A stretch of 64,000 nucleotides of DNA from a virus, in the IMG/VR virus record IMGVR_UViG_3300022926_000007, positions 17,747 through 81,746 of that record; one strand, given 5' to 3'. A model generated the notes under the pieces. It was not told the DNA's origin, did no database searches, and saw only the letters and a list, made by a program, of their open reading frames with translations. Numbering within the stretch: the stretch's first letter is position 1; each line of letters opens with the position of its first letter. Position numbers and translations under genes: made by a program. Below are positions 1-64,000 of this stretch, in pieces.

Positions 1-2
1 GA

Positions 3-929
3 CTAGTTGCATATGGTAAATTTAGTCAATACTACTATAATATTTTTCAAAGAATATTAAACGGCCCGATTACTGAAAAAAAACAAGATTTTTCCTACAT
101 AAGTATAGACAATTATGGATTGCACGATTTAGCCCACACACTACAAGTATTTACAATGGATAAGATAGAAGAATACGTATATCCACTAAAAAGTTGTGAC
201 AATCTTTGTATTGCTGGTGGTGTTGCATATAACGGTTATATGAATGAAGAATTTACAAAACATTATAAAAATGTATTTGTACCACCTGCTGTTGGTGATG
301 AAGGACAGGCAATCGGTACATATCAACACGCTGACTACATATTAAATAACAATATACACAAATCAGAAACATTTGCTGGTAAACAATATGAATATAATGA
401 AGGTGAACAAGTGAATTATAAAGAGGTTGCACAAGCAATTGCTGACGGTAAAATAGTTGGTTGGTTTCAAGGAAAATCTGAAAGTGGCAATCGTGCATTA
501 GGTAATAGAAGTATATTAGCTGATCCTCGTAATCCTGACATCAAAGATATTATTAATCATACCATAAAAATGAGAGAAGACTTTAGACCATTTGCACCTG
601 CTGTTTTAGAAGAACACTATAAAGAATATTTTGATACAAGATTACCCAGTCCTTATATGAGTAGAATATGTAAAGTTAAAACTGATAAAGTGCCAGGCAT
701 AACACATAAAGATAATACCGCAAGAATACAAACAGTTAATAAAAAATTTAATGAAAAGTTTTATAACATTATAAATGAGTTTTACAAAATAACAGGCGTA
801 CCAATGTTATTAAACACAAGTTTTAATTGTCAGGAACCCATAGTAGAAACACCCGAACAAGCTATTAGAACATTCAAACGAACAGCATTAGATATATTAG
901 TTATAAATGATAAGATTTTAAAAAAATGA
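3..929 (+). CDS. Carbamoyltransferase, CmcH/NodU/TobZ family (5'-truncated by window edge)
   Basis: Frame is open from position 3. Motifs AGGVAYN, PAVGDEGQAIG, GNRALGNRSILADP, KMREDFRPFAP, H-D-TARIQTV, LLNTSFN-QEPIVETP. Confidence 0.93.
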   Translation, partial: LVAYGKFSQYYYNIFQRILNGPITEKKQDFSYISIDNYGLHDLAHTLQVFTMDKIEEYVYPLKSCDNLCIAGGVAYNGYMNEEFTKHYKNVFVPPAVGDEGQAIGTYQHADYILNNNIHKSETFAGKQYEYNEGEQVNYKEVAQAIADGKIVGWFQGKSESGNRALGNRSILADPRNPDIKDIINHTIKMREDFRPFAPAVLEEHYKEYFDTRLPSPYMSRICKVKTDKVPGITHKDNTARIQTVNKKFNEKFYNIINEFYKITGVPMLLNTSFNCQEPIVETPEQAIRTFKRTALDILVINDKILKK

Positions 930-1621
930 AACATTTTGATTTATTAGAGCAAAAAAGAAAACACGTTAAAACTTATAGTGAAAAAATACCTCCTAAGAAG
1001 TTAATAGAACAGGCATTATGGAAAGCGTGGAAAACTTCTCCTTCTAAAAATAATGCTATGGCATATCAAGTAATAGTTTGGGGACCTGATAAAGAATTAG
1101 AAAAGGCAGCTATTCATAGTTTAGTTGTAAAAAATCACAAACACGCTGAAGATAGAGCTGTTGAAAAAAAGTTAATGAATAAAACTCAAGATGTTAAATT
1201 GGGTGTAGTTGAAAACCCATATTATCGACACATAAAAGAAAATCCGTATTTAATAACAATACATAGTAGAATAGCAAAACCAAATAAATTTTATGAAGAA
1301 CAGATAAAAACAGGACACTTTTACGATCAAGCATATAATCCAGAAGATATAATAGACTCTGTAGCTGTTGAAGTAGGTATATTTGCAGCTAATTTGACAA
1401 ACTATTTACTAGAAGAAGGATTAGATATGTCTTATAATTCTTGTTTCAAAAGAGATATTAAAGACTGGCACAACGTTGGTTTATATATGGTTAAACAAAG
1501 ACCGATCACAATGATATCTTGTGGTTATGCTGAAAGGTATAGACGTGATGATTTAAAAAGTTGTGGAAAAGAAACTTGGGATATAAAACCTGAAATAAAT
1601 GATATTGTAAAATGGATATAG
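926..1621 (+). CDS. Nitroreductase-fold (FMN-binding) protein
   Basis: N-terminal KRKHVKTY...LIEQAL...SPSKNNAMAYQV resembles the R-S-R...APS-N-QPW signature. C-terminal GLDMSYNSCF...ISCGY. Confidence 0.65.
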   Translation: MKHFDLLEQKRKHVKTYSEKIPPKKLIEQALWKAWKTSPSKNNAMAYQVIVWGPDKELEKAAIHSLVVKNHKHAEDRAVEKKLMNKTQDVKLGVVENPYYRHIKENPYLITIHSRIAKPNKFYEEQIKTGHFYDQAYNPEDIIDSVAVEVGIFAANLTNYLLEEGLDMSYNSCFKRDIKDWHNVGLYMVKQRPITMISCGYAERYRRDDLKSCGKETWDIKPEINDIVKWI

Positions 1622-2202
1622 ACTTACAATTATTTAAAAATATAATGGCAGAGGCCAGACACAATGATGATCTTTTAGACTCATATAGTCCTAATCAATT
1701 TAAATCAAAAGAGGTATTAATTAATCACATTAATAGTTTAAATATTTTAAATGATAAATCTGAAATTATAATACTAGGAAGTTGGTATGGCAGTATATTA
1801 ATTCCTGCATTTAAACAAGTTAAACGAATTACCGCTATAGATTTAGATAAAAATGTTATTAGTATTGCTAAAAACAGATTATTTAATCATTATAAAAATG
1901 TAGATTTTATTACCAGTGATGTTTTTGACAAAAACAGATATGGTAGAATACAAAATGCCACTTTAATTATTAATACGTCTTGTGAACATATGAAACCTAT
2001 GAATGAATTAAAGGCTTTAGAAAATTCAAAATCATATTTTGCTTTTCAGTCTAATAATATGTTTAATATACCTACACACATCAATTGTGTAAATAACATA
2101 GAAGAATTTAAAGAACAAATGCCAAGTAACGCAAAAATAATGATTGAAGATCACATTAAAGATGATAGAGGCACTAGATTTTTATTAATAGGTAAATTAT
2201 GA
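1612..2202 (+). CDS. Class I SAM-dependent methyltransferase
   Basis: Motif I IIILGSWYG, acidic IDLD after strand 2, and INTSCEHM. Confidence 0.75.
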   Translation: MDIDLQLFKNIMAEARHNDDLLDSYSPNQFKSKEVLINHINSLNILNDKSEIIILGSWYGSILIPAFKQVKRITAIDLDKNVISIAKNRLFNHYKNVDFITSDVFDKNRYGRIQNATLIINTSCEHMKPMNELKALENSKSYFAFQSNNMFNIPTHINCVNNIEEFKEQMPSNAKIMIEDHIKDDRGTRFLLIGKL

Positions 2203-3062
2203 AAAGAGTAATTTATAGTTTTTACATTGACATTCCTAAAGATGAATTAGATATATTTGACAAAAATATACTTAAAAAAAATCATACACCAATAAATTAT
2301 GTGACTAAAGATGCATTTAAACAAAACTATTCTAAGTTAGTGGCCTGCAAACAATGGTATGCTGATCAAATAAATGTACCTTTTAAGATGTTTGAATATG
2401 ATACTAATTTTATATTATATAAAGATAACCTACAATCAAAATATCCATTTCTAACAACCTACAATGTGGTTAATTTTTATAAACTACATTTACTGTATGA
2501 GCTATCTAAACAATATGATGAAATACTTTATTTAGATTTTGATGTTGTGCCTATGAAGTCAGACAACTTTTTTGAAACTTGGGACTTATCAAAAGGTATA
2601 GCGATCCATCACAATACACATAAAGTAATTAAGATGGAAGCGGTAACCGAATATTCACAAACTATTCGTAGTCCAACATCAAAATACTATAATACTCAAG
2701 CTATGTTATTAGATAGAGGTTTGAATCCTGTACATAAGGTTGTAAACACAGGTATTGTTGGTGCAAGTAAAAAACATTTACAACAACTTAAATACTTTGA
2801 TAATTTTGATTCGGATATGAAAGAAATGAGTAAACTAACAACAGGCCATGATATGTTTCCAAAAAAAATAACAAACTTTTTTGGTTGGGATAATGAAACA
2901 CTTTTTGCAGTTAAACTTGCAGAAAACAAAGTAGATGTACAATGGTTAGATGACAACTGGCACTATTTTTTTTCAACACAAGGTTTTATACCAAAAGATA
3001 TAGTATTATGTCATACTATTAATAAACAATTTGATGTTGTTTGGAGAGCATATAATGCTTAA
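2199..3062 (+). CDS. GT-A fold glycosyltransferase / nucleotide-diphospho-sugar transferase
   Basis: ILYLDFDVV (DxD), NTGIV, GWDNETLF and a C-terminal His (LCHTINK). Confidence 0.7.
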   Translation: MKRVIYSFYIDIPKDELDIFDKNILKKNHTPINYVTKDAFKQNYSKLVACKQWYADQINVPFKMFEYDTNFILYKDNLQSKYPFLTTYNVVNFYKLHLLYELSKQYDEILYLDFDVVPMKSDNFFETWDLSKGIAIHHNTHKVIKMEAVTEYSQTIRSPTSKYYNTQAMLLDRGLNPVHKVVNTGIVGASKKHLQQLKYFDNFDSDMKEMSKLTTGHDMFPKKITNFFGWDNETLFAVKLAENKVDVQWLDDNWHYFFSTQGFIPKDIVLCHTINKQFDVVWRAYNA

Positions 3063-3795
3063 AATTTGTACAGTTTATTTCAAAGGTACATATACTCCAG
3101 ACTATGTGTCAAAACTTTATAGATCATTAAAAAGAAACAGTACAATACCTTTTCAATTTATATGTTTAAGTGATACAGATGTTGAAGCTGATATTGTGTT
3201 ACCGTATAATCACCATAGTCATGTAAAAAAACATTGGCATAAGTTAAAGTTTTTTAGTCCACAGTTTGCTTATCAACAACCAGGTGATGATATTATCATA
3301 ATGGACATAGATCAAGTTATTACAAATAACGTAGATGACTTATTAAACTATCCTGTAAATGAGAATGAACTTGTAAGTTATGGACAATGGTGGGATATTA
3401 AATTAAAATTAAATGGTGGATTTTACAAATTTAAATCTGGTAGTTTAAAAACTGTATGGGATGATTTTGCACTAAATCCTGAATACTGGCAGTTACACTA
3501 TTATAATAAGGGTGATGTTCACACAAAGTATTATGGAGAACAAAATTATGTTAATTGGAAAGTACAAGAACACAATATAAAACTAACTTTAACACCACAA
3601 CAATGGTTATGTAAATATACAGATGATTTTAAACAAAATTTAAAATTAAATAAAATTTATAGCAAAAAGTTTAATACAGATTATATGATATTAGATAATG
3701 TTAATAAATATATAAAGATTATTCACTTTACAGGTATTAATAAAACAATACATAACAGTAATCATAAATTTTTAAAGGAATATTGGAATGAGTAG
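3055..3795 (+). CDS. GT-A fold glycosyltransferase (GT8-like)
   Basis: WHKLKFF, MDIDQVI (DxD), NGGFY, GEQNYV, IIHFTG. The ATG at 3055 overlaps the upstream stop. Confidence 0.75.
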   Translation: MLKICTVYFKGTYTPDYVSKLYRSLKRNSTIPFQFICLSDTDVEADIVLPYNHHSHVKKHWHKLKFFSPQFAYQQPGDDIIIMDIDQVITNNVDDLLNYPVNENELVSYGQWWDIKLKLNGGFYKFKSGSLKTVWDDFALNPEYWQLHYYNKGDVHTKYYGEQNYVNWKVQEHNIKLTLTPQQWLCKYTDDFKQNLKLNKIYSKKFNTDYMILDNVNKYIKIIHFTGINKTIHNSNHKFLKEYWNE

Positions 3796-4666
3796 TAAAG
3801 ACTGGACAAGAAAAGAGTGGGAAGAGTGGTATAAAAAAACCATGTATTCATTTGATATTGAAAGACAAAGTGTATTAAATGCTCAAAAGTGTCAAAGAAA
3901 TTGGGATAGAACAAGAAAAATATTACCAGAAGTAAGAGATCACTTTTTATGGTTAGCACAAAACGCTCCATCAAAACAATATGAAGCGTATTATGATGTA
4001 TACTGGACTGATAATAAAGAAGTAATAGATGAATGTTCTAACTATACATGGGGAAATACACATAGTAGAACACCACCATCTAATTGGAAAAATTCTCAAC
4101 AAAGAGCTTCACTCTATATTTTATTTGTAGGAAAAGAACCAGAAACTCGATTAAATTGTAATGCAGATGGAACTTTAAAAGAAAATTCACACCATGAAAG
4201 ATGGCTTAATGCTTACGTAAGTATAGGTATTGCAATGGGTTTAATTTTACAGTCTGCAAACAAATTAGGACTATCTACAGGATGTAATAAAAGTCATAAT
4301 GACATAAACGGTGATGATTATTGGCCTAAAAGATTAGGTATATTAGAAGATGTAGATAAAGGTAAAAAATTAATATCTTATGGCATTGGTATAGGGTTTC
4401 CTATAAAAGGTAAACCAAGATATTGGTCAGATCAAACTGAATTAATGATAGGTGCGGCTAACGGAAGTAAAATTACTACAACTAATATGGAAAAACATCC
4501 TAGAACTGGTCACTCTATGAGAAAAGTAAAAATAGTTGATATTACAAAACACGCAGGAGAAACTATAGAGGATCCATATGGCAATTTTCATAAAATTCCA
4601 GATGAGTCTTTAACAAAAATAAATACACCAAGGATAAGAAAAATTAATCTTATTGAAATAAAATGA
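3788..4666 (+). CDS. Nitroreductase-fold protein
   Basis: QRNWD...LAQNAPSKQ, SIGIAMGLILQSANKLGLSTG and IGIGFP fit the nitroreductase pattern. Confidence 0.65.
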   Translation: MSSKDWTRKEWEEWYKKTMYSFDIERQSVLNAQKCQRNWDRTRKILPEVRDHFLWLAQNAPSKQYEAYYDVYWTDNKEVIDECSNYTWGNTHSRTPPSNWKNSQQRASLYILFVGKEPETRLNCNADGTLKENSHHERWLNAYVSIGIAMGLILQSANKLGLSTGCNKSHNDINGDDYWPKRLGILEDVDKGKKLISYGIGIGFPIKGKPRYWSDQTELMIGAANGSKITTTNMEKHPRTGHSMRKVKIVDITKHAGETIEDPYGNFHKIPDESLTKINTPRIRKINLIEIK

Positions 4667-5247
4667 GAATAATTTGTTGTAGATTTGGTAATAAATTTAC
4701 TCAATGGCATGTTGATAACTTAAAACACATGATAGACGAATACTCTGGTCTAAAATATGATAGTTTTGAAGTTATTGAAGATGATCTATACGGCAATTGG
4801 TTTAACAAGTTTCAAATGTATGATAGATTTAGAGATAGTGAAAATTTATATTTTGATTTAGATGTAGTTATCTATGACAGACTTCCTAATCTTATAAGAA
4901 AAAACTTTACACTATTAGATGACACATGGTGGAGAGAACCAGCTCATACACCTTTAAATTCATCAATAGTATCTTGGACAGGTGATGTATCTTATATATG
5001 GAATAAGTTTAAAGAAAATGATAAAGAATATATTAAAACATACACTAAAGGCAGTGATGAATGGTACTACAAAAATATAAAATATGAAACTTACGATAGA
5101 ATATGTCCATCAATAAAAGATTATATTTATCAAAAACCACCACAGTTCAGTATATGTACACTTGGACAAATGCACCACTTACAAGAAGAAGGATGGACAG
5201 GTTGGTATTCTAATTATTTTTTATCTAAACACTCAAACGCAGCTTGA
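4663..5247 (+). CDS. GT-A fold glycosyltransferase (paralogue of 3055..3795)
   Basis: WFNKFQMY, YFDLDVVI, NSSIVSW, GSDEWY. Confidence 0.7.
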   Translation: MRIICCRFGNKFTQWHVDNLKHMIDEYSGLKYDSFEVIEDDLYGNWFNKFQMYDRFRDSENLYFDLDVVIYDRLPNLIRKNFTLLDDTWWREPAHTPLNSSIVSWTGDVSYIWNKFKENDKEYIKTYTKGSDEWYYKNIKYETYDRICPSIKDYIYQKPPQFSICTLGQMHHLQEEGWTGWYSNYFLSKHSNAA

Positions 5248-5708
5248 AGAACATTTATTTTGTTACTAGCTTGTCTTAGTTTCTTTTTTGCGTTTTCATT
5301 TTTAGAATCTCTTATTTCTTCCAACTCAAACAACGCAAGTTTTAAAGCAAACAAATGATCTTCATTTTCAATATTTTTGAAAATAGCATTTACCAATGAA
5401 GGATAAAATTTTGTATTTAAATCTGCATTACCTAATATTAGTCCTTGTTTTTTAGCAATATTGACTATCGAGTCTTCAAACAACTTTTGCTCTGTTTTAT
5501 TTTTTTGATAAGTTGACTCATGTAATTGATCAATATTCATATACTTTATAAGTGCTTGATATTGAGGATTATTTTCTTCGTATGGTATGATGGTTGTAAA
5601 TACTGATTTTTTATCTTCAACTGTTGTTTGCACTTCTATATTTTTTCTTTCGTTATCTATAAAATATGCAGTTAAGAAATTGTCTTTTAAAAATTCTTCA
5701 GTTAACAT
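5214..5708 (-). CDS. Hypothetical protein
   Basis: 164-aa ORF with AAGGAGA RBS and a late promoter at 5742-5749. Confidence 0.7.
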   Translation of the reverse strand: MLTEEFLKDNFLTAYFIDNERKNIEVQTTVEDKKSVFTTIIPYEENNPQYQALIKYMNIDQLHESTYQKNKTEQKLFEDSIVNIAKKQGLILGNADLNTKFYPSLVNAIFKNIENEDHLFALKLALFELEEIRDSKNENAKKKLRQASNKINVLQAAFECLDKK

Positions 5709-5733
5709 TTTTGTTCTCCTTTATATATTCATA

Positions 5734-6675
5734 CTAAGATTTATTTATACGTAAATAATAAGTATTCGCTGTTACTGCTGTTCCATCTGGAAATTCTTGT
5801 GCTCTATAGTCGTCTGTGTTTACATACAATTGTTGATAGTTACCAGAACCATTTAAAATAGTATCACCCATTCCAGAACCTCTTGTATTACCAGAACCAG
5901 ATGTTCCTAAATTATAACTAATTGAATAGCCATCAGCAGATGAAGCTGCTGTATATCTTATCCATTCTTGTACTAATGAATTAAATGTAGCAGATGTAAA
6001 CTGTTGAATGTTATTTGATGCGTTAACATAATATGGCAACGTAAAAGTAGGTGCTGAACCATTTACTCTATGTAAATAATAATTTGTAATTGTTGTTGGT
6101 TGATCCAGTGTTTCTGGAATACCACCAGCAGTATATAAACTTGTATCAGCTCTTGTATCTGTAAATATCGCTGTTGCTGAACCACTTACTTCAGTTGCAC
6201 CAGCAACAGATGAAGAACTTGAAATAAAATAAGTTCCTGCTTGTTGTGTAGTTGTAGTTGCGGCTGTTAGTAAATCTATTGCTGGATGTAAAAAAGTATC
6301 TTTTACATCTTGTAAATTCATTGCTTGTATTTGACCACTTGCATTGTAGTATGATGGCCAAGTTTTACCTGTATCAGTTGTAGGTGTTACTGCTGCTGTA
6401 GTTTGATTAATTTTTGAATAACTTACTGTTACTGTACTAGGTTCTGCTGTTGTAGCTTCACTTGGGAATGCTGTTGTACTTGTTGAATAAGAACCAGCTT
6501 GTTTTCTTGTATCCGTAATTGTTCCTAGATTACCACCTGAACTAACTACTGATAATGCAACACTAGGATTCAATGAATATTGATAAATTACTTGATCTAC
6601 TATCGAGTCAACCATTGAGGTTGACATCTCTCTTAAATTTCCACTTACTTCATATAAAGGTTTTCTAACTGCCAT
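5734..6675 (-). CDS. Putative virion protein with three internal ~105-aa repeats
   Basis: S/T-rich, late promoter at 6706-6713. Repeated P-YY..G-[LI]..[MF] and D-T-R...YY-L blocks. Confidence 0.6.
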   Translation of the reverse strand: MAVRKPLYEVSGNLREMSTSMVDSIVDQVIYQYSLNPSVALSVVSSGGNLGTITDTRKQAGSYSTSTTAFPSEATTAEPSTVTVSYSKINQTTAAVTPTTDTGKTWPSYYNASGQIQAMNLQDVKDTFLHPAIDLLTAATTTTQQAGTYFISSSSSVAGATEVSGSATAIFTDTRADTSLYTAGGIPETLDQPTTITNYYLHRVNGSAPTFTLPYYVNASNNIQQFTSATFNSLVQEWIRYTAASSADGYSISYNLGTSGSGNTRGSGMGDTILNGSGNYQQLYVNTDDYRAQEFPDGTAVTANTYYLRINKS

Positions 6676-6718
6676 AATATCTCCATTATTTAATATTAAT
6701 AAATCTATTTATAATATT

Positions 6719-7570
6719 TTATGCTCCTGCTCCATATATTGTTTTTACAACTGTACCTGATGAGTTTAAAATCTGTAGTGTAACAACGTTTTTAAGTTGA
6801 TCTTGTCCTATTGCGTCATCAGCCATTTTAGCTTCTGATATTTGATTGTCAGCAATATCGTCTGTTGATATTGTACCATTTGCAATCATTGTACTTGTAA
6901 CAACACCCGAACTTCCTGTGGTTATAATTGTACCAGTTTCATTTGGCAAAGTTATTGTTCTATCTGCTGTTGGATCTTGTGCTATTAAATTTATCTCATA
7001 AGTATCTGAAGTAGCACCTTCAAAATATAAACCTTCTTTAGTATAAATGTATCCTAACGTTTCTATATGTTTTGAACCAAAATATACAGATGCTCCTGAA
7101 CTACTTATATTGTCAGCGGTTAATGTTCCAGTTACAGTTAAATTATCATCAACAGTAATTAAAGATGTGTCTGAAGAACTAATTGTATTGCCAGCAACTT
7201 GAATAGTTCCTAATGAATGTGTACCAGTTCCTTGTGCTGTAAATTCACCTGTAACAGTTACATCATTTGGCAATCCAATTGTTAAAATATCAGGACCACT
7301 AACCACAGCAGTAATTTGATTTGTTGTTCCATTAACAGTTAATGTTTCACCACCTCCAATAATTTGAGATGTTGAAGAACTGTCAGTAATTGTCCAACCT
7401 GCAGTAGATGTAGCAATACTAATGGTTTCATTCATAGCATCAACTAAATTAGTTGAACTAATAGCACCAGATAGATTTGCAATATCACCAAAATCATTAG
7501 CCGCTAAATCATTAAATTGCGTTCTAAACGTTTCTAGTGTATCGGTTACTGTTATATTTTTTACAGCCAT
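6719..7570 (-). CDS. Putative fibre/whisker-like virion protein
   Basis: N-terminal DTLETFRTQFN motif, fibre module DPTADRTITLPNETGTI, short beta-repeats. Confidence 0.65.
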   Translation of the reverse strand: MAVKNITVTDTLETFRTQFNDLAANDFGDIANLSGAISSTNLVDAMNETISIATSTAGWTITDSSSTSQIIGGGETLTVNGTTNQITAVVSGPDILTIGLPNDVTVTGEFTAQGTGTHSLGTIQVAGNTISSSDTSLITVDDNLTVTGTLTADNISSSGASVYFGSKHIETLGYIYTKEGLYFEGATSDTYEINLIAQDPTADRTITLPNETGTIITTGSSGVVTSTMIANGTISTDDIADNQISEAKMADDAIGQDQLKNVVTLQILNSSGTVVKTIYGAGA

Positions 7571-7606
7571 TATTGTTTAACTACCTCTTTACCAGTTTCT
7601 ATTATC

Positions 7607-7831
7607 TTAATGTTTTTCATCAACCACCTTTAATAATAATTGTTTAATTTCTGTTAATTCATTTTTTAATGTATTAATATCTCTAATCATTTCTCTCAAT
7701 TTGTCACTTTCTTTATTTTTTTGAGTGACTCTTTGCATATATGCGAAATACCCTTTTCGATCAGAATTAACAATAGCTTGTGTTCTTGTATCTTTTATAA
7801 AACTTCTATCTTGTTCTATTACTTTTCTCAT
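7607..7831 (-). CDS. Small coiled-coil hypothetical protein
   Basis: Translationally coupled ORF with a C-terminal heptad pattern. Confidence 0.6.
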   Translation of the reverse strand: MRKVIEQDRSFIKDTRTQAIVNSDRKGYFAYMQRVTQKNKESDKLREMIRDINTLKNELTEIKQLLLKVVDEKH

Positions 7832-9417
7832 TACGTTGCCAATGCGATTGCTCTTAAATCTGTTACTCTTGGTGGATAAGCAGGATTAGTTCCTGTCATT
7901 ACCATTTTAATTGCAAATGATGTAAACTCTCCAAGACCATCTACAGTAAATTTTTGTTCATTGTAACTTGTATTATATTCTGGACTATAAGGCGTTTGTG
8001 AACGACTTTCAGAATAATTAATTGTATCGTCTGCTAAACCTGTTGAATTAAAGTAAACATAAGGAATTTCATCAAAAGGTCTACTATCATCAACATGTCT
8101 AATTTTAAATAACATTTTAATATTAGATGTAGGATAATTGTTTGCACTTATTCTAACATCTAATGCTGTTGCTGGGTTATCTAATAAAATTTCTTTTGTA
8201 ATATATTTTGCAGCTGCACTTCCGCCAGTTGCTGATGTTTCATCTACAAAATCTGTTGTGTTTGAATTATTAGGATCATCTAAACGATTTGTAATTAAAA
8301 TCATATTTGCTCTAGCTAAATCAATAACAGGAGAAATATTTTCGTGTTGTGTTGACATTTCAAATTTATATGTTAGTGATTTATTTCCAGCAAAATGAGT
8401 TGTTTCATTTATAGGTGAAGCAACTTGTTGTTGTTCAGTTATATAAAAATTATCATTTGGAACAACTTCATTTTCGGTTTGAGCTACATAAGATGTTTCA
8501 CTGCCGTGTATAGATTGTTTTGAAATTGTTGTAAGTCTATGTGTTACTGAAGTATCTCCAGGATGCATAAACCCTATTTGAGGTTGTACAACTTCAAATG
8601 CGATATTTCTTGTAGCAGTAACAGATGAGCCACCAACACTTCCTGTTGAAGTTGCTGAGTCACCAGATATTGTAATTGTATAACTATCTAAAGTTACATT
8701 TCCAATATCATGCGTACCATTGATAGCACTTCCTAAAATACCGTTATAGTCTGTACCATCAGTTAAACCAGCAATTGTAACTTTATCTGGTTTATCGTCA
8801 TTCATACCGTGATTTGGGTGATTAATTTTTACAATAGAAGGATTTGAACCAAATGTTGATCCAGATCCTGCTGTTTTATTAGTTTCAATAGGATTATTTT
8901 CTAAAGTTTCAGCAGTTAAAGCTGAGTTATTAAATGTTACAGTACCAGTTGTGTTTGTTGTAAAGTTTGCTTTTTTTATTGAGAATTTAATGTCTTGTAG
9001 AGGTGACTCGTTTTGTCCACCTACGTTTTGTGATTTAAATAAAGAGCCAACTGCAGGTTGTTCCGAAACTCGTCTTGAGCCTCCAATAACTGTTTGTCCT
9101 AATTCAGAAACATATAAAACATATTTTGTACTATTTGCTGTTATACCAATAGCATAACTTATACCACCCTTTAAAAATACTGGTGAATCAAAAGTAAATG
9201 TTGTAGCTGTTGTACCATCAGTTGATGTGTTTACATCAGCGGCCGCTTTTGTGACTACACTAAATGGTAATATTTTTGAACCAGGTCTATCTCTATAAGT
9301 TTCTAATAGAGCAACATTAATAGGCTGAATCGTATCTTTTTCACTAAAATATAAGTCTAGTGATGTTACAAAACACCCTTCTTCTACCTGATTTACAAAT
9401 GTTTGAGCTATTGCCAT
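7831..9417 (-). CDS. Virion structural protein, equivalent to the C-terminal part of DUF4815/VrlC-like proteins
   Basis: Starts AIAQTF...GCFVTSLDLYF, contains SLFKSQN and DIKF, ends PRVTDLRAIALA, as at the C-terminus of marine T4-like VrlC-like proteins. Confidence 0.7.
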   Translation of the reverse strand: MAIAQTFVNQVEEGCFVTSLDLYFSEKDTIQPINVALLETYRDRPGSKILPFSVVTKAAADVNTSTDGTTATTFTFDSPVFLKGGISYAIGITANSTKYVLYVSELGQTVIGGSRRVSEQPAVGSLFKSQNVGGQNESPLQDIKFSIKKANFTTNTTGTVTFNNSALTAETLENNPIETNKTAGSGSTFGSNPSIVKINHPNHGMNDDKPDKVTIAGLTDGTDYNGILGSAINGTHDIGNVTLDSYTITISGDSATSTGSVGGSSVTATRNIAFEVVQPQIGFMHPGDTSVTHRLTTISKQSIHGSETSYVAQTENEVVPNDNFYITEQQQVASPINETTHFAGNKSLTYKFEMSTQHENISPVIDLARANMILITNRLDDPNNSNTTDFVDETSATGGSAAAKYITKEILLDNPATALDVRISANNYPTSNIKMLFKIRHVDDSRPFDEIPYVYFNSTGLADDTINYSESRSQTPYSPEYNTSYNEQKFTVDGLGEFTSFAIKMVMTGTNPAYPPRVTDLRAIALAT

Positions 9418-12400
9418 TATATTGTTCCTCTAGTTTTATTTATTCTATTTTTTTTTATTTTTCCAATCACACGACAAATTGGTTTACCTATATTGTGTAA
9501 TAGACTTCCAATAATTGTTTTCTCACCCGCAAGATATTTTGCCCAATGTGGAACTAAATGTTTTGTAAAGAAGAACGCAATTTTACCAATTTTTGTATTT
9601 GATTTCATTTCTTCAATTAATGGATAAGCCCAAGCGTGATAACCTATCATCAATTCTGGATCATTTAACATAGCCCATTTACCATATTCTTCGTCAAGTT
9701 CCCATAATCGTTTATCTAATAATCCAAGTTCATAGATATAATCACAAAGAACCTTACCACCAGAAGAGCCTTTATTGTGTACTACATATCCGTCAGCGAT
9801 GTATGAATTATCATTTGAAACATTAAAGTTATATAAAGGCAATTGAGGATTGTTGATTACTTTTGAATTAATACTAGTAATTTCAACTAAACCATTGTTT
9901 GTTACAAGTTTATCACCAACTTTTAATTCACCTTTTAATTGTTCATAAAGTTCTACACCATCACGTTCTTTTGTTTTTTCTGGTTTAATAGATTTCCAAC
10001 CTTCTTCTGTCATAAATGGGTGTTCAGAAGTAAAGAAGTAATGTTCATTATCATTAAATGAGTATAATTTTCTTTCAGCCAATAAAGTAGGATCTAATTT
10101 AATAACTGTGTTTTCTTCTTTGTATCCTTTTACTTTATCGCCAACTACAACATCTTCAATATTTTTAAATGTGCCATCAGCCATTGAAACTTTAGTACCT
10201 GCTATGAAACAACTACCACCAATACCAGCTTTATTATCTTTTATAGCTTGAGCAGTTTTTGCTCTTTCTGCATTTCTTTCTTTTAAATCTGAATAAGTTC
10301 TAACATTTGGATCATTATCATCTGGATCTATCCTATCTGGAAGACCATCTTTATCTCTATCTTCCCATCCACCACTATCATTATTATCTGTTCCTCTATT
10401 TGAACCAGAAGATGAACCACCTGAAGAATAAGTTGTTGATGAAGTAATTTCTCTTACAGAATTTTCTTCTAATAGTTTTGTTTCTATAACATCTGGAACA
10501 CGAGTTGCATAAACTGTTTCTTGTTCTGTTACTAACAATCCTTGTGCTCTATATTTTGTAGAAGCAAATGATTCATTATTTCTACCTGTTCTAAAGTTTG
10601 ACTGTGAGTCTGTAATTTTAAATACTCTTTCTCCACATCTCCATTTTGGATTACCACTTACAGATGGATTTGGAATAGCAAATGTTCCTGAAAGTGAACC
10701 ATTAGCATCAGATGTTAATTGTCCACCTAAAGAACCTCCAGTAGGTGTTACATATGAATCAACATCTACATCTTCAAAATAAGCATAATGTTTAGATAAA
10801 GGTTTTAACCCCGTTACTGTAAATGAAATTGTTTTAGACCTGATATAGGGTACATAAGATAAATCAACAAGTCTTTCTCCAAATGATTGTTGAACTACTT
10901 GTGATGATAATTCTCTCTTTAATCCTGAACGTGTAGCACTACCTGTTCTTCCTTCTTTAACAGTTGTTTGATTACCACTATGTGTTTTTTCTATAAATGT
11001 TCCTGTCCAGTTATTTTGCCATTCATTCCATACTGTTCCTGTTCGGTGAGATGGATTTGGAATATCTTTGATACTATTATAAAGTAAATCATTATTTACA
11101 ACTAAATCTGGAGATGTTTTTGTATCTTTCCATTCATCAAATTCAGGTGTGATTTTCATATTTCCAACATATGTAAAAACATTAAATGGATTTACATTTA
11201 CTGTTGTTGTAGCACTTAAATTAGAAACCAATTCTACTTCCGTGTAAGGTAAGGTAATTAAGTCACCTGTTTTTTGATAACCAGCAGCTGTTCTAGCTGT
11301 ATCATTTGTTGCTGTTTCTATCAAAGAAACTTGATCTGTAAAACATCTTGGTCTTACAACACCATTTTCTAAATCCATAGAACATTGATAATCTGAATTT
11401 GTAGTATCTCCTACATTATGACCTTTAAAAGTATCTACTAAAAATCCATTTTTAAATCTGTTAAAACCATTAGCGTCTTGTATTTCTAAATTTAATGTTT
11501 CTTGTTCTAATAAAGATAAACTTGTATAATACTCTAAATTTTTAATTCTACTTTCTAACTTACCAATATCTCTCATTGTATATCTTCTATTATCTACAGG
11601 AATGACTGTAACATCACTTGTACTAAAAGTATATGCAGGTAATCTCAAATAACATAGAATAATAGAGTTATCAATTGTATCAGGTCTTTGAGGATCAACA
11701 GCCGAAGCACCTCTTGCTTGTTTAAACTGGCCACTTGTTGTCATATAGATTGCATCTATACGAGAGAGATAAAATTCAAAATCTGCTCTAAAATTTGATC
11801 CTGGTTTTGGAATATCTACTGAAACAGCATTCGTACCAGTAAAGTTTTTAGCACCTGTTGCATCTTTATCATTGTATCCTATAACATTACTATCATCTGC
11901 AACTCTTGGTCTAAAATCAACACACTCTCTTAACTCTAATGTTTCTCCTTTATTTTCAGATTTAAATGTAGGAATATTTGTATAATCAATCGCATAACTA
12001 TCTACACTAAAATAATCTCCAGCGCCGTGTGTAAAGTAATCAAAATTAATTAATAATTGTCCAGTAGGTACTTGAGAACCTGACTTTAATTTAAGTCTAC
12101 CTAAATCATAAAAATTATCTCTTTGACCATTGTCCAAATCAAATCTATCAGTTATGTTTGTATGTGAAGTAGTAGCAGCAGTTGCAAAATCTGGAGACAT
12201 ATAAACAGAATTTAATTGATAAATGTCTGCCTTACCTAAAGATATTATTGAATTTGTTGCTGTTGCTTCTGTTGTAATACTTGTTGTAGCGCCTGAAACT
12301 AAAGTTTTTAATTTTTCTACTGCAACATTTCTAACTATTGTTGCTGTAAATTTAACTTCAGAGTTTCCATAGTTTGAACCCAAGTCAATAGTTAACTGAT

Positions 12401-14978
12401 TTGAATTACCTGATAATGAAAATATTGTATTACCTTCGTGGTTATTTCCTGATAAAGAAGTTATTTCACCAACTTCACCTGATGATGAACCTGCAGTTAT
12501 ATGCATTAACGCATAATCTCCTGAAGATAACGAAGCAAAAGTTTCATTTGAACCTGCATTAAAAATACCAATACCATCACCTGTTAGAGTCGTAACAAAT
12601 TGTCTTCTAACGGTAAATGATGTGTCAGTTAATCCGTTGTTTGTAGCAGTTTTTAAAGTTTTAATAACTTTTTCTGGTAATTTATAAACTAAAGTATTGT
12701 TTGTTGTTTCTTGTAATTTTGTTCTTCTTCTTTCAACTGGTGAGGCCGTTGTAACATCAGAACCACCTACAGCGGCAGATAATGTTAAACTTGTATCACT
12801 TACAATTGCTAATACAGTAGCAGTTAATTCTTCTCCAGTATTATCAGTAAATACAATTGTGTCCCCACTTATTAATTCTGTTGTAAATTTTGTTCCTTGA
12901 CCAATAACATCAGCACTACTATTTGCTACACTAATAGTTCCTGTTAAAGTATATTGTGAATCATCTGTTGAAGATGTTGCATTACTTGTTAATACTGTAT
13001 CTGCTGTAAACGCTGGTGTATTAGCTTGATAAATTTGTTTTACATTTTTAAAATCATATACAATAACAGATTTAAAATAATTTGTATCTGTAGTTATGAC
13101 TGCTGTATTACTTGAAGTAGCACCTGTAATTGTATCACCAGCAGTAAAAGTTCCACTTTTGTTTGATATAACTACGATACCATTTTGAGCTGTTCCACCT
13201 GAAGTGTAACCACTAAATCCTGAAGTATCAGTAGCAATTGTAAATTCGCTAGCACCTGTAACAATAATTTCATATGTGTTACCATTTACTTCAGTCATAC
13301 CACCAACGCTGTCAAAAGTAACATTTTGTCCTGTTGATAAATTGTGTGATGATGATGTTGTAACAGTTAATAAAACTGCTGATGTTGCCACCATATTTGA
13401 AATAGCAGCTGTAACTGAAGTCGAAGCGGCCTCTACAATACCACTTGCGCCTGATACATTTGTTACAGTTTCACCTGTTGTAAGTGAATGTGCTAATTTT
13501 GTTCTTAAATGTGTAAATGCTGTAATATTAAATAAACCTAATTTATAATTTGATGTAGTATTAGATGATGACGCACCAACTGTACCTGAATTGTATTCAA
13601 AAAATCTAGGATGTGCTACACCTATTTGATGTATGTCAGTACCTACGCCACTATTTGCTGAACCACGTGAAGAAGTCGCTTCTTTATATAAAGATACTTC
13701 TTTATAAGCTTCTGTATCACCAGCAACTGTATCTACATCTGGCGATCCATAAATGTTTGAAACTTCTACAAAATTACCTAACGCTAATCCAGTTGTAGAA
13801 TTATTAACTGTTTTAAAATCTCTGGACTTATCTATTGTAACATATTTTGTAGCTATAGTTTCTAACTCATAACCTTGAACATATGCTTTACCTGATCCTA
13901 ATCCAATAGCTAATCTTGCTTTTGATTCTTCAGCTGTTAAATCAAATTCGTAACGTGGATCTAATACTGTTCCTACTCTTGTTGTATCTGGTCTATAAAT
14001 ACCTCTTTCATATTGAGATATAGTTGAGTCAAAATGATGTTCTCTTACATCAATGTCAAAATTTCTTACAACATAGTTTCCTGATTCATCAAATGTTCTA
14101 CGAGCAAGTGTGTCAGCAATTAAACTATAATCTGTTTTTATAACTTTTGTAATTAAGTTACCATTATCAATTCTTAATAATTCTATAAAGTCATCATCTT
14201 CAGTAGATGTTAAATCTTTTTTAGCAAGTGTTAATGTAATTTTAAATCTATGAGCGCCTGGTGCATTTACATTTGAAGAACCTTGAGCGTTATCATTTAA
14301 AGAGGTATCATCTGAAGGTGTAATTAAACTTTCTGTAATTGTAAATCCAACTTTAAAACTAGGGTTTACAAAATAAGGTTCTAATATTATTGTTTGTGCT
14401 TCATTTTGTACAAAAAATCCATTTACATAATAAATTCCAGCTTCTACTCTCACAGCAGATCCAGTTCCTACTGCATTTGAGTCAATAGGTAATGCTACTC
14501 CATTTGTACCTACTGTAGCAGTTTCACCACCATCTCCTGTTAAAGTTTCTGTACTAACAAATCTATTAATAACTCCAGCACTAGCACCTGTACTTGCTGT
14601 TTTTGTATAGTTGACAAATATTGTTGCGGCTTCTGTATCAGTAGCAGCAGTTGCATTTATAACTTCAGCAACTACACCATTCGTGTCACCTGTAAAAATT
14701 GTACCAATTAAATCAGATACATTTGAAGTTGAAAATGTTGAAAGTTTAACGAAATGATAAGTGTTTATATATTGTATTTCACCAGGAATAACTTGAGCGC
14801 CATCTTTAAATATGTGATCTCCAAATCTTTTAATTTGATTTTGAAGTATTGATTGTACTTGAGTTAATTCTCTTGCTTGAACAGCAAATCCAGGACGAAA
14901 TAAAATTTTATGAAATCTTTTTGACTCTAAATAATCATCAAAGTACGGACTAATATTAAAATCAGTTTTTGTGGCCAT
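9417..14978 (-). CDS. Large virion/baseplate protein (DUF4815/VrlC-like N-part) with C-terminal Hint domain
   Basis: PYFDDY...LFRPGFAVQARELTQVQSILQNQI, LARRTFDESGNYVV, RRYTMRDIGKLE. Hint domain from CFIAGT to VVHN. Confidence 0.85.
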   Translation of the reverse strand: MATKTDFNISPYFDDYLESKRFHKILFRPGFAVQARELTQVQSILQNQIKRFGDHIFKDGAQVIPGEIQYINTYHFVKLSTFSTSNVSDLIGTIFTGDTNGVVAEVINATAATDTEAATIFVNYTKTASTGASAGVINRFVSTETLTGDGGETATVGTNGVALPIDSNAVGTGSAVRVEAGIYYVNGFFVQNEAQTIILEPYFVNPSFKVGFTITESLITPSDDTSLNDNAQGSSNVNAPGAHRFKITLTLAKKDLTSTEDDDFIELLRIDNGNLITKVIKTDYSLIADTLARRTFDESGNYVVRNFDIDVREHHFDSTISQYERGIYRPDTTRVGTVLDPRYEFDLTAEESKARLAIGLGSGKAYVQGYELETIATKYVTIDKSRDFKTVNNSTTGLALGNFVEVSNIYGSPDVDTVAGDTEAYKEVSLYKEATSSRGSANSGVGTDIHQIGVAHPRFFEYNSGTVGASSSNTTSNYKLGLFNITAFTHLRTKLAHSLTTGETVTNVSGASGIVEAASTSVTAAISNMVATSAVLLTVTTSSSHNLSTGQNVTFDSVGGMTEVNGNTYEIIVTGASEFTIATDTSGFSGYTSGGTAQNGIVVISNKSGTFTAGDTITGATSSNTAVITTDTNYFKSVIVYDFKNVKQIYQANTPAFTADTVLTSNATSSTDDSQYTLTGTISVANSSADVIGQGTKFTTELISGDTIVFTDNTGEELTATVLAIVSDTSLTLSAAVGGSDVTTASPVERRRTKLQETTNNTLVYKLPEKVIKTLKTATNNGLTDTSFTVRRQFVTTLTGDGIGIFNAGSNETFASLSSGDYALMHITAGSSSGEVGEITSLSGNNHEGNTIFSLSGNSNQLTIDLGSNYGNSEVKFTATIVRNVAVEKLKTLVSGATTSITTEATATNSIISLGKADIYQLNSVYMSPDFATAATTSHTNITDRFDLDNGQRDNFYDLGRLKLKSGSQVPTGQLLINFDYFTHGAGDYFSVDSYAIDYTNIPTFKSENKGETLELRECVDFRPRVADDSNVIGYNDKDATGAKNFTGTNAVSVDIPKPGSNFRADFEFYLSRIDAIYMTTSGQFKQARGASAVDPQRPDTIDNSIILCYLRLPAYTFSTSDVTVIPVDNRRYTMRDIGKLESRIKNLEYYTSLSLLEQETLNLEIQDANGFNRFKNGFLVDTFKGHNVGDTTNSDYQCSMDLENGVVRPRCFTDQVSLIETATNDTARTAAGYQKTGDLITLPYTEVELVSNLSATTTVNVNPFNVFTYVGNMKITPEFDEWKDTKTSPDLVVNNDLLYNSIKDIPNPSHRTGTVWNEWQNNWTGTFIEKTHSGNQTTVKEGRTGSATRSGLKRELSSQVVQQSFGERLVDLSYVPYIRSKTISFTVTGLKPLSKHYAYFEDVDVDSYVTPTGGSLGGQLTSDANGSLSGTFAIPNPSVSGNPKWRCGERVFKITDSQSNFRTGRNNESFASTKYRAQGLLVTEQETVYATRVPDVIETKLLEENSVREITSSTTYSSGGSSSGSNRGTDNNDSGGWEDRDKDGLPDRIDPDDNDPNVRTYSDLKERNAERAKTAQAIKDNKAGIGGSCFIAGTKVSMADGTFKNIEDVVVGDKVKGYKEENTVIKLDPTLLAERKLYSFNDNEHYFFTSEHPFMTEEGWKSIKPEKTKERDGVELYEQLKGELKVGDKLVTNNGLVEITSINSKVINNPQLPLYNFNVSNDNSYIADGYVVHNKGSSGGKVLCDYIYELGLLDKRLWELDEEYGKWAMLNDPELMIGYHAWAYPLIEEMKSNTKIGKIAFFFTKHLVPHWAKYLAGEKTIIGSLLHNIGKPICRVIGKIKKNRINKTRGTI
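9774..10211 (-). other. Hint (intein-like/BIL) autoprocessing domain, 146 aa, no endonuclease
   Basis: Block A CFIAGTKV, block B TSEHPF, blocks F/G LYNFNV...YIADGYVVHN. The +1 residue is Lys. Confidence 0.9.
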
Positions 14979-14995
14979 TTCTATCCCTATGTATG

Positions 14996-16489
14996 TTAAA
15001 ATTCTATAATCAGTTTAATATTTTCTGTTTGATCTACAGCTCTTGATATTGGTGTTCTATTTTCAACATATAAAACATCTCCTGTATCGTGGTCGATTTC
15101 AGGTACAGAATATCCTGAAGCAAAAATAACATTATTAACTGGTGATGAAGCAGATGTGTCGGGTGTGCCTGTTGCACTTGAACTTTGTCCTGTAATTACG
15201 TTTGCACCAGAAAAATCAATTAAATTACCGTTACTGTCAATACCAGCATCACTATGTCTTGTCTGAATGTAATATAAAATATTATTTGTTGAATCCCATT
15301 CTACAACTTTACCAACAGCACCTGTTGTTGCTTGATTAATTTCTTCATCAACTGTAAATGTACCTGGTGTTGGTGAAGCAGCAATTTTAATTGCCTTTGT
15401 TAATCTGGCTGTTGTTGATGTTACAGCAGAAGAATTTTTTGTAGGATCTCTTAACAAAACAATTTTTCTAAAATCGTTTACAGCAGAAAAGTCTCCTGTA
15501 TTTGCAGATTCACTACCTTCTAATGAAGTATTTAACATCACAAAGAAACCACCCAATTCTTCTAAAGCATTTGCACCATGTCCACCTTTTGGAGGAATGA
15601 TTACATCTAATTCAGCGCCAGATAAACCTGTAGCACCAGCGGCAACAATTTGAGCATTACTTACTGTTGCAAATGTATAATTTACACCAGCAGTTGTTAC
15701 GGTTACTGAAGATACTAAACCACCCGAAACTACAACTTCGCATAGTCCGCCTGATCCATCACCTCTTATTGGAATATTTGAAAATGTTCCGTTTGTACCA
15801 CCCGAACCAGCAGATTTGATTTTAATAATATCTATTGCACCATTAATAGCATTAGATATTACGTTTAAATGATCTGTTCCTGCATTTGCATTTGTAGGAA
15901 TTGCCATAAAATCTGTTGATAGAAAATTAGATTGTTGAGCAGCAGATAAGGTATACATATATTTCCATATGTAACCGTCTGTAGTTGTAATAGGAGTTGT
16001 CGATACTCCAGTAGGTTCATCATTGACTGTTGCACCATTATTATTATCTAAACACTTATAAACGTTTCTATCTGACGACAAAACATAAAAAGTAGAATCG
16101 AATAAAGTAATTGCACCACTAGTAGATGTTATTCTAGTTGAAGTAGAACCAGTTGTATATTCTCCATAATCATGTCTGTAAATATCGTAAACTGTACCAG
16201 ATGTCCAGTTTCTTCTTGGAATTACAAAAGAAATATCTGATCCTGTAATTCTTTTAGCCGCAGTTAATTCATCAAATGTATAAAATTCATTAACTACTGT
16301 ATCACCAGGAGTTGTAGGATTTGAATCTGTACCCTCATAATCAGTACGTCCATCAGCTCTAGTTAAGGTACCCCAAGCCTGAGGTCTTCCAATACCTAGA
16401 TAGTATATGTTATTTGCGGGTTCTGAGAAAGACTCATGAAATTGTTCCGCATTATTTAATCTAAACTTATTTGTTATAATTGCTGGCAT
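14996..16489 (-). CDS. gp8: Baseplate wedge subunit gp8
   Basis: YYLGIGRPQAW, VIPRRNW, VYKCLDN, DGYIWKYMYT, ENRTPISR...ENIKLIIEF. Confidence 0.9.
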   Translation of the reverse strand: MPAIITNKFRLNNAEQFHESFSEPANNIYYLGIGRPQAWGTLTRADGRTDYEGTDSNPTTPGDTVVNEFYTFDELTAAKRITGSDISFVIPRRNWTSGTVYDIYRHDYGEYTTGSTSTRITSTSGAITLFDSTFYVLSSDRNVYKCLDNNNGATVNDEPTGVSTTPITTTDGYIWKYMYTLSAAQQSNFLSTDFMAIPTNANAGTDHLNVISNAINGAIDIIKIKSAGSGGTNGTFSNIPIRGDGSGGLCEVVVSGGLVSSVTVTTAGVNYTFATVSNAQIVAAGATGLSGAELDVIIPPKGGHGANALEELGGFFVMLNTSLEGSESANTGDFSAVNDFRKIVLLRDPTKNSSAVTSTTARLTKAIKIAASPTPGTFTVDEEINQATTGAVGKVVEWDSTNNILYYIQTRHSDAGIDSNGNLIDFSGANVITGQSSSATGTPDTSASSPVNNVIFASGYSVPEIDHDTGDVLYVENRTPISRAVDQTENIKLIIEF

Positions 16490-16538
16490 AATTTTTCTCT
16501 ATATTGTATATTTATACACTTTCTTTTAATGTTTTAAA

Positions 16539-17714
16539 TTAAGTTCCTGTTCCATATAATGATTTTAAGACACTTCCGGATGAGTCTAAAATTTGTAAAT
16601 TTACAGCACCATTCAGTTGAGTTGAGGTAATTCCACCATTTTTAACTTGCAATACTCCTGAATTGACATTGATTGTATTATCATCATAATCTACAGAAAA
16701 AATTGTTCCTGTAATATCTATACCATCACCACCTGTAAAAGCTGGTAATGTTGAAATTTGGGAGAAATTGATATTTGTAGTACCAAAAGTAATCGTACCT
16801 TCAGTATTCATTACATACAATTCACCAGCACCAGTGTTACCTTCACTCACAAAGAAAGCATCACCTTCTCCTAAAGCATCAGGATCAGAAACACCATAAC
16901 TATCAGCATCAGTTGCTCTTGTAAGTACCCAAGCAGTTGCTCCATCACCAACAGTTGTTACTGTGTAAATACCATTATGAACAGCGTTAGTTTGATTGTA
17001 AACTAAAACTCTATCGTTTGTACTTAGAGTAATACCGTCTATAATTATAGCTGTTAAAGTTCCATTGTTTGTTAACGTTGCACCTACACCTGAAGTACCG
17101 TTATTATAAGTTGCGTTTAGATTTGTTATAGCTTCTACTCTTACAGGATCATGGTAATGAATACCAGCAGAAGCAATTGTATCAACATAAGTTTTAATTG
17201 CTTTTGCTGAAGCAAGAGTATTATGTAATGATGAAACTGTAGTTAAATCAGTATCTAAAACACCAGACGCTAAGTCAGCAACTTCTATATTTGAAATTGA
17301 GTTACCAGTGCCATTTGCGTCAAATGTTTTATTTGTAAATGATATTGTAGAACTTGCTAAATCACTTATTTGTGATGAAGTTATAGATAAAGCAGCTTCG
17401 TGTTGTGTTACTGAACTTTGAGTTATGTTAACATCAGGCACATCTGCCCAAGTAACAGATGATGTTAAATCATTTGTTTCTGAAACTGAAGTTATATAGC
17501 CAGTATCATTTGTCCATTGTGATATATTTCCTGACTTGTTTGTTAAAGTATGTGTAGATGATGCTGTTAGTACATCTGAATTTAATGTTGTACCATCACC
17601 TATTGCTGTATAAATTTCATTGAAATTATCATTAATTAGATCACCAGCATCACGTAATGTTGAACCTGTACCATCATTTTGTATAGTTCCGATATTTATT
17701 GTTTGTTTTGTCAT
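16539..17714 (-). CDS. gp9/gp10-like baseplate-fibre connector / fibre
   Basis: N-terminal KQTINIG..NDGTG.TLRDAG..INDNFNEIY motif, plus fibre module DRVLV..QT....NGIY...LTRATDAD. Confidence 0.75.
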   Translation of the reverse strand: MTKQTINIGTIQNDGTGSTLRDAGDLINDNFNEIYTAIGDGTTLNSDVLTASSTHTLTNKSGNISQWTNDTGYITSVSETNDLTSSVTWADVPDVNITQSSVTQHEAALSITSSQISDLASSTISFTNKTFDANGTGNSISNIEVADLASGVLDTDLTTVSSLHNTLASAKAIKTYVDTIASAGIHYHDPVRVEAITNLNATYNNGTSGVGATLTNNGTLTAIIIDGITLSTNDRVLVYNQTNAVHNGIYTVTTVGDGATAWVLTRATDADSYGVSDPDALGEGDAFFVSEGNTGAGELYVMNTEGTITFGTTNINFSQISTLPAFTGGDGIDITGTIFSVDYDDNTINVNSGVLQVKNGGITSTQLNGAVNLQILDSSGSVLKSLYGTGT

Positions 17715-17737
17715 AACTCTCTCTTACTATTTATATA

Positions 17738-20347
17738 CTATCCAGCATCCATTGTATTATTAGTGTTATCAAATGTTATGGAAGTTTGATCCATTGTTGA
17801 TTGTGAAATAACACCAACCTGAGCAGGTATAGTAAAATTTGTTTTAAGTTTTCTTCCATCTTCATTGGAAGTCATTAAAAAGATTGCGTTTGAACCGTCT
17901 AAAGATGTTCTAGTTCCTTGAACTTTAATATCATTTAATATTTGAAAAGTAATACCACTACTACTAAAAGAATTGTTTGCAGTAACTCCAAATGCAGTAT
18001 TAGCAAATTTATTTAAAACACCAAATCTTGGTCCAGCGTATGCAAATCCTTGTCTTACATTTACTAAGTCACCCAATGAATTAGATAAATTTCTTCTCAC
18101 TCTACTTACATAATCTATATTTATAGGTTGTGTTTTTAAGGTAACATCTCTTGTTGTTTTATCAAATGGAGTAATAGTACTAGTATCAAAATCTGCTGAT
18201 ACAGCTAATTCAGGATTTGTTCTTAAAGTTGTTCCATCAGTTTCAGTTCCTAATCTTCTTCCTACAATTGTAGAATATAATTTTGTTAAAATATTTCTTA
18301 GAATTTCTGTAATTCCAGAATTAATTCCAGTAATTCTCTTAATTTGTAAATTTAATCTACTTGTTAAATCAACTTGTCCTGTAAAATAAAAACCAGCGGT
18401 GTGCATTGTCTTTTTAAAAGAATTACGCCAACTATTAATTGATTGACCAACTTTTAATACATAAGAAAAGTCCTGATAGTATAAACTATCTTGTATCTTC
18501 ATTGTTTGTTCAGAAACAAATCCATCTTCGTTTAAAAACTTACCGTCTGTATCACCTACAGAAACAATGTTTACGCTAATATTTGCAACATCTAATTTGT
18601 TTAAAACTGAACTACCGCCACTTGAAGATGTTATAGTTTCTTCAATCGAAAAATTACCTGTTACATTTTTAAGTTTTAATAAATTTCTATCACTATCATA
18701 GTTAACTATTGTTCCCGTAGTACCTGAAGAACTACCTGTAACTGTGTCATTTATGTTAAAATTTCCTGTTACTGTAGTTAAAATTAAATTTTGATAAAAA
18801 CTTAAAGTAGGAGGTGATGGAGAATTTTCATAACCTTCTCCTAATTCATTTGTTTTTATTCCTATAATTCTTCCTATTTCAGATCCATAAGTTAATAATT
18901 TTGCACCTACACCAGATGAAGATGTAATCGATACTAGAGGTAAAGAAATATATCCAGAACCAGAATTTGTTATATAAACATCTGTAATATCTCCTACACC
19001 AGTTCCTTCTTCTTGTACTATTTTATTTCCTGAATATGTATCATCACTTGTAGTTTCATCTTCTAATACAATATGATCTTCTGTTGTTGATGTTGAAGTT
19101 TCTTGCGTAAATCCACCATTGACAACTGAAACAAATCCAGATGCATTAACTCCTTGAGTTCCTATATTATTAAAAACTAAATTATCACCCATAGAATAAT
19201 CTAAACCACTGTCATCAACAATTATTTCAGTAATACCTCCAGAACCAATATCATTTATAGAAAATCTAGCACCAGTCCCTCCTCCATTTACAGAAATTAA
19301 ATCTGTATATGAGTAAAGATTACCATCATTAATTGTTGTTTTTGTTCCGGGTATACCTGTAATATTTGCTTTAATAAAATAATCGTCTGTGTCTGAAAAT
19401 GTTCCTCTAATTTCTTCACCTATAGAAAATGTTCCATCATAAGAACCATCATTAATAACAAATTCAGAAATTATTTGATTACCTAAAATAAGTTTTTTTA
19501 CTGATTCAACAATAGCAGTTGCACCTGAAGTTTGGCCTGTAATAGTACGACCTACTAAATTAATTGTATTACCAGTCGTTGATATAGCTCTTAAAACTTT
19601 TTGTGTGTCCCATTGTCCGTCAGAAACACGTAACATTTGTTCTCTAGGATAAAATATTTCAGAATCTTCGTTAAATAGTAATCTAAAAAATAATTCGTGG
19701 CCTCTATTAGTACCTTTTGCTTTATAAAGTGATTTTACATTTTTAATAAGGTTTCTTTTATTAACACCAGCATTTAAATTTTCTGGTAATGTATTTAAAA
19801 ATTCATTTCTAAATTTTGTTAAAAAGTTTGAAATAACTTTATCGGGATCTCTAAAGTTTAATAATTCTTGTATATTAGTTACAGGATTTGGACTGTAGTT
19901 ATTAATAACAGCGCTTGCGTTTGAAGAAGCACCTAATACTGTTTCGCCTATAATAAATTTATCTTGTGCTGAAATAAACAAGCGGCCATTATTTAAATCT
20001 TCAGCAAGAACTGTAGTCGTAGCGCCTGAAGTTTGACCTGTGATAGTTTCACCTCTTGTAAATTTACCAAAGGCTGAACTTTCTAAAATGATTTTATCAC
20101 CAGCGTCTAATTGTGTTCTATCAGAATCAATACGAGAACCATCTAATAACAAAGCATTTGTTTGTGCTGTTTCTGTTTCTAATTGAATACCGTCTGTAGT
20201 TTGTACCGAAGTTACATCTAACTCGGCAGATTCCATAAAAGTGTAATATGTTTTTACAAACTCTAAAAATTTAGGGTGTTGTTCAACAACGAACTCTGGA
20301 GCCTGACTATTAATCAGTTTTGATATTTTGTCTTTAAAAGTTGCCAT
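17738..20347 (-). CDS. Baseplate wedge initiator (gp7-like)
   Basis: YKAKGT...FFRLLFNED, IQDSLYYQDFSYV and H-AGF motifs. Lies between gp6 and gp8. Confidence 0.75.
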   Translation of the reverse strand: MATFKDKISKLINSQAPEFVVEQHPKFLEFVKTYYTFMESAELDVTSVQTTDGIQLETETAQTNALLLDGSRIDSDRTQLDAGDKIILESSAFGKFTRGETITGQTSGATTTVLAEDLNNGRLFISAQDKFIIGETVLGASSNASAVINNYSPNPVTNIQELLNFRDPDKVISNFLTKFRNEFLNTLPENLNAGVNKRNLIKNVKSLYKAKGTNRGHELFFRLLFNEDSEIFYPREQMLRVSDGQWDTQKVLRAISTTGNTINLVGRTITGQTSGATAIVESVKKLILGNQIISEFVINDGSYDGTFSIGEEIRGTFSDTDDYFIKANITGIPGTKTTINDGNLYSYTDLISVNGGGTGARFSINDIGSGGITEIIVDDSGLDYSMGDNLVFNNIGTQGVNASGFVSVVNGGFTQETSTSTTEDHIVLEDETTSDDTYSGNKIVQEEGTGVGDITDVYITNSGSGYISLPLVSITSSSGVGAKLLTYGSEIGRIIGIKTNELGEGYENSPSPPTLSFYQNLILTTVTGNFNINDTVTGSSSGTTGTIVNYDSDRNLLKLKNVTGNFSIEETITSSSGGSSVLNKLDVANISVNIVSVGDTDGKFLNEDGFVSEQTMKIQDSLYYQDFSYVLKVGQSINSWRNSFKKTMHTAGFYFTGQVDLTSRLNLQIKRITGINSGITEILRNILTKLYSTIVGRRLGTETDGTTLRTNPELAVSADFDTSTITPFDKTTRDVTLKTQPINIDYVSRVRRNLSNSLGDLVNVRQGFAYAGPRFGVLNKFANTAFGVTANNSFSSSGITFQILNDIKVQGTRTSLDGSNAIFLMTSNEDGRKLKTNFTIPAQVGVISQSTMDQTSITFDNTNNTMDAG

Positions 20348-22203
20348 TAGTAATTAGATGTTACTGTGTAACCTACACCAGCGTCAGCGGAACCTCCAAC
20401 AAAGGTATCTGCCTCTACTGTGATTGTTGAATTTGCTGTATCTATTTCTAAAATCTGATCTCTTACAGGAACAATATCATAAGAAGCAGGCTCAACTGTA
20501 ACCTCTATTACAGACGAAGCAGAACCTCTAATATTTTCTATTGAAGCAATATCTAAAGAGTTAATTGTAATTTGACCTGTTGTATAGTCAACAGTACCTT
20601 GTGTATTATTTACATATGTTCTAATTCCAGAAACAAGATAATATCTTCTTACATTACCTTGTCCATCATCATCAAGGTAATAAACATTTGTTGTATCACC
20701 TGTCACTTTAAATCCTGATGTAGTGATTACACCACCTGTACCAGATTTGTGACCTGTATGTGGATTAAAAATACCGTTTCTGAAATAAATGTCATATCTT
20801 GTGGATGATCCAATAGTCGGTGTAAGAGTTTTTCTAATTTTTAAACTTGTGACATTTGATAAAATACTTGTATCAGCATCATCTATTAAACCTGTAATTT
20901 TTGAATGTCTAAACACACCATCAAATTTTTGTAATGTGTCTTTATTGTAATTTGAAATAGCAGTTAAAACTTCAGACTCTAAAGTGTCAGCTGTTTTGGT
21001 AGTTGCCTTTTCATCATACTTTATGTTTGATGTTAAAAGTATTTTTGTAATTTCTGGATCAACAATTTCTGGTCTTACAGAAGCCACATTGAATTTTTTT
21101 AATTGTGTTACAATAGATTGTTTAGTTGCGTCTGTTAAAGTAGAACCTGAAGCGGCCTTAATAGCAATTTTTACAACACCATAAATTGGCGTTTCATCAT
21201 CTTCGCCACCCCAAGCTGAAACTGATTGAGCATTAGGATACAATTCTTGTACAAGTGTTTCATAATCACCTGTTGTAACTGCTCTATCTTGTCTAGCATA
21301 TTGTAAAGGAGCATTAAATCGAATTGACTCTTTACTTTGTGGTTCAGCACCACCTTGAGCACTTGAAACTGTAGTAATTGTAACGTCTGAAAAAGTTTCA
21401 ATAGCACCTGACAAAGCAAAAGTTGAAGCACCATTAGCTTCAGTTTTATTTGTAACAATATATTCTAATATTACAATATTACCATCACTTAATGCTCGGC
21501 CTATAACACCATCTCCAAAATAAACTTCAAACTTACCATCTTCAACTTCTTGTAAAAAATAAACTCTACTTGTTGAATCTAAACTTGTAAAACCTGTAGC
21601 TAAAGTATATGTCGCTGTTGTTGAATCAGATGATGAGTTTTGAATTTGTACTTTTAAAGTTGTTGTGTCTGCTCTATTACTAGGTATTATAAAACTCTGG
21701 TCAGGATCGGATGTATTAACTGTGTATCTGTAAGTTACTAAAGTACCTTCAAAAACAGGAATATTAGAAAACTGATAAACACCATTTGTGGGCGTTAGTG
21801 TGTGAGAAGCATTAGTAACAAATTGATAAGAAGTATCGTTTACACTTGTTGTAAAAACTGTTCCTTTGGCCATTGTAATGGAATCGCCTGAAGCATTATT
21901 GACTAAAATATTTAATGAAGCTGAAGGAGCTTTTGCTGAAGTAGGAGTGTAACCTAACATCTTTGCTAATGACACAATATTTTTTCGAATGTCGGCACTA
22001 TCTAAGTACATTTCATTTGCTAACATATTAGCATTAAAACCTAGATAATGTGTATTGTAAGCTAATAAATCTAAAAGTATGGAAAAACCTGATCCTTCAA
22101 AATCATAGTCCTGAAATTCTGATTGTGATTGTAAAAATGTTTTTAAATTTTGTTTTACTAAATCAAAATCTAAATCTGAAACTGTTAATTTATTACTTGC
22201 CAT
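20347..22203 (-). CDS. gp6: Baseplate wedge subunit gp6
   Basis: LDFD..K..LK.FL...FQDYDFEGS, LAYNTHY, FGDGVIG, QDRAVT..DY. Confidence 0.95.
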   Translation of the reverse strand: MASNKLTVSDLDFDLVKQNLKTFLQSQSEFQDYDFEGSGFSILLDLLAYNTHYLGFNANMLANEMYLDSADIRKNIVSLAKMLGYTPTSAKAPSASLNILVNNASGDSITMAKGTVFTTSVNDTSYQFVTNASHTLTPTNGVYQFSNIPVFEGTLVTYRYTVNTSDPDQSFIIPSNRADTTTLKVQIQNSSSDSTTATYTLATGFTSLDSTSRVYFLQEVEDGKFEVYFGDGVIGRALSDGNIVILEYIVTNKTEANGASTFALSGAIETFSDVTITTVSSAQGGAEPQSKESIRFNAPLQYARQDRAVTTGDYETLVQELYPNAQSVSAWGGEDDETPIYGVVKIAIKAASGSTLTDATKQSIVTQLKKFNVASVRPEIVDPEITKILLTSNIKYDEKATTKTADTLESEVLTAISNYNKDTLQKFDGVFRHSKITGLIDDADTSILSNVTSLKIRKTLTPTIGSSTRYDIYFRNGIFNPHTGHKSGTGGVITTSGFKVTGDTTNVYYLDDDGQGNVRRYYLVSGIRTYVNNTQGTVDYTTGQITINSLDIASIENIRGSASSVIEVTVEPASYDIVPVRDQILEIDTANSTITVEADTFVGGSADAGVGYTVTSNY

Positions 22204-22204
22204 T

Positions 22205-22630
22205 TTATCTTAATCTTTCTAAAAATGTTGTTACAACAACTGGTTCGTTTGTAGCCACTACATAAAAGTAAATAGAAACTTTTAATCTATTTTTATCAGG
22301 TTCATCATCCACAGTTACATTTTGTAATGAAGCTCTAGGTTCATAGTTTTTAATAATTTCTTCAATTTTTCTTTTTAAAAATATACCTGTTATAGGTGTA
22401 AAATTTTCAAAAAGTAGACCTCTAACTCCACTACCCAATTCTGGATGAAAAGGCCTCTCATAAAAATTAGTTTGTATCAAATTTTTAACACTTCTTTTTA
22501 CAGCGTCAACATCTTCAACTTTAGGTATATCATTTGTAACAGGATTTCTTGTAAAGTTTAAATCCAAATCTGAATAGATTTTGTTACTTCTTTTACTCTT
22601 ATTTGTGCTTGAAGCGTCATAACTTGCCAT
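22205..22630 (-). CDS. gp25: Baseplate wedge subunit gp25
   Basis: YSDLDLNF, AVKRSVKNLI.T...ERPFHP.LGS, YEPRA. Confidence 0.95.
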   Translation of the reverse strand: MASYDASSTNKSKRSNKIYSDLDLNFTRNPVTNDIPKVEDVDAVKRSVKNLIQTNFYERPFHPELGSGVRGLLFENFTPITGIFLKRKIEEIIKNYEPRASLQNVTVDDEPDKNRLKVSIYFYVVATNEPVVVTTFLERLR

Positions 22631-22648
22631 AGTAGTAATATTTATACA

Positions 22649-22936
22649 CTATCCAGCGAAAACATTTGAAGAACCTTCAGCCACACTAGTACAACCAGAT
22701 ATAGCGTCACCAACTCTTCCACAACCTTTACCGTTGATAAAAACAGTAGTTGAACCTACAGCAATAGGTGCTGTATGAGGTGGGCACACAGCTGCTGGTA
22801 ATAAATGTGATGTGTTATTATCACCTTGACGTGAAACAGGAATACTATTTACTCTTACGTTTGGAGATCCTTCAGCTCTTGTCATTCCTGAACAATGAGC
22901 CACATCTGCATCACCTATTCTAGTTACCGCTGGCAC
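22649..22936 (-). CDS. PAAR-domain spike tip (gp5.4-like)
   Basis: PAVTRIGD, GSPNVRVN, GSTTVFING, RVGD, GSSNVFAG, with His/Cys metal ligands. Confidence 0.92.
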   Translation of the reverse strand: MPAVTRIGDADVAHCSGMTRAEGSPNVRVNSIPVSRQGDNNTSHLLPAAVCPPHTAPIAVGSTTVFINGKGCGRVGDAISGCTSVAEGSSNVFAG

Positions 22937-23123
22937 GTGTCATTAACTCCTTTAAATAATCATCAAACTTTGACATTTGATTATGTTGTTCTTCGGTATG
23001 TGGTTCAGGTGGATAATCAGGTTTAAATGATATTACGTGTTCAAAACTACTTGGTATATCATTAAACTTATTATATTTCTCTAATTTGCCATTTCTTCTT
23101 ATGACAAACTCACCTGTTAACAT
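22920..23123 (-). CDS. Hypothetical protein
   Basis: Coupled ORF upstream of PAAR (PDYPPEPHTEEQH). Confidence 0.65.
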   Translation of the reverse strand: MLTGEFVIRRNGKLEKYNKFNDIPSSFEHVISFKPDYPPEPHTEEQHNQMSKFDDYLKELMTRASGN

Positions 23124-23266
23124 TATTTACCTTGTTTGTTATAAACTTTAAATGAACGTTTTTTATGTTTGTTCATTGAACTTTTTTTAACTTTTTTACT
23201 TGTGCCTTGTGAAGTCTTTTTAGGCATTCTTTCGTGTTTTACAAAACCTTTTGATAATTTCGCCAT
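23123..23266 (-). CDS. Small basic protein, 47 aa (absent from ORF track)
   Basis: MAKLSKGFVKHERMPKKTSQG...KVYNKQGK, with TAATG overlaps at both ends. Confidence 0.7.
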   Translation of the reverse strand: MAKLSKGFVKHERMPKKTSQGTSKKVKKSSMNKHKKRSFKVYNKQGK

Positions 23267-23472
23267 TATTTACCTAATTTCTTTTTTCTTCCAAGAGGTA
23301 ATTGAATTGAACTTACAACCTTTTTGCCTTTTTTACTAATATACTCAAATCCAACAAGTTGATTTTTAAATTTTTCTTGTATAGACTTTACGGCCTTCTT
23401 AAAACTTGTATTTTCGTTTTTTTCTTCTTGTCCTTTGTCGTTCCAAAATAAGAACTCTCTCATTTTTGCCAT
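23266..23472 (-). CDS. Small basic hypothetical protein
   Basis: Coupled ORF with GGAG RBS. Confidence 0.65.
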   Translation of the reverse strand: MAKMREFLFWNDKGQEEKNENTSFKKAVKSIQEKFKNQLVGFEYISKKGKKVVSSIQLPLGRKKKLGK

Positions 23473-23474
23473 TT

Positions 23475-23666
23475 TTATACTCCATTAAACGAATCATAAT
23501 CCATTGAATCGTATGTTACTTCATTTTCATCAAAATCATTATTTTTTTCGTGTCGGCAATAACTACAACACAAAATTTCACCGTTTCCATCATAATTTTT
23601 CATACAATGGCCGCCACAATGGCAATCGTGCCCACAATTTTGACATTTCTGAATTTTTTTTGTCAT
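23475..23666 (-). CDS. Cys/His-rich small protein (metal-binding)
   Basis: CQNCGHDCHCGGHC...CCSYCRH. Confidence 0.6.
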   Translation of the reverse strand: MTKKIQKCQNCGHDCHCGGHCMKNYDGNGEILCCSYCRHEKNNDFDENEVTYDSMDYDSFNGV

Positions 23667-23680
23667 TATTAATATTTATC

Positions 23681-23890
23681 TTAAAAATTACAGCTTATTT
23701 CTGCTTTCGGTTTTCCGTTTTTTAATAAATCTCTAATTTTTTCTTCGGTATTTTCTTTTTTTTCTTGTGATTCGTCTTTTTTTTGTGATTCTAGCTCAAC
23801 TCCTGGCAAAAAACGACATTTTTCAACATTTTTAACACAGGAAGAGAACAAAATAAGAACAAATAACAAAAAAATGTGATTTTTCTTCAT
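23681..23890 (-). CDS. Putative small lipoprotein
   Basis: MKK, hydrophobic stretch, then an FSSC lipobox-like motif. Confidence 0.5.
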   Translation of the reverse strand: MKKNHIFLLFVLILFSSCVKNVEKCRFLPGVELESQKKDESQEKKENTEEKIRDLLKNGKPKAEISCNF

Positions 23891-23908
23891 TTTTTTTGCT
23901 TTTTTTGC

Positions 23909-23937
23909 TTGACTTTTATGTATTTATCTGGTATATT
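23909..23937 (+). promoter_or_regulatory. Sigma70-like early promoter
   Basis: TTGACT-N17-TATATT heading the + strand island. Confidence 0.8.
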
Positions 23938-23972
23938 GGACGAGTAATGACAACAAAAACAAAGGAAAACAC

Positions 23973-24309
23973 AATGTTAAACAAAAAAGAAAAAAACAAA
24001 CACAATATATCATTATCACTTTTAAAATCAATTAAGTATATTGATAAAAATGATTATGATTTAGTTAATAAAGTAACAAAAATGAAAAATGATAGTAATA
24101 AAACTTATTATTTCATTAATTATGATAGTGTTACGCCTTCATATGTTGTGAAAGAAACTATCAGACCTTTCAATAGAACGAAGAAATATATTTCTAGTCA
24201 AAAACCTGTGATGAAAATATCTTCAATCTATAATCAATCTATGTATAGAACAATTGATATACAAAAATATATTGATATTATTAACAAAGAAGAAAAGAAA
24301 GTAGCATAA
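23973..24309 (+). CDS. Hypothetical early protein
   Basis: ATG at 23973 follows an AAGGA RBS, downstream of the promoter. Confidence 0.65.
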
Positions 24310-24485
24310 TGACAAATATTTTATCTATTACTACTATTGTTTCATTAATATTAGCTGCTGGCGCCATTGAAGATTGTGGTGGCGCCTGTATTGGAAACGA
24401 AAATTGGACAGCATTTTTTATTTGCTTGACAATTGCTATGATTTGTGGTATACTAACCATATTAACACTTAAAAAAGGAGACTAA
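24309..24485 (+). CDS. Small membrane protein, 58 aa (absent from ORF track)
   Basis: MTNILSITTIVSLILAAGAIEDCGGACIG...TILTLKKGD: two hydrophobic segments, coupled start. Confidence 0.6.
   Translation: MTNILSITTIVSLILAAGAIEDCGGACIGNENWTAFFICLTIAMICGILTILTLKKGD
24426..24454 (+). promoter_or_regulatory. Sigma70-like early promoter (inside upstream ORF)
   Basis: TTGACA-N17-TATACT. Confidence 0.8.
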
Positions 24486-24488
24486 ACT

Positions 24489-24851
24489 ATGATAAAAGTA
24501 GAAAAAACAGCAAATACACTAGACGAAGGAATTAAAAACTTAATGGCTGGTGCTAAACAAGACTATGTAAGAATGTCAACAATGGGTGGCAAAGAACTTA
24601 CTGGTTATTCTAAAGAACAAGTTGACAATTGGGATATGAAAACAAGAGTTTCATTCGGTAAAAAGTATATTAAAGTTGTACAAGATACTGGTGTTTTTTG
24701 TTTTATTGCTAAAGAAGACTTTAAACATTTTAAAAAAGGTGATATATTAAAAGCGGCTGGTTGGAATGCTCCTGCTTTAAACTCACCAAGAGGAAATGTA
24801 TTAACAGGTAACTATCCAATTCAATGGACAGGTCCATTATATTTAAAATAA
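24489..24851 (+). CDS. Conserved phage hypothetical protein
   Basis: Strong RBS. GKKYIKV...VFCFI...KGDILKAAGWNAPALN..RGNV...WTGPLYL. Confidence 0.8.
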   Translation: MIKVEKTANTLDEGIKNLMAGAKQDYVRMSTMGGKELTGYSKEQVDNWDMKTRVSFGKKYIKVVQDTGVFCFIAKEDFKHFKKGDILKAAGWNAPALNSPRGNVLTGNYPIQWTGPLYLK

Positions 24852-24872
24852 AATAATAAAGGAGAAAACACT

Positions 24873-25112
24873 ATGATGATAGAAACACTAAACAAAATGA
24901 GTATCACTCAATTAAATGATACCAAGGCTATGATTGATGTATTAATCAAGTCTAAAGTTAAAAACGAAATGAAGGTTGGCACAAAGGTGAATGTTGTACA
25001 AAAAACTAAAAAGACGCCTGGTGTAATTACCAAAATTATGAATAGTAAATGTCTGGTTGATTTATCAGGCAGAATCTATAGAGTACCAATGACAATGTTG
25101 GAGGTAGCATAA
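24873..25112 (+). CDS. Hypothetical protein (SH3/KOW-like C-terminus)
   Basis: AAGGAG RBS. KVGTKVNV...GVITKI...VDL...YRVP. Confidence 0.7.
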   Translation: MMIETLNKMSITQLNDTKAMIDVLIKSKVKNEMKVGTKVNVVQKTKKTPGVITKIMNSKCLVDLSGRIYRVPMTMLEVA

Positions 25113-25384
25113 TGTTGTACGCTGATAAAGTTATGAATACTGATTATTACCAAAAACTAAAAAAGGTTAGTAATAGTATTGCTAAAAAATATAAAGGCCA
25201 CCCTTTAGAGAAAGGAATAGCCAAAGGCATACCAATGAAGTATCTGCCTTTGTTTAAAGAGTTTTCTAAAAAAGTAAAACCTTTAAGAATAAGATATAGA
25301 GGCAATTCAAAACCAGGTTATAGACGGCCAAGGGATTATGTTCATATGGCCTATGCTGATACTTTTGCCATTTATTACAGATGA
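25112..25384 (+). CDS. Hypothetical basic protein
   Basis: Coupled ORF, GGAGG RBS. Confidence 0.7.
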   Translation: MLYADKVMNTDYYQKLKKVSNSIAKKYKGHPLEKGIAKGIPMKYLPLFKEFSKKVKPLRIRYRGNSKPGYRRPRDYVHMAYADTFAIYYR

Positions 25385-25551
25385 TAAAATATCAAGTTAC
25401 AAAAGACGGCAAGATTTTAAAAGAGTTTGATAATGATTGGGATGCCGCCATCTTTGCCTGTAATAATGAATACGGACCAGGTATGAAAATATATACAAAC
25501 TCAAAAGAGAAAACAGAAAGTTGGATACACTTTGAATACAAAAAAATATAA
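25381..25551 (+). CDS. Hypothetical protein, 56 aa (absent from ORF track)
   Basis: ATGA overlap. MIKYQVTKDGKILKEFDNDWDAAIFAC... Confidence 0.6.
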   Translation: MIKYQVTKDGKILKEFDNDWDAAIFACNNEYGPGMKIYTNSKEKTESWIHFEYKKI

Positions 25552-25771
25552 AATAGATTATTATTTAAAATGGATAGCGACAGGCCTATTAATTATCGGC
25601 GCCGCTCTTAATTCACTTAATATCTATCCATATGGACCTTTAATGAATTTATTAGGTGGCTTTGTATGGTTGGCTGTTTCAGTTATGTGGAAAGAAGCCG
25701 CCTTAATTACAACTAATGTTGTTTTAGCTAGTGTAACTATTATAGGATTAGTTTACACGTATTTCTTTTAA
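25532..25771 (+). CDS. Small multi-pass membrane protein
   Basis: Three hydrophobic segments (KWIAT...NIYP). Confidence 0.65.
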   Translation: MNTKKYKIDYYLKWIATGLLIIGAALNSLNIYPYGPLMNLLGGFVWLAVSVMWKEAALITTNVVLASVTIIGLVYTYFF

Positions 25772-25848
25772 GCAGACGTAGCTCAATTGGTTAGAGCGCT
25801 GGTTTGTGGAACCAGAGGTTGATTGTTCGATTCAATCCGTCTGTACCA
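25772..25848 (+). tRNA. tRNA-His (GUG), CCA encoded, no G-1, A73
   Basis: Acceptor stem GCAGACG/CGTCTGT, D arm GCTC/GAGC, anticodon arm CTGGT-TTGTGGA-ACCAG, T arm GATTG-TTCGATT-CAATC, ACCA end. Confidence 0.93.
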
Positions 25849-25874
25849 GTTTCTTTGTTGTTGATTGTTAAAGT

Positions 25875-25945
25875 GAGAGGTGCTTGTGTGTGGAGGTAAG
25901 CACCTCTCTATGAGAGAGCTACGCTCTCTCGTGGTGTGGTATAGT
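25875..25945 (-). ncRNA. Candidate late small RNA with two hairpins
   Basis: Late promoter at 25946-25953 with no ORF behind it. Stems GAGAGAGC/GCTCTCTC and GAGAGGTGCTT/AAGCACCTCTC. Confidence 0.45.
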
Positions 25946-25956
25946 TATTTATACAC

Positions 25957-26151
25957 TTACCAATTATTTGTGGATTTAACTTTTGTGTGAGCTAAGACTT
26001 TATCTTTGTTTGGTCCGTGTTTAACAATGTAACCAGATGTTCCACCAGCATTGATGTCAACTTCTTTTCTGGCACTAAACAAAGCTTTTGTTTTTTTCTC
26101 AAGCTCTTTAGACTTACTATAACCTGTAAGTAATCTTGTATGTCTTTCCAT
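25957..26151 (-). CDS. Riboswitch-controlled small protein, 64 aa
   Basis: Strong AAGGAGGG RBS directly downstream of the glutamine riboswitch. Confidence 0.75.
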   Translation of the reverse strand: MERHTRLLTGYSKSKELEKKTKALFSARKEVDINAGGTSGYIVKHGPNKDKVLAHTKVKSTNNW

Positions 26152-26176
26152 AACACCCTCCTTTTTAAAGTTAGGT

Positions 26177-26224
26177 GCGTTCCTTCGGCATTTGCCTACT
26201 TCCGTCCGTTTCAGGATGAACGTA
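26177..26224 (-). promoter_or_regulatory. Glutamine riboswitch (glnA / Downstream-peptide class)
   Basis: The - strand reads CGTTC-ATCCTGAAACGGAC-GGAAGTA-GGCAAATGCC-GAAG-GAACGC: P1 CGUUC/GAACG, two short hairpins and E-loop strands. Confidence 0.82.
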
Positions 26225-26230
26225 TATTAT

Positions 26231-26238
26231 TATTTATA
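26231..26238 (-). promoter_or_regulatory. T4 late promoter TATAAATA
   Basis: Exact match immediately upstream of the riboswitch. Confidence 0.8.
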
Positions 26239-26269
26239 ACAGATATGTGCCTAAAACATATCTAATATG

Positions 26270-26298
26270 AATATAACACATATCTGTATAAATGTCAA
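26270..26298 (-). promoter_or_regulatory. Sigma70-like early promoter
   Basis: TTGACA-N17-TATATT upstream of the riboswitch. Confidence 0.75.
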
Positions 26299-26300
26299 TG

Positions 26301-26780
26301 TTAAAATTTTGATAAGAAGTTTGCGATTTGTTTGACAAATGGAAGTAATGTAAACGCCATTATCAAATTTACACCAGTATGTGCTAAAGCGATATGTCTT
26401 GTAATTCCTTGTGGTATTCCATCAGATACTAAAAATCCAGCAATCCATATTGTACCTGTTGTACCTATGTTTGCCCCTAATACGGCGGCTATGGCCGCTG
26501 GTAATGGAACGGCACCAGAGGCAACAAGAGCTATGATTGCTGTCGTTGATAGTGATGATGATTGCCAAAGTAATGTCATAATGATACCACCAAAAAACAT
26601 ATAAACTGTATTGTGTGTAAAATAAGATAAGTGATCTAAATTACCCATTGATTTCATTCCACCTGAAAACATTTTCAAACCAATATAAAATACCACTAGA
26701 CCTACAAGGGTAGTGATTATAGGATTCCCTAATTCCATTTCTTTGACCTTTTTGATTAGTTTTTTAAATGAAGACCTCAT
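26301..26780 (-). CDS. Na+/Pi cotransporter family (NptA/SLC34-like), single-repeat protein
   Basis: QSSS motif (WQSSSLST), GANIGTT and ALAH...N, with several TM segments. Confidence 0.82.
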   Translation of the reverse strand: MRSSFKKLIKKVKEMELGNPIITTLVGLVVFYIGLKMFSGGMKSMGNLDHLSYFTHNTVYMFFGGIIMTLLWQSSSLSTTAIIALVASGAVPLPAAIAAVLGANIGTTGTIWIAGFLVSDGIPQGITRHIALAHTGVNLIMAFTLLPFVKQIANFLSKF

Positions 26781-26828
26781 CTAAAAAATATTTAGAACTA
26801 GAAAAGTGATTGTAACAAAAGTTTAATA

Positions 26829-28115
26829 CTATTGTATGATAAGGTAAATACTACTATCCGTTGTAAGTTTTTTGGATGTAAAGTAATTAAACTTCATATG
26901 ATTTTCAAAAGACTTTGGTTTCATTAAAAAAGAATACATATAACTCATTAAGTTGGCAAATCTATCTTGTACTAGTTTGTCACCTCTTTTAAACAATCGT
27001 ATGGCCTCATCATAGTTTTCAATTGTATTTGACAATCGTTTATACTTACTAAACATTTCTTTTAATTCTCTTTGTGCTACACTATAACTTGATTGATTTA
27101 CACCACCACCTCTTAATTTGTAATTATATTCTTCATCTACATATTTTGTATAAGCCTTAGCATCAACGGCGCCTGTTTGAAAACCAGCACCAATAAAACG
27201 GCCTTCTAATGAAACGTTTAATGTAGTAGCACTTGCCTTAAAACCCACACGAACAGCAAAACCAGATTTAGTTATAACAATAAAATTATTAAAACTTTCT
27301 GATAAATCCACTCTATCAAACTTTAAATCTAAATCTAACTTTTGTGTCATTAATTTACTCGGGTCAATAATAGAAGAAGTTGCTCTTGGCTTTTCTACTT
27401 GTTTAAGTGAAATAGGAATAACATCTCTTTTTTTAAAGGCCTTTGTTAATTCACCATTTAACTCATTGGCCGATTTAGAATTTAATAAAGGTTTCATATT
27501 ATAATTTTTACGTATCATCCATACATCACCTGGATTCCAGTTATCATCTAATTTACCCGTTAACCCACGAGCTAGTTTATATAACTCATTGGTCATTGGA
27601 CCTTTTTGTCTTTCGTAATGATAACCTTTTTTTAGTTTATACTTTTTTAATTCATTTAATTGCTTTAAAGCACTTTCATAATAAAAACTATCAAACAATG
27701 TTTCATACACACCTTTAATTTTTCCCACCATTGATTTAACTTGTTCCTCTTTTAAAGTACGGCCTGTTTCAATATAACTTTCAAATAGATGCATTGATAC
27801 TAATTCTTTTATTTCAGTCAATACATTGGTTTTTGATTTGGCGTTGGCCGTATAGTGATTAAATGAACCGTTAATAGAACTTTCAGATCCTTCAATTAAC
27901 ACAATCTTATTTTTACTATCTTTAAGTACAATGGATTTATTGCCTTTGGCCAATTCTATAAACTTATTGGCCTTAACTTTTCTACGTATAATTAAAAACA
28001 CAGATTTACCTGGCACATAACCCTCTTTTTTAAACAAGGCACTATTTACAGGCTTATCTTTTAATATAACTCTATGGTTTTCACCATACTTTTTATTTTC
28101 TACGATTGACGCCAT
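26829..28115 (-). CDS. PD-(D/E)xK restriction-endonuclease-like protein
   Basis: E...DNWNPGDVW...IPISLK (PD...SxK variant). Late promoter at 28139-28146. Confidence 0.6.
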   Translation of the reverse strand: MASIVENKKYGENHRVILKDKPVNSALFKKEGYVPGKSVFLIIRRKVKANKFIELAKGNKSIVLKDSKNKIVLIEGSESSINGSFNHYTANAKSKTNVLTEIKELVSMHLFESYIETGRTLKEEQVKSMVGKIKGVYETLFDSFYYESALKQLNELKKYKLKKGYHYERQKGPMTNELYKLARGLTGKLDDNWNPGDVWMIRKNYNMKPLLNSKSANELNGELTKAFKKRDVIPISLKQVEKPRATSSIIDPSKLMTQKLDLDLKFDRVDLSESFNNFIVITKSGFAVRVGFKASATTLNVSLEGRFIGAGFQTGAVDAKAYTKYVDEEYNYKLRGGGVNQSSYSVAQRELKEMFSKYKRLSNTIENYDEAIRLFKRGDKLVQDRFANLMSYMYSFLMKPKSFENHMKFNYFTSKKLTTDSSIYLIIQ

Positions 28116-28191
28116 AATTCTCTCTCTTTATACTTCAATATTTATAGAATGGCAAGAGATTTTTTCCGAGTTTCCGGTGGTTAAGTGGCCT

Positions 28192-28455
28192 CTAAGGCTT
28201 AATTCTTAATAGTATCTTTTTAATGTTTTCATACCAGAATATACCACTTTGTCGTAGTTTATTGTTAGAACTACGTAACTTCTCCAGACTATTACGTAAC
28301 CGTGTAACTTGTGCCTTTGTAAGTCGTTTATCATTTTGTTGTAAATGTTCTAACTTTTCTATTATATCATCTATTTGAATACAAGTGTAATCAGGTATCT
28401 TTGGTGCCTTCTTTTTTAGATAAGGTAGAGTAAAACTCTTAGGCCATTTTGCCAT
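28192..28455 (-). CDS. Hypothetical protein
   Basis: AAGGA RBS, coiled-coil. Confidence 0.6.
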   Translation of the reverse strand: MAKWPKSFTLPYLKKKAPKIPDYTCIQIDDIIEKLEHLQQNDKRLTKAQVTRLRNSLEKLRSSNNKLRQSGIFWYENIKKILLRIKP

Positions 28456-28804
28456 AGTAGTATGTCCTTTGTAAGTAACAGGCCAGTTGTTAAGGGGAAT
28501 GTAGAATAATATTACTTTAATATTTAGGAGATAAAGTCGTCTTCCTACGTGTATTTTTATCCGAGGGGTTTTTTCTATAAAAGGAAGTGTATTAAGTTGT
28601 CTAGCTGGACTCTAAGCTTTTCCTGATGGTTCAACACCACTATGTATAAGATATAGAAACTCTACAAGGTGGCCATTTAAATATGGCCTCCAATATATCT
28701 ATTAACATCTTTATTACATTTATAGTTTAGCAAGCCGCTCCAGTTTGCATAAGCACTTTTCCACCACAGGTTTTCGAGCCATAAAAAACACGGCCATATA
28801 TAAG

Positions 28805-29707
28805 CTAAGGGTTTAAGTCTATTGTAGAGCCTGTATGTATTACTGCTCCAGTTGTGTTACTTGTCTTTGTACCACTTATGGTTTCTGTTTTATTACCTGC
28901 TACGGCCACGTTTAGATTGCCGTTTATCTTTAAGTCGTAGTCGCCGTTAACTATGACATCTTTGTCGCCTTGTATATAGACCTTGTTGTCGTTGGTGATT
29001 AAGATGTACTTGTCGTTTTTTATTATTTCAATGGTATCACCGTTTGCTGTCATTTCAATAGAAGTGCCTGACTTGTGACGTAGGTGTATTCGTTCTTTGG
29101 TGTCCGTATCATCAAATTCCATTATATGGCCAGACTCACTTTCGTAAACGTGATTGTATGGATAAACGGCCGCATAATCAATTTCAGGTTGTGACCAAGT
29201 ATTATTTACTCCTACAATATTGGTAATCCTATCGGCCTTTCGTGTCGTCAATGACGCTGCCTCTTTGTCTGGATTATTAACGGCCAACCTATTGGTATCT
29301 GGCTCATCTACCTCTCGTGGATAGACCGACTTTGTTTCGTCATCTGGCCTTGGATTTGGGTCATTAAACCCCTTATTTGGATTTCCCAATAAAGACGGCC
29401 TGCCAGGTAAACTACCTAACACTATAGGCTCTTGTAAGTCTTCATCTCTAAAATATCCAAACACCCAACTACCTTCAACAAAGGCCGAAGGTGATTGGCC
29501 AATTCCTGATATGCCGGCTGATGTAGTAGGTAACAAACAAGTTGCCCAAGGTAAATCGGCCGTTGGTAATTTAATCTTGTCTTGTGTATGATAACCAATA
29601 CAACGTACACGCACACGGCCAGTGTATTGAGGGTCTTGCCTGTCTTCAACTACGCCATTGAACCAGATGAAACCGTTACGGCCTAGAAAATTTTTGTCTG
29701 TAATCAT
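28805..29707 (-). CDS. gp5: Baseplate central spike gp5 (OB fold + beta-helix, no lysozyme domain)
   Basis: WFNGVVEDRQDP...GRVRVRCIGYH, LPWA, YPYNHVYESESGH..EFDDT...ERI, ends IDLNP. Confidence 0.92.
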   Translation of the reverse strand: MITDKNFLGRNGFIWFNGVVEDRQDPQYTGRVRVRCIGYHTQDKIKLPTADLPWATCLLPTTSAGISGIGQSPSAFVEGSWVFGYFRDEDLQEPIVLGSLPGRPSLLGNPNKGFNDPNPRPDDETKSVYPREVDEPDTNRLAVNNPDKEAASLTTRKADRITNIVGVNNTWSQPEIDYAAVYPYNHVYESESGHIMEFDDTDTKERIHLRHKSGTSIEMTANGDTIEIIKNDKYILITNDNKVYIQGDKDVIVNGDYDLKINGNLNVAVAGNKTETISGTKTSNTTGAVIHTGSTIDLNP

Positions 29708-29754
29708 TTTTATTTTTACCGATAATTGTCGCCTTTTAATTCACTCACTATACG

Positions 29755-30003
29755 CTATTTTAACCTATTTCTTCGTACTGTACGCAAATGGCCTATTCTA
29801 TTACTTATACCACTTATAAGGCCTCGTATATACCCAAACCCTTGTCCCATATAGAAACAGGCAGTCGCCAGACTGACTTTAGCTTCGTGGCCTTCTAGTT
29901 TACCCTTGTAGAACCTCATATATTGTCTTCTATCATATTCCTCTATCAGTCTATCGGAGAGGTGGCCGTATGAAGTTCTTATCTTGTTATATAATTTGTT
30001 CAT
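29755..30003 (-). CDS. Hypothetical protein
   Basis: 82-aa ORF inside the compositionally atypical GGCC-rich segment. Confidence 0.4.
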   Translation of the reverse strand: MNKLYNKIRTSYGHLSDRLIEEYDRRQYMRFYKGKLEGHEAKVSLATACFYMGQGFGYIRGLISGISNRIGHLRTVRRNRLK

Positions 30004-30129
30004 TGTCTTTATTTACTTGCCTTTCACTTTCATTTGTGTTATATTGTAGGCCATATACTCATATGTTGATTGGTGGCCTGCTCCACAGCGCTCGGAAGCG
30101 TCGGAAACTCTCTTATTCTCTATACCTCT

Positions 30130-31632
30130 CTAAAATCCATCTCCTATACTCTCGTTGTAATAGTTTTGATCTATTTCGTAGATGTTTTCTACTTTTCTTG
30201 TAAAATCCTTTAATGTAGGTGTAAATTCTGTGGTTTCGGCAACAAACTCGGTGTTTACACTATCTTTCATACACTTTAGTACCATTTCGTGTCTTAATAG
30301 TGTTGGATTAATAATATGTTTTACTGCCATTACCAAGTATCGGCCAGAATAAAAAGGATTAGACTCTTGTGTGTCGCCTTCTTCTATAAGTGGTCGCATA
30401 AGAGGTATATCAAAGGTAATGACATCTCCGGCGTTGATGGCAGTATTACCAAACACTTGTAGAGATAGATTAATATTGTTCATAGCCAGTCTTTGTGAGT
30501 TCTTTTGTTGTACTGTGACTTTTGGATCTATAATTTCATAATCATTGTGTATTTTACTTGTGTTTGACTCAACCATTACTCTGGCGTCTGAATGTTGTCC
30601 AAAGTCTTTTCTTGTATCTTCGTATGGGTGTATAGGTAGTACGCCCTTAAATCTTGCCTTTTCACCGCCACTATCAAATTCTAAATGAAAATGGTTTTTA
30701 AAGTCTGCAAAGTAGTCATAGTTCTTTTCTTCGTATGTCTTGTAAAATGTGTCGTGTGTAAACAATTTAGAGGCATATAAACCCTTGTTGACATTTTCTA
30801 ACATATTGACTGGTCGTTCAAACTCGTACTTAATCACACCTTTCATATCCATTTCTACATCTTTTACGTTCTTGTCTGTATTTGAGTTGGCAATTTGATA
30901 ATAGTAATTAAACTTAATAGGTCGTGGCATATTACCACCCGAAGCAATCATTGACTCTAAACTTCTAAAGTGATAACCGTCTGTTGTTTCGTAAAAGAAA
31001 TAACCTGCGTTGTTGTATTTCTGTGATATGGCGTCTTTGCCTAATAGTTGTATTGCTCTAAAAGGTTTAAAATTAGGTACAACAATCTTTGTGTTGGTGT
31101 TTGTGGGTTCAATAAAAAATCTTTTTTTAGAGTTTAGATATAATGGGTCACGTAATATTGAGTTTACGCCGTTCTCTACTGGTCCTGCGTACGCCTGACT
31201 GACTCTTGTAATACTGTTTCTGTACGCCTCTGGCGAACAAAATAATATTCTATACCGTTGTGCTCTAGGATTGGTTTGATCTACTTCTACTTTTTCTATT
31301 TTGTATATCTGAAATGGAAAACCCTCACCTCTTACATTGTTATAGCCTGGCAGACCTGGAGTATTAAATTTAAGTTCTAACTTTTCTAAACCTGTTATTG
31401 GCAGTATTGTTCGTATATCTTGTGCATCATATACTGTTACTGAACCAAGTATTGAATTGCTTAATATGTCTTCTTTTAATTCTAAAAATTGTATAACACC
31501 ACCAGACACTAAATCCATCTCATAGTTTACACCTTCCTCATCATTACGTCTATAAGATAGTATATTACAAATTTCTAAATTGTAATCACCGGCCTGTTCT
31601 ATAATATTAGGATTCTTTTCATCAACTGCCAT
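30130..31632 (-). CDS. Baseplate hub protein (gp27-like)
   Basis: Lies between gp53 and gp5. FFYETTDGYHFRSLE, V.GNT...AGD, SGRYLV..VKH. Confidence 0.7.
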   Translation of the reverse strand: MAVDEKNPNIIEQAGDYNLEICNILSYRRNDEEGVNYEMDLVSGGVIQFLELKEDILSNSILGSVTVYDAQDIRTILPITGLEKLELKFNTPGLPGYNNVRGEGFPFQIYKIEKVEVDQTNPRAQRYRILFCSPEAYRNSITRVSQAYAGPVENGVNSILRDPLYLNSKKRFFIEPTNTNTKIVVPNFKPFRAIQLLGKDAISQKYNNAGYFFYETTDGYHFRSLESMIASGGNMPRPIKFNYYYQIANSNTDKNVKDVEMDMKGVIKYEFERPVNMLENVNKGLYASKLFTHDTFYKTYEEKNYDYFADFKNHFHLEFDSGGEKARFKGVLPIHPYEDTRKDFGQHSDARVMVESNTSKIHNDYEIIDPKVTVQQKNSQRLAMNNINLSLQVFGNTAINAGDVITFDIPLMRPLIEEGDTQESNPFYSGRYLVMAVKHIINPTLLRHEMVLKCMKDSVNTEFVAETTEFTPTLKDFTRKVENIYEIDQNYYNESIGDGF

Positions 31633-31633
31633 T

Positions 31634-32170
31634 TTATACTCTAACTAGTTTTTCAAATTCTGTTTCAAATGCTCTTAAAAAACCTGGTTTTAATAATTTA
31701 ATTTGTCTTTTCTTATCTTGTAATCTTTGTTCGTATTCATAATTAGTGACAGCAACTGCTCCTGGTTGTGTGCTATTGACTTCTATTAAATAATCATAGT
31801 CATCAGGACCATTTGATGTTGTTGTACCACTTGATTGTGTTATTTCATAATGATGAATACCACTCGGGTTGGCATATTTGTCTTTTACATATGACTCAAA
31901 TGCTTGATATGATAACGGCCAGTCATAGTATCTATCTTTTATATTATTCAATAATAGTATAACATAATAATATCTAACTGATCCATATATCTTGTAGGCA
32001 ATTGTTTCAGGTGAATCACCACTATCTACATCATATTTGTCAAATAATTCGACATTATCTCTAATTGACTCTTTTACTTTAACTCGTCTTAATATATCTG
32101 TTACAAGTTTATAGTTCTTTGTGTTGTCTATGTCGTATAGTATTTTAGGAAACTTTTCAAAATATGCCAT
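31634..32170 (-). CDS. gp53: Baseplate wedge gp53
   Basis: YFEKFP.I.Y, PETIAYKIYG, ILLLNNI.D.YYDWPL, HHYE. Confidence 0.92.
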   Translation of the reverse strand: MAYFEKFPKILYDIDNTKNYKLVTDILRRVKVKESIRDNVELFDKYDVDSGDSPETIAYKIYGSVRYYYVILLLNNIKDRYYDWPLSYQAFESYVKDKYANPSGIHHYEITQSSGTTTSNGPDDYDYLIEVNSTQPGAVAVTNYEYEQRLQDKKRQIKLLKPGFLRAFETEFEKLVRV

Positions 32171-33315
32171 TAGTGACCTCTTTCAATATCTGATTTAGTA
32201 ATAAATGTAGTTTCTTTAAACGCTAAAGTTAAATTTGTCTGTACAGGCGGAGCACCCTTTATAGTTTCTCCTAAACCTGTATTCATAATGTATTCATTAA
32301 ACGAGCTAAACTTACCTTCAGGTCCATATGTTACGTCCATAGTTTCTAATACACTTCTTGTAATTTTATTTAAAAAATCGTTTATATTATTTTTGTAATA
32401 ATAAAATATTTCAAATTCTGAAGGCACTTTAAAAACTCTTCCACCTACAGATGAAGCGTCATAGCCTGGATGCATATGATATTTAAATAACCATATAATG
32501 TTATGTACCATTTCCATTTCATCTTCACTTTTAGGGAAAAATGTAAATGTATAATTAAATGATCTAAAATTTGGTTTATTAAAAAATTGTTCTTCGTGTG
32601 GGTTAATAGCAATACCTAATGCCTTTGAACCTAATTTTACAGGATCACCTATTGAAGCATTACCAAATAAATCACCAACTGCTTTACCCAATTCAGTAGC
32701 CGCACCACCTACAGCACCACCAGCTAATGTTTTAAATTTTTCAAAAGCGCCTGTAGCGTTTTTAGCTTCACCTATAGTTCCTAATAATTGTCCTGATAAG
32801 TCTGTAGGTTCTGTATCATATGTCATTCCATAACTAACTTTAACTCCTGGAGGTAAATACAATGCGATAGCACCTGTTGATACGCTATGTGTTGGAAATT
32901 TTGATATTACACTATTGTTTGATTTTAGAGATCCTGGATTTACACCTTGTTGATTAACCCTTAAATCTTTTATTTCTGGATCACCTGTATCTCTACCGCC
33001 TCCTCCACGACCAATAATTGGTTTTGCCAAACCCACTCTAGCCGCCATTACTTTGTCACTAGAAGTACCACTACCAAAATTATTTGATATACAATAAAAT
33101 ATAACATAGTGACCTAAACCCTCACTACCAATATCTAATGGATATCTTAATCCAGCAAATTTCAATGGATCTTTTTTCATTGATTCTTGTATTGAATCTG
33201 TAATTTCTGTTGCTGATGTATTTGTAATAGAATCAACAAATTTACCTGTAGAATTATTAGATTTAGAATTTAATAATCTATTAGCTCTAAATTGTTGTAG
33301 TGGTATGTTCGCCAT
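32170..33315 (-). CDS. gp48: Baseplate tail-tube cap gp48
   Basis: LRYPLD, IALYLP, INP..EQFF..PNFRSFNYTFTFFPKS..E, LAFKE. Confidence 0.85.
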   Translation of the reverse strand: MANIPLQQFRANRLLNSKSNNSTGKFVDSITNTSATEITDSIQESMKKDPLKFAGLRYPLDIGSEGLGHYVIFYCISNNFGSGTSSDKVMAARVGLAKPIIGRGGGGRDTGDPEIKDLRVNQQGVNPGSLKSNNSVISKFPTHSVSTGAIALYLPPGVKVSYGMTYDTEPTDLSGQLLGTIGEAKNATGAFEKFKTLAGGAVGGAATELGKAVGDLFGNASIGDPVKLGSKALGIAINPHEEQFFNKPNFRSFNYTFTFFPKSEDEMEMVHNIIWLFKYHMHPGYDASSVGGRVFKVPSEFEIFYYYKNNINDFLNKITRSVLETMDVTYGPEGKFSSFNEYIMNTGLGETIKGAPPVQTNLTLAFKETTFITKSDIERGH

Positions 33316-33342
33316 AAATAACCTTTGTTAGTAATATTTATA
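33313..33342. promoter_or_regulatory. Face-to-face late promoters for gp4 (+, CATAAATA) and gp48 (-, TATAAATA)
   Basis: CATAAATA at 33313-33320 and TATTTATA at 33335-33342. Confidence 0.7.
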
Positions 33343-33780
33343 ATGAAAAAGAGAGCAACATATAAGGGTATTTACAGACCCACCAACCCTAGCAAATACG
33401 CTGGCGACCATACAAGAATAGTCTATCGTTCAAATTGGGAGCGTAAGTTTATGGTCTATTGTGATAAAAATGAGGATATTATATATTGGGCAAGTGAAGA
33501 ATTAGCTATACCATATGTTAATCCACTTGATCGTAAAGTTCACCGTTACTATCCTGACTTTATCATAAAAACCAAAAAAGGCAAGCGTTATATGATAGAG
33601 ATAAAACCATCAGCACAAACTAAAAAACCTACACCCAAACTAAAAAAATCAAAGGCATTTATGAGGGAGAGTTTAGAGTATATCAAAAATGTGGCTAAAT
33701 GGCAAGCCGCTGATGTCTATTGTAATGATAATGGTTTAGAATTTAAAATCTTTACTGAAAAAGAATTAGGTATTTACTAA
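33343..33780 (+). CDS. gp4: Head completion nuclease gp4 (TnsA-like)
   Basis: YRSNWERKFM..CD, WASEE..IPY, HRYYPDF, IEIKP, N.AKW.AA. Confidence 0.95.
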   Translation: MKKRATYKGIYRPTNPSKYAGDHTRIVYRSNWERKFMVYCDKNEDIIYWASEELAIPYVNPLDRKVHRYYPDFIIKTKKGKRYMIEIKPSAQTKKPTPKLKKSKAFMRESLEYIKNVAKWQAADVYCNDNGLEFKIFTEKELGIY

Positions 33781-35975
33781 AAGTCGTTTACTCTCTCAGC
33801 ATAGTTGTCAACATCAACATTTAATTTACCTGTGTAAATATTTTGATTACTATTATTACTTACATTATTGACATTGTTATTTGATACTGCCATAGCAGAA
33901 GCGGCCTGTGTTGATTGACCTGAATCTAATATGTCTTTTACACTTCTCAAATCATTTGGTTTAAACTTGTTCAAAACTGGTGAATCTGGTGGGTAATATT
34001 TACCATCTTCAGGATTTAAAACCATATTCATCATTCTATCTTTTGCTATATCTGCTCTTGTTTTAGGTTTTGTTTCTGTTGGTATATCACCGAATTGAGC
34101 ATTTTCTTCAGGCATTTTATTTTTATCCATAATTGCCATAGTAGCAGCCGATATAGGACTAACTTTTGCTAAACCTCTCAATACTGTTTTAAATTTAGAA
34201 AATATACTTTTCTTATCGCCTGGTTTTTGTGTTTCAGTCTGATCGCCAGCAGCATTTTCCATAGCAGCTTCTCCAGCAATATCGCCTGCTGTGCCTGCCT
34301 CTTCTCCTTGAAAACCTTTGAAGAAACCTTTAACTTTATCAAACATTGTTTTACCTGCTTCTTCGGTTCCTATTTTTTTAGCATCAGCATAAGCGTTTTG
34401 TTGTGCTCTATTAATAATCTCACTTGCTTTATTATTTCTAATCATACCATTAAAATATGCTGCTGAAGCAAATCCTAAATTTCTACCTCTGCCAAATATT
34501 TGATCTTGTACTTTATCAAATATTATCTTTTCAGCGTCTTTAGCTTTATCAGGATCATTTTTTAATAATTTTTGAAAGTCTTTATTTTTATATAATTCAT
34601 AGTAATATCCAAATATATCGTTATATAACTTCATATAACCATTTTTAGCAATTTCTTGTTCGGCATCATTTAAATTAATTTGACTAGTTTTTGATACAGC
34701 AAATTTCTTACCATCTTTTTCAATAATATCTTCGGTACTTCTAGCTCCTTCACCCTCTTTTAATTCTCTACTTTGACCAGCAAAAGTATCACCAAACATC
34801 ATTTTATCAAAATCAGCACTTGATTTTTGTCCTGCTTTAGTTTTTCCTAATTTCAATCTCTCTACCGCTAATATTGAAGCCATATCTCCTTCAACACCTG
34901 TAACTTTTCCACCCTCAACTTTTGCTGTAGCTGATAAATCAGGTTTTTTAGTCATATCAATGCCTTTTTTGGCCTCTTTCATTTCAGGTGCTTTCTCAGC
35001 TTCTTTACTTAAATCTTTAGGATTAAGTTTATCGTAATTATATTTTTTAGCCAGTTCTTCTTCATTTTTTTTCTTTTTAGCCGCTTCTGCTTCTTTTTCT
35101 GCTTTAGTTTTAAATAATCCTTTACCTAATTTAGAACCACCAAAACCACCTATTAAACCACCTATTAAACCACCGATTGCCGTACCTATTACAGGAACAA
35201 CAGAACCAATAGCAGCACCAGTAGCCGCTCCAGCAAGAGATCCAGCTACAGCACCTCCTGTTCCTACCATACTTTCTTGTGCCTCACTAGCGCCGTAATC
35301 ATCACCTTCAGCTTGTGATTTTTTCATATCAGAATAATCTAACATCAAAGATGGTATAGCAAATAGAGCAGATAAGACACCAGCTTTACCTGTAGCCATT
35401 TTTGATAAACCTCCTAAACTTCTTTTTCCTAATGCTTTTGCTGTACCACCTACACCTAATTTTTTAGCAGCTCTAGGGTCATAACCTTTATTTACACCAA
35501 AAAATCTTTCAGTACCTCCACCTAATTTTGAACCTCTTAATTTTAGTAATTGTTTAGCACCAGCAGTTCCAGCAGTACCTAGTCCTAAAAATGCTAATGC
35601 TTTACCCATAATCCCCATTCCACCACCTTCACCACTCATTGTTTTAGGTGAGCCTGTTACACCACTAGGACCCATAGCACCACCTCTTGCCATAGTTTTT
35701 TTTAGTTCTCTGGCTAATTCAGTTTGTTGATCTTTAGCTCTACGCTGTTTATCTCTTTCAAAACCTACCATAGCAGACATTGAATAAGATATTTTTTGTA
35801 AATGATTGTTTTGTTTTAAACTATTTTCTTTTAAATCAGATAATATTTTATTTTCTTTAATTTCAATATCTAAACTATCTTTATTACCCATAACACGTCT
35901 ACCACCTAAATTAGGTTTCATAGACTTAACTACTTCTTTTGCTAATTCGTCTTTTAGTACATATTGTTCGGGCAT
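33777..35975 (-). CDS. Tape-measure protein (gp29-like)
   Basis: Helical K/A/G-rich with glycine zipper GAAIGSVVPVIGTAIGGLIGG. Downstream of gp26/gp51. Confidence 0.65.
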   Translation of the reverse strand: MPEQYVLKDELAKEVVKSMKPNLGGRRVMGNKDSLDIEIKENKILSDLKENSLKQNNHLQKISYSMSAMVGFERDKQRRAKDQQTELARELKKTMARGGAMGPSGVTGSPKTMSGEGGGMGIMGKALAFLGLGTAGTAGAKQLLKLRGSKLGGGTERFFGVNKGYDPRAAKKLGVGGTAKALGKRSLGGLSKMATGKAGVLSALFAIPSLMLDYSDMKKSQAEGDDYGASEAQESMVGTGGAVAGSLAGAATGAAIGSVVPVIGTAIGGLIGGLIGGFGGSKLGKGLFKTKAEKEAEAAKKKKNEEELAKKYNYDKLNPKDLSKEAEKAPEMKEAKKGIDMTKKPDLSATAKVEGGKVTGVEGDMASILAVERLKLGKTKAGQKSSADFDKMMFGDTFAGQSRELKEGEGARSTEDIIEKDGKKFAVSKTSQINLNDAEQEIAKNGYMKLYNDIFGYYYELYKNKDFQKLLKNDPDKAKDAEKIIFDKVQDQIFGRGRNLGFASAAYFNGMIRNNKASEIINRAQQNAYADAKKIGTEEAGKTMFDKVKGFFKGFQGEEAGTAGDIAGEAAMENAAGDQTETQKPGDKKSIFSKFKTVLRGLAKVSPISAATMAIMDKNKMPEENAQFGDIPTETKPKTRADIAKDRMMNMVLNPEDGKYYPPDSPVLNKFKPNDLRSVKDILDSGQSTQAASAMAVSNNNVNNVSNNSNQNIYTGKLNVDVDNYAERVNDF

Positions 35976-35979
35976 TTAA

Positions 35980-36309
35980 TTATTTCTTATCTGATTTTGC
36001 TCTACTACCTGTGTATAGACCAAACCAAGCCGCTCCAGCACCAACTACGATTGATACTAAGCCTGATTGTTCCATAGTAGGACTTGATAAATTCATATAC
36101 CAAATTACTACTTTATATAATAGATAAATGTATGTAGATATAAACACTCTTGGAAATATTCTCCAACTATCTACTGCTCTTGCCAAATGAATTAATTTAG
36201 CGTATGGATTAGGTCCTAAATCTTTTACAGATGTGTCAACTTCTAATTCTACGTTTACTTTTTTTGATACCTCTTTTTTATCAGATGGTACTGTAATACT
36301 CTCTTCCAT
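35980..36309 (-). CDS. Two-TM membrane protein
   Basis: DSWRIFPR, QSGLVSIVVGAGAAWFGLY. Confidence 0.7.
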   Translation of the reverse strand: MEESITVPSDKKEVSKKVNVELEVDTSVKDLGPNPYAKLIHLARAVDSWRIFPRVFISTYIYLLYKVVIWYMNLSSPTMEQSGLVSIVVGAGAAWFGLYTGSRAKSDKK

Positions 36310-36494
36310 TACTTCATCTCCCTTTTTCTTTTATCACGCTCTTCTTTTAGATGAGCGACCAACAGATTGATATACACCTCCCTCTCCCAAGGCAACATAT
36401 TTTCTAACTCCGTCAATGAATATTTATGATGTTGCATCAAAGCAAAGTTAGTTTCAAAATAGTTTTGTAAACTATCGTGTGAGAGGGCTATCCG
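36309..36494 (-). CDS. gp51-like baseplate assembly protein, probably reached by -1 frameshift from gp26
   Basis: The -1 frame reads RIALSHDSLQNYFETNFALMQHHKYSLTELENMLPWEREVYINLL... The internal ATG at 36437 has no RBS. Confidence 0.8.
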   Translation of the reverse strand, partial: RIALSHDSLQNYFETNFALMQHHKYSLTELENMLPWEREVYINLLVAHLKEERDKRKREMK

Positions 36495-37204
36495 AAAAAA
36501 TCGTATAATCCTTCCAATGTTACCTTACTTTTAACATTGGTCTTTGGATTTACAACTTCTACCTCTTTTGTCAATTTAGGTGCCGTATCATAAAATCTCT
36601 TAATTTTATTTAATATTTGAGCATCTAAATTTTCTAAAAATTCGTTCATCTCCTCTTTAGTGTAATCAGAACCAGTATATGTTTTTTCACCATAATATAT
36701 TGTATCAATACCTCTTGCCATTATATTAAATAAGTCTGCTGTATCGGCCGCTGTTAAGTCTTTAATTTCCTCAACATCATCAATACTAGGATATCTTAAA
36801 AATATTCCTATTTTCTTATCTTTATCAATAACAATCTCATTTGAATGTTCTTCATCAACTTGAACCTCTATTTTAGTTAAGTCAATATCAACATCAGCAT
36901 AAGTTTCATTGTCATCAGGACATAATACTTTTAATTTTGAAATCTCACCTACTGACTTTGCTCGTATTTGTAAAAATACATATTCAAGGTCAAATAGTGG
37001 AGAGTTTTCTACATCAATAGTATTAAATGTACAAGATTTTACAATATCTTTTACAGCACGAATAAGTGCTTGTTGTCCACCATCTTCTAAAGCCAATAAT
37101 AAAACTTTTTCTTCTTTTACTAAAAAAGGTCTATATTCTATTTTTTGATCTTTAGAGGGAAGTGTCAACTCATATCTTGGCGCCTCAATTTTTGGTAAAG
37201 CCAT
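36488..37204 (-). CDS. gp26: Baseplate hub assembly chaperone gp26
   Basis: MALPKI..P.YEL.LPS, YRPFLVKEEK.LL.A, IRAKSVGE, ends GLYDFFG. Confidence 0.92.
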   Translation of the reverse strand: MALPKIEAPRYELTLPSKDQKIEYRPFLVKEEKVLLLALEDGGQQALIRAVKDIVKSCTFNTIDVENSPLFDLEYVFLQIRAKSVGEISKLKVLCPDDNETYADVDIDLTKIEVQVDEEHSNEIVIDKDKKIGIFLRYPSIDDVEEIKDLTAADTADLFNIMARGIDTIYYGEKTYTGSDYTKEEMNEFLENLDAQILNKIKRFYDTAPKLTKEVEVVNPKTNVKSKVTLEGLYDFFG

Positions 37205-37225
37205 AATTTACTCCTTCTATTTTAA

Positions 37226-38401
37226 TTATAAAAATGGTGGAAATACTCTTCCACCTGTTATTCTACCGATTGGTAAACCTCTCTTAACTTGATTTACTAC
37301 ATCACGTCCTGCTCTTCTTAATTCAGGAGGTAGTTTACTTAAAAACCCACTAGGTTTTTTAATAAGTGATTTCTTTTTACCTGCCAAAGGATTAACTGAA
37401 TATATTTGTGACGTTGGTAAAAACTGTCCTTCACCACCTTGACCTATATTCATATTATCTCCTATGCCTTCAAATTCTGGTTTTTCTGTTGAACCAAATC
37501 CAACTCCTGGCATACCATCAAGTGTCAAGTTTCTCCAAGTTCTATAAGCAAACGTGATTGGTAAATTGTGTACTGTCGCCGTATTACTATATTCTAAAGA
37601 GGCAGTACCAATTGTTTCAGGATAAACTTCAAACAATCTAACAGCATATGTAATTTGTGTAGCAACTTCGGCCTTGCCTGCTATATCATCACCACCTGAC
37701 TCTATTGTTTCAACTGAATTACCTAATTGGTAAATATCAATTGTACCAACATAATTATCATAGTAATTCATATTGTGGCTATCTATATCAAACATAGCCT
37801 TTTGCCAGTTTTCAAAAAATGATCTTTGTCTTAAATATTTGTCGCCATAAAAACTCATTTCTATTTGACCAGGAAAAGTGTATGATGTTGGCATTTTTCT
37901 TTGAGGACCATAAGTTATGTATTCTGTTGATTCTATATCTCTACTAGGAAATTCTGCCTTGTTACACATAGCATTAACGGTTCTTACCATTGTAGATGAT
38001 GTTAATTCATTAGGAGCAACTACACTTGTTTCACCACTATTTGAATCAAAAAGTAAACTATTTGGTAAATTAATTTGAACAATAAATCTATTTGTAAAAG
38101 CAAAACCCTCACCTTGGCCGACCATCGCTAAAAATCTGCCTATTGTTGTTTCTCCTTGTCGTCTTGTTTTTTTACTATCATCACCTGTTAAATCTGAACC
38201 TCTTTGTACTCTTGCTGATTTAGCACCTTTAGCCGCTTGAGCAATTCTAGCTTCTGCTGTATTTACAATTCTTTCACCTGATGGACCTGCTTCTCTACCA
38301 ATTCTAGGATCACTTTCAACATTATCTAAAGACTTATCCCTAGGTAAACCAAGTCTAATATCAAAATTTCCTATTCTTCGGCCGCCTTTTAAAATCGCCA
38401 T
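37226..38401 (-). CDS. Tail-tube initiator / gp54-like protein
   Basis: NRFIVQI, FENWQ, YYDNYVGTIDIYQL, LFEVYP, ITFAYRTW. Confidence 0.7.
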   Translation of the reverse strand: MAILKGGRRIGNFDIRLGLPRDKSLDNVESDPRIGREAGPSGERIVNTAEARIAQAAKGAKSARVQRGSDLTGDDSKKTRRQGETTIGRFLAMVGQGEGFAFTNRFIVQINLPNSLLFDSNSGETSVVAPNELTSSTMVRTVNAMCNKAEFPSRDIESTEYITYGPQRKMPTSYTFPGQIEMSFYGDKYLRQRSFFENWQKAMFDIDSHNMNYYDNYVGTIDIYQLGNSVETIESGGDDIAGKAEVATQITYAVRLFEVYPETIGTASLEYSNTATVHNLPITFAYRTWRNLTLDGMPGVGFGSTEKPEFEGIGDNMNIGQGGEGQFLPTSQIYSVNPLAGKKKSLIKKPSGFLSKLPPELRRAGRDVVNQVKRGLPIGRITGGRVFPPFL

Positions 38402-38468
38402 TATTTACCTTTACATTGACATTGTTTTATGCCAAATATTTTTGCTATAATTTTTTTAATTGTTTTCA

Positions 38469-39020
38469 TTAAATCATTCTCCTACTATCAGAATAAACTT
38501 TATTTGTTCCTGCTTTCTTAAATTGTTGTACAGGTAGATAAACAGCCAAAGCTGCCTCATCAAAATCTATTTTTAAAAACTGTGATCTCACGTGACTATA
38601 CAAATATTTTTTAATTGTTGGTTTTACTAAATTAATTCCTTTAACATCATCATAATTCGCTTCAAACTTTGTAGTTGATTTCATACCACCATCAGCAAAT
38701 TTTTGTAATCTTTGTAATAAGTTAAATCTTAACAAATATGGTAAATAGTGAAAATTTAAACCTAAAAAACCACCTTTAATTGGTTCAAGTGGTAAGACTA
38801 GTGGAAAAGTGTCATAATATGGTAGTTTCTGTTTTGTTTTAGGGTCATAAAAGAACATATTTAATCTACCAGCACTAGGTCTACCAATTAACTTACCTTG
38901 ATTCATTAACTTTCTGGCCGTCACTCTATCAGCGATAGAAGCTACATTACTTCTATACCAAGCTGCTGATTTTCTTATGCCACCTTGCTTATCTACAAGT
39001 GGATCTAGTATATTTGCCAT
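38469..39020 (-). CDS. gp2: DNA end protector gp2
   Basis: FFYDPKTK.KLPYYD.FPL, FLGLNFHYLP, VYSDSR. Confidence 0.92.
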   Translation of the reverse strand: MANILDPLVDKQGGIRKSAAWYRSNVASIADRVTARKLMNQGKLIGRPSAGRLNMFFYDPKTKQKLPYYDTFPLVLPLEPIKGGFLGLNFHYLPYLLRFNLLQRLQKFADGGMKSTTKFEANYDDVKGINLVKPTIKKYLYSHVRSQFLKIDFDEAALAVYLPVQQFKKAGTNKVYSDSRRMI

Positions 39021-39039
39021 AACAATATTTATACGCTGA

Positions 39040-39076
39040 AAATAAAAAAAGAGGCCGTTATTTCTAACGGCCTCTT
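39040..39076 (-). terminator. Rho-independent terminator after gp32
   Basis: GAGGCCGTTA/TAACGGCCTC stem followed by a T-tract on the - strand. Confidence 0.85.
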
Positions 39077-39102
39077 AAGCATTCAGTTATGAGAGAGATA
39101 GA

Positions 39103-39993
39103 TTACTCTTCCTCAGCTAATTTACTAAAGTAAGATAACGTATCGTCATCATCACTAGCTTCTGGTTGAGCACTAACTGGTGTGCTTTTCGCTGTATCGT
39201 TGGTTTTTGGCGGGAGGTTTGCATTTTCAACGGTACTAGCGTTTCTATCACCCGTAATTACCCTATTCAGTTTCTCTTTAAGTTCATCATAGGTTTTAAA
39301 ATTACTAGGGTCAAGGAAAGGTTTAAGAGCATATTGTTTTGACCAGATTTCTTTAATCTTGTCATCACTTTCAGCAAGAGTTGACACGCCTTCAAATTCA
39401 GACTTGTCATAGTTCCAATAACCATCAACTTTTCTGATTTTTAGTTTAAAGTTAGCACCTTTCCAAAAATCAAATGGGTTAATTGGTTGTTCATCATCAA
39501 ATGCTGGTTGCATCGCTTCAGTAATCTTATCAAATATCTTTTTACCAAATTTAAATAAAAATACTTTACCCTCATTTTCTGGATGTTTAGGGTCTGAAAC
39601 AACTAATATATTAGAGTAGTAAGATAATTTTCTTTTTCTTTTTCTTGCTATCTCTTTATCACTATCTAAACCTGTATTCCATAGTCTTGTATTTTCTTCT
39701 GACACAGGATCTTTTTGGCCTAGTGTTGTTAGTGAGTTCTCAATATACCAGCCACCTTTGTCTTGGAAAGCGTGTGACCAAATTCTTTGCCAAGGTAAAT
39801 CTTCACCCTCAACTGCCGGCAAAAATCTAATAACAGCATAACCGTTACCAGTTTTATCTAACTCTGGTTTCCAAAATCTGTCGTCTTGGTATTTGTTTTT
39901 ATTTGATTGATCTTCTGGAGCAAGATTTTGCTCTAGTGCTTTTGTAAGTTTGTCAAAATTACTTGACGAGCTTTTTAATGTTTCAAAGTCCAT
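39103..39993 (-). CDS. gp32: Single-stranded DNA-binding protein gp32
   Basis: DDRFWKP.LDK.GNGYAVIRFLP, GKKIFDKI, NYDKSEF, acidic tail. Confidence 0.97.
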   Translation of the reverse strand: MDFETLKSSSSNFDKLTKALEQNLAPEDQSNKNKYQDDRFWKPELDKTGNGYAVIRFLPAVEGEDLPWQRIWSHAFQDKGGWYIENSLTTLGQKDPVSEENTRLWNTGLDSDKEIARKRKRKLSYYSNILVVSDPKHPENEGKVFLFKFGKKIFDKITEAMQPAFDDEQPINPFDFWKGANFKLKIRKVDGYWNYDKSEFEGVSTLAESDDKIKEIWSKQYALKPFLDPSNFKTYDELKEKLNRVITGDRNASTVENANLPPKTNDTAKSTPVSAQPEASDDDDTLSYFSKLAEEE

Positions 39994-40184
39994 ATTTTCT
40001 CCTTATTACTTTGTATTCGTTGTATTTGTGTAGGCTGTTTAATCGCCTTCATTTTTATTTATAAGAGTTCTTGTTTTTTTTTTATTTTTCTTTGTAAAAA
40101 AGTTTTCAATGCTAGAAAAGAAATCATCAATAGCTCCTAAAATTCTATACATTATTTTATCAAACATAATTACCTCTTAATATG

Positions 40185-40350
40185 TACCTGGTGGGACTTA
40201 TTGGTTTACCCACAAGCTTTCCAGAAGCGTCCAATCTAATTTTAGATGGTCTGTACTCACAGCAAAATAGTGTGTCTTCAGCCACTAGGCCGTAACCCTC
40301 ACTACCCTCGCCTTACACCCGCTTAAGCGTTGTTCAGCCACAAGGCCAAT
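40185..40350 (-). ncRNA. Structured ncRNA, manA-motif-like
   Basis: GC-rich intergenic block behind its own early promoter (40390-40418). 5' GCTGAACAAC, 3' CTTGTGGG...TCCCACC hairpin. Confidence 0.55.
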
Positions 40351-40389
40351 CAAAGTTCGAATCTTTAATTGTTTTAACATATTCTGTAT

Positions 40390-40418
40390 AATATAACACA
40401 CTTTGACTAAAAAGTCAA
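40390..40418 (-). promoter_or_regulatory. Sigma70-like early promoter
   Basis: TTGACT-N17-TATATT. Confidence 0.75.
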
Positions 40419-40421
40419 TGC

Positions 40422-41285
40422 TCATTTGATATTAAATCTCTTTTTAAATTCAGCCATATCAATATATTTTAGGTTTATGACCGTACCATCCCATTCTAAT
40501 ACAGGTTTATTAACTTCATTCATATCTCTTAAATTAGGGTTGACCTTGTAAAATTGTATCTTTTTATGTGTGTTTCTACCATTAAAGTCCCAAAATGTCT
40601 GTTTCCATTGTTGTACCCAATTGACACTTGGTGTAGGTGAGTGATCTGCCACAACATAATTGTCTGTGCCTTTGTACATATTGTTGACTTTACCAGTTGT
40701 ACTATTCAAATCGTGGCCAACTAGATAAATTTCATCAGGTTGTTCTTTGACACAGGCAATATAACCTGAAGTAGGACCAGCTGCCCAACCTGGATCTTTC
40801 TTTTTATCTAATATGTCATTTATACAATTTGACTTATCATTATCTTTTATCCAAGAAATCTTAATTGTTTTTTGTTGTACGTGTTTTTTTTGTTTTGATT
40901 TATCTTTTTTAATTATGTTCACAGCACCAGCCACACTTGAACCGTGCATTACAAAATGATTTGTTTCTGGTGTTCTTTTATTTTCATAAAAGGCGCCTTC
41001 TTCTCTTGCCAATTTTATATCATCTTCACTTACACCAGACTTAATCATATTTTCATATAGTTCAGCAGGTACTTTTGACCAGTTTCTAAAATAACATTCA
41101 TTTTCATATGGGTAATCACTATGATATATTTCGTGCATTATACCTTGGTCTACAGCTACTAATACATCTGGTGTAAAATCTCTATATAGGGCATTACAAC
41201 CATATATCTTACCGTGTTCTCTTAACTGTCTTAAATCTATACTTCTACGGCTTTCACCATTTCCAATACAAAATACTCTTTTCAT
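40422..41285 (-). CDS. MptE/DUF115-like or sialyltransferase-like Rossmann protein
   Basis: FCIGNGESR, YGCNALYRD..PDVLVAVD, IYLVGHD. Confidence 0.6.
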   Translation of the reverse strand: MKRVFCIGNGESRRSIDLRQLREHGKIYGCNALYRDFTPDVLVAVDQGIMHEIYHSDYPYENECYFRNWSKVPAELYENMIKSGVSEDDIKLAREEGAFYENKRTPETNHFVMHGSSVAGAVNIIKKDKSKQKKHVQQKTIKISWIKDNDKSNCINDILDKKKDPGWAAGPTSGYIACVKEQPDEIYLVGHDLNSTTGKVNNMYKGTDNYVVADHSPTPSVNWVQQWKQTFWDFNGRNTHKKIQFYKVNPNLRDMNEVNKPVLEWDGTVINLKYIDMAEFKKRFNIK

Positions 41286-41893
41286 TTGTTTACAAATACA
41301 TCTTTCATAATCAGTTTACATTCTGTTTCATTAAACCGAATAAAAGGTTTTAGTCTGGTAAGCGTAGATGAGATTTTAGGCCATACAACTTTCTCGGTAA
41401 TTTTTTTATTCCAATTCTTACTAAACGATAAGATTTGGTCAAGCACAATGATGGTCTGCTGAGCCGCTCTTTTTTGAATAAGTAAACGTAAAAGTCGTGG
41501 ATGTTGTCCATTATGGCAAACGAAACCATCATCAAAACGAATATTATTCCGAATAAAGTCATCACTAATCCGTACGCAATCAGCCCTAAAATGGTAGGCA
41601 AATGCTTCTTTACGCTTTTTATAATCCAAGTAAACATCTCTACCATCTCTTTGTAAAAGATTACCAACCCATCCCTTGCTATCTGTAGCAAAGTTAGCAA
41701 CAAAGAAATCAAGTATATCATTTTGTCCATATTGTTTGCTCAGTTTGTGAAAGAAGTATCTATCATTTCTTTTGGTAAATGTTTCAAGTTTACAGTTGAC
41801 TTTTCCACCATATTGTATATAGTCATAATTTTTTGTGGTAAAATGTAGTTTAACACCCAAATAAACTTTAAATACATCAAACCCTCCATACAT
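41282..41893 (-). CDS. gp59: Helicase loader gp59
   Basis: YL.VKLHFT...YDY..Y.GK, RNDRYFFHKL. Confidence 0.9.
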   Translation of the reverse strand: MYGGFDVFKVYLGVKLHFTTKNYDYIQYGGKVNCKLETFTKRNDRYFFHKLSKQYGQNDILDFFVANFATDSKGWVGNLLQRDGRDVYLDYKKRKEAFAYHFRADCVRISDDFIRNNIRFDDGFVCHNGQHPRLLRLLIQKRAAQQTIIVLDQILSFSKNWNKKITEKVVWPKISSTLTRLKPFIRFNETECKLIMKDVFVNK

Positions 41894-41896
41894 AAA

Positions 41897-42112
41897 TTAA
41901 ATAGGCAATTGGCCACACTTCGGATACTTTAACATCCTCTTATTGGTTGCTTCTAATTTGATTTTTTCTTTTAATGATTTTGAAATAAGTTTTGATACTG
42001 TGCCTGGATCTATTTCGTTTTCTTCACAAAATAATAGCACGGCGTCCATATGAGAACACCTTTTTTCTTTGACTAGACTTTCAATTTTTAAACTAAATTC
42101 TTTACTGTTCAT
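41897..42112 (-). CDS. gp33: Late-transcription coactivator gp33
   Basis: FS..IE..V......MDA...FCEENEID....SKLISKSLKEKI..EA. Confidence 0.88.
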   Translation of the reverse strand: MNSKEFSLKIESLVKEKRCSHMDAVLLFCEENEIDPGTVSKLISKSLKEKIKLEATNKRMLKYPKCGQLPI

Positions 42113-42177
42113 TTCACACCTTTCATAAATGGGGGTTACTACCACTAGCGTTCACCCCCATAGTTATAACCATTACC

Positions 42178-42206
42178 AATATAACATAATGGTCTTAAAT
42201 TGTCAA
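42178..42206 (-). promoter_or_regulatory. Sigma70-like early promoter
   Basis: TTGACA-N17-TATATT. Confidence 0.75.
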
Positions 42207-42208
42207 TG

Positions 42209-42544
42209 TTATTTTGGCGCTTCTGTTAAATCAAATGTATGAAATAATATACATCTTTCAGCGCCACTTGGTACATCAATAGTTGCTGATGTTTGAGTAC
42301 CGTCTTCAGATATATAATAAGTTATCATAAAAACAGGTTGACCACCTTCTACCATTCCTTCTCTACCCAATGATATACTTACTGGTTTAAACTTATAATG
42401 TTTTAGATAGTTTTCTATTTTTTCTGGTGTTGAACACAAAGCTGGTATTTGTTGAAAATAATAATCACCATAATCGTCTGAATGGTCAGCATTAACAGAA
42501 AAAACAAATAAACTTAATATAAAACTTAAAATTAATTTCTTCAT
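42209..42544 (-). CDS. Secreted/periplasmic hypothetical protein
   Basis: Signal peptide MKKLILSFILSLFVFSVNA, two Cys. Confidence 0.7.
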   Translation of the reverse strand: MKKLILSFILSLFVFSVNADHSDDYGDYYFQQIPALCSTPEKIENYLKHYKFKPVSISLGREGMVEGGQPVFMITYYISEDGTQTSATIDVPSGAERCILFHTFDLTEAPK

Positions 42545-42581
42545 AGCCTCCTTGCTGATAAAACGAGGCCACCTTTTTGAT

Positions 42582-43277
42582 CTACTTGCTTATTTTATCT
42601 TTGTTTAATTCTTCATAATATTTATAAAAGCCATCAATTGCCTTCATAAGGTCTTGTTCGTAATCTTTCTTTTCTTTGATAAAACATTGTGAAGTACCAT
42701 CTTCACTTGCTAATAAAATAACCACTTGTTCTATTGGTGTACCAAATGTTTCTTCATACATATGAGCATATGCTGTAGTTTGCATAAAGTAATTATCAAT
42801 CCAACTTTCTTCTCTTTGTTTGTTGGCCGTTTTAAAATCAATTACAGATAGTTTACCATTGTATTCAGCAACACAGTCCACTTGACCAGCAATTGTAAGT
42901 TTTTTACTATACATAATTGCCTCTAGTAAATGTATGTTATCTATTTGATCTATGTAAGGTTTTAATAGTTTGAATAAACCTAATGGTAACACATCACGGA
43001 TTGATGGTGTTTCGTTCTTAATATATTGTTCTACTAAAGTGTGAGTAGCTTTACCTCTACGAGCTGCTCTACCCATTTCCCATTGAGCAACTTTCTCACC
43101 AATACTGTCACGCCATTTTTGTAAACCATCTTTTTTAAGTTGGCCTAATACTGTTGTAACTGATGGATAATTTTTACCGTCTATATTGTAAAATCTAAAA
43201 CCATCTACTTTCATACCTTTGGTTTTAGGAAGTAATGTCTTGTCTAAATCTATAAATTTAAATTCTTTTTTTGCCAT
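42582..43277 (-). CDS. PD-(D/E)xK exonuclease
   Basis: YPSVTTVL, RG...H, AGQVDCVA, IDFKT, Q..AY. Confidence 0.88.
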   Translation of the reverse strand: MAKKEFKFIDLDKTLLPKTKGMKVDGFRFYNIDGKNYPSVTTVLGQLKKDGLQKWRDSIGEKVAQWEMGRAARRGKATHTLVEQYIKNETPSIRDVLPLGLFKLLKPYIDQIDNIHLLEAIMYSKKLTIAGQVDCVAEYNGKLSVIDFKTANKQREESWIDNYFMQTTAYAHMYEETFGTPIEQVVILLASEDGTSQCFIKEKKDYEQDLMKAIDGFYKYYEELNKDKISK

Positions 43278-43307
43278 AATATTTCACCTTCATTTATTGT
43301 ATTCCAT

Positions 43308-43336
43308 AATATATCATAATATAGGGCGTTTGTCAA
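43308..43336 (-). promoter_or_regulatory. Sigma70-like early promoter
   Basis: TTGACA-N17-TATATT. Confidence 0.75.
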
Positions 43337-43384
43337 CCCTTAAATGCCCTTTTTCATATACATATTATTAAGTTCGTCAGGCGT

Positions 43385-43852
43385 TCAGTATTCGTACTTC
43401 TCGTATTGTGTCTTACCAAATTGATTTCTAAAAGCTCTCAATAGTTCTTTTCTATTTCCTTCTTTTTTGTACGATACGTGTACCCAACCAGAGTTCGGTT
43501 CATCTGGACCTTTCCAAAACTCCAATATCATTTGGTCATAATCTAAATTTTGATCTATCCAAATTACCAATTCTTGGTTGGAAACTCCAAAGATTTCAAA
43601 ATCGGCCGCCTGGCCTTTAGCGTGCTGTGAATTTTTGCTTGAGCCAATGGCCTCACACAATTCTTCGGATCTAAATCCGGAGCTCACACTTACGACTTTA
43701 CCAAAGTGATCTCGTACTGGTTGTAAAATTTTTTCACATAATAACTTTAAAGAGTTAATTTGATCCTCATTAGGATTATTATTAATTCCTTTTCGGTCAG
43801 CCGTCTGGCTGGCAACTAGCTCTTTAAGCGTGAAGTTTTTGCTTAATATCAT
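43385..43852 (-). CDS. Peptidase M15A (putative endolysin)
   Basis: LS.NF.L.E, SSGFRS, SQHAKGQAAD, WVHVS. Confidence 0.9.
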   Translation of the reverse strand: MILSKNFTLKELVASQTADRKGINNNPNEDQINSLKLLCEKILQPVRDHFGKVVSVSSGFRSEELCEAIGSSKNSQHAKGQAADFEIFGVSNQELVIWIDQNLDYDQMILEFWKGPDEPNSGWVHVSYKKEGNRKELLRAFRNQFGKTQYEKYEY

Positions 43853-43994
43853 TTAGTTTATCCTTTGCTTTTAATTTTAACTTTTTGAGTTCTCTTAATT
43901 CAAACCAACTCTTTATACCTCTATCATTATTTCTTCTTTGTTCAATTTCATTTACTTTGGTTTTTAGTTCTTTATGTTTTGCTTTCGCTATCAT
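43824..43994 (-). CDS. DUF465/YdcH-like coiled-coil protein, 56 aa (absent from ORF track)
   Basis: H.EL...V......LRELKKLKLKAKDKL. Confidence 0.6.
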   Translation of the reverse strand: MIAKAKHKELKTKVNEIEQRRNNDRGIKSWFELRELKKLKLKAKDKLNDIKQKLHA

Positions 43995-43995
43995 A

Positions 43996-44388
43996 TTAAC
44001 CTCTCGTTAGTTTTAAGATTTTCTCTATTTGTGCCTTAATGATTGGACCTCTATTAGGCCAATGTATGTAAGGCTCGTCACTTTTAGATAGATTATATAA
44101 AAATGGTAATATAATCTTTTCTAAATCTTTAAATCTTTGTTGTGTTTCTTCATCTGATATTTCTTTTGTGATAGTTTCTTTTTCTGCCACAATTTGCATT
44201 ATCTCATTCATCATTGATTTGATAGATGAAACATCATCTTTGACTTTTGCTATTTCTAAATTTGAATTTTCTATGACGCTAGGGTCAATAGTTGGTTGTG
44301 TTTGTTCGGCAGGTTTTGATACTGGTGTTATACCCCAATCTTCATTAAGGTCAAACCCCCTCATATAATCTGGTATATCGTCAGCCAT
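43996..44388 (-). CDS. Hypothetical protein
   Basis: PFLYNL.K....YIHWPNR. Confidence 0.7.
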   Translation of the reverse strand: MADDIPDYMRGFDLNEDWGITPVSKPAEQTQPTIDPSVIENSNLEIAKVKDDVSSIKSMMNEIMQIVAEKETITKEISDEETQQRFKDLEKIILPFLYNLSKSDEPYIHWPNRGPIIKAQIEKILKLTRG

Positions 44389-44389
44389 A

Positions 44390-44689
44390 TTATTTCCTTT
44401 TCCTATGTTTTGCTAATACTTGTTCTGTTTTGGATTGTTTAATAGATTTTTTACCATATCTATCTGCTAAAGCACTTTTTGGATGTGCTTCTGCTATTCT
44501 ACTTAAATTTTCTTTCCATCCACCATCCGTTTTCATTGTTATACCTGAAGCACCACTAATAATATTTAGACCTTTAATCACCTGTGTTATGTGTGGATTC
44601 TTATCCAAATACTCTTCCATTTCAGAAATAGACATCATTTCATCATATTCTTTATTGGTTTTCTTATTTAAAAAAGTATAAATGGGCAT
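44390..44689 (-). CDS. FmdB-like small protein
   Basis: MPIYTF N-terminus. Zn-ligand cysteines absent. Confidence 0.55.
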   Translation of the reverse strand: MPIYTFLNKKTNKEYDEMMSISEMEEYLDKNPHITQVIKGLNIISGASGITMKTDGGWKENLSRIAEAHPKSALADRYGKKSIKQSKTEQVLAKHRKRK

Positions 44690-44877
44690 TATTTAAACCA
44701 ATGATGATATGCTAGATATGGAACCAAAATAGGGTAAACTATATGTTCAACTATTTCATATAAAACTAAAAAAGTTAATATTATTGCCCACCATTTAGAT
44801 GTTTTAGCTTTATCAGCGACATAACCAAAAATCTTAGCGTGAGTTCTACCTATCTTTTGTATAAGTTTATTGAACAT
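44689..44877 (-). CDS. Small membrane protein
   Basis: Coupled ORF with one TM. Confidence 0.6.
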   Translation of the reverse strand: MFNKLIQKIGRTHAKIFGYVADKAKTSKWWAIILTFLVLYEIVEHIVYPILVPYLAYHHWFK

Positions 44878-44878
44878 A

Positions 44879-45100
44879 TTATTGTTTAAAAGGATCTTTT
44901 GTTATAAAATACTTTTCTAGCATTTCTAATTGATCGTCATACTCAGCTATAATCTTTAATTCATTTTCAATTGTTTCTACAACATCTGGATGTTCAGCAA
45001 TACCATTTACTTTTTGTAATAATATTTCAACATTTGCTCTATGTTTATCTATATGTCCTGTAGCGTGTGATTTTAAAGCTTCTATTAATGCTTCTCTCAT
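44879..45100 (-). CDS. Hypothetical protein
   Basis: H..G.I.KH.ANVE.LL....GIAEHPD. Confidence 0.7.
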   Translation of the reverse strand: MREALIEALKSHATGHIDKHRANVEILLQKVNGIAEHPDVVETIENELKIIAEYDDQLEMLEKYFITKDPFKQ

Positions 45101-45209
45101 TGTTCTAACTCCTTTATTTGTTCTTCACTTAATTCAGATTCTTTTAATCCTTCTCTTAACATTTGTATTTGGGGTCCCGTTATTGTTTCTGTGTAATCAA
45201 ACTCTATTA

Positions 45210-45416
45210 TCATACTAATCCACTCCATCCATTATCTGGTTCTATTGTTTTTTTTCTTTTAAAACTACCTTTGCCTTTTTTAGGTTTAACTACCTTTGAT
45301 TTATACTTCGGTGTTCTAACCTCTTTGGCCATAGGATTAGTTTTAAAAATCCTGTTGTACTCTTCCTCGTATTTCTTATTAGTTATACGGCTTCTACCGT
45401 CCCATTTACCTGGCAT
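45210..45416 (-). CDS. ArfA-like basic protein
   Basis: NPMAKEVRTPKYKSKVVKPKKGKGSFKRK aligns by eye with the ArfA core [29 protein letters not shown]. Confidence 0.55.
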   Translation of the reverse strand: MPGKWDGRSRITNKKYEEEYNRIFKTNPMAKEVRTPKYKSKVVKPKKGKGSFKRKKTIEPDNGWSGLV

Positions 45417-45978
45417 TTCCAATACTCTTTTGATACCACTCTGGAACAACTGCTGGAGCTTTCCAAGTAGCAAATCTTTGTTTCTTCATAATATAATAGT
45501 TACGATAACTACCAACTACATCACCTGGTATTTTACATTCATCTGGCATAGCAGGTGTTGGATCAGTAGCAATTTTATTTATCTCAGCATTTTTAGGTGG
45601 GTGTTTTAACAAATCACCTAGTTTTTGAATTGCTAAGTGGTTTTTTGTGTGATTATATCTTTTTTTGTATTCTTCATTTAGAGCCATCATATGTCTATAC
45701 AACCACAAATAGTTATAAGCAGATTCAAATAACCATAATGTACTAGGGTGTTTTATCCAGCCTGCCTTATACAATACGGCCTCCATATTTGAATTAGGAT
45801 GTTTCCATCTTTTTATCTTACGACCATTTTTTGTTTTATCATAGTATTCTGTACCATCTAATACTCTATGACAAGTAGATAACAATTGTGCTGATTCTAA
45901 AATCATTTTGACCACGTGTTTATCACAACTCATTTGAGCAGCTTTAATAGGGTCTTTATCTAAGTAAAATATATTCAT
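45406..45978 (-). CDS. Pyrimidine-dimer DNA glycosylase / DenV-superfamily-like protein
   Basis: MNIFYLD.DP..AA...CDKHVVKMILESAQLLST, HP...W, YR.YY...K. Confidence 0.7.
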   Translation of the reverse strand: MNIFYLDKDPIKAAQMSCDKHVVKMILESAQLLSTCHRVLDGTEYYDKTKNGRKIKRWKHPNSNMEAVLYKAGWIKHPSTLWLFESAYNYLWLYRHMMALNEEYKKRYNHTKNHLAIQKLGDLLKHPPKNAEINKIATDPTPAMPDECKIPGDVVGSYRNYYIMKKQRFATWKAPAVVPEWYQKSIGNAR

Positions 45979-45987
45979 TGTACCTCC

Positions 45988-46338
45988 CTAATATACAGCA
46001 TTTTCATATTTTGTTTGTTTATTTAATTTGCTTTCAACATTATCTATTTTTTTGTATAAGATAATTAAATCATTTTTCAATTGTTTCATATACATTGATA
46101 AATCATAGTCTATACTACCCAACTCTTTTTTTACATCATTTAATTTTTCATCAATAAATGAATTGTCAACTGTACTTTCTACTTTTACATCAAGCACTTT
46201 ATCTTCTAGCATAACCAAACTACGTTTTACTTTTGTTTCAGACTCTTTAATATTTTCATTAATAATATGGATTGAATAAACTGTATATACAGCAACTAAT
46301 ATTAAAAATGTTTTAATAGTATTGTTTATTATATTCAT
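45988..46338 (-). CDS. Membrane-anchored coiled-coil protein
   Basis: N-terminal TM plus heptads. Confidence 0.6.
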   Translation of the reverse strand: MNIINNTIKTFLILVAVYTVYSIHIINENIKESETKVKRSLVMLEDKVLDVKVESTVDNSFIDEKLNDVKKELGSIDYDLSMYMKQLKNDLIILYKKIDNVESKLNKQTKYENAVY

Positions 46339-46538
46339 TAGTCGATCACTTTTCTAAAATATCCCATAGCATTATATTTTTCACTTAATTTTTTAAACAC
46401 ATTATACCAATATTCTTTTGACCAATTAGTTTCAGCCATTCTACACCTATTTTCGGCGTTTGTCAACCGTCTAATTTGATCTGAATTTAAATGTGATAAT
46501 TGTGGTATTGTTCTATTTACATCTTCAATTGTCATCAT
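46338..46538 (-). CDS. Hypothetical early protein
   Basis: GGAGG RBS. Promoter TTGACA-N16-TATATT at 46563-46590. Confidence 0.65.
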   Translation of the reverse strand: MMTIEDVNRTIPQLSHLNSDQIRRLTNAENRCRMAETNWSKEYWYNVFKKLSEKYNAMGYFRKVID

Positions 46539-46592
46539 AATATATAACCTCCGTATTCTTATAATATATCATATCTGGCCTAAATGTCAAGC

Positions 46593-47525
46593 CTATATGT
46601 TTCTGTCCTGCCTGTTATTTATTGACATTATTTCGTTTAATTTTACCTTAATTTCGTCTGGATTGTCACCTAAGCCTTTGGTAATGTCTTTAAAACCTTT
46701 TAATCTCTTGTTCCTTTTCTCTAATTTTTGTATCTTTTTTCTTAAATCCTGATTTCGATTCTCTTTTACAAGTATCTTTTTCATACGCCATTGTCTTAAA
46801 GATATATTGGCCGCTATCAATAATAATACAGCTAAAGGATCAAATACAAATATAAGAATTAATATGACAATACGAACCGCCTTATCAAAGTTATCTTGTG
46901 CGTTCTCACCATATATCAGTTCAGCAACATATTTAATTGGTCCGACTTCGGCTTCAATCTTATCTTGTTCTAAACTTAATGACGCTTTTTCATTTGTAAG
47001 TTCAGCAATCTTATCACTTGCGTTATTGATTGCTGTATTTAAAGTGTTTCGTTCTTCTTCTTGTTTTTGTCTTTCTTTTAAACCACGTGTAACAAATTCT
47101 TTTTCAATATACACATCTAAAGCTTTATCTAATTGATCTAAAGTCTTTTGTGACCTGTCTATAATTAACTGTTGTTGATTAATTTGATTGTTTAATACAG
47201 AAATTTTTATGTTATTACCTGATGTAGGTTTTACTTGGTCAAGGTGTGCCTTTGATAGAAAACCAAAGATACCCATTGATGTAATGAATATTAAAACTAT
47301 AATAGCACCAAAGAGATATGCTTTTAGTAAACGTGGTACATCACTATTCCAGTTATTATATAACCAACTGGCGGCAACAAGTTTACCAACTTCTAATGCT
47401 GAACCCATAGCAATAATAGGTATCACAGCACCAGCAAACAATGTTGCTAGACCTATGATTGAATACCCAGCCGCTATAATAGATATAGATATGGCCGATA
47501 GAAATGTAAGTATTGTTAAAAACAT
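46593..47525 (-). CDS. Multi-pass membrane protein with long coiled coil
   Basis: YSIIGL..LF.GA, LEVGKLV, TSMGIFGFLSKAH, IFVFDPLAVLLL. Confidence 0.75.
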   Translation of the reverse strand: MFLTILTFLSAISISIIAAGYSIIGLATLFAGAVIPIIAMGSALEVGKLVAASWLYNNWNSDVPRLLKAYLFGAIIVLIFITSMGIFGFLSKAHLDQVKPTSGNNIKISVLNNQINQQQLIIDRSQKTLDQLDKALDVYIEKEFVTRGLKERQKQEEERNTLNTAINNASDKIAELTNEKASLSLEQDKIEAEVGPIKYVAELIYGENAQDNFDKAVRIVILILIFVFDPLAVLLLIAANISLRQWRMKKILVKENRNQDLRKKIQKLEKRNKRLKGFKDITKGLGDNPDEIKVKLNEIMSINNRQDRNI

Positions 47526-48106
47526 TATTTTATATTATACTCGTTTCTAATTGTTTTAATTATACTTTTAATTTTAGGAAAATAATTTTTATCTGAGGCG
47601 TAGGCACCAAGTGTTTCTACTAATTTAAATGGGTCGTCAATTCCTTCTTCTCTCAACTTCCTATAATCTTCAAAACTTGTACCATTATTTAGTATTTTAA
47701 TATAGTGTTCTACACTATAACATTCGTGTTCATAAACTCTTACACCCCATTTCTTTGGAGTATTTGATGGTAACATATGAGGGTCTTGTAAATCATATGT
47801 TCTTATACCAAATAAGTTTTTACCAACTTTGGCAAACCGACTATCACCCCAACCTGATTCTAATGCTGCCTGAGCAAGTAATAGTTCTACATTTACTTTT
47901 TCAAAATCTTTATTTTTCCAATAGACATAATCCACACATTGTAAAACGTTATCTAAAAATTGTTGATTGTTTGTGTGTTCAAAATCAGGTTTAGTTGGTA
48001 TTATTTCTGCTGCTCTGGTCTTACCATCTTGTATATAAAAATATATGGTTATCGCAAAAAATAAAGCGACAATAACTCCCATAATTGTTTTTATAAAGAT
48101 TTTCAC
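47525..48106 (-). CDS. Membrane-anchored glucosaminidase (GH73/Bax-like)
   Basis: AQAALESGWG.SRFA...NLFGI, YASD..Y. Confidence 0.85.
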   Translation of the reverse strand: MKIFIKTIMGVIVALFFAITIYFYIQDGKTRAAEIIPTKPDFEHTNNQQFLDNVLQCVDYVYWKNKDFEKVNVELLLAQAALESGWGDSRFAKVGKNLFGIRTYDLQDPHMLPSNTPKKWGVRVYEHECYSVEHYIKILNNGTSFEDYRKLREEGIDDPFKLVETLGAYASDKNYFPKIKSIIKTIRNEYNIK

Positions 48107-48411
48107 TTTACCCTCGCTATGTATTCATATGCTTGAATAGGACTCTCATCTTTATCATCATAAACATAGTCTAATTTTTTTTGAAAGAAATCTAATTTAT
48201 CTTTGTATTGAGATATATTATCAAATATCTTTTGTGCTTGTTTTTCTGTATAGTTATTGTGTATATCTCTTACCCAATTACCCTCATAGTAAACTCTACT
48301 TGTACCTGATATGTTACTTGGTTTAGCAAGTTCTCTTACTTGTAATACTGCCTCACCAATTCTAGCCTTTAAATAAGGGTCTAGTTCTTTTACTTGTCTT
48401 CTCGCCATCAC
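48103..48411 (-). CDS. Hypothetical protein
   Basis: GGAG RBS, coupled. Confidence 0.65.
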   Translation of the reverse strand: MMARRQVKELDPYLKARIGEAVLQVRELAKPSNISGTSRVYYEGNWVRDIHNNYTEKQAQKIFDNISQYKDKLDFFQKKLDYVYDDKDESPIQAYEYIARVK

Positions 48412-48422
48412 TTCTCTCCATA

Positions 48423-48830
48423 TTATAAATCAAGGCCAATTTGATTTAACTTTGGTCTGAAACTATAAAATAACTTATTATGGTTTCCTGAATCACCCTT
48501 ATTGGCCATTTGATAAAGGTGGACCATTTCGTGGCCTAAAGTGTCCACAAAATCTCTTTTACTGTTATATTCTGGTAACATTTCTAACCAGTATTGTCGT
48601 GTGCCTTTTCTTTTCCACTCCCAAGCAATCACTTGCCCATAACAGAATTTCTTTGTCTTATCTTTGTAAATCTTTTTAATCAAAATCTCATTAAAAGGTG
48701 ACAACTTGTTTTTAAATACCGCTTTATTAATCATAGCAAAATAATATTTAATGTCTTTGTAAGTTGTTTTATACTTCTTACGTGAAGACAATTCCCTTTT
48801 CAATTTCTTTTTGATTTGTGATTTATCCAT
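48423..48830 (-). CDS. SprT-like zinc metalloprotease
   Basis: TLGHEMVHLYQ (HExxH) and a downstream H..LF. Confidence 0.75.
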   Translation of the reverse strand: MDKSQIKKKLKRELSSRKKYKTTYKDIKYYFAMINKAVFKNKLSPFNEILIKKIYKDKTKKFCYGQVIAWEWKRKGTRQYWLEMLPEYNSKRDFVDTLGHEMVHLYQMANKGDSGNHNKLFYSFRPKLNQIGLDL

Positions 48831-48935
48831 TTTTCTTTTCTCCCCTTAAAAAATTTGTATAATAAAATTATAAAACCTGCCATAATTATAATAAAAATCT
48901 CTTTTGGTAATAATGTATAAATCAATTCAAATATT

Positions 48936-49127
48936 TCAAAAGGCATTGTGACCGCCTATTTCTAATATAATATAAAAAAATATCATAATTAAAAGTGAAA
49001 TAAATGTTAAACCACCTGTAACATATATTACACCCTTAATAATACTAGGAAAAAATCTTATTAAGAACAAAGCTGTGCTTAATAAAATAAATCCTATGAT
49101 TATAAATTCTATATTACTCACAATCAT
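48936..49127 (-). CDS. Small membrane protein
   Basis: Two hydrophobic segments. Confidence 0.5.
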   Translation of the reverse strand: MIVSNIEFIIIGFILLSTALFLIRFFPSIIKGVIYVTGGLTFISLLIMIFFYIILEIGGHNAF

Positions 49128-49452
49128 CCTCTATTTTAGAACCTTTAAGTAAAGCACACTTATATTCTTCGTCTGCTTTTAATCTCATTTCTGCCATCAC
49201 ACCATCAAGTATAGCTGGCAAATATTGTTGTAGAACACTAATTGATTCTAAAGCAAATTGATGAGCAATTTTTTGTAGTTCGCTTTCCATCAATTTTGAT
49301 ACATCTACGTTTGTACCATTTACTGTACTTTGTATAACGTGACCTACTACGGCCTTGTTATAATCATCAGCCATCACCGAGTTCATAAAACTCGTAAGAC
49401 TAAACCATAATGTAGCAAGAATAATTGCTAATGTTATCAAGTATTTTTTCAT
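49114..49452 (-). CDS. Signal-peptide hypothetical protein
   Basis: AAGGAG RBS. Promoter TTGACA-N17-TATCCT at 49477-49505. Confidence 0.7.
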   Translation of the reverse strand: MKKYLITLAIILATLWFSLTSFMNSVMADDYNKAVVGHVIQSTVNGTNVDVSKLMESELQKIAHQFALESISVLQQYLPAILDGVMAEMRLKADEEYKCALLKGSKIEDDCE

Positions 49453-49582
49453 AATATAATCTCCTTTATATTATTTAGGATACTACATTATGACCAAAAT
49501 GTCAAGCGTTAAAAAGCGTTGGGAGGTAAGGGTTTTTAGTAGGGCGTGAATGTCACACCCTACAAAATGAGTAGATTTTACT

Positions 49583-50095
49583 CTATTTTTTCATAAATTC
49601 GTCATTCCAGTTAAATGATTCTTTTACCATTTCAGCTGTTAGACCTTTATAAACTTTGTTTAGTTTTTTATCTTTTACATTTATTAGAACCTCAGCCTCA
49701 CTTTGATGTAGGCCTTCTAACATTTGTATAAACAAGGTTTCTTTCCTTGTTTTACTAATTGTACTATCGCCACCTTCTATAAACAAATACAATCTTCTTG
49801 TTTCATTCTTTAATAAAGTGTGTTCAGTACCAACTGGTGCCTCATTAGCGATATAAGGCGGTGTTCCTTCTGGTAATATCCACTTAATTTTAGGATCAAA
49901 GGCTGCCTTTAAAAGTTGTCTTATGTAAGGTTGATCGTACCTTTTTAAAACTTCTATCTTTTTAGGCTTATCTTTGGCGTTATTAATTTTAGTAAAAATC
50001 TCGTGTACAGTTTCTCCAGCAGCACCTGATGTGGCTGACATAGCTGACATAGCTTTTCTACTAATTAAGTTTGGGTTTTGTGTTGGCTCTGCCAT
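49583..50095 (-). CDS. Conserved T4-like marine phage protein
   Basis: LP.G.PPY, RKETLFIQMLEGLH..EA. Adjacent to rnh. Confidence 0.75.
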   Translation of the reverse strand: MAEPTQNPNLISRKAMSAMSATSGAAGETVHEIFTKINNAKDKPKKIEVLKRYDQPYIRQLLKAAFDPKIKWILPEGTPPYIANEAPVGTEHTLLKNETRRLYLFIEGGDSTISKTRKETLFIQMLEGLHQSEAEVLINVKDKKLNKVYKGLTAEMVKESFNWNDEFMKK

Positions 50096-50117
50096 AATTT
50101 ACTCCATATATATGTTA

Positions 50118-50963
50118 TCAGAAATCACTAATATTCTCAATCATTGACTTCAATTTATTTTCTATAAAGTAAGGCAACAGTAGCGACCTGTCTGGTACTT
50201 TATAGCTTCTAAATGTATTTATAATGTTATTTTCTATCGTTAATGGTATTTGGGATAGATCAATTAACTTCTTATTTCTATTAAAGTTCTTTTTGGTTTC
50301 TGACCCTAATGGTATATTATCTACATTTGACCACTCTTCCAACTTTTGTTTTGTAATTGGTTTTTGTCTTTCACCCGTTTTAAATACATCATCTGGACTT
50401 AATATATTTGGTACACCATCTGATCTATCACCTTTAATAATTTGTTCTCTTAAAAATTTAATTGGATCTAATTGTTCACCAATGTAGGCCTTTAAAAACG
50501 GTGACCATTGGTATACATCACCATAATGTTGTAATTGTATAAAGTCTTTATCACCTGAAATAATTAAATACTTGTCTTCTTCTCTTAATTTTACAAGTGT
50601 TGCTATAATATCATCTGCTTCAGCGTTCTCAACATACATTACAATGTAAGGAAAACTTTTAGCAATCTCATTTTTAATTTCTGTGATTATTTTAAAGATA
50701 TTATCCCAATCAAATGGTCCATCTAATCTACTTTGTTTTCTACTGTACTTATAATTAGGAAAGAAATCTCTACGCCAAGGATCACCAGCGTCTGAACATA
50801 ATACCATTGTACCATATTCTTCTTTAAACTTTACATTAAAACCTCTTAAAGAATTTAAGACCATATGTCTAATCATTTCTTTATTTGGTTTTACATCACC
50901 TTTACCTCTTACTTGAGCCATAAGGTTTGATATTAAAACTTGATTAAGGTCTACTAAAATCAT
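50118..50963 (-). CDS. rnh: T4-type RNase H (5'-3' exonuclease)
   Basis: ILVDLNQ, WRRDFFP.YK, EADDIIA, SGDKDF.QL, GDRSDGVPNI. Confidence 0.95.
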   Translation of the reverse strand: MILVDLNQVLISNLMAQVRGKGDVKPNKEMIRHMVLNSLRGFNVKFKEEYGTMVLCSDAGDPWRRDFFPNYKYSRKQSRLDGPFDWDNIFKIITEIKNEIAKSFPYIVMYVENAEADDIIATLVKLREEDKYLIISGDKDFIQLQHYGDVYQWSPFLKAYIGEQLDPIKFLREQIIKGDRSDGVPNILSPDDVFKTGERQKPITKQKLEEWSNVDNIPLGSETKKNFNRNKKLIDLSQIPLTIENNIINTFRSYKVPDRSLLLPYFIENKLKSMIENISDF

Positions 50964-51111
50964 TTAAATATTTCTTTTTATACCATTGATAAAACATCTT
51001 ATCGCCAAAGTATTCTACAATATGACTTGCTGGCACTTGGTCACTTCTAATACAATCGGCCACTTCTTGGTATTCCGTTCTATCAATCTTTAATTGTTTT
51101 TGTGGTTTCAT
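50944..51111 (-). CDS. Hypothetical protein
   Basis: YQEVADCIRSDQV. Start probably at the ATG near 51111. Confidence 0.6.
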   Translation of the reverse strand: MKPQKQLKIDRTEYQEVADCIRSDQVPASHIVEYFGDKMFYQWYKKKYLNDFSRP

Positions 51112-51112
51112 T

Positions 51113-51268
51113 TTAGCTAAAGTCAAAGGGGTCTTTTTTCTTTTTATATGCTTCAATTCGTTCAAAGTTTTTTCTATGTCTTTCATATATTATATAGACT
51201 AGTGTAAAACCTACAACATAAACTATTAAACTAATAAATCCTAATATTAATCCTCCTGTAAATGTCAT
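51113..51268 (-). CDS. Small single-TM protein, 51 aa (absent from ORF track)
   Basis: MTFTGGLILGFISLIVYVVGFTLVYIIYER... Confidence 0.5.
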   Translation of the reverse strand: MTFTGGLILGFISLIVYVVGFTLVYIIYERHRKNFERIEAYKKKKDPFDFS

Positions 51269-51270
51269 TT

Positions 51271-51300
51271 TAAAAATGGTGGCGATTTCTCGCCACCAAA
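51271..51300 (-). terminator. Rho-independent terminator
   Basis: TGGTGGCGA/TCGCCACCA stem with a T-run on the - strand. Confidence 0.7.
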
Positions 51301-51312
51301 TGTATATCTTTC

Positions 51313-51675
51313 TTAAGCGTCAATAGAAGCTACTGTAGCTTTTGTAGGAGCTTTAGTGCTAGCATTGTCGTATTTAAAAGGTGTTCCGTATAAAGCCTGG
51401 ATACCAGCAGCTATGATAGCTCTTGTAGGGTTACCCATTCTGTAAACGTGTTTACCTTTTTGTTTTGAACCGTAGATCATATAACCTTCAGCTCTTAAAG
51501 TATCAACCATAGCTCTTGGTGATTTTAAACCGAAAGTCGTATTTAAAGCTTTCCAAGATACTGATTGTCCTCTTTGTAATAGATTTAGAATTTTGTCTTT
51601 TTTAGACATTTTTTTTCTGCCTCTAGTTTCTGTTTTATTAGATTTTAAACCAAACATAATTTTCTCCTTTATCAA
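51313..51675 (-). CDS. Winged-helix-like DNA-binding protein
   Basis: KILNLL..G..VSW......FG..SPRA.V..LR.EGY.IY. Confidence 0.6.
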   Translation of the reverse strand: MIKEKIMFGLKSNKTETRGRKKMSKKDKILNLLQRGQSVSWKALNTTFGLKSPRAMVDTLRAEGYMIYGSKQKGKHVYRMGNPTRAIIAAGIQALYGTPFKYDNASTKAPTKATVASIDA

Positions 51676-51729
51676 TTGGTTAATAATACTATTTTACAAC
51701 CTGTTAAGGCGATTCTCGTAAGAATTTTG

Positions 51730-52194
51730 TTAATCATCTAAATTATCTCCATCAAACATACCATTTAGATCATTTAATTCGTCTTTAAATTCGTTGCTTA
51801 AAGGCTTTTGATTTTTAGCTTTTATCTCTAAAACCTTTGTATAATCTATTTTAGCTGACTTTTCACCTCTTTTATTAATATTAATCTCTACAATTTTATC
51901 TGCTAGTTCTTGTGTAGGATGTTTCATATCAAAATCTCTATAGATTAAACCTCTAATCAAATCTACCACTAATGCTAAATCTTTTGTGAAATTATATCCG
52001 TCAGTTTTAACAGCAAGATCATATAGTTGTCTTAATAAGTTCATACTAATATCGTCAACAGCCGTTTCTACAAATTGTTTTGTTTGTTGAGCTTGTATCT
52101 TTTTAGCGGTCTTATCATCTTTTGGTGGACCTGCTGTTGATCGTTCAACAATACGGTTTGTTGGAAATGGTATGATTTTATTATCATCTGACAC
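51730..52194 (-). CDS. Hypothetical protein
   Basis: KIIPFP N-terminal motif. Confidence 0.7.
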   Translation of the reverse strand: MSDDNKIIPFPTNRIVERSTAGPPKDDKTAKKIQAQQTKQFVETAVDDISMNLLRQLYDLAVKTDGYNFTKDLALVVDLIRGLIYRDFDMKHPTQELADKIVEININKRGEKSAKIDYTKVLEIKAKNQKPLSNEFKDELNDLNGMFDGDNLDD

Positions 52195-52457
52195 TATATA
52201 ATCTCACCCTTAAAGTTTACTTTTCCCATATCAGCAAAAAACTCTACTAATTGATTATAACCACCAACTAGTTTACCATCAATTTTAATTTGTGGCATAG
52301 TTCTTACTTGTTTACCTATGTCTTCTAACATAGCTTGAGGAGAGTCAAACTCTTCCATCTTTTTTTCTGTATATTCATAACCTAAAGACTTAACCAAATG
52401 TTTAGCCTTATTACAAAATGTACAGTTTTGTTTACTGTATATTATTATTTCCATCAT
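52194..52457 (-). CDS. Glutaredoxin
   Basis: CTFC, TMPQI, VGGY. Confidence 0.92.
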   Translation of the reverse strand: MMEIIIYSKQNCTFCNKAKHLVKSLGYEYTEKKMEEFDSPQAMLEDIGKQVRTMPQIKIDGKLVGGYNQLVEFFADMGKVNFKGEII

Positions 52458-53049
52458 CTTTACCTATTAAGTTATCGTAAGCGATTTGAGCCTTCTCTTT
52501 TACATTATAAGCGTCAACAGCTTCAGCAATTGTGAAGTTATACATTTTATTGTATTCGCCCATTGGTAATCTTAAACCAATCCAACTTCTATAATAACCT
52601 TGTTTAGTTATAGTTACATCTTTAGCAAATATTTCATAACCTCTAACTGGTGTATCTTTAATTAAGTTTACAATCGTACTCTCAACTTCGGATACTGTAG
52701 TTTTTGTATGAGTCTTTCCCAATTCAGTAATGAATTGTTTGGAAGATTTATTCATTTCTCCTTTAATAATGTCAGCCATTTCTGCTTTAGCAATCATCAT
52801 AGCTTTTTCAATTGATAATGCCAAGTCTGGCGATACGGCTGTACCAACACCAAAGATACACATTTTATCTTTGTCTTTACCAAAAGTAGGTGTATCACAC
52901 GCTTTCTTATCTGAAAAGTCATTCATATACCATTTTGGCACTTGATTTAAAACTTTACCTTTTTCACTTTTCATCTTATATGTCGCTGAACAGTTAGCCA
53001 CTAATAGGCCTGCTACAACAACTGTAAGTAGTTTTTTCATTTTATTCAT
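52432..53049 (-). CDS. Lipoprotein (LPP20-like)
   Basis: Lipobox VANC, VP.WY, GVGTA.S.D...S..KA...AK. Confidence 0.7.
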   Translation of the reverse strand: MNKMKKLLTVVVAGLLVANCSATYKMKSEKGKVLNQVPKWYMNDFSDKKACDTPTFGKDKDKMCIFGVGTAVSPDLALSIEKAMMIAKAEMADIIKGEMNKSSKQFITELGKTHTKTTVSEVESTIVNLIKDTPVRGYEIFAKDVTITKQGYYRSWIGLRLPMGEYNKMYNFTIAEAVDAYNVKEKAQIAYDNLIGKDDGNNNIQ

Positions 53050-53072
53050 AATTAATTAACCTCACTTTTTAC

Positions 53073-53101
53073 ATTATATACTAATTGTTGTAATTTGTCA
53101 A
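53073..53101 (-). promoter_or_regulatory. Sigma70-like promoter
   Basis: TTGACA-N17-TATAAT (perfect consensus). Confidence 0.8.
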
Positions 53102-53188
53102 GTCCCATTGAAACATAGTCTAAAAACTCACTTCCAGACATTCCAGTTACTATAATTACAACAAGTGAGATTATGATTATATTCTTAA

Positions 53189-53569
53189 TCATTTAACCTC
53201 CCATTCACCATCTATTTTTAAACACGTCTTTCCTGGTGTTTTAAAGACGTGGTTTGGCCGACTATAATATCGGCAATATTCTGGAGCTGATACATCACGG
53301 TAATAAAACTGAGCAAATAACTCCCAATAACCTGGTGTTTCTATGCCTTTTTTACCATCAGCACACTCCAAAATTTCTTCTTTGATTATCTCATCATCTT
53401 TTTGTTTGATAATCACTTTTATAAAACAATATTGACCATCAGTTTCTTCAGGTGATATTGATTTAATTTTACTATGTAATATTTTTTCACCTGAAAATGC
53501 TATATTTACAAGACCAGGTATTAAAAGTAAAACCAAAAATATTAAAAATAAAACTCTTTTCTTATTCAT
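53189..53569 (-). CDS. Membrane-anchored Cys-containing protein
   Basis: N-terminal TM. C-terminal C...DG.W like the adjacent gene. Confidence 0.65.
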   Translation of the reverse strand: MNKKRVLFLIFLVLLLIPGLVNIAFSGEKILHSKIKSISPEETDGQYCFIKVIIKQKDDEIIKEEILECADGKKGIETPGYWELFAQFYYRDVSAPEYCRYYSRPNHVFKTPGKTCLKIDGEWEVK

Positions 53570-54039
53570 CTTTTTTCAATCCATTGTCCATCTGGTAACT
53601 GACACGCTGTACCAAATACTGCTTTTCTATTAGGACTACCAATCCCAATTAATGGCCATTGTTGAGTAATATCTACGGTAGCGTCATAATCTTTACACTT
53701 TAAAGGACCTTTCATATAAGAGCTACTTGTTTTAATTATACCACTATTGCCTGTTTTTGTATTGTACCAATTCGTATATGATTGTTTTGATGGACTTGTA
53801 TTTAAATGATCTACAAATACCGCATTGTGTACATCATAATCAGATTTGTACATTATCTCAGCACCCGCAAAAGCACCTACTAAAGCACAAGCTCCAATAG
53901 CGTAAGGGTCATTTACTCCCATTTCAACACATACACCAGTTGTTGTAGCACCACCTAATGTAGCACCAACAGTTGATCTATTAGCGCTACAATTAGTTAA
54001 CAACAAACAAACAACAAACAATAATAATGTTTTAGGCAT
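53566..54039 (-). CDS. Lipoprotein, RT0821/Lpp0805 (rickettsial 17-kDa antigen) family-like
   Basis: Lipobox LTNC, glycine zipper, W.N..TGNSG, C..Y, GTAC..PDG.W. Confidence 0.78.
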   Translation of the reverse strand: MPKTLLLFVVCLLLTNCSANRSTVGATLGGATTTGVCVEMGVNDPYAIGACALVGAFAGAEIMYKSDYDVHNAVFVDHLNTSPSKQSYTNWYNTKTGNSGIIKTSSSYMKGPLKCKDYDATVDITQQWPLIGIGSPNRKAVFGTACQLPDGQWIEKR

Positions 54040-54189
54040 ATAATTTTTTAATTGTATCATTTACTTCGTAAAGTTTATCTTCAATTTCTTGTATTTTACC
54101 AGATGAACCGCTAAACTCATAAAGTTCTAATTGATCTGTAAGTTCTTTTTTTTCTTCTTCTAATTTTTTTATTTGTATATCTTTATCGC

Positions 54190-54432
54190 TCATACACCTT
54201 CCTCTAAAAATTTATCTGTATAGTTTTTTGGTAAATCATTGTCATCAAAAACGTTTTCATATTTTGATTTATCATTTGAAAGTAATAAACATTCTGATTG
54301 AATATCTGAAATCATATTATCTATTTCTTCATCAGATGCCTTCGGATTACCATATTTCATAGTCCGAAGTTTATCTGACATTTTTTTTAGATTATCAATC
54401 TTATCACAGAACTGACTAATTTTGTGAAGCAT
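54190..54432 (-). CDS. Hypothetical protein
   Basis: Coupled ORF in early cluster. Confidence 0.6.
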   Translation of the reverse strand: MLHKISQFCDKIDNLKKMSDKLRTMKYGNPKASDEEIDNMISDIQSECLLLSNDKSKYENVFDDNDLPKNYTDKFLEEGV

Positions 54433-54634
54433 CGCCTTGTCCTGTTAAGTTTGAAAAGAAAGATTTAATCTTTGCCCAATTGGCAGCGTTCTGTTCTTTA
54501 CCTTCTTCCCAACTTGATTTTTGATATTCTACTATCTTATTCTTTTCATTTTCAATCCAATTAGTAACTGGATTTGCTTTTGCCATAATAGTAGTCATTA
54601 AAACTAAAATGGTTATCATCATCATTGTTCTCAT
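54416..54634 (-). CDS. Signal-peptide hypothetical protein
   Basis: MRTMMMITILVLMTTIMAKA signal peptide. Confidence 0.6.
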   Translation of the reverse strand: MRTMMMITILVLMTTIMAKANPVTNWIENEKNKIVEYQKSSWEEGKEQNAANWAKIKSFFSNLTGQGDASQN

Positions 54635-54635
54635 A

Positions 54636-54923
54636 CTATATTTTCCTTCCCATTGTTTTAAAGTCCACAGCATCAACGATCATATATGGACCTTTGTTAT
54701 ACGCCACACTAATTGTTTTGCCTGTAGGTATTTGTGTGGAATAAACTCTTTTAGTTGTGGTACCTACAATTCTATCTGAAGTTGGAATGGATGGCCTACA
54801 TTTATAATTTGGCATATCATAACCGTCAAATGATGTATAATCTGAATCAATATTGACGCCTAATGATCTACAATAATTATCGTAGTCTTTTCTAATCTTA
54901 TCTAACTTCTCTTTTTTTGTCAT
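54636..54923 (-). CDS. Hypothetical protein
   Basis: AYNKGPY motif. Confidence 0.65.
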   Translation of the reverse strand: MTKKEKLDKIRKDYDNYCRSLGVNIDSDYTSFDGYDMPNYKCRPSIPTSDRIVGTTTKRVYSTQIPTGKTISVAYNKGPYMIVDAVDFKTMGRKI

Positions 54924-55270
54924 TATTGAATAGTATCTACTTGTTCTTTTTTCTTATAGACTTTTTCACCTTTAGTCAAATCAAAATATTCAAGTTCTTC
55001 TTGTGCTTTCTTTTCAGCATAAGTCATATTAAATATTCTTTTATAAAAAGCGTCAATCGGTTTTGGAGCTGACCAATCATCTATCAAGTTTTGTAAATGA
55101 TCTGTAGTTAAATTAAGATTACTGAAGTTTTTAGGGGCTTCAATCATATCTTCTTTAAGAGCTTTTAGATATTCTATTCTGTGTTTGTATGATTTCTTCA
55201 TAGCATTTCTCTCATCTTTTTGAGTAGCCATCTTAAACTCTTTGTGTATCATTTCTTTTGTATAAAACAT
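54923..55270 (-). CDS. Hypothetical early protein
   Basis: RBS. Promoter TTGACA-N17-TATTAT at 55302-55330. Confidence 0.7.
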   Translation of the reverse strand: MFYTKEMIHKEFKMATQKDERNAMKKSYKHRIEYLKALKEDMIEAPKNFSNLNLTTDHLQNLIDDWSAPKPIDAFYKRIFNMTYAEKKAQEELEYFDLTKGEKVYKKKEQVDTIQ

Positions 55271-55429
55271 AATATATTCCTTTTGTTAGTTATTTGTATT
55301 AATAATATCATAAAACCATTGGATTGTCAAGCCTATAAAAATCATTGATTTTACTAGTTTTTTTACTCCTGGAACCGTCCAGGACACGCCAGGATTGGCG
55401 ATTTGTAGCTTATGTGAGTAGTACATCAT

Positions 55430-55582
55430 CTACTTTTTTCTACTTATGATTGAATCTAGTTTATCTTTAATATCAGCCATTAGCGAACCAAGTGTTAAAC
55501 AAAGATACATATAAATTTTACCAGAAAAGGTAATTGCTGTGGCAAATATCAATATAATTAAAATCAATAATAACCATTCCAT
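55430..55582 (-). CDS. Small membrane protein, 50 aa (absent from ORF track)
   Basis: MEWLLLILIILIFATAITF... Confidence 0.5.
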   Translation of the reverse strand: MEWLLLILIILIFATAITFSGKIYMYLCLTLGSLMADIKDKLDSIISRKK

Positions 55583-55583
55583 A

Positions 55584-55781
55584 TTACTTACCCTCCGCTT
55601 CTAACTCTAATGAAGTATGAATATCTGATTGTGCTTTAGCCCACTCATCAAAAGCGTCAACTTCTTTTTGTAATTTATTTCTATAAGTAGTTAAAACTTG
55701 CTTAGCGTCATTCACTCTTCCGTCTTCAATCTGATTTAACGCTAAATCAATTATATCTATTGTAGCTAATGTGTCTATCAT
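55584..55781 (-). CDS. Hypothetical protein
   Basis: AGGAG RBS. Confidence 0.65.
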   Translation of the reverse strand: MIDTLATIDIIDLALNQIEDGRVNDAKQVLTTYRNKLQKEVDAFDEWAKAQSDIHTSLELEAEGK

Positions 55782-55788
55782 AGTTCTC

Positions 55789-56004
55789 CTATATTCCCAA
55801 GGCAGTTATTGTTTGTTCTTCGGTGGTCGGTATTGGTTTGCCTTGTTGTAACCAATCAACCATCATTTCAAAATAAAAGGCCTCATCTTCTTTACCGCTG
55901 GCCTCTAAAACTTTTTGTCCCATTTTAAAGAATTTTAAAACGGTCATATCTTTCATACCTGGTTCTATTGCTCTAACTACTTTACCTGGTCTTTGATTGC
56001 TCAT
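55789..56004 (-). CDS. Hypothetical protein
   Basis: GGAGG RBS. Confidence 0.65.
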   Translation of the reverse strand: MSNQRPGKVVRAIEPGMKDMTVLKFFKMGQKVLEASGKEDEAFYFEMMVDWLQQGKPIPTTEEQTITALGI

Positions 56005-56258
56005 CTATCACCTCCCTTAAAATCATCTAAATGGTTTAAATTAGCATATCTACCTGCCTCATTTATAGCATAGGCTAAAGTCTGTCTATGTTTCTTAACC
56101 GTTTTTTGATACAATTCTTTTGCCTCTTTATATGTCTTTACAATGGTCTTTGTACTTCTATCTAACGATCTCCACTCCATAATAGAATACTCTACAGCAT
56201 TGTCTATAATAGATTGTTCCCACTCGTTAGGTTTATTGTTCATTAGCATATCCATCAA
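56001..56258 (-). CDS. Hypothetical protein
   Basis: Coupled ORF. Confidence 0.6.
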   Translation of the reverse strand: MMDMLMNNKPNEWEQSIIDNAVEYSIMEWRSLDRSTKTIVKTYKEAKELYQKTVKKHRQTLAYAINEAGRYANLNHLDDFKGGDR

Positions 56259-56568
56259 TTATAATATCACCGTGATCTGGTTCATCTTCATCTTCTTGTA
56301 TTAAAACTTTACCTATAAACTCGGTATCACCACTATCAGTATAATTGGCGTCTACCATAAAAGTTTCAACACCATTTTTATTAGTAGTTATTTCGTGGTT
56401 AATTTGTGAATGGTCTACACCACCGTCATCTAAAAACTTTTGATCGGCCTCGTCTTTATCTTTTGCCAATACTTCTTGTTCAACCACTAGTGTATAATAT
56501 GTTTTCTTTCTATAGAGATTTTTACCTAAATCTTCTTTCATAGGGTAAACATTTGTATCTACTGTCAT
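56233..56568 (-). CDS. Acidic hypothetical protein
   Basis: AAGGAG RBS. Confidence 0.65.
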   Translation of the reverse strand: MTVDTNVYPMKEDLGKNLYRKKTYYTLVVEQEVLAKDKDEADQKFLDDGGVDHSQINHEITTNKNGVETFMVDANYTDSGDTEFIGKVLIQEDEDEPDHGDIIIDGYANEQ

Positions 56569-56583
56569 AATATAGTTCTCCTT

Positions 56584-56847
56584 TTACTTTTTACTGTCCT
56601 CACTACTCATCAATAAAACAATATAGTGTATTGCTTTTAATAAATCTTTACGGTTTTTACCGTCTTTCTTACCATATCGGCAAAGATACTTAATGGCATT
56701 TGCTTGGCAAAAATCTTTGTCAATATCAAGTTGTCTTAACATATCTTGTACCTGGAAACCGTCTTTAGTTGTACTATAGTGTTCACCATAAGTACCCTTA
56801 ATGTAATCGTGTATTTCTTTTACTATTTTATCTTCGTTGTATTTCAT
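56584..56847 (-). CDS. DUF3310 family protein
   Basis: TY..HY, FCQANAIKYL.RYGKKDG...KDLLKA.HY. Confidence 0.8.
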   Translation of the reverse strand: MKYNEDKIVKEIHDYIKGTYGEHYSTTKDGFQVQDMLRQLDIDKDFCQANAIKYLCRYGKKDGKNRKDLLKAIHYIVLLMSSEDSKK

Positions 56848-57251
56848 TATTGTAAACCTCTTTCATTATATATTGGTACATATTTTTTTGTTTTTTTCAA
56901 ATCAAAATCTTTTCTTAAAGATTGTCTATCCCATTTCTGACCGTAATCATTAAATAAGTTTTTATTACCGGCAGCTACATCTGGCCATACATCTTCATAA
57001 GTTTGATAGTATTGGTCTTCTTCAATTAATTCAATTCTAGTAGAATTAGCAAAGTTGGTTGCCGACTCACTATAATTCCAATCTAAAAACTTTATTAGTT
57101 TCATCTTTGTTTTTTGACTTTGAAATTTTTTTCTAAACTTTTCTGGTACATTTCTATACACAGTTTCATAGTGATAAAAGAAATCACCTTGATGTTCAGG
57201 ATCCATATACTCTCTTAAATAACAAACGTTAAAAGTTTTATTCTTATTCAT
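56847..57251 (-). CDS. Hypothetical protein
   Basis: Coupled ORF. Confidence 0.65.
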   Translation of the reverse strand: MNKNKTFNVCYLREYMDPEHQGDFFYHYETVYRNVPEKFRKKFQSQKTKMKLIKFLDWNYSESATNFANSTRIELIEEDQYYQTYEDVWPDVAAGNKNLFNDYGQKWDRQSLRKDFDLKKTKKYVPIYNERGLQ

Positions 57252-57439
57252 TATTGTAAACTCCAGTAAATTATTTCATCAATGTTTTCAGCGTCAATAT
57301 TCAACATATTAATATTTTCAACATTTAATATTTCTTTTTTCGCTTTATCTTCATCAATATTACCAGACTTCATATGAGCTAGTATTTGATCTACTTTGTT
57401 TTCCGCTTCATCAGCGTAGTATTGTTTTACTTTTGACAT
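57251..57439 (-). CDS. Hypothetical early protein
   Basis: AAGGAG RBS before MSKVK. Promoter at 57475-57502. Confidence 0.65.
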   Translation of the reverse strand: MSKVKQYYADEAENKVDQILAHMKSGNIDEDKAKKEILNVENINMLNIDAENIDEIIYWSLQ

Positions 57440-57474
57440 AGTGTTTTCTCCTTTATTGTTTAACATATACTATT

Positions 57475-57502
57475 ATAATATCATACCTGGCCTATAAGTC
57501 AA
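57475..57502 (-). promoter_or_regulatory. Sigma70-like early promoter
   Basis: TTGACT-N16-TATTAT with a TG extension. Confidence 0.65.
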
Positions 57503-57655
57503 GCGTTATTTTATGTTGATTTTATTGATTTTTTGGTAGAACAATACCAGAACATTTGTAGGGAAGGGTGATTTTGGCCTATTTCCAGTTATTTTTGACC
57601 CAATTCTGGTCTGATTCGTAAAGAGTGTGTAAATTGTTCTACAACCTTTTTAGTG

Positions 57656-58237
57656 TTAAATACGTGTATCATTTAAATCAAGTCCTATTTTCATTATATA
57701 ATAACTATCTACAATATCTGAAATAGGGTTACCCACCTTTTCTGTATCAAATATTTTTTTTAAATTAATCATAGTTTCTCTCTCAAATGCCTCATACATC
57801 ATATCTTTATCAGCATTACCTTTTCCTGTAGCACCTTTTTTAATTACACTAGGTGGTAATACTTCATAGGGTAATTTTAATTGTTCTAATCTGTATTTTA
57901 AGATACCACCATTTTCAGCTATTTGAAATACACCTTGACCTTTTGATCCAAAAGAATAACCTTCTATGAAAATATTTAAGTTGTTTGAAACGTAACTTAA
58001 TCTATTAAATGTGTTGATTGCCCAATTAGAAATTTGAGAAAATCTTTCTATAGGAGTTTTATATTCGCTGTGTTCCACACCCATAATATTTTTTGACATC
58101 TCACCTATATACTTTTTTTTATTTGTTAAATAATAAAAGTTTAATTTATCATTATGATTTACACAAATTGCAGGACTTGTTAAACTATAATCAATCCCAA
58201 CTATCGTCTTCGGCTTCGTTTGACCAAACTTCTTCAT
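57656..58237 (-). CDS. RuvC-like (RNase H fold) resolvase/nuclease
   Basis: VGIDYSLT, FIEGYSF, KK.ATGKGNA.K, D..DSY. Confidence 0.8.
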   Translation of the reverse strand: MKKFGQTKPKTIVGIDYSLTSPAICVNHNDKLNFYYLTNKKKYIGEMSKNIMGVEHSEYKTPIERFSQISNWAINTFNRLSYVSNNLNIFIEGYSFGSKGQGVFQIAENGGILKYRLEQLKLPYEVLPPSVIKKGATGKGNADKDMMYEAFERETMINLKKIFDTEKVGNPISDIVDSYYIMKIGLDLNDTRI

Positions 58238-58367
58238 CTTCTAGTTCCTCTACTTCGTGTCCACAAAAAGGACAAGTTAAAGGTTCTAAATCCTGTATTT
58301 CTATATCCCATTCTACAGTATATTTAGTTTCACAACCAGAACAAGTTTTTTGTCGTTTCTCTATCAT
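58191..58367 (-). CDS. Zn-ribbon acidic small protein, 58 aa (absent from ORF track)
   Basis: CSGC...CPFCG with an acidic tail. Coupled to nrdB. Confidence 0.7.
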   Translation of the reverse strand: MIEKRQKTCSGCETKYTVEWDIEIQDLEPLTCPFCGHEVEELEDEEVWSNEAEDDSWD

Positions 58368-59470
58368 TATAGTTTAAAAGATTTGAATTGGTCTTTTTTA
58401 ACGTCCTGTTTAATACCACCAATGACGTATGATTCTATTTCTGTTTCTTGTGGAGCATTTTGTGTTGATCTACTATTCAACCAATGATCTGTCCAAGGTA
58501 ATGGATTTGTTTTTTGGTCATAGGCAGGTGTTAATTGTATGGCCTTCATTCTTCTATTTGCCATATACTCAACAAACTGGTGTAATAATTTTTCTGATAA
58601 ACCAATCATAGAACCTTTACTGAATAGATAAGTTGCCCAACGTTTCTCTTCCTGTACGGCCTCATCATACATTGTGTAAACTTCTTTTTCTGTTTCTTTT
58701 ATAATCTTTAACATATCTTTATCATTTTCATAATCTTTCCAATTATTGATAATTCTTTGTGACATCGCCAAGTGTTGACTTTCATCTCTAGCAATAAAAG
58801 ATATAATTTTTGCTGAGCCTTCTAGTTTCTTTAATTCGCCAAAGGCAAATGAACAAGCAAATGAAACATAAAATCTTAAACCCTCTAGTATATTTACAGA
58901 TACCATAGCCAAATATAATTTCTTTTTAAGTTCATACATATCAACTTTTGATTTATCTATTGTCCATTGGTAACCCATTTGAATTAAATCATCATAGGTT
59001 TTTGTAACTGAATTTGCTCTCTTTTCAATCTTTTCATCTTGTATAATTGTATCAAATACTTCAGATGGATTAGAATATAAATTTTTAATAATGTATGTGT
59101 AACTTCTACTATGGATAGTTTCCATAAAATCCCAAGTTACAATAGCGCCTTCTAATTCTGGTAAAGATACAAATGGTAAAAAGGCCAAACACGGACCTCT
59201 ACCTTGTACACTATCTAACATTGTTTGATATTTTAAATTAGATGTAAAGATAAACTTTTGTTCTTCTCTTAAATCAAGGTAATCGTTTCTATCTTTTTGT
59301 AAAGATACTTCTTCAGGTCTCCAAAAATAACCTAGTTGTTGCTGTGTTAACTTGTCAAACAAAGGATACTTCATATTGTCGTATCTTTGTATTTGTAAGT
59401 CATCACCAAAAAACATAGGTTGTTTTGTGAAGTCTAACTTTTTATCTTTATTTAATACTGATTTAGTCAT
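58367..59470 (-). CDS. nrdB: Ribonucleotide reductase class Ia beta subunit
   Basis: FWRPEEV, ETIHSRSY, LEGLRFYVSF, RDE..H, APQETEIESY. Confidence 0.98.
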   Translation of the reverse strand: MTKSVLNKDKKLDFTKQPMFFGDDLQIQRYDNMKYPLFDKLTQQQLGYFWRPEEVSLQKDRNDYLDLREEQKFIFTSNLKYQTMLDSVQGRGPCLAFLPFVSLPELEGAIVTWDFMETIHSRSYTYIIKNLYSNPSEVFDTIIQDEKIEKRANSVTKTYDDLIQMGYQWTIDKSKVDMYELKKKLYLAMVSVNILEGLRFYVSFACSFAFGELKKLEGSAKIISFIARDESQHLAMSQRIINNWKDYENDKDMLKIIKETEKEVYTMYDEAVQEEKRWATYLFSKGSMIGLSEKLLHQFVEYMANRRMKAIQLTPAYDQKTNPLPWTDHWLNSRSTQNAPQETEIESYVIGGIKQDVKKDQFKSFKL

Positions 59471-59493
59471 AGTCCGTTTTATTTATCTCTTTA

Positions 59494-61815
59494 TTAAATT
59501 GTACAAGAATCACAGTTTTCTGGATCCTCAATTTCTTCTACTGGTTTTTCTTCAGGCACATTATCGTGGAAACCAACTGGATGTGATGGCTCGTCTGTAT
59601 CTTTCTTAGCGTCATATGTGTTCTGATAGTATGAAGTCTTCCAACCTAGTTTATAAGTTGTTAATAAGTCTTGTGCCATTACAGACACAGGTACTTGATT
59701 GTCTTCATAATGTTCAGGATTATATGACCAGTTACCTGATATTGCTTGGTCAAAATACTTTTGCATTATTGACACTACATTTATATATCCCTCGTTTGAT
59801 TTCATATCCCATAATAAAGTATAATTGTTTTTTAATCTTTTATAATCTGGTACTACTTGTTTTAGAGGTCCTTTTTTAGACTTCTTAACTGACAAATAAT
59901 CCCTAGGTGGTTCAATGCCGTTTGTAGCATTTGAAACCACACTAGAGGATTCTGATGGCATTTGAGCCGAAAGTGTGCTATGTCGGAGGCCTGACTCTTT
60001 TATTTCTTTCCTTAACCACTCCCAATCATACGTAAAGTTACGATTGTTTACAAGTTCATCTACGTCTTTTTTGTAAGTGTCTATAGGTAAGATACCATCG
60101 GAATATTTTGTTTTATTAAAATATTCACATTTGCCTTTTTCTTTTGCTACGGCATTTGAAGATTTTAACAGATAATATTGGAAAGCTTCTGATAGTTTAT
60201 CAACTTGTCGCCAAGCTAATTTCTGGTCATACTTGTATCCTTTTTTAGCAAGATAATGAGCAAGACCAATATAACCTATGCCTAAACTTCTTCTTGCCTT
60301 TGTAGATATTTCAGCCGCCTTTACAGGATATTGTTGATGATCTATTATTTCATCTAAACTTCTAACGGCTAGATCACAAAGTTCTTCTAATTCATCTCTT
60401 TTGTTTATTTGACCTACATTAATTGCTGATAAAATACATAAAGCAATTTCACCATCACCGTCTATGTGTTGAATAGGGTCTGTAGGTAATGTAATCTCCT
60501 GACACAAGTTGGACATTCTAATTAAGTCTTTAAATGATGAGTGAGAATTACAATGGTCAATATTCATTATGTAAATACGGCCTGTTTCTGCTCTTTCTTT
60601 TAACATACTGAAAAATAATTCTTGTGCGTTTACTTTTCTTTTCTTAACGCTAATTTTTCTTTCTGCTGTTTTATATAATTCATCAAACTCTGGTGTACCC
60701 CAAGCTTCATATAGTTCAGGTACTTCGTGTGGTGAGAATAAAGTTATATCTTCACCATTAATAAATCTTTCGTAAAATATTTTTGATAATTGAATTGAGT
60801 AATCTAATTTTCTAACTCTATTATCTTCGGTACCTTTATTGTTTTTAAGTACAATGATGTCTTCTATTTCCGAGTGCCAGACCGGAAAGTGAACAGTTGC
60901 CGAACCGCCTCGTACTCCGTTTTGAGTACAGCACTTAACAGTTGCTTCAAATTTTTTAAGGAAAGGGATAACACCAGTGTGTTGTACTTCACCTCCTCTA
61001 ATACGGCTGTTGATAGCTCGTATTCTTCCAGCGTTGATTCCAATTCCTGCTCTTTGGGCAACGTAACGGCCAATAGCCATATCACTGGAAAAGATACTAG
61101 GTAAAGTATCATCAACATCAACCAACACGCAAGAAGCGTACTGCCTAATAGGAGTCCGTACACCAGCCATAACGGGAGTAGGAATATTAATTTTAAAAGT
61201 TGAAATAGCGTCATAATATTTTTTAACATAAGTCATTCTCTTGTTTTTAGGATATTGAGCAAACACAGTAGCAGCAATAATCATATACATAAATTGTGGT
61301 GTTTCATAGATGTCGCCACTTGATCTATCTTGTACCAAATACTTGTCAATAACTTGTCTTAAACCAGCGTAAGTAAATGTGTAATCTCTTTCGTGGTTAA
61401 TCCAGTTTTCCATTCTATCAAAATCTTTTTTATCGTACCAATCTAAAATTTGTTTATCATAAACTCCTTTTTCAACACACTTTTGTACGTGATTGTAAAT
61501 ATGAGGGTGATCCCACAATTTATCTATTACAGTTTTTCTTAATGAGTATAATAATAATCTAGCCGCTACATATTGATAGTTTGGATTTTCTAATGATATT
61601 AAATCGGCAGCCGACTTAATTAGTATTTGTTGAATTTCATCTGTGGTCATTCCATCGTAGAATTGTAAACCACTTGTCATCTCAACCTGAGATGATGATA
61701 CGCCTTTAATATCTTCTACAGCGTATTCTACCATATCGTGTATCTTATCAATGTTTAAAGGTTCTTTGCCTCTTGTTCCACGTTTTACTACATTTATTTC
61801 TTGTTTATCTACCAT
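59494..61815 (-). CDS. nrdA: Ribonucleotide reductase class Ia alpha subunit (ATP cone)
   Basis: PTPVMAG, SCVL, SNLCQEI, MPSESSS, C-terminal CDSC. Confidence 0.98.
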   Translation of the reverse strand: MVDKQEINVVKRGTRGKEPLNIDKIHDMVEYAVEDIKGVSSSQVEMTSGLQFYDGMTTDEIQQILIKSAADLISLENPNYQYVAARLLLYSLRKTVIDKLWDHPHIYNHVQKCVEKGVYDKQILDWYDKKDFDRMENWINHERDYTFTYAGLRQVIDKYLVQDRSSGDIYETPQFMYMIIAATVFAQYPKNKRMTYVKKYYDAISTFKINIPTPVMAGVRTPIRQYASCVLVDVDDTLPSIFSSDMAIGRYVAQRAGIGINAGRIRAINSRIRGGEVQHTGVIPFLKKFEATVKCCTQNGVRGGSATVHFPVWHSEIEDIIVLKNNKGTEDNRVRKLDYSIQLSKIFYERFINGEDITLFSPHEVPELYEAWGTPEFDELYKTAERKISVKKRKVNAQELFFSMLKERAETGRIYIMNIDHCNSHSSFKDLIRMSNLCQEITLPTDPIQHIDGDGEIALCILSAINVGQINKRDELEELCDLAVRSLDEIIDHQQYPVKAAEISTKARRSLGIGYIGLAHYLAKKGYKYDQKLAWRQVDKLSEAFQYYLLKSSNAVAKEKGKCEYFNKTKYSDGILPIDTYKKDVDELVNNRNFTYDWEWLRKEIKESGLRHSTLSAQMPSESSSVVSNATNGIEPPRDYLSVKKSKKGPLKQVVPDYKRLKNNYTLLWDMKSNEGYINVVSIMQKYFDQAISGNWSYNPEHYEDNQVPVSVMAQDLLTTYKLGWKTSYYQNTYDAKKDTDEPSHPVGFHDNVPEEKPVEEIEDPENCDSCTI

Positions 61816-61824
61816 TCGTCCCCC

Positions 61825-62826
61825 TTAAACTTTTTTCCAATAATTTAACTTTGTCATAGCACTTAACTTTGAATAAGTGTTACTACTTATAATTTCTTTT
61901 AATTGATTGATTGATACACCTGATTTTATAATATCGTTTACATCTTTTAGTTGAATATCATCTGGCCATATCACCAGATTAAAATTCTGTTCTATCACTT
62001 TGTACATTCTATTTACAATTTCTTTATTTCTAGGTTCGTTATCAAATATATATGTTACTTGATCGTTTGGAATTTTATTTTTTAATATTAAATCTGCTCC
62101 AGCAGCAGCAAGGCAATTATCAATAAAAAGACTATCAAGTGGACCTTCTGTGATGAAGATAGGTCTTTGAAAAGAAACTCTTTCAAGGCCATAAACTTTT
62201 TGTTTTTTTTCATCTAATTTTACCGTTAAATATTTTGGTTGTTCTTTTCCAAAAGCACGACCTTGAAAAGCAAAAAACTTTCCTGTCGTATCATAAAAAG
62301 GTATTATTAAACGTGGATGATCTTTAATAACTTTGTAAGTATTTGGTTTTACTTTGTTAACTAAAGTCATAAACTTATCAGTTAAATATAATATATCAAA
62401 ATACGTTTCAGGTATTTTTCTATTCACACAATATAATCTAGCTGGGTGATCTTTTTCTAAATCACTTATCTTTTTCAATTTGTCCAGAATTGTTGTATCT
62501 TTAAACTTTACAGGTTCAAATTCAAACTCTGGTTTCGGTGTCGCTGGTGCCGATTTTTTATATCTCTCTAAAAGGTATTGTTCATACATTTTAGGGTCAA
62601 TATGTTTAATAAAATTGGCCAGATTTTGGCCTTGTCCACAATTATGACATTTAAAGAACATATCATTTTTAACTCTATAAAAATATGCTCTTGCTTTTGT
62701 CTTGGACTTTTTAGAATCACCACAATGTGGACATCTAAAGTTAAATAGATAGTCAGTTTTCTTTTTAAACTGGCCTAATCTACTTGAAATATTATTAATA
62801 AATTTTAGATCAATATAACTTGACAT
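61825..62826 (-). CDS. gp61: DNA primase gp61
   Basis: CPHCGDS...KCHNC Zn finger, TEGPLDSLF, FDNEPRN, KDVND. Confidence 0.95.
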   Translation of the reverse strand: MSSYIDLKFINNISSRLGQFKKKTDYLFNFRCPHCGDSKKSKTKARAYFYRVKNDMFFKCHNCGQGQNLANFIKHIDPKMYEQYLLERYKKSAPATPKPEFEFEPVKFKDTTILDKLKKISDLEKDHPARLYCVNRKIPETYFDILYLTDKFMTLVNKVKPNTYKVIKDHPRLIIPFYDTTGKFFAFQGRAFGKEQPKYLTVKLDEKKQKVYGLERVSFQRPIFITEGPLDSLFIDNCLAAAGADLILKNKIPNDQVTYIFDNEPRNKEIVNRMYKVIEQNFNLVIWPDDIQLKDVNDIIKSGVSINQLKEIISSNTYSKLSAMTKLNYWKKV

Positions 62827-62838
62827 AACACAAAGACT

Positions 62839-62867
62839 AATATACTATATATCAGTCAAAAAGTCAA
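62839..62867 (-). promoter_or_regulatory. Sigma70-like promoter for the primase-nrd operon
   Basis: TTGACT-N17-TATATT. Confidence 0.75.
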
Positions 62868-62869
62868 GT

Positions 62870-63307
62870 CTAGGATACTATATTCATCATATTAATAATG
62901 TGTATAAAGTTCTTGGAAAGTACCCATCCAACGACTATGGAACCGCCTACAATTAGCCATTTCCACTTTTCTAGTATACCTACTCGTCCACCAATATCGT
63001 TCTTTAATGACTTAATTTCAACTAATAGTCGTTTTTCAACTTGGTCTAACTCTCTGGCTAGGTCTCTATAAACATTATCTATTTCGTTAGCTCTTTCTTT
63101 TAACTTATCAAATATAACTTCGTCTATTTGTTCTTGTCTTTGGATTTTTTCTTCGTGGACGGCTAGCATTTGTTTGATGGATGTAGATACATCTGTTAAT
63201 TTATCAATAGCCGTATCTAAACGAGTATTGATAGAGTTAACACTCTCAATATCTTTTCTTAAAGATTCTAATTGAATCCTAATATCTGTTTCTACATTTT
63301 GTGACAT
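62870..63307 (-). CDS. Coiled-coil protein with C-terminal TM
   Basis: LAVHEEKI..QE, LEKWKWLIVGG. Late promoter at 63315-63322. Confidence 0.7.
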   Translation of the reverse strand: MSQNVETDIRIQLESLRKDIESVNSINTRLDTAIDKLTDVSTSIKQMLAVHEEKIQRQEQIDEVIFDKLKERANEIDNVYRDLARELDQVEKRLLVEIKSLKNDIGGRVGILEKWKWLIVGGSIVVGWVLSKNFIHIINMMNIVS

Positions 63308-63421
63308 AGTGTCCTATTTATAGAGGAATAGTGTAAGTTTAATGTTTCCCTATGGGGCGTACTCCGATATAGAGTCTTTGTACTATGTTAACTTACCAAT
63401 ATTCCTTTTAAGTATTTATTT

Positions 63422-63622
63422 TTATGCTGACTTTAACATTGATCTTAAATACTGTAATCTTCTTTCTTTAAATAACTTAATTAAAGTCTTTTTTCTCCTA
63501 CGTAACTTTTGTTTCTTAATTTTGAGCCAATGTAAATTGAGTAAATATAATTTTCTTTTTTTATCATTTCTTATTATCCTTTTTGCTATTAGTCTTAACT
63601 TTCTTTTTTGAAGTAAGGTCAT
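63422..63622 (-). CDS. Highly basic small protein
   Basis: K/R/L-rich, GGAG RBS. Overlaps the cyclase 3' end. Confidence 0.45.
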   Translation of the reverse strand: MTLLQKRKLRLIAKRIIRNDKKRKLYLLNLHWLKIKKQKLRRRKKTLIKLFKERRLQYLRSMLKSA

Positions 63623-63998
63623 AGTTCTCCATTAAGTTTGTTACTGGTTTATAAATGGTTACTAACTCATCTTTACCCTTAACCTTAATTTTATCTAACT
63701 CTATTGACTTAATATTTTTGAGTTGCTCTTTTGTATAAGAAGAATAAATCAAAGGTGTAACCTTTCCATTTTCATCTTTATAATTTCTTGTAGCAGCTTC
63801 AAGTCTAGCTGCCAAGTTTACAGCGTCACCTACAACAGAATAATCTAATCGGTTTTCACTACCCATATTACCTACAATACAAGTTCCTGTGTTTACACCT
63901 GAACCTATGTTTATATCAGGAAGACCTTTCTCCCTAAATTCTTTTTTTAACTTTTCAGTTTCTTCAGCACATTCTATACCTGTCTTTACAGCCATCTC
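63564..63998 (-). CDS. Class III adenylate/guanylate cyclase (C-terminal part, 5'-truncated)
   Basis: IG.GVNTG..IVGNMGSE.RLDYSVVGDAVNLAARLE, VKGK. Confidence 0.92.
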   Translation of the reverse strand, partial: EMAVKTGIECAEETEKLKKEFREKGLPDINIGSGVNTGTCIVGNMGSENRLDYSVVGDAVNLAARLEAATRNYKDENGKVTPLIYSSYTKEQLKNIKSIELDKIKVKGKDELVTIYKPVTNLMENYDLTSKKKVKTNSKKDNKK

Positions 63999-64000
63999 GG

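Follow-up and report, generated by a model that had tools for sequence, protein, structure and literature searches.

The region analysed here lies in a 64-kb window, the whole stretch of viral DNA under study, which comes from a contig of 81.7 kb (58% complete). The window encodes gp5, the central spike of a T4-type baseplate, whose architecture is an OB domain followed by a C-terminal β-helix without a lysozyme domain, and the DNA in and around this gene is densely filled with the word GGCC. The parts of the region are listed below.

28442 to 30078: array core, with 23 GGCC over 1.64 kb that cover gp5, an 82-aa open reading frame (ORF) and three noncoding gaps
27003 to 28190: downstream shoulder of the array, 9 further sites in the 428-aa ORF and in the gap that follows
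28805 to 29707, minus strand: gp5, baseplate central spike, 300 aa, 12 GGCC (Pfam Gp5_OB, 2.2e-27; phrog_430, 3.1e-88)
29755 to 30003, minus strand: 82-aa ORF between a hub-like gene and gp5, 4 GGCC, no family match
28456 to 28804: noncoding gap of 349 nt downstream of gp5, with GGCC at 28481, 28671, 28685 and 28792
29708 to 29790, minus strand: conserved leader preceding the start codon of gp5, TTGCGTA ... AAATxGCGTAT ... ATTAAAAG ... TATCGG
28681 to 28697 and 30040 to 30056: arms of a 17-nt inverted repeat with GGCC (I2), 94% complementary and 1342 nt apart
26829 to 28115, minus strand: 428-aa conserved protein beside the array, phrog_1462, a family of unknown function

The arms of the inverted repeat sit in the gaps on either side of gp5 and the 82-aa ORF, and the 349-nt gap also holds a T4-late-promoter-like CTATAAATG that is conserved in relatives. 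The leader is common to GGCC-rich lineages and to those that have been purged of the array (alignment A1, 32 sequences with 15 invariant columns), and within 300 nt upstream of gp5 the words TACGCA/TGCGTA occur in 136 copies over 52 loci, compared with 4.3 expected (32-fold). Homologues of the 82-aa ORF were found upstream of gp5 in loci L002, L006, L019, L037, L044, L054 and L066. A noncoding RNA or tRNA in the gaps was considered and rejected: Rfam gave no match at E ≤ 1 over positions 27000 to 31000, the tRNA search of the window returned a single tRNA-His (25772 to 25848) and none in the gaps, and the leader showed no covariation for an RNA fold. Twenty public sequencing runs contain this DNA; the DNA runs are all labelled salt marsh metagenomes, 13 of them possibly being the source samples, while four RNA libraries yield low-depth contigs over parts of gp5 that indicate neither transcription nor its direction.

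GGCC content of the window

The first-pass annotation had counted 23 GGCC sites in this region by eye. Exactly 23 were recovered between 28442 and 30078, including all 21 positions that it had listed and two others, at 28904 and 29820. Over 28440 to 30110, base content predicts 2.5 sites and a first-order model 3.65, so that the enrichment over composition stands at 6- to 9-fold. A second-order model raises the expectation to 16.9, but this value is circular because the GGC and GCC triplets of the region mostly belong to GGCC itself. Relative to the remainder of the window, GGCC was the most enriched of all 256 tetranucleotides in the region, and the whole window holds 115 copies compared with 45.7±7.0 in 100 dinucleotide shuffles (largest, 66). 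The 5.5-kb gene that had been cited for comparison (9417 to 14978, minus strand, 1,853 aa) does contain 4 sites, and the inverted repeat GGCCAT-N6-ATGGCC is present at 28671 to 28688. The 9-bp motifs said to bracket the region, GAGTTTCCG at 28168 and CGGAAACTC at 30102, likewise exist, but at chance level; between 28000 and 30300 we found 10 inverted pairs of this length, compared with 4.1±2.6 in mononucleotide shuffles, and since such pairs are common here the bracket carries no evidential weight.

The array also extends beyond the interval first described. It reaches from 27003 to 30078, with about 30 GGCC in about 3 kb. The 500-nt bins of the core hold 4 to 8 sites each, while bins outside 27755 to 30254 never exceed 3, and one 4-kb bin of the 81.7-kb contig holds 33 sites compared with 1 to 10 in every other. 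The sharpness of this peak rules out a broad gradient of GGCC along the genome. Outside the cluster there is a mild, roughly 2-fold genome-wide excess (92 sites observed, about 42 expected). The GC content is 0.405 at 29001 to 30000 and 0.27 to 0.35 elsewhere.

The sites themselves show little further organization. We found no longer consensus around GGCC beyond a general avoidance of GGG/CCC, which explains why the sites have no G before and no C after them (only 3 to 5% of GGC follow a G), and an extended motif was therefore discarded. The spacing list reveals no clear period, and recurrent distances between sites reflect shared ancestry. A search for iteron-like repeats over 26800 to 30200 turned up nothing beyond repeat families of two copies and two tandem repeats, both trivial.

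Conservation and loss of the array in relatives

The window was compared with 80 IMG/VR relatives (81 loci with the window), which we classed, by cutoffs of our own, as rich (≥9 GGCC in gp5), mid (5 to 8) or poor (≤4). Nine loci with a truncated gp5 were excluded and phage Mosig (L001), whose gp5 lies on the other strand of its locus, was analysed apart; dereplication of 72 complete gp5 at 95% nucleotide identity left 59 sequences, on which the tree and the column and promoter counts are based. The enrichment recurs in the orthologous region of relatives, a comparison proposed by the first-pass annotation, and 47 of the 81 loci are rich. These average 11.4 GGCC per kb in gp5 and 5 to 8 per kb in the flanking 500 nt on either side. 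The shoulders fall off over about 1 kb, whichever gene occupies the flank, and at distances above about 1.5 kb the density is 1 to 2 per kb. The downstream flank has an ordinary GC content (0.33) and is enriched all the same. Among the 35 dereplicated rich sequences, four alignment columns carry a site in 26 to 34 of the 35, and 75 columns are used for GGCC in all, so sites turn over too. In rich pairs at 60 to 70% nucleotide identity, GGCC is retained in 42% of cases, compared with 21% for other tetranucleotides in the same frames. The complete genome of Mosig has an intermediate array, and nowhere in that genome are 1.5-kb windows richer in GGCC than over gp5. In this clade of pelagimyophage-like T4-type phages the array is conserved and kept by selection.

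It is also a signal at the DNA level and not a by-product of composition or coding. A gene as G+C-rich and as rich in Gly and Ala as gp5 might accumulate GGCC by chance, and its GC content is indeed 0.40 to 0.45 in all relatives compared with 0.30 to 0.36 in the flanks, with GGC making up 42 to 44% of Gly codons and GCC 38 to 44% of Ala codons. However, codon shuffles that preserve the encoded protein as well as the codon use of the gene gave 4.1±1.4 sites in the gp5 of the window, compared with the 12 observed (3-fold; reached in 0 of 500 shuffles), and the enrichment thus survives the codon-shuffled model that the first-pass annotation had named as a possible refutation. We ran these shuffles on 17 of the 81 loci (the window, 12 other rich and 4 purged loci), and in each of the 12 other rich relatives 0 of 500 likewise reached the observed count. 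Moreover, purged relatives match in GC content and codon use yet have 0 to 4 sites, and about half of the core sites (11 of 23) lie outside gp5, some of them in DNA with a GC content of 0.31. An artefact of composition or coding is refuted by these results, and we leave it practically no chance.

Where a dipeptide permits GGCC, the word is present at 12 of 20 positions in gp5, 8 of 21 in the 428-aa ORF and 4 of 8 in the 82-aa ORF. The contig-wide figure is 105 of 1,278 (8%), and the three upstream genes have 2 of 20, 1 of 7 and 0 of 28. Nearly all coding sites use the two frames with a silent third position: 344 are split as GGC-C and 321 as G-GCC, and only 30 as NGG-CCN (hyphens mark codon boundaries). 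The idea of a signal overlaid on a structural gene and spanning coding and noncoding DNA is borne out by the shuffles and by this dipeptide use.

The array has been purged at least five to six independent times, by silent changes. In L079, a close relative of L075 at 87% nucleotide identity, all 12 sites of L075 have been lost, 11 of them silently. The cultured phage HTVC008M has no GGCC in gp5 and 22 in its genome compared with 96.5 expected, and Syn19 and S-RIM2 have none in 12.3 kb each, where a total of 17 to 18 is expected in each. Because it has been purged repeatedly in viable relatives, HTVC008M among them, the array is dispensable. Purged lineages retain a GGC/GCC-rich island over gp5 without the palindrome, and some show an excess of GGCG/CGCC over codon shuffles, a comparison that covered 38 of the 59 dereplicated sequences. 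The losses in HTVC008M, Syn19, S-RIM2 and L079 resemble the restriction-site avoidance seen in phage genomes; the phage of the window, however, accumulates the same word locally, which avoidance cannot explain.

Candidate factors acting on GGCC

Dense clusters of GATC at oriC of Escherichia coli and at the pac site of phage P1 are read through Dam methylation. The array resembles them as a dense group of 4-bp palindromes, of the kind targeted by methyltransferases, far above genome density, but it is 10 to 20 times longer, lies over a structural gene, has been purged repeatedly and comes without a cognate methyltransferase in its own contig, which is 58% complete. By analogy, a phage or host GGCC methyltransferase could mark the array, and its state could gate replication, packaging or transcription. 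Palindromes of 4 bp are classical targets of methyltransferases and restriction enzymes, and here one of them is densely clustered; the mild genome-wide excess of GGCC fits such a marking, as does the SMRT work of Seong et al. (2022; PMC9516812), which places GGCC among methylated motifs exclusive to marine viral genomes. The enzyme that the first-pass annotation anticipated did not appear: the families PF00145, PF01555 and PF02086 have no match in the 81.7-kb contig, nor do the annotations of Mosig and HTVC008M, as deposited, include a cytosine methyltransferase. PMC7029224 and PMC9516812 describe restriction-modification systems as rare in SAR11 genomes. Furthermore, a GGCC methylase would not read the GGC/GCC island and the gained GGCG/CGCC of purged lineages, and a strict methylation gate is disfavoured because the array was purged repeatedly in viable relatives while a palindrome-free island stayed behind. 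We regard methylation as an improbable basis of the array. As for the pac site that had also been suggested, nothing in our analysis points to one.

The sites could instead be a functionless by-product if the gp5 region, the best-conserved DNA of its module, often recombines between co-infecting relatives and a repair of the very-short-patch type favours GGCC in heteroduplex DNA. Such a bias would account for an enrichment that falls with distance from gp5 whatever gene is there, for the enriched flanks of ordinary GC content and for the 2-fold excess genome-wide, and gp5 alone in the region has nucleotide-level matches to distant phages. It would leave unexplained, however, the GGC/GCC island of purged lineages and the four sites at constant columns across lineages of 45 to 50% protein identity; the words GGTC/GACC, the expected products of deamination, show no clear depletion in rich gp5 (7.1 per kb, compared with 5.0 in purged), and no Vsr-like or methyltransferase gene was found, the family searches having covered PF00145, PF01555 and PF02086. 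This neutral origin seems to us quite unlikely. A rather low probability also goes to a binding array for a phage DNA-binding protein that serves not replication but, for example, baseplate-gene timing, genome organization or packaging, and whose recognition core would be GGCC or GGC on both strands. Known protein-loading arrays consist of many short palindromic sites clustered within 2 to 3 kb, and in our comparison the array resembles them; the second motif cluster, TGCGTA/TACGCA, which lies upstream of gp5 in rich and purged loci alike, and the conserved late-promoter-like element just downstream point in the same direction. Against it, GGCC lacks an extended consensus apart from the GGG/CCC avoidance, and our search yielded no candidate protein.

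The neighbouring 428-aa protein was examined as such a candidate. Its sole support was an Atlas feature score of 0.85 to RE_HaeIII, under the tool's line of 0.9. None of 50 members of the RE_HaeIII family (PF09556) matches the protein at E ≤ 0.01, the protein as a Pfam query returned nothing at E ≤ 10, and a six-frame search of the contig with PF09556 gave a match elsewhere only, below cutoff and with 9 internal stops; PF09561 gave none in the contig. The AlphaFold2 model, examined for a nuclease fold of the PD-(D/E)XK type, is of high confidence (pLDDT 94), but Foldseek matched no PDB chain at E ≤ 0.001, and the only structural matches are uncharacterized proteins of cyanomyoviruses. Profile searches of PDB sequences, NCBIfam and PADLOC were all without a match, and the scan of genome contigs found the protein in one 2.7-kb MAG contig only. 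Close homologues are, however, encoded on several contigs of 120 to 207 kb. Its invariant residues, D197 and S236-L237-K238, could form a variant nuclease motif, which is our own reading of the sequence. The gene adjoins gp5 in five loci, two of them rich (the window and L002) and three purged (L012, L015 and L060), and three more purged loci have weak partial matches; most other loci lack it beside gp5, many of them with more than 2 kb of downstream DNA. A HaeIII-like reader is thus supported neither by family and structure searches nor by co-occurrence with the rich state.

A possible initiation zone at the position of T4 oriE

The closest known analogue of the array is oriE of phage T4, by position only. 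The T4 record NC_000866 places the replication origin oriE at 79355, within gene 5 (77959 to 79686), and remarks that its primer RNA is complementary to the transcript of that gene. The small early genes repEA and repEB are annotated antisense within the gene, and the position given for the origin coincides exactly with a TTGATG-17-TATAAT match on the antisense strand. The parts of Kreuzer and Brister (2010; PMC3016281) that bear on it state that oriE depends on an early promoter, that several T4 origins lie near switches of the transcribed strand, and that at least five concurrent origins operate together with recombination-dependent replication; our reading of these parts is that the T4 origins would be individually dispensable. 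In the window, the transcribed strand switches at about 23.9 and 25.9 kb.

Both features thus lie at the DNA level over the central-spike coding sequence, in the same gene 5 and the same module region (gp53, hub, gp5). T4 has an antisense promoter of the σ70 type there. In 38 of the 59 dereplicated relatives, a promoter-like TTGACT/TTGCCT-17-TATAAT occurs antisense in gp5, compared with 14.7 expected from codon shuffles, where a match means at least 10 of 12 positions at one alignment position and the rows are related, not independent. It sits at the start of the β-helix part, about 85 nt from the T4 promoter in a BLASTP alignment. A quarter of the codon shuffles also yield the promoter match, because it overlaps a conserved peptide (GDHYT...GKSQA). 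The differences from T4 are equally clear. The gp5 of the window belongs to a short-gp5 clade and has no good antisense promoter, its plus-strand matches reaching only 9 of 12 and the total over the region of the window being no higher than in shuffles (19, compared with 15.9±4.4). In T4 gene 5 neither GGCC nor GGC/GCC is enriched, and its “iterons” are 24-nt periodic coding repeats of the β-helix, so that position alone ties the array to T4. The origin proposed by the first-pass annotation accordingly gains a positional precedent from oriE, but not a skew signature, since GC skew in the window and in Mosig follows the direction of transcription and carries no mark of an origin. An antisense RNA over gp5 would be C-rich and not G-rich (skew, -0.12), so a persistent R-loop is not favoured.

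The best explanation overall, to which we assign a probability of roughly 0.35, is that the array is a selected cis-acting element that acts as a local, nonessential initiation zone for replication or recombination. The element is written into silent codon positions and the adjoining noncoding DNA. The zone would correspond in position to T4 oriE, which fires from an antisense early promoter. A factor that recognizes GGC on both strands may act on this dense G+C-rich patch in an A+T-rich genome, GGCC being the most compact form in which GGC can stand on both strands. With the redundant origins and recombination-dependent replication of T4-type phages, loss of the array would be survivable, and lineages under GGCC-directed restriction would purge the palindrome and keep the GGC/GCC-rich island. 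The array itself, its selection at the DNA level, its conservation, its repeated purging and its position are established by these results; a part in replication and the kind of factor that reads the sites are inferred.

A bolder version holds that the zone is conserved and homologous in position to oriE, that it is built from a dense, strand-symmetric array of GGC triplets and not from iterons, and that under restriction this array is repeatedly respelled, for instance from GGCC to GGCG/CGCC, while its function is kept. We consider this version speculative and improbable. If it were true, host defence would be driving the evolution of the “alphabet” of a cis element, and an origin inside gene 5 would predate the split of the enterobacterial and SAR11 T4-like phages.

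No published description of the GGCC array was found in the limited collection of literature that we searched, and the array over gp5 is apparently undescribed in print. A stretch of about 3 kb with about 30 copies of one 4-bp word is a functional DNA element that is invisible to gene annotation, and to hold it, selection overrides normal codon choice. It occurs in phages of the pelagimyophage type, whose SAR11 hosts are among the most abundant marine bacteria. Mosig, with its intermediate array, and HTVC008M, which is purged, were both isolated on HTCC1062. The rich and purged relatives offer ready-made, naturally recoded controls, and should the element prove to be an origin where T4 has oriE, the long-unresolved question of what defines oriE would become a comparative problem. 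The repeated purging of the array, meanwhile, is a clean natural example of the conflict between a cis element and restriction avoidance.

The GGCC array over and around gp5

The 64-kb window was taken out of an 81.7-kb IMG/VR viral contig (CheckV completeness 58%), in which gp5 has the following surroundings:

32170-33315, minus strand, gp48 tail-tube cap
31634-32170, minus strand, gp53
30130-31632, minus strand, hub-like tail protein of 500 aa
29755-30003, minus strand, 82-aa ORF
28805-29707, minus strand, gp5, with an OB domain and a beta-helix and without the lysozyme domain
349-nt gap between gp5 and the 87-aa ORF
about 28715-28730, minus strand, T4-late-promoter-like element, CTATAAATG(T/C)AATAA
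28192-28455, minus strand, 87-aa ORF
26829-28115, minus strand, 428-aa protein whose function is not known

By gp5, Pelagibacter phage Mosig is the sole close cultured relative (46.6% protein identity; 73% nucleotide identity over 385 nt). The DNA runs containing the stretch carry salt marsh metagenome labels, and 13 are possibly source samples. Further along, a 159-aa ORF (26301-26780, minus strand) matches the first part only of PF02690 (Na+/Pi cotransporter, 8.5e-16) and may be a phage-borne gene for phosphate transport, truncated or short.

The first-pass annotation had counted 23 GGCC sites by eye, and recomputing the positions verified both the count and the coordinates, with 23 sites from 28442 to 30078 where 2.5 (base content) to 3.65 (dinucleotides) are expected locally. 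GGCC is the top enriched 4-mer of the region. The 4 GGCC noted for a 5.5-kb gene and the GGCCAT-N6-ATGGCC inverted repeat were found as described; two 9-mers said to bracket the region are present, but their bracketing is at chance level. The window holds 115 GGCC against 45.7±7.0 in shuffles, and on a 4-kb grid one bin has 33 while every other has 1-10. When the whole contig was divided into 500-nt bins, all those with at least 4 GGCC fell inside 27755-30254, and the array actually spans about 27003-30078. An additional inverted repeat of 17 nt, 94% complementary and with GGCC inside, has its arms (28681-28697 and 30040-30056) in the two non-coding gaps flanking gp5 and the 82-aa ORF.

Permuting synonymous codons inside gp5, which leaves the encoded protein and the codon usage of the gene unchanged, yielded 4.1±1.4 GGCC against 12 observed, a number reached in 0/500 shuffles, and the outcome was identical in each of 12 further GGCC-rich relatives tested. 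Where silent choice permits GGCC, it is used at 12 of 20 dipeptides in gp5, 4/8 in the 82-aa ORF, 8/21 in the 428-aa ORF and 1/4 in the 87-aa ORF; the figure is 105/1278 contig-wide (96 ORFs) and 2/20, 1/7 and 0/28 in the three next upstream genes. By frame, counted among the relatives, 344 and 321 sites occupy the two frames using the silent third position, and 30 the third frame. Moreover, 11 of the 23 core sites lie outside gp5, part of them in DNA of GC 0.31. The GGCC array is a DNA-level signal, and a composition artefact is excluded as its source. No published description of it was found in the literature searched.

Conservation and purging among relatives

Scanning IMG/VR with gp5 gave 314 confirmed relatives. 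In the best 80 of these 314 plus the window, gp5 GGCC density is bimodal: by our cut-offs, 47 loci are rich (at least 9 sites), 23 are poor or purged (no more than 4) and 11 are intermediate. Mean GGCC density in the rich class is 11.4 per kb within gp5; over the first 500 nt on the upstream side it is 6-8, over the first 500 nt on the downstream side 5-6, and at a distance of about 1.5 kb it has dropped to 1-2 per kb. The downstream flank of the rich class has an ordinary GC of 0.33. In the complete 141-kb Mosig genome there are 120 GGCC, about the composition-based number, and the 1.5-kb windows richest in GGCC are those over gp5. Among 35 dereplicated rich sequences, four alignment columns carry GGCC in 26-34 of the 35 and 75 columns carry it in at least one, demonstrating that sites are both retained and turned over. 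Diverged rich pairs retain GGCC about twice as often as other same-frame 4-mers, an imperfect control because the sites fall on conserved Gly and Ala residues.

Rich loci occur all over the gp5 protein tree (59 dereplicated sequences), and the poor state requires 6 changes, at least 5 of them forced by well-supported branches. The nearest relatives of the window, L003-L005 (69-75% identity), are purged. L075 (12 sites) and L079 (0 sites) are gp5 loci of 87% nucleotide identity: all 12 L075 sites are lost in L079, 11 through silent changes such as GGC CGT to GGC AGA, ACG GCC to ACT GCC and CTG GCC to CTG GCG. Far flanks hold 0.6 GGCC per kb in purged lineages versus 1.4 in rich ones. Cultured HTVC008M has 22 GGCC genome-wide against 96.5 expected, and 0 in gp5; the Synechococcus myoviruses Syn19 and S-RIM2 each have 0 per 12.3 kb against 17-18 expected. 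From the purges and this scarcity we conclude that GGCC-directed counter-selection acts in the phage family, and since it is able to remove the array quickly, the array is non-essential.

As for GATC, it is the most depleted 4-mer of rich gp5 genes (0.6 vs 3.7 expected), is absent from the flanks of several rich lineages (L009, L011, L013, L026 and others) and occurs at 1.5-2.7 per kb in the gp5 flanks of GGCC-purged lineages. The 4-bp palindromes avoided seem to differ from lineage to lineage.

The GC of gp5 is raised in every lineage (0.40-0.45), and GGC and GCC codons remain frequent in purged gp5 genes. Over gp5, GGC+GCC reaches 33 per kb in purged and 41 in rich lineages, with 7-16 in far flanks, and the density is also high in the 250 nt adjoining gp5. 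The 4-mer of greatest excess over codon shuffles in purged lineages is GGCG/CGCC (mean 13.6 observed vs 7.5 expected); 7 of the 15 purged sequences, belonging to 3 of 5 independent purged clades, have counts that 0/500 shuffles reach. Neither L062 nor clade C, where codon use already predicts high counts, shows this excess. GGCG/CGCC is at or under expectation in 22 of 23 comparison sequences (exception L018), a set in which L061 and L045, with only 5 sites each, are intermediate rather than rich. Direct conversion of purged sites explains part only of the excess (2/12 sites in L079). T4 gene 5, unlike the purged lineages, has neither the GGC/GCC island nor the GGCG/CGCC excess. Selection may act on dense G+C, or on GGC in both strands, and GGCC would then be its compact form where restriction permits.

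The 428-aa neighbour as a candidate GGCC reader

HaeIII cuts GGCC. For this reason the 428-aa protein was tested as a GGCC reader: in a protein-language-model search its nearest Pfam-bearing cluster has RE_HaeIII in 24% of members, with a score of 0.85, under the tool's 0.9 line. The family comprises 361 close members (173 representatives), and 0 of 50 diverse members matched RE_HaeIII or any restriction-enzyme family. For the predicted structure (pLDDT 94), no PDB entry matched at E<=0.001, and its only structural similarities are to uncharacterised proteins from cyanomyoviruses and from T4-like phages of Campylobacter. The family is widespread in T4-like marine phages; its gene adjoins gp5 in five loci only (two rich, three purged), another three purged loci having weak partial matches, and is absent in Mosig and HTVC008M. 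On these results we dropped the lead. The invariant residues of the family are T100, E104, D197 and S236-L237-K238, of which D197 and S236-L237-K238 could form a nuclease-like site. A six-frame PF09556 search of the contig gave a sole match at 36192-36563 (minus strand; 19 bits, cut-off 25; 9 internal stops), which is most likely noise, although it could be a decayed remnant.

Conserved elements and the parallel with T4 oriE

The leader 5' of gp5 (29708-29790, minus strand), which partly overlaps the end of a small upstream ORF, is conserved at the nucleotide level in rich and purged lineages alike, and an alignment of the 135 nt upstream of gp5 (window and 31 relatives) has 15 invariant columns. 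Within it, TGCGTA/GCGTAT words recur; at 52 loci, the 300 nt preceding gp5 contain 136 copies of TACGCA/TGCGTA, where 4.3 would be expected. Covariation support for an RNA fold of the leader was sought, and none was found. Downstream, the late-promoter-like element stands 50-90 nt past the gp5 stop codon and is conserved in most relatives. Upstream of it lies a conserved AGAAAA-[GGCC/GCGC/CGCC]-ATT, whose 4-bp centre differs among lineages and which contains the surviving GGCC of many purged lineages.

In T4 (NC_000866), oriE is annotated at 79355, within gene 5, the record describes its primer RNA as complementary to the transcript of this gene, and repEA and repEB are annotated antisense inside the gene. 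We found TTGATG-17-TATAAT with an extended -10 on the antisense strand exactly at the annotated oriE point. The '12-nt iterons' of oriE, whose connection with origin activity is not established according to an excerpt of PMC3016281, appear to be 24-nt periodic repeats encoding the gp5 beta-helix. In 38 of 59 dereplicated relatives, sequences that are related and not independent, gp5 carries a near-consensus promoter match of the sigma-70 type on the antisense strand, TTGACT/TTGCCT/TTGCCA-17-TATAAT (at least 10/12), versus 14.7 expected from codon shuffles. The match sits at a single alignment position, the start of the beta-helix part (columns about 820-870, for example in L041, L026 and L018), where it overlaps a conserved peptide; a BLASTP alignment puts it some 28 residues away from the position of the T4 promoter. 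Whole-gene antisense matches number 62 vs 29.7 expected, and the sense strand has 10. The match at the single position is missing from the short-gp5 clade to which the window belongs.

Reading of the cluster through methylation, the candidate gate for an origin or pac site in the first-pass annotation, is doubtful. An excerpt of PMC9516812 names GGCC among the methylated motifs exclusive to marine viral genomes and describes SAR11 genomes as devoid of restriction-modification systems; the excerpt of PMC7029224 reports such a system in a single one out of more than 100 SAR11 genomes and makes no mention of methyltransferases or origins in pelagimyophages. C5, N4/N6 and Dam-type methyltransferase families had no match in the contig itself (81.7 kb, 58% complete). 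An origin of the array in repair or conversion bias we hold to be just as improbable. Some other protein-binding role for the sites is unlikely too, if a little less so.

The GGCC array is a real, selected, conserved yet dispensable DNA site array. The reading that we rank first, with a probability of about 0.35, is that it may serve these phages as an oriE-like zone where replication or recombination is initiated.
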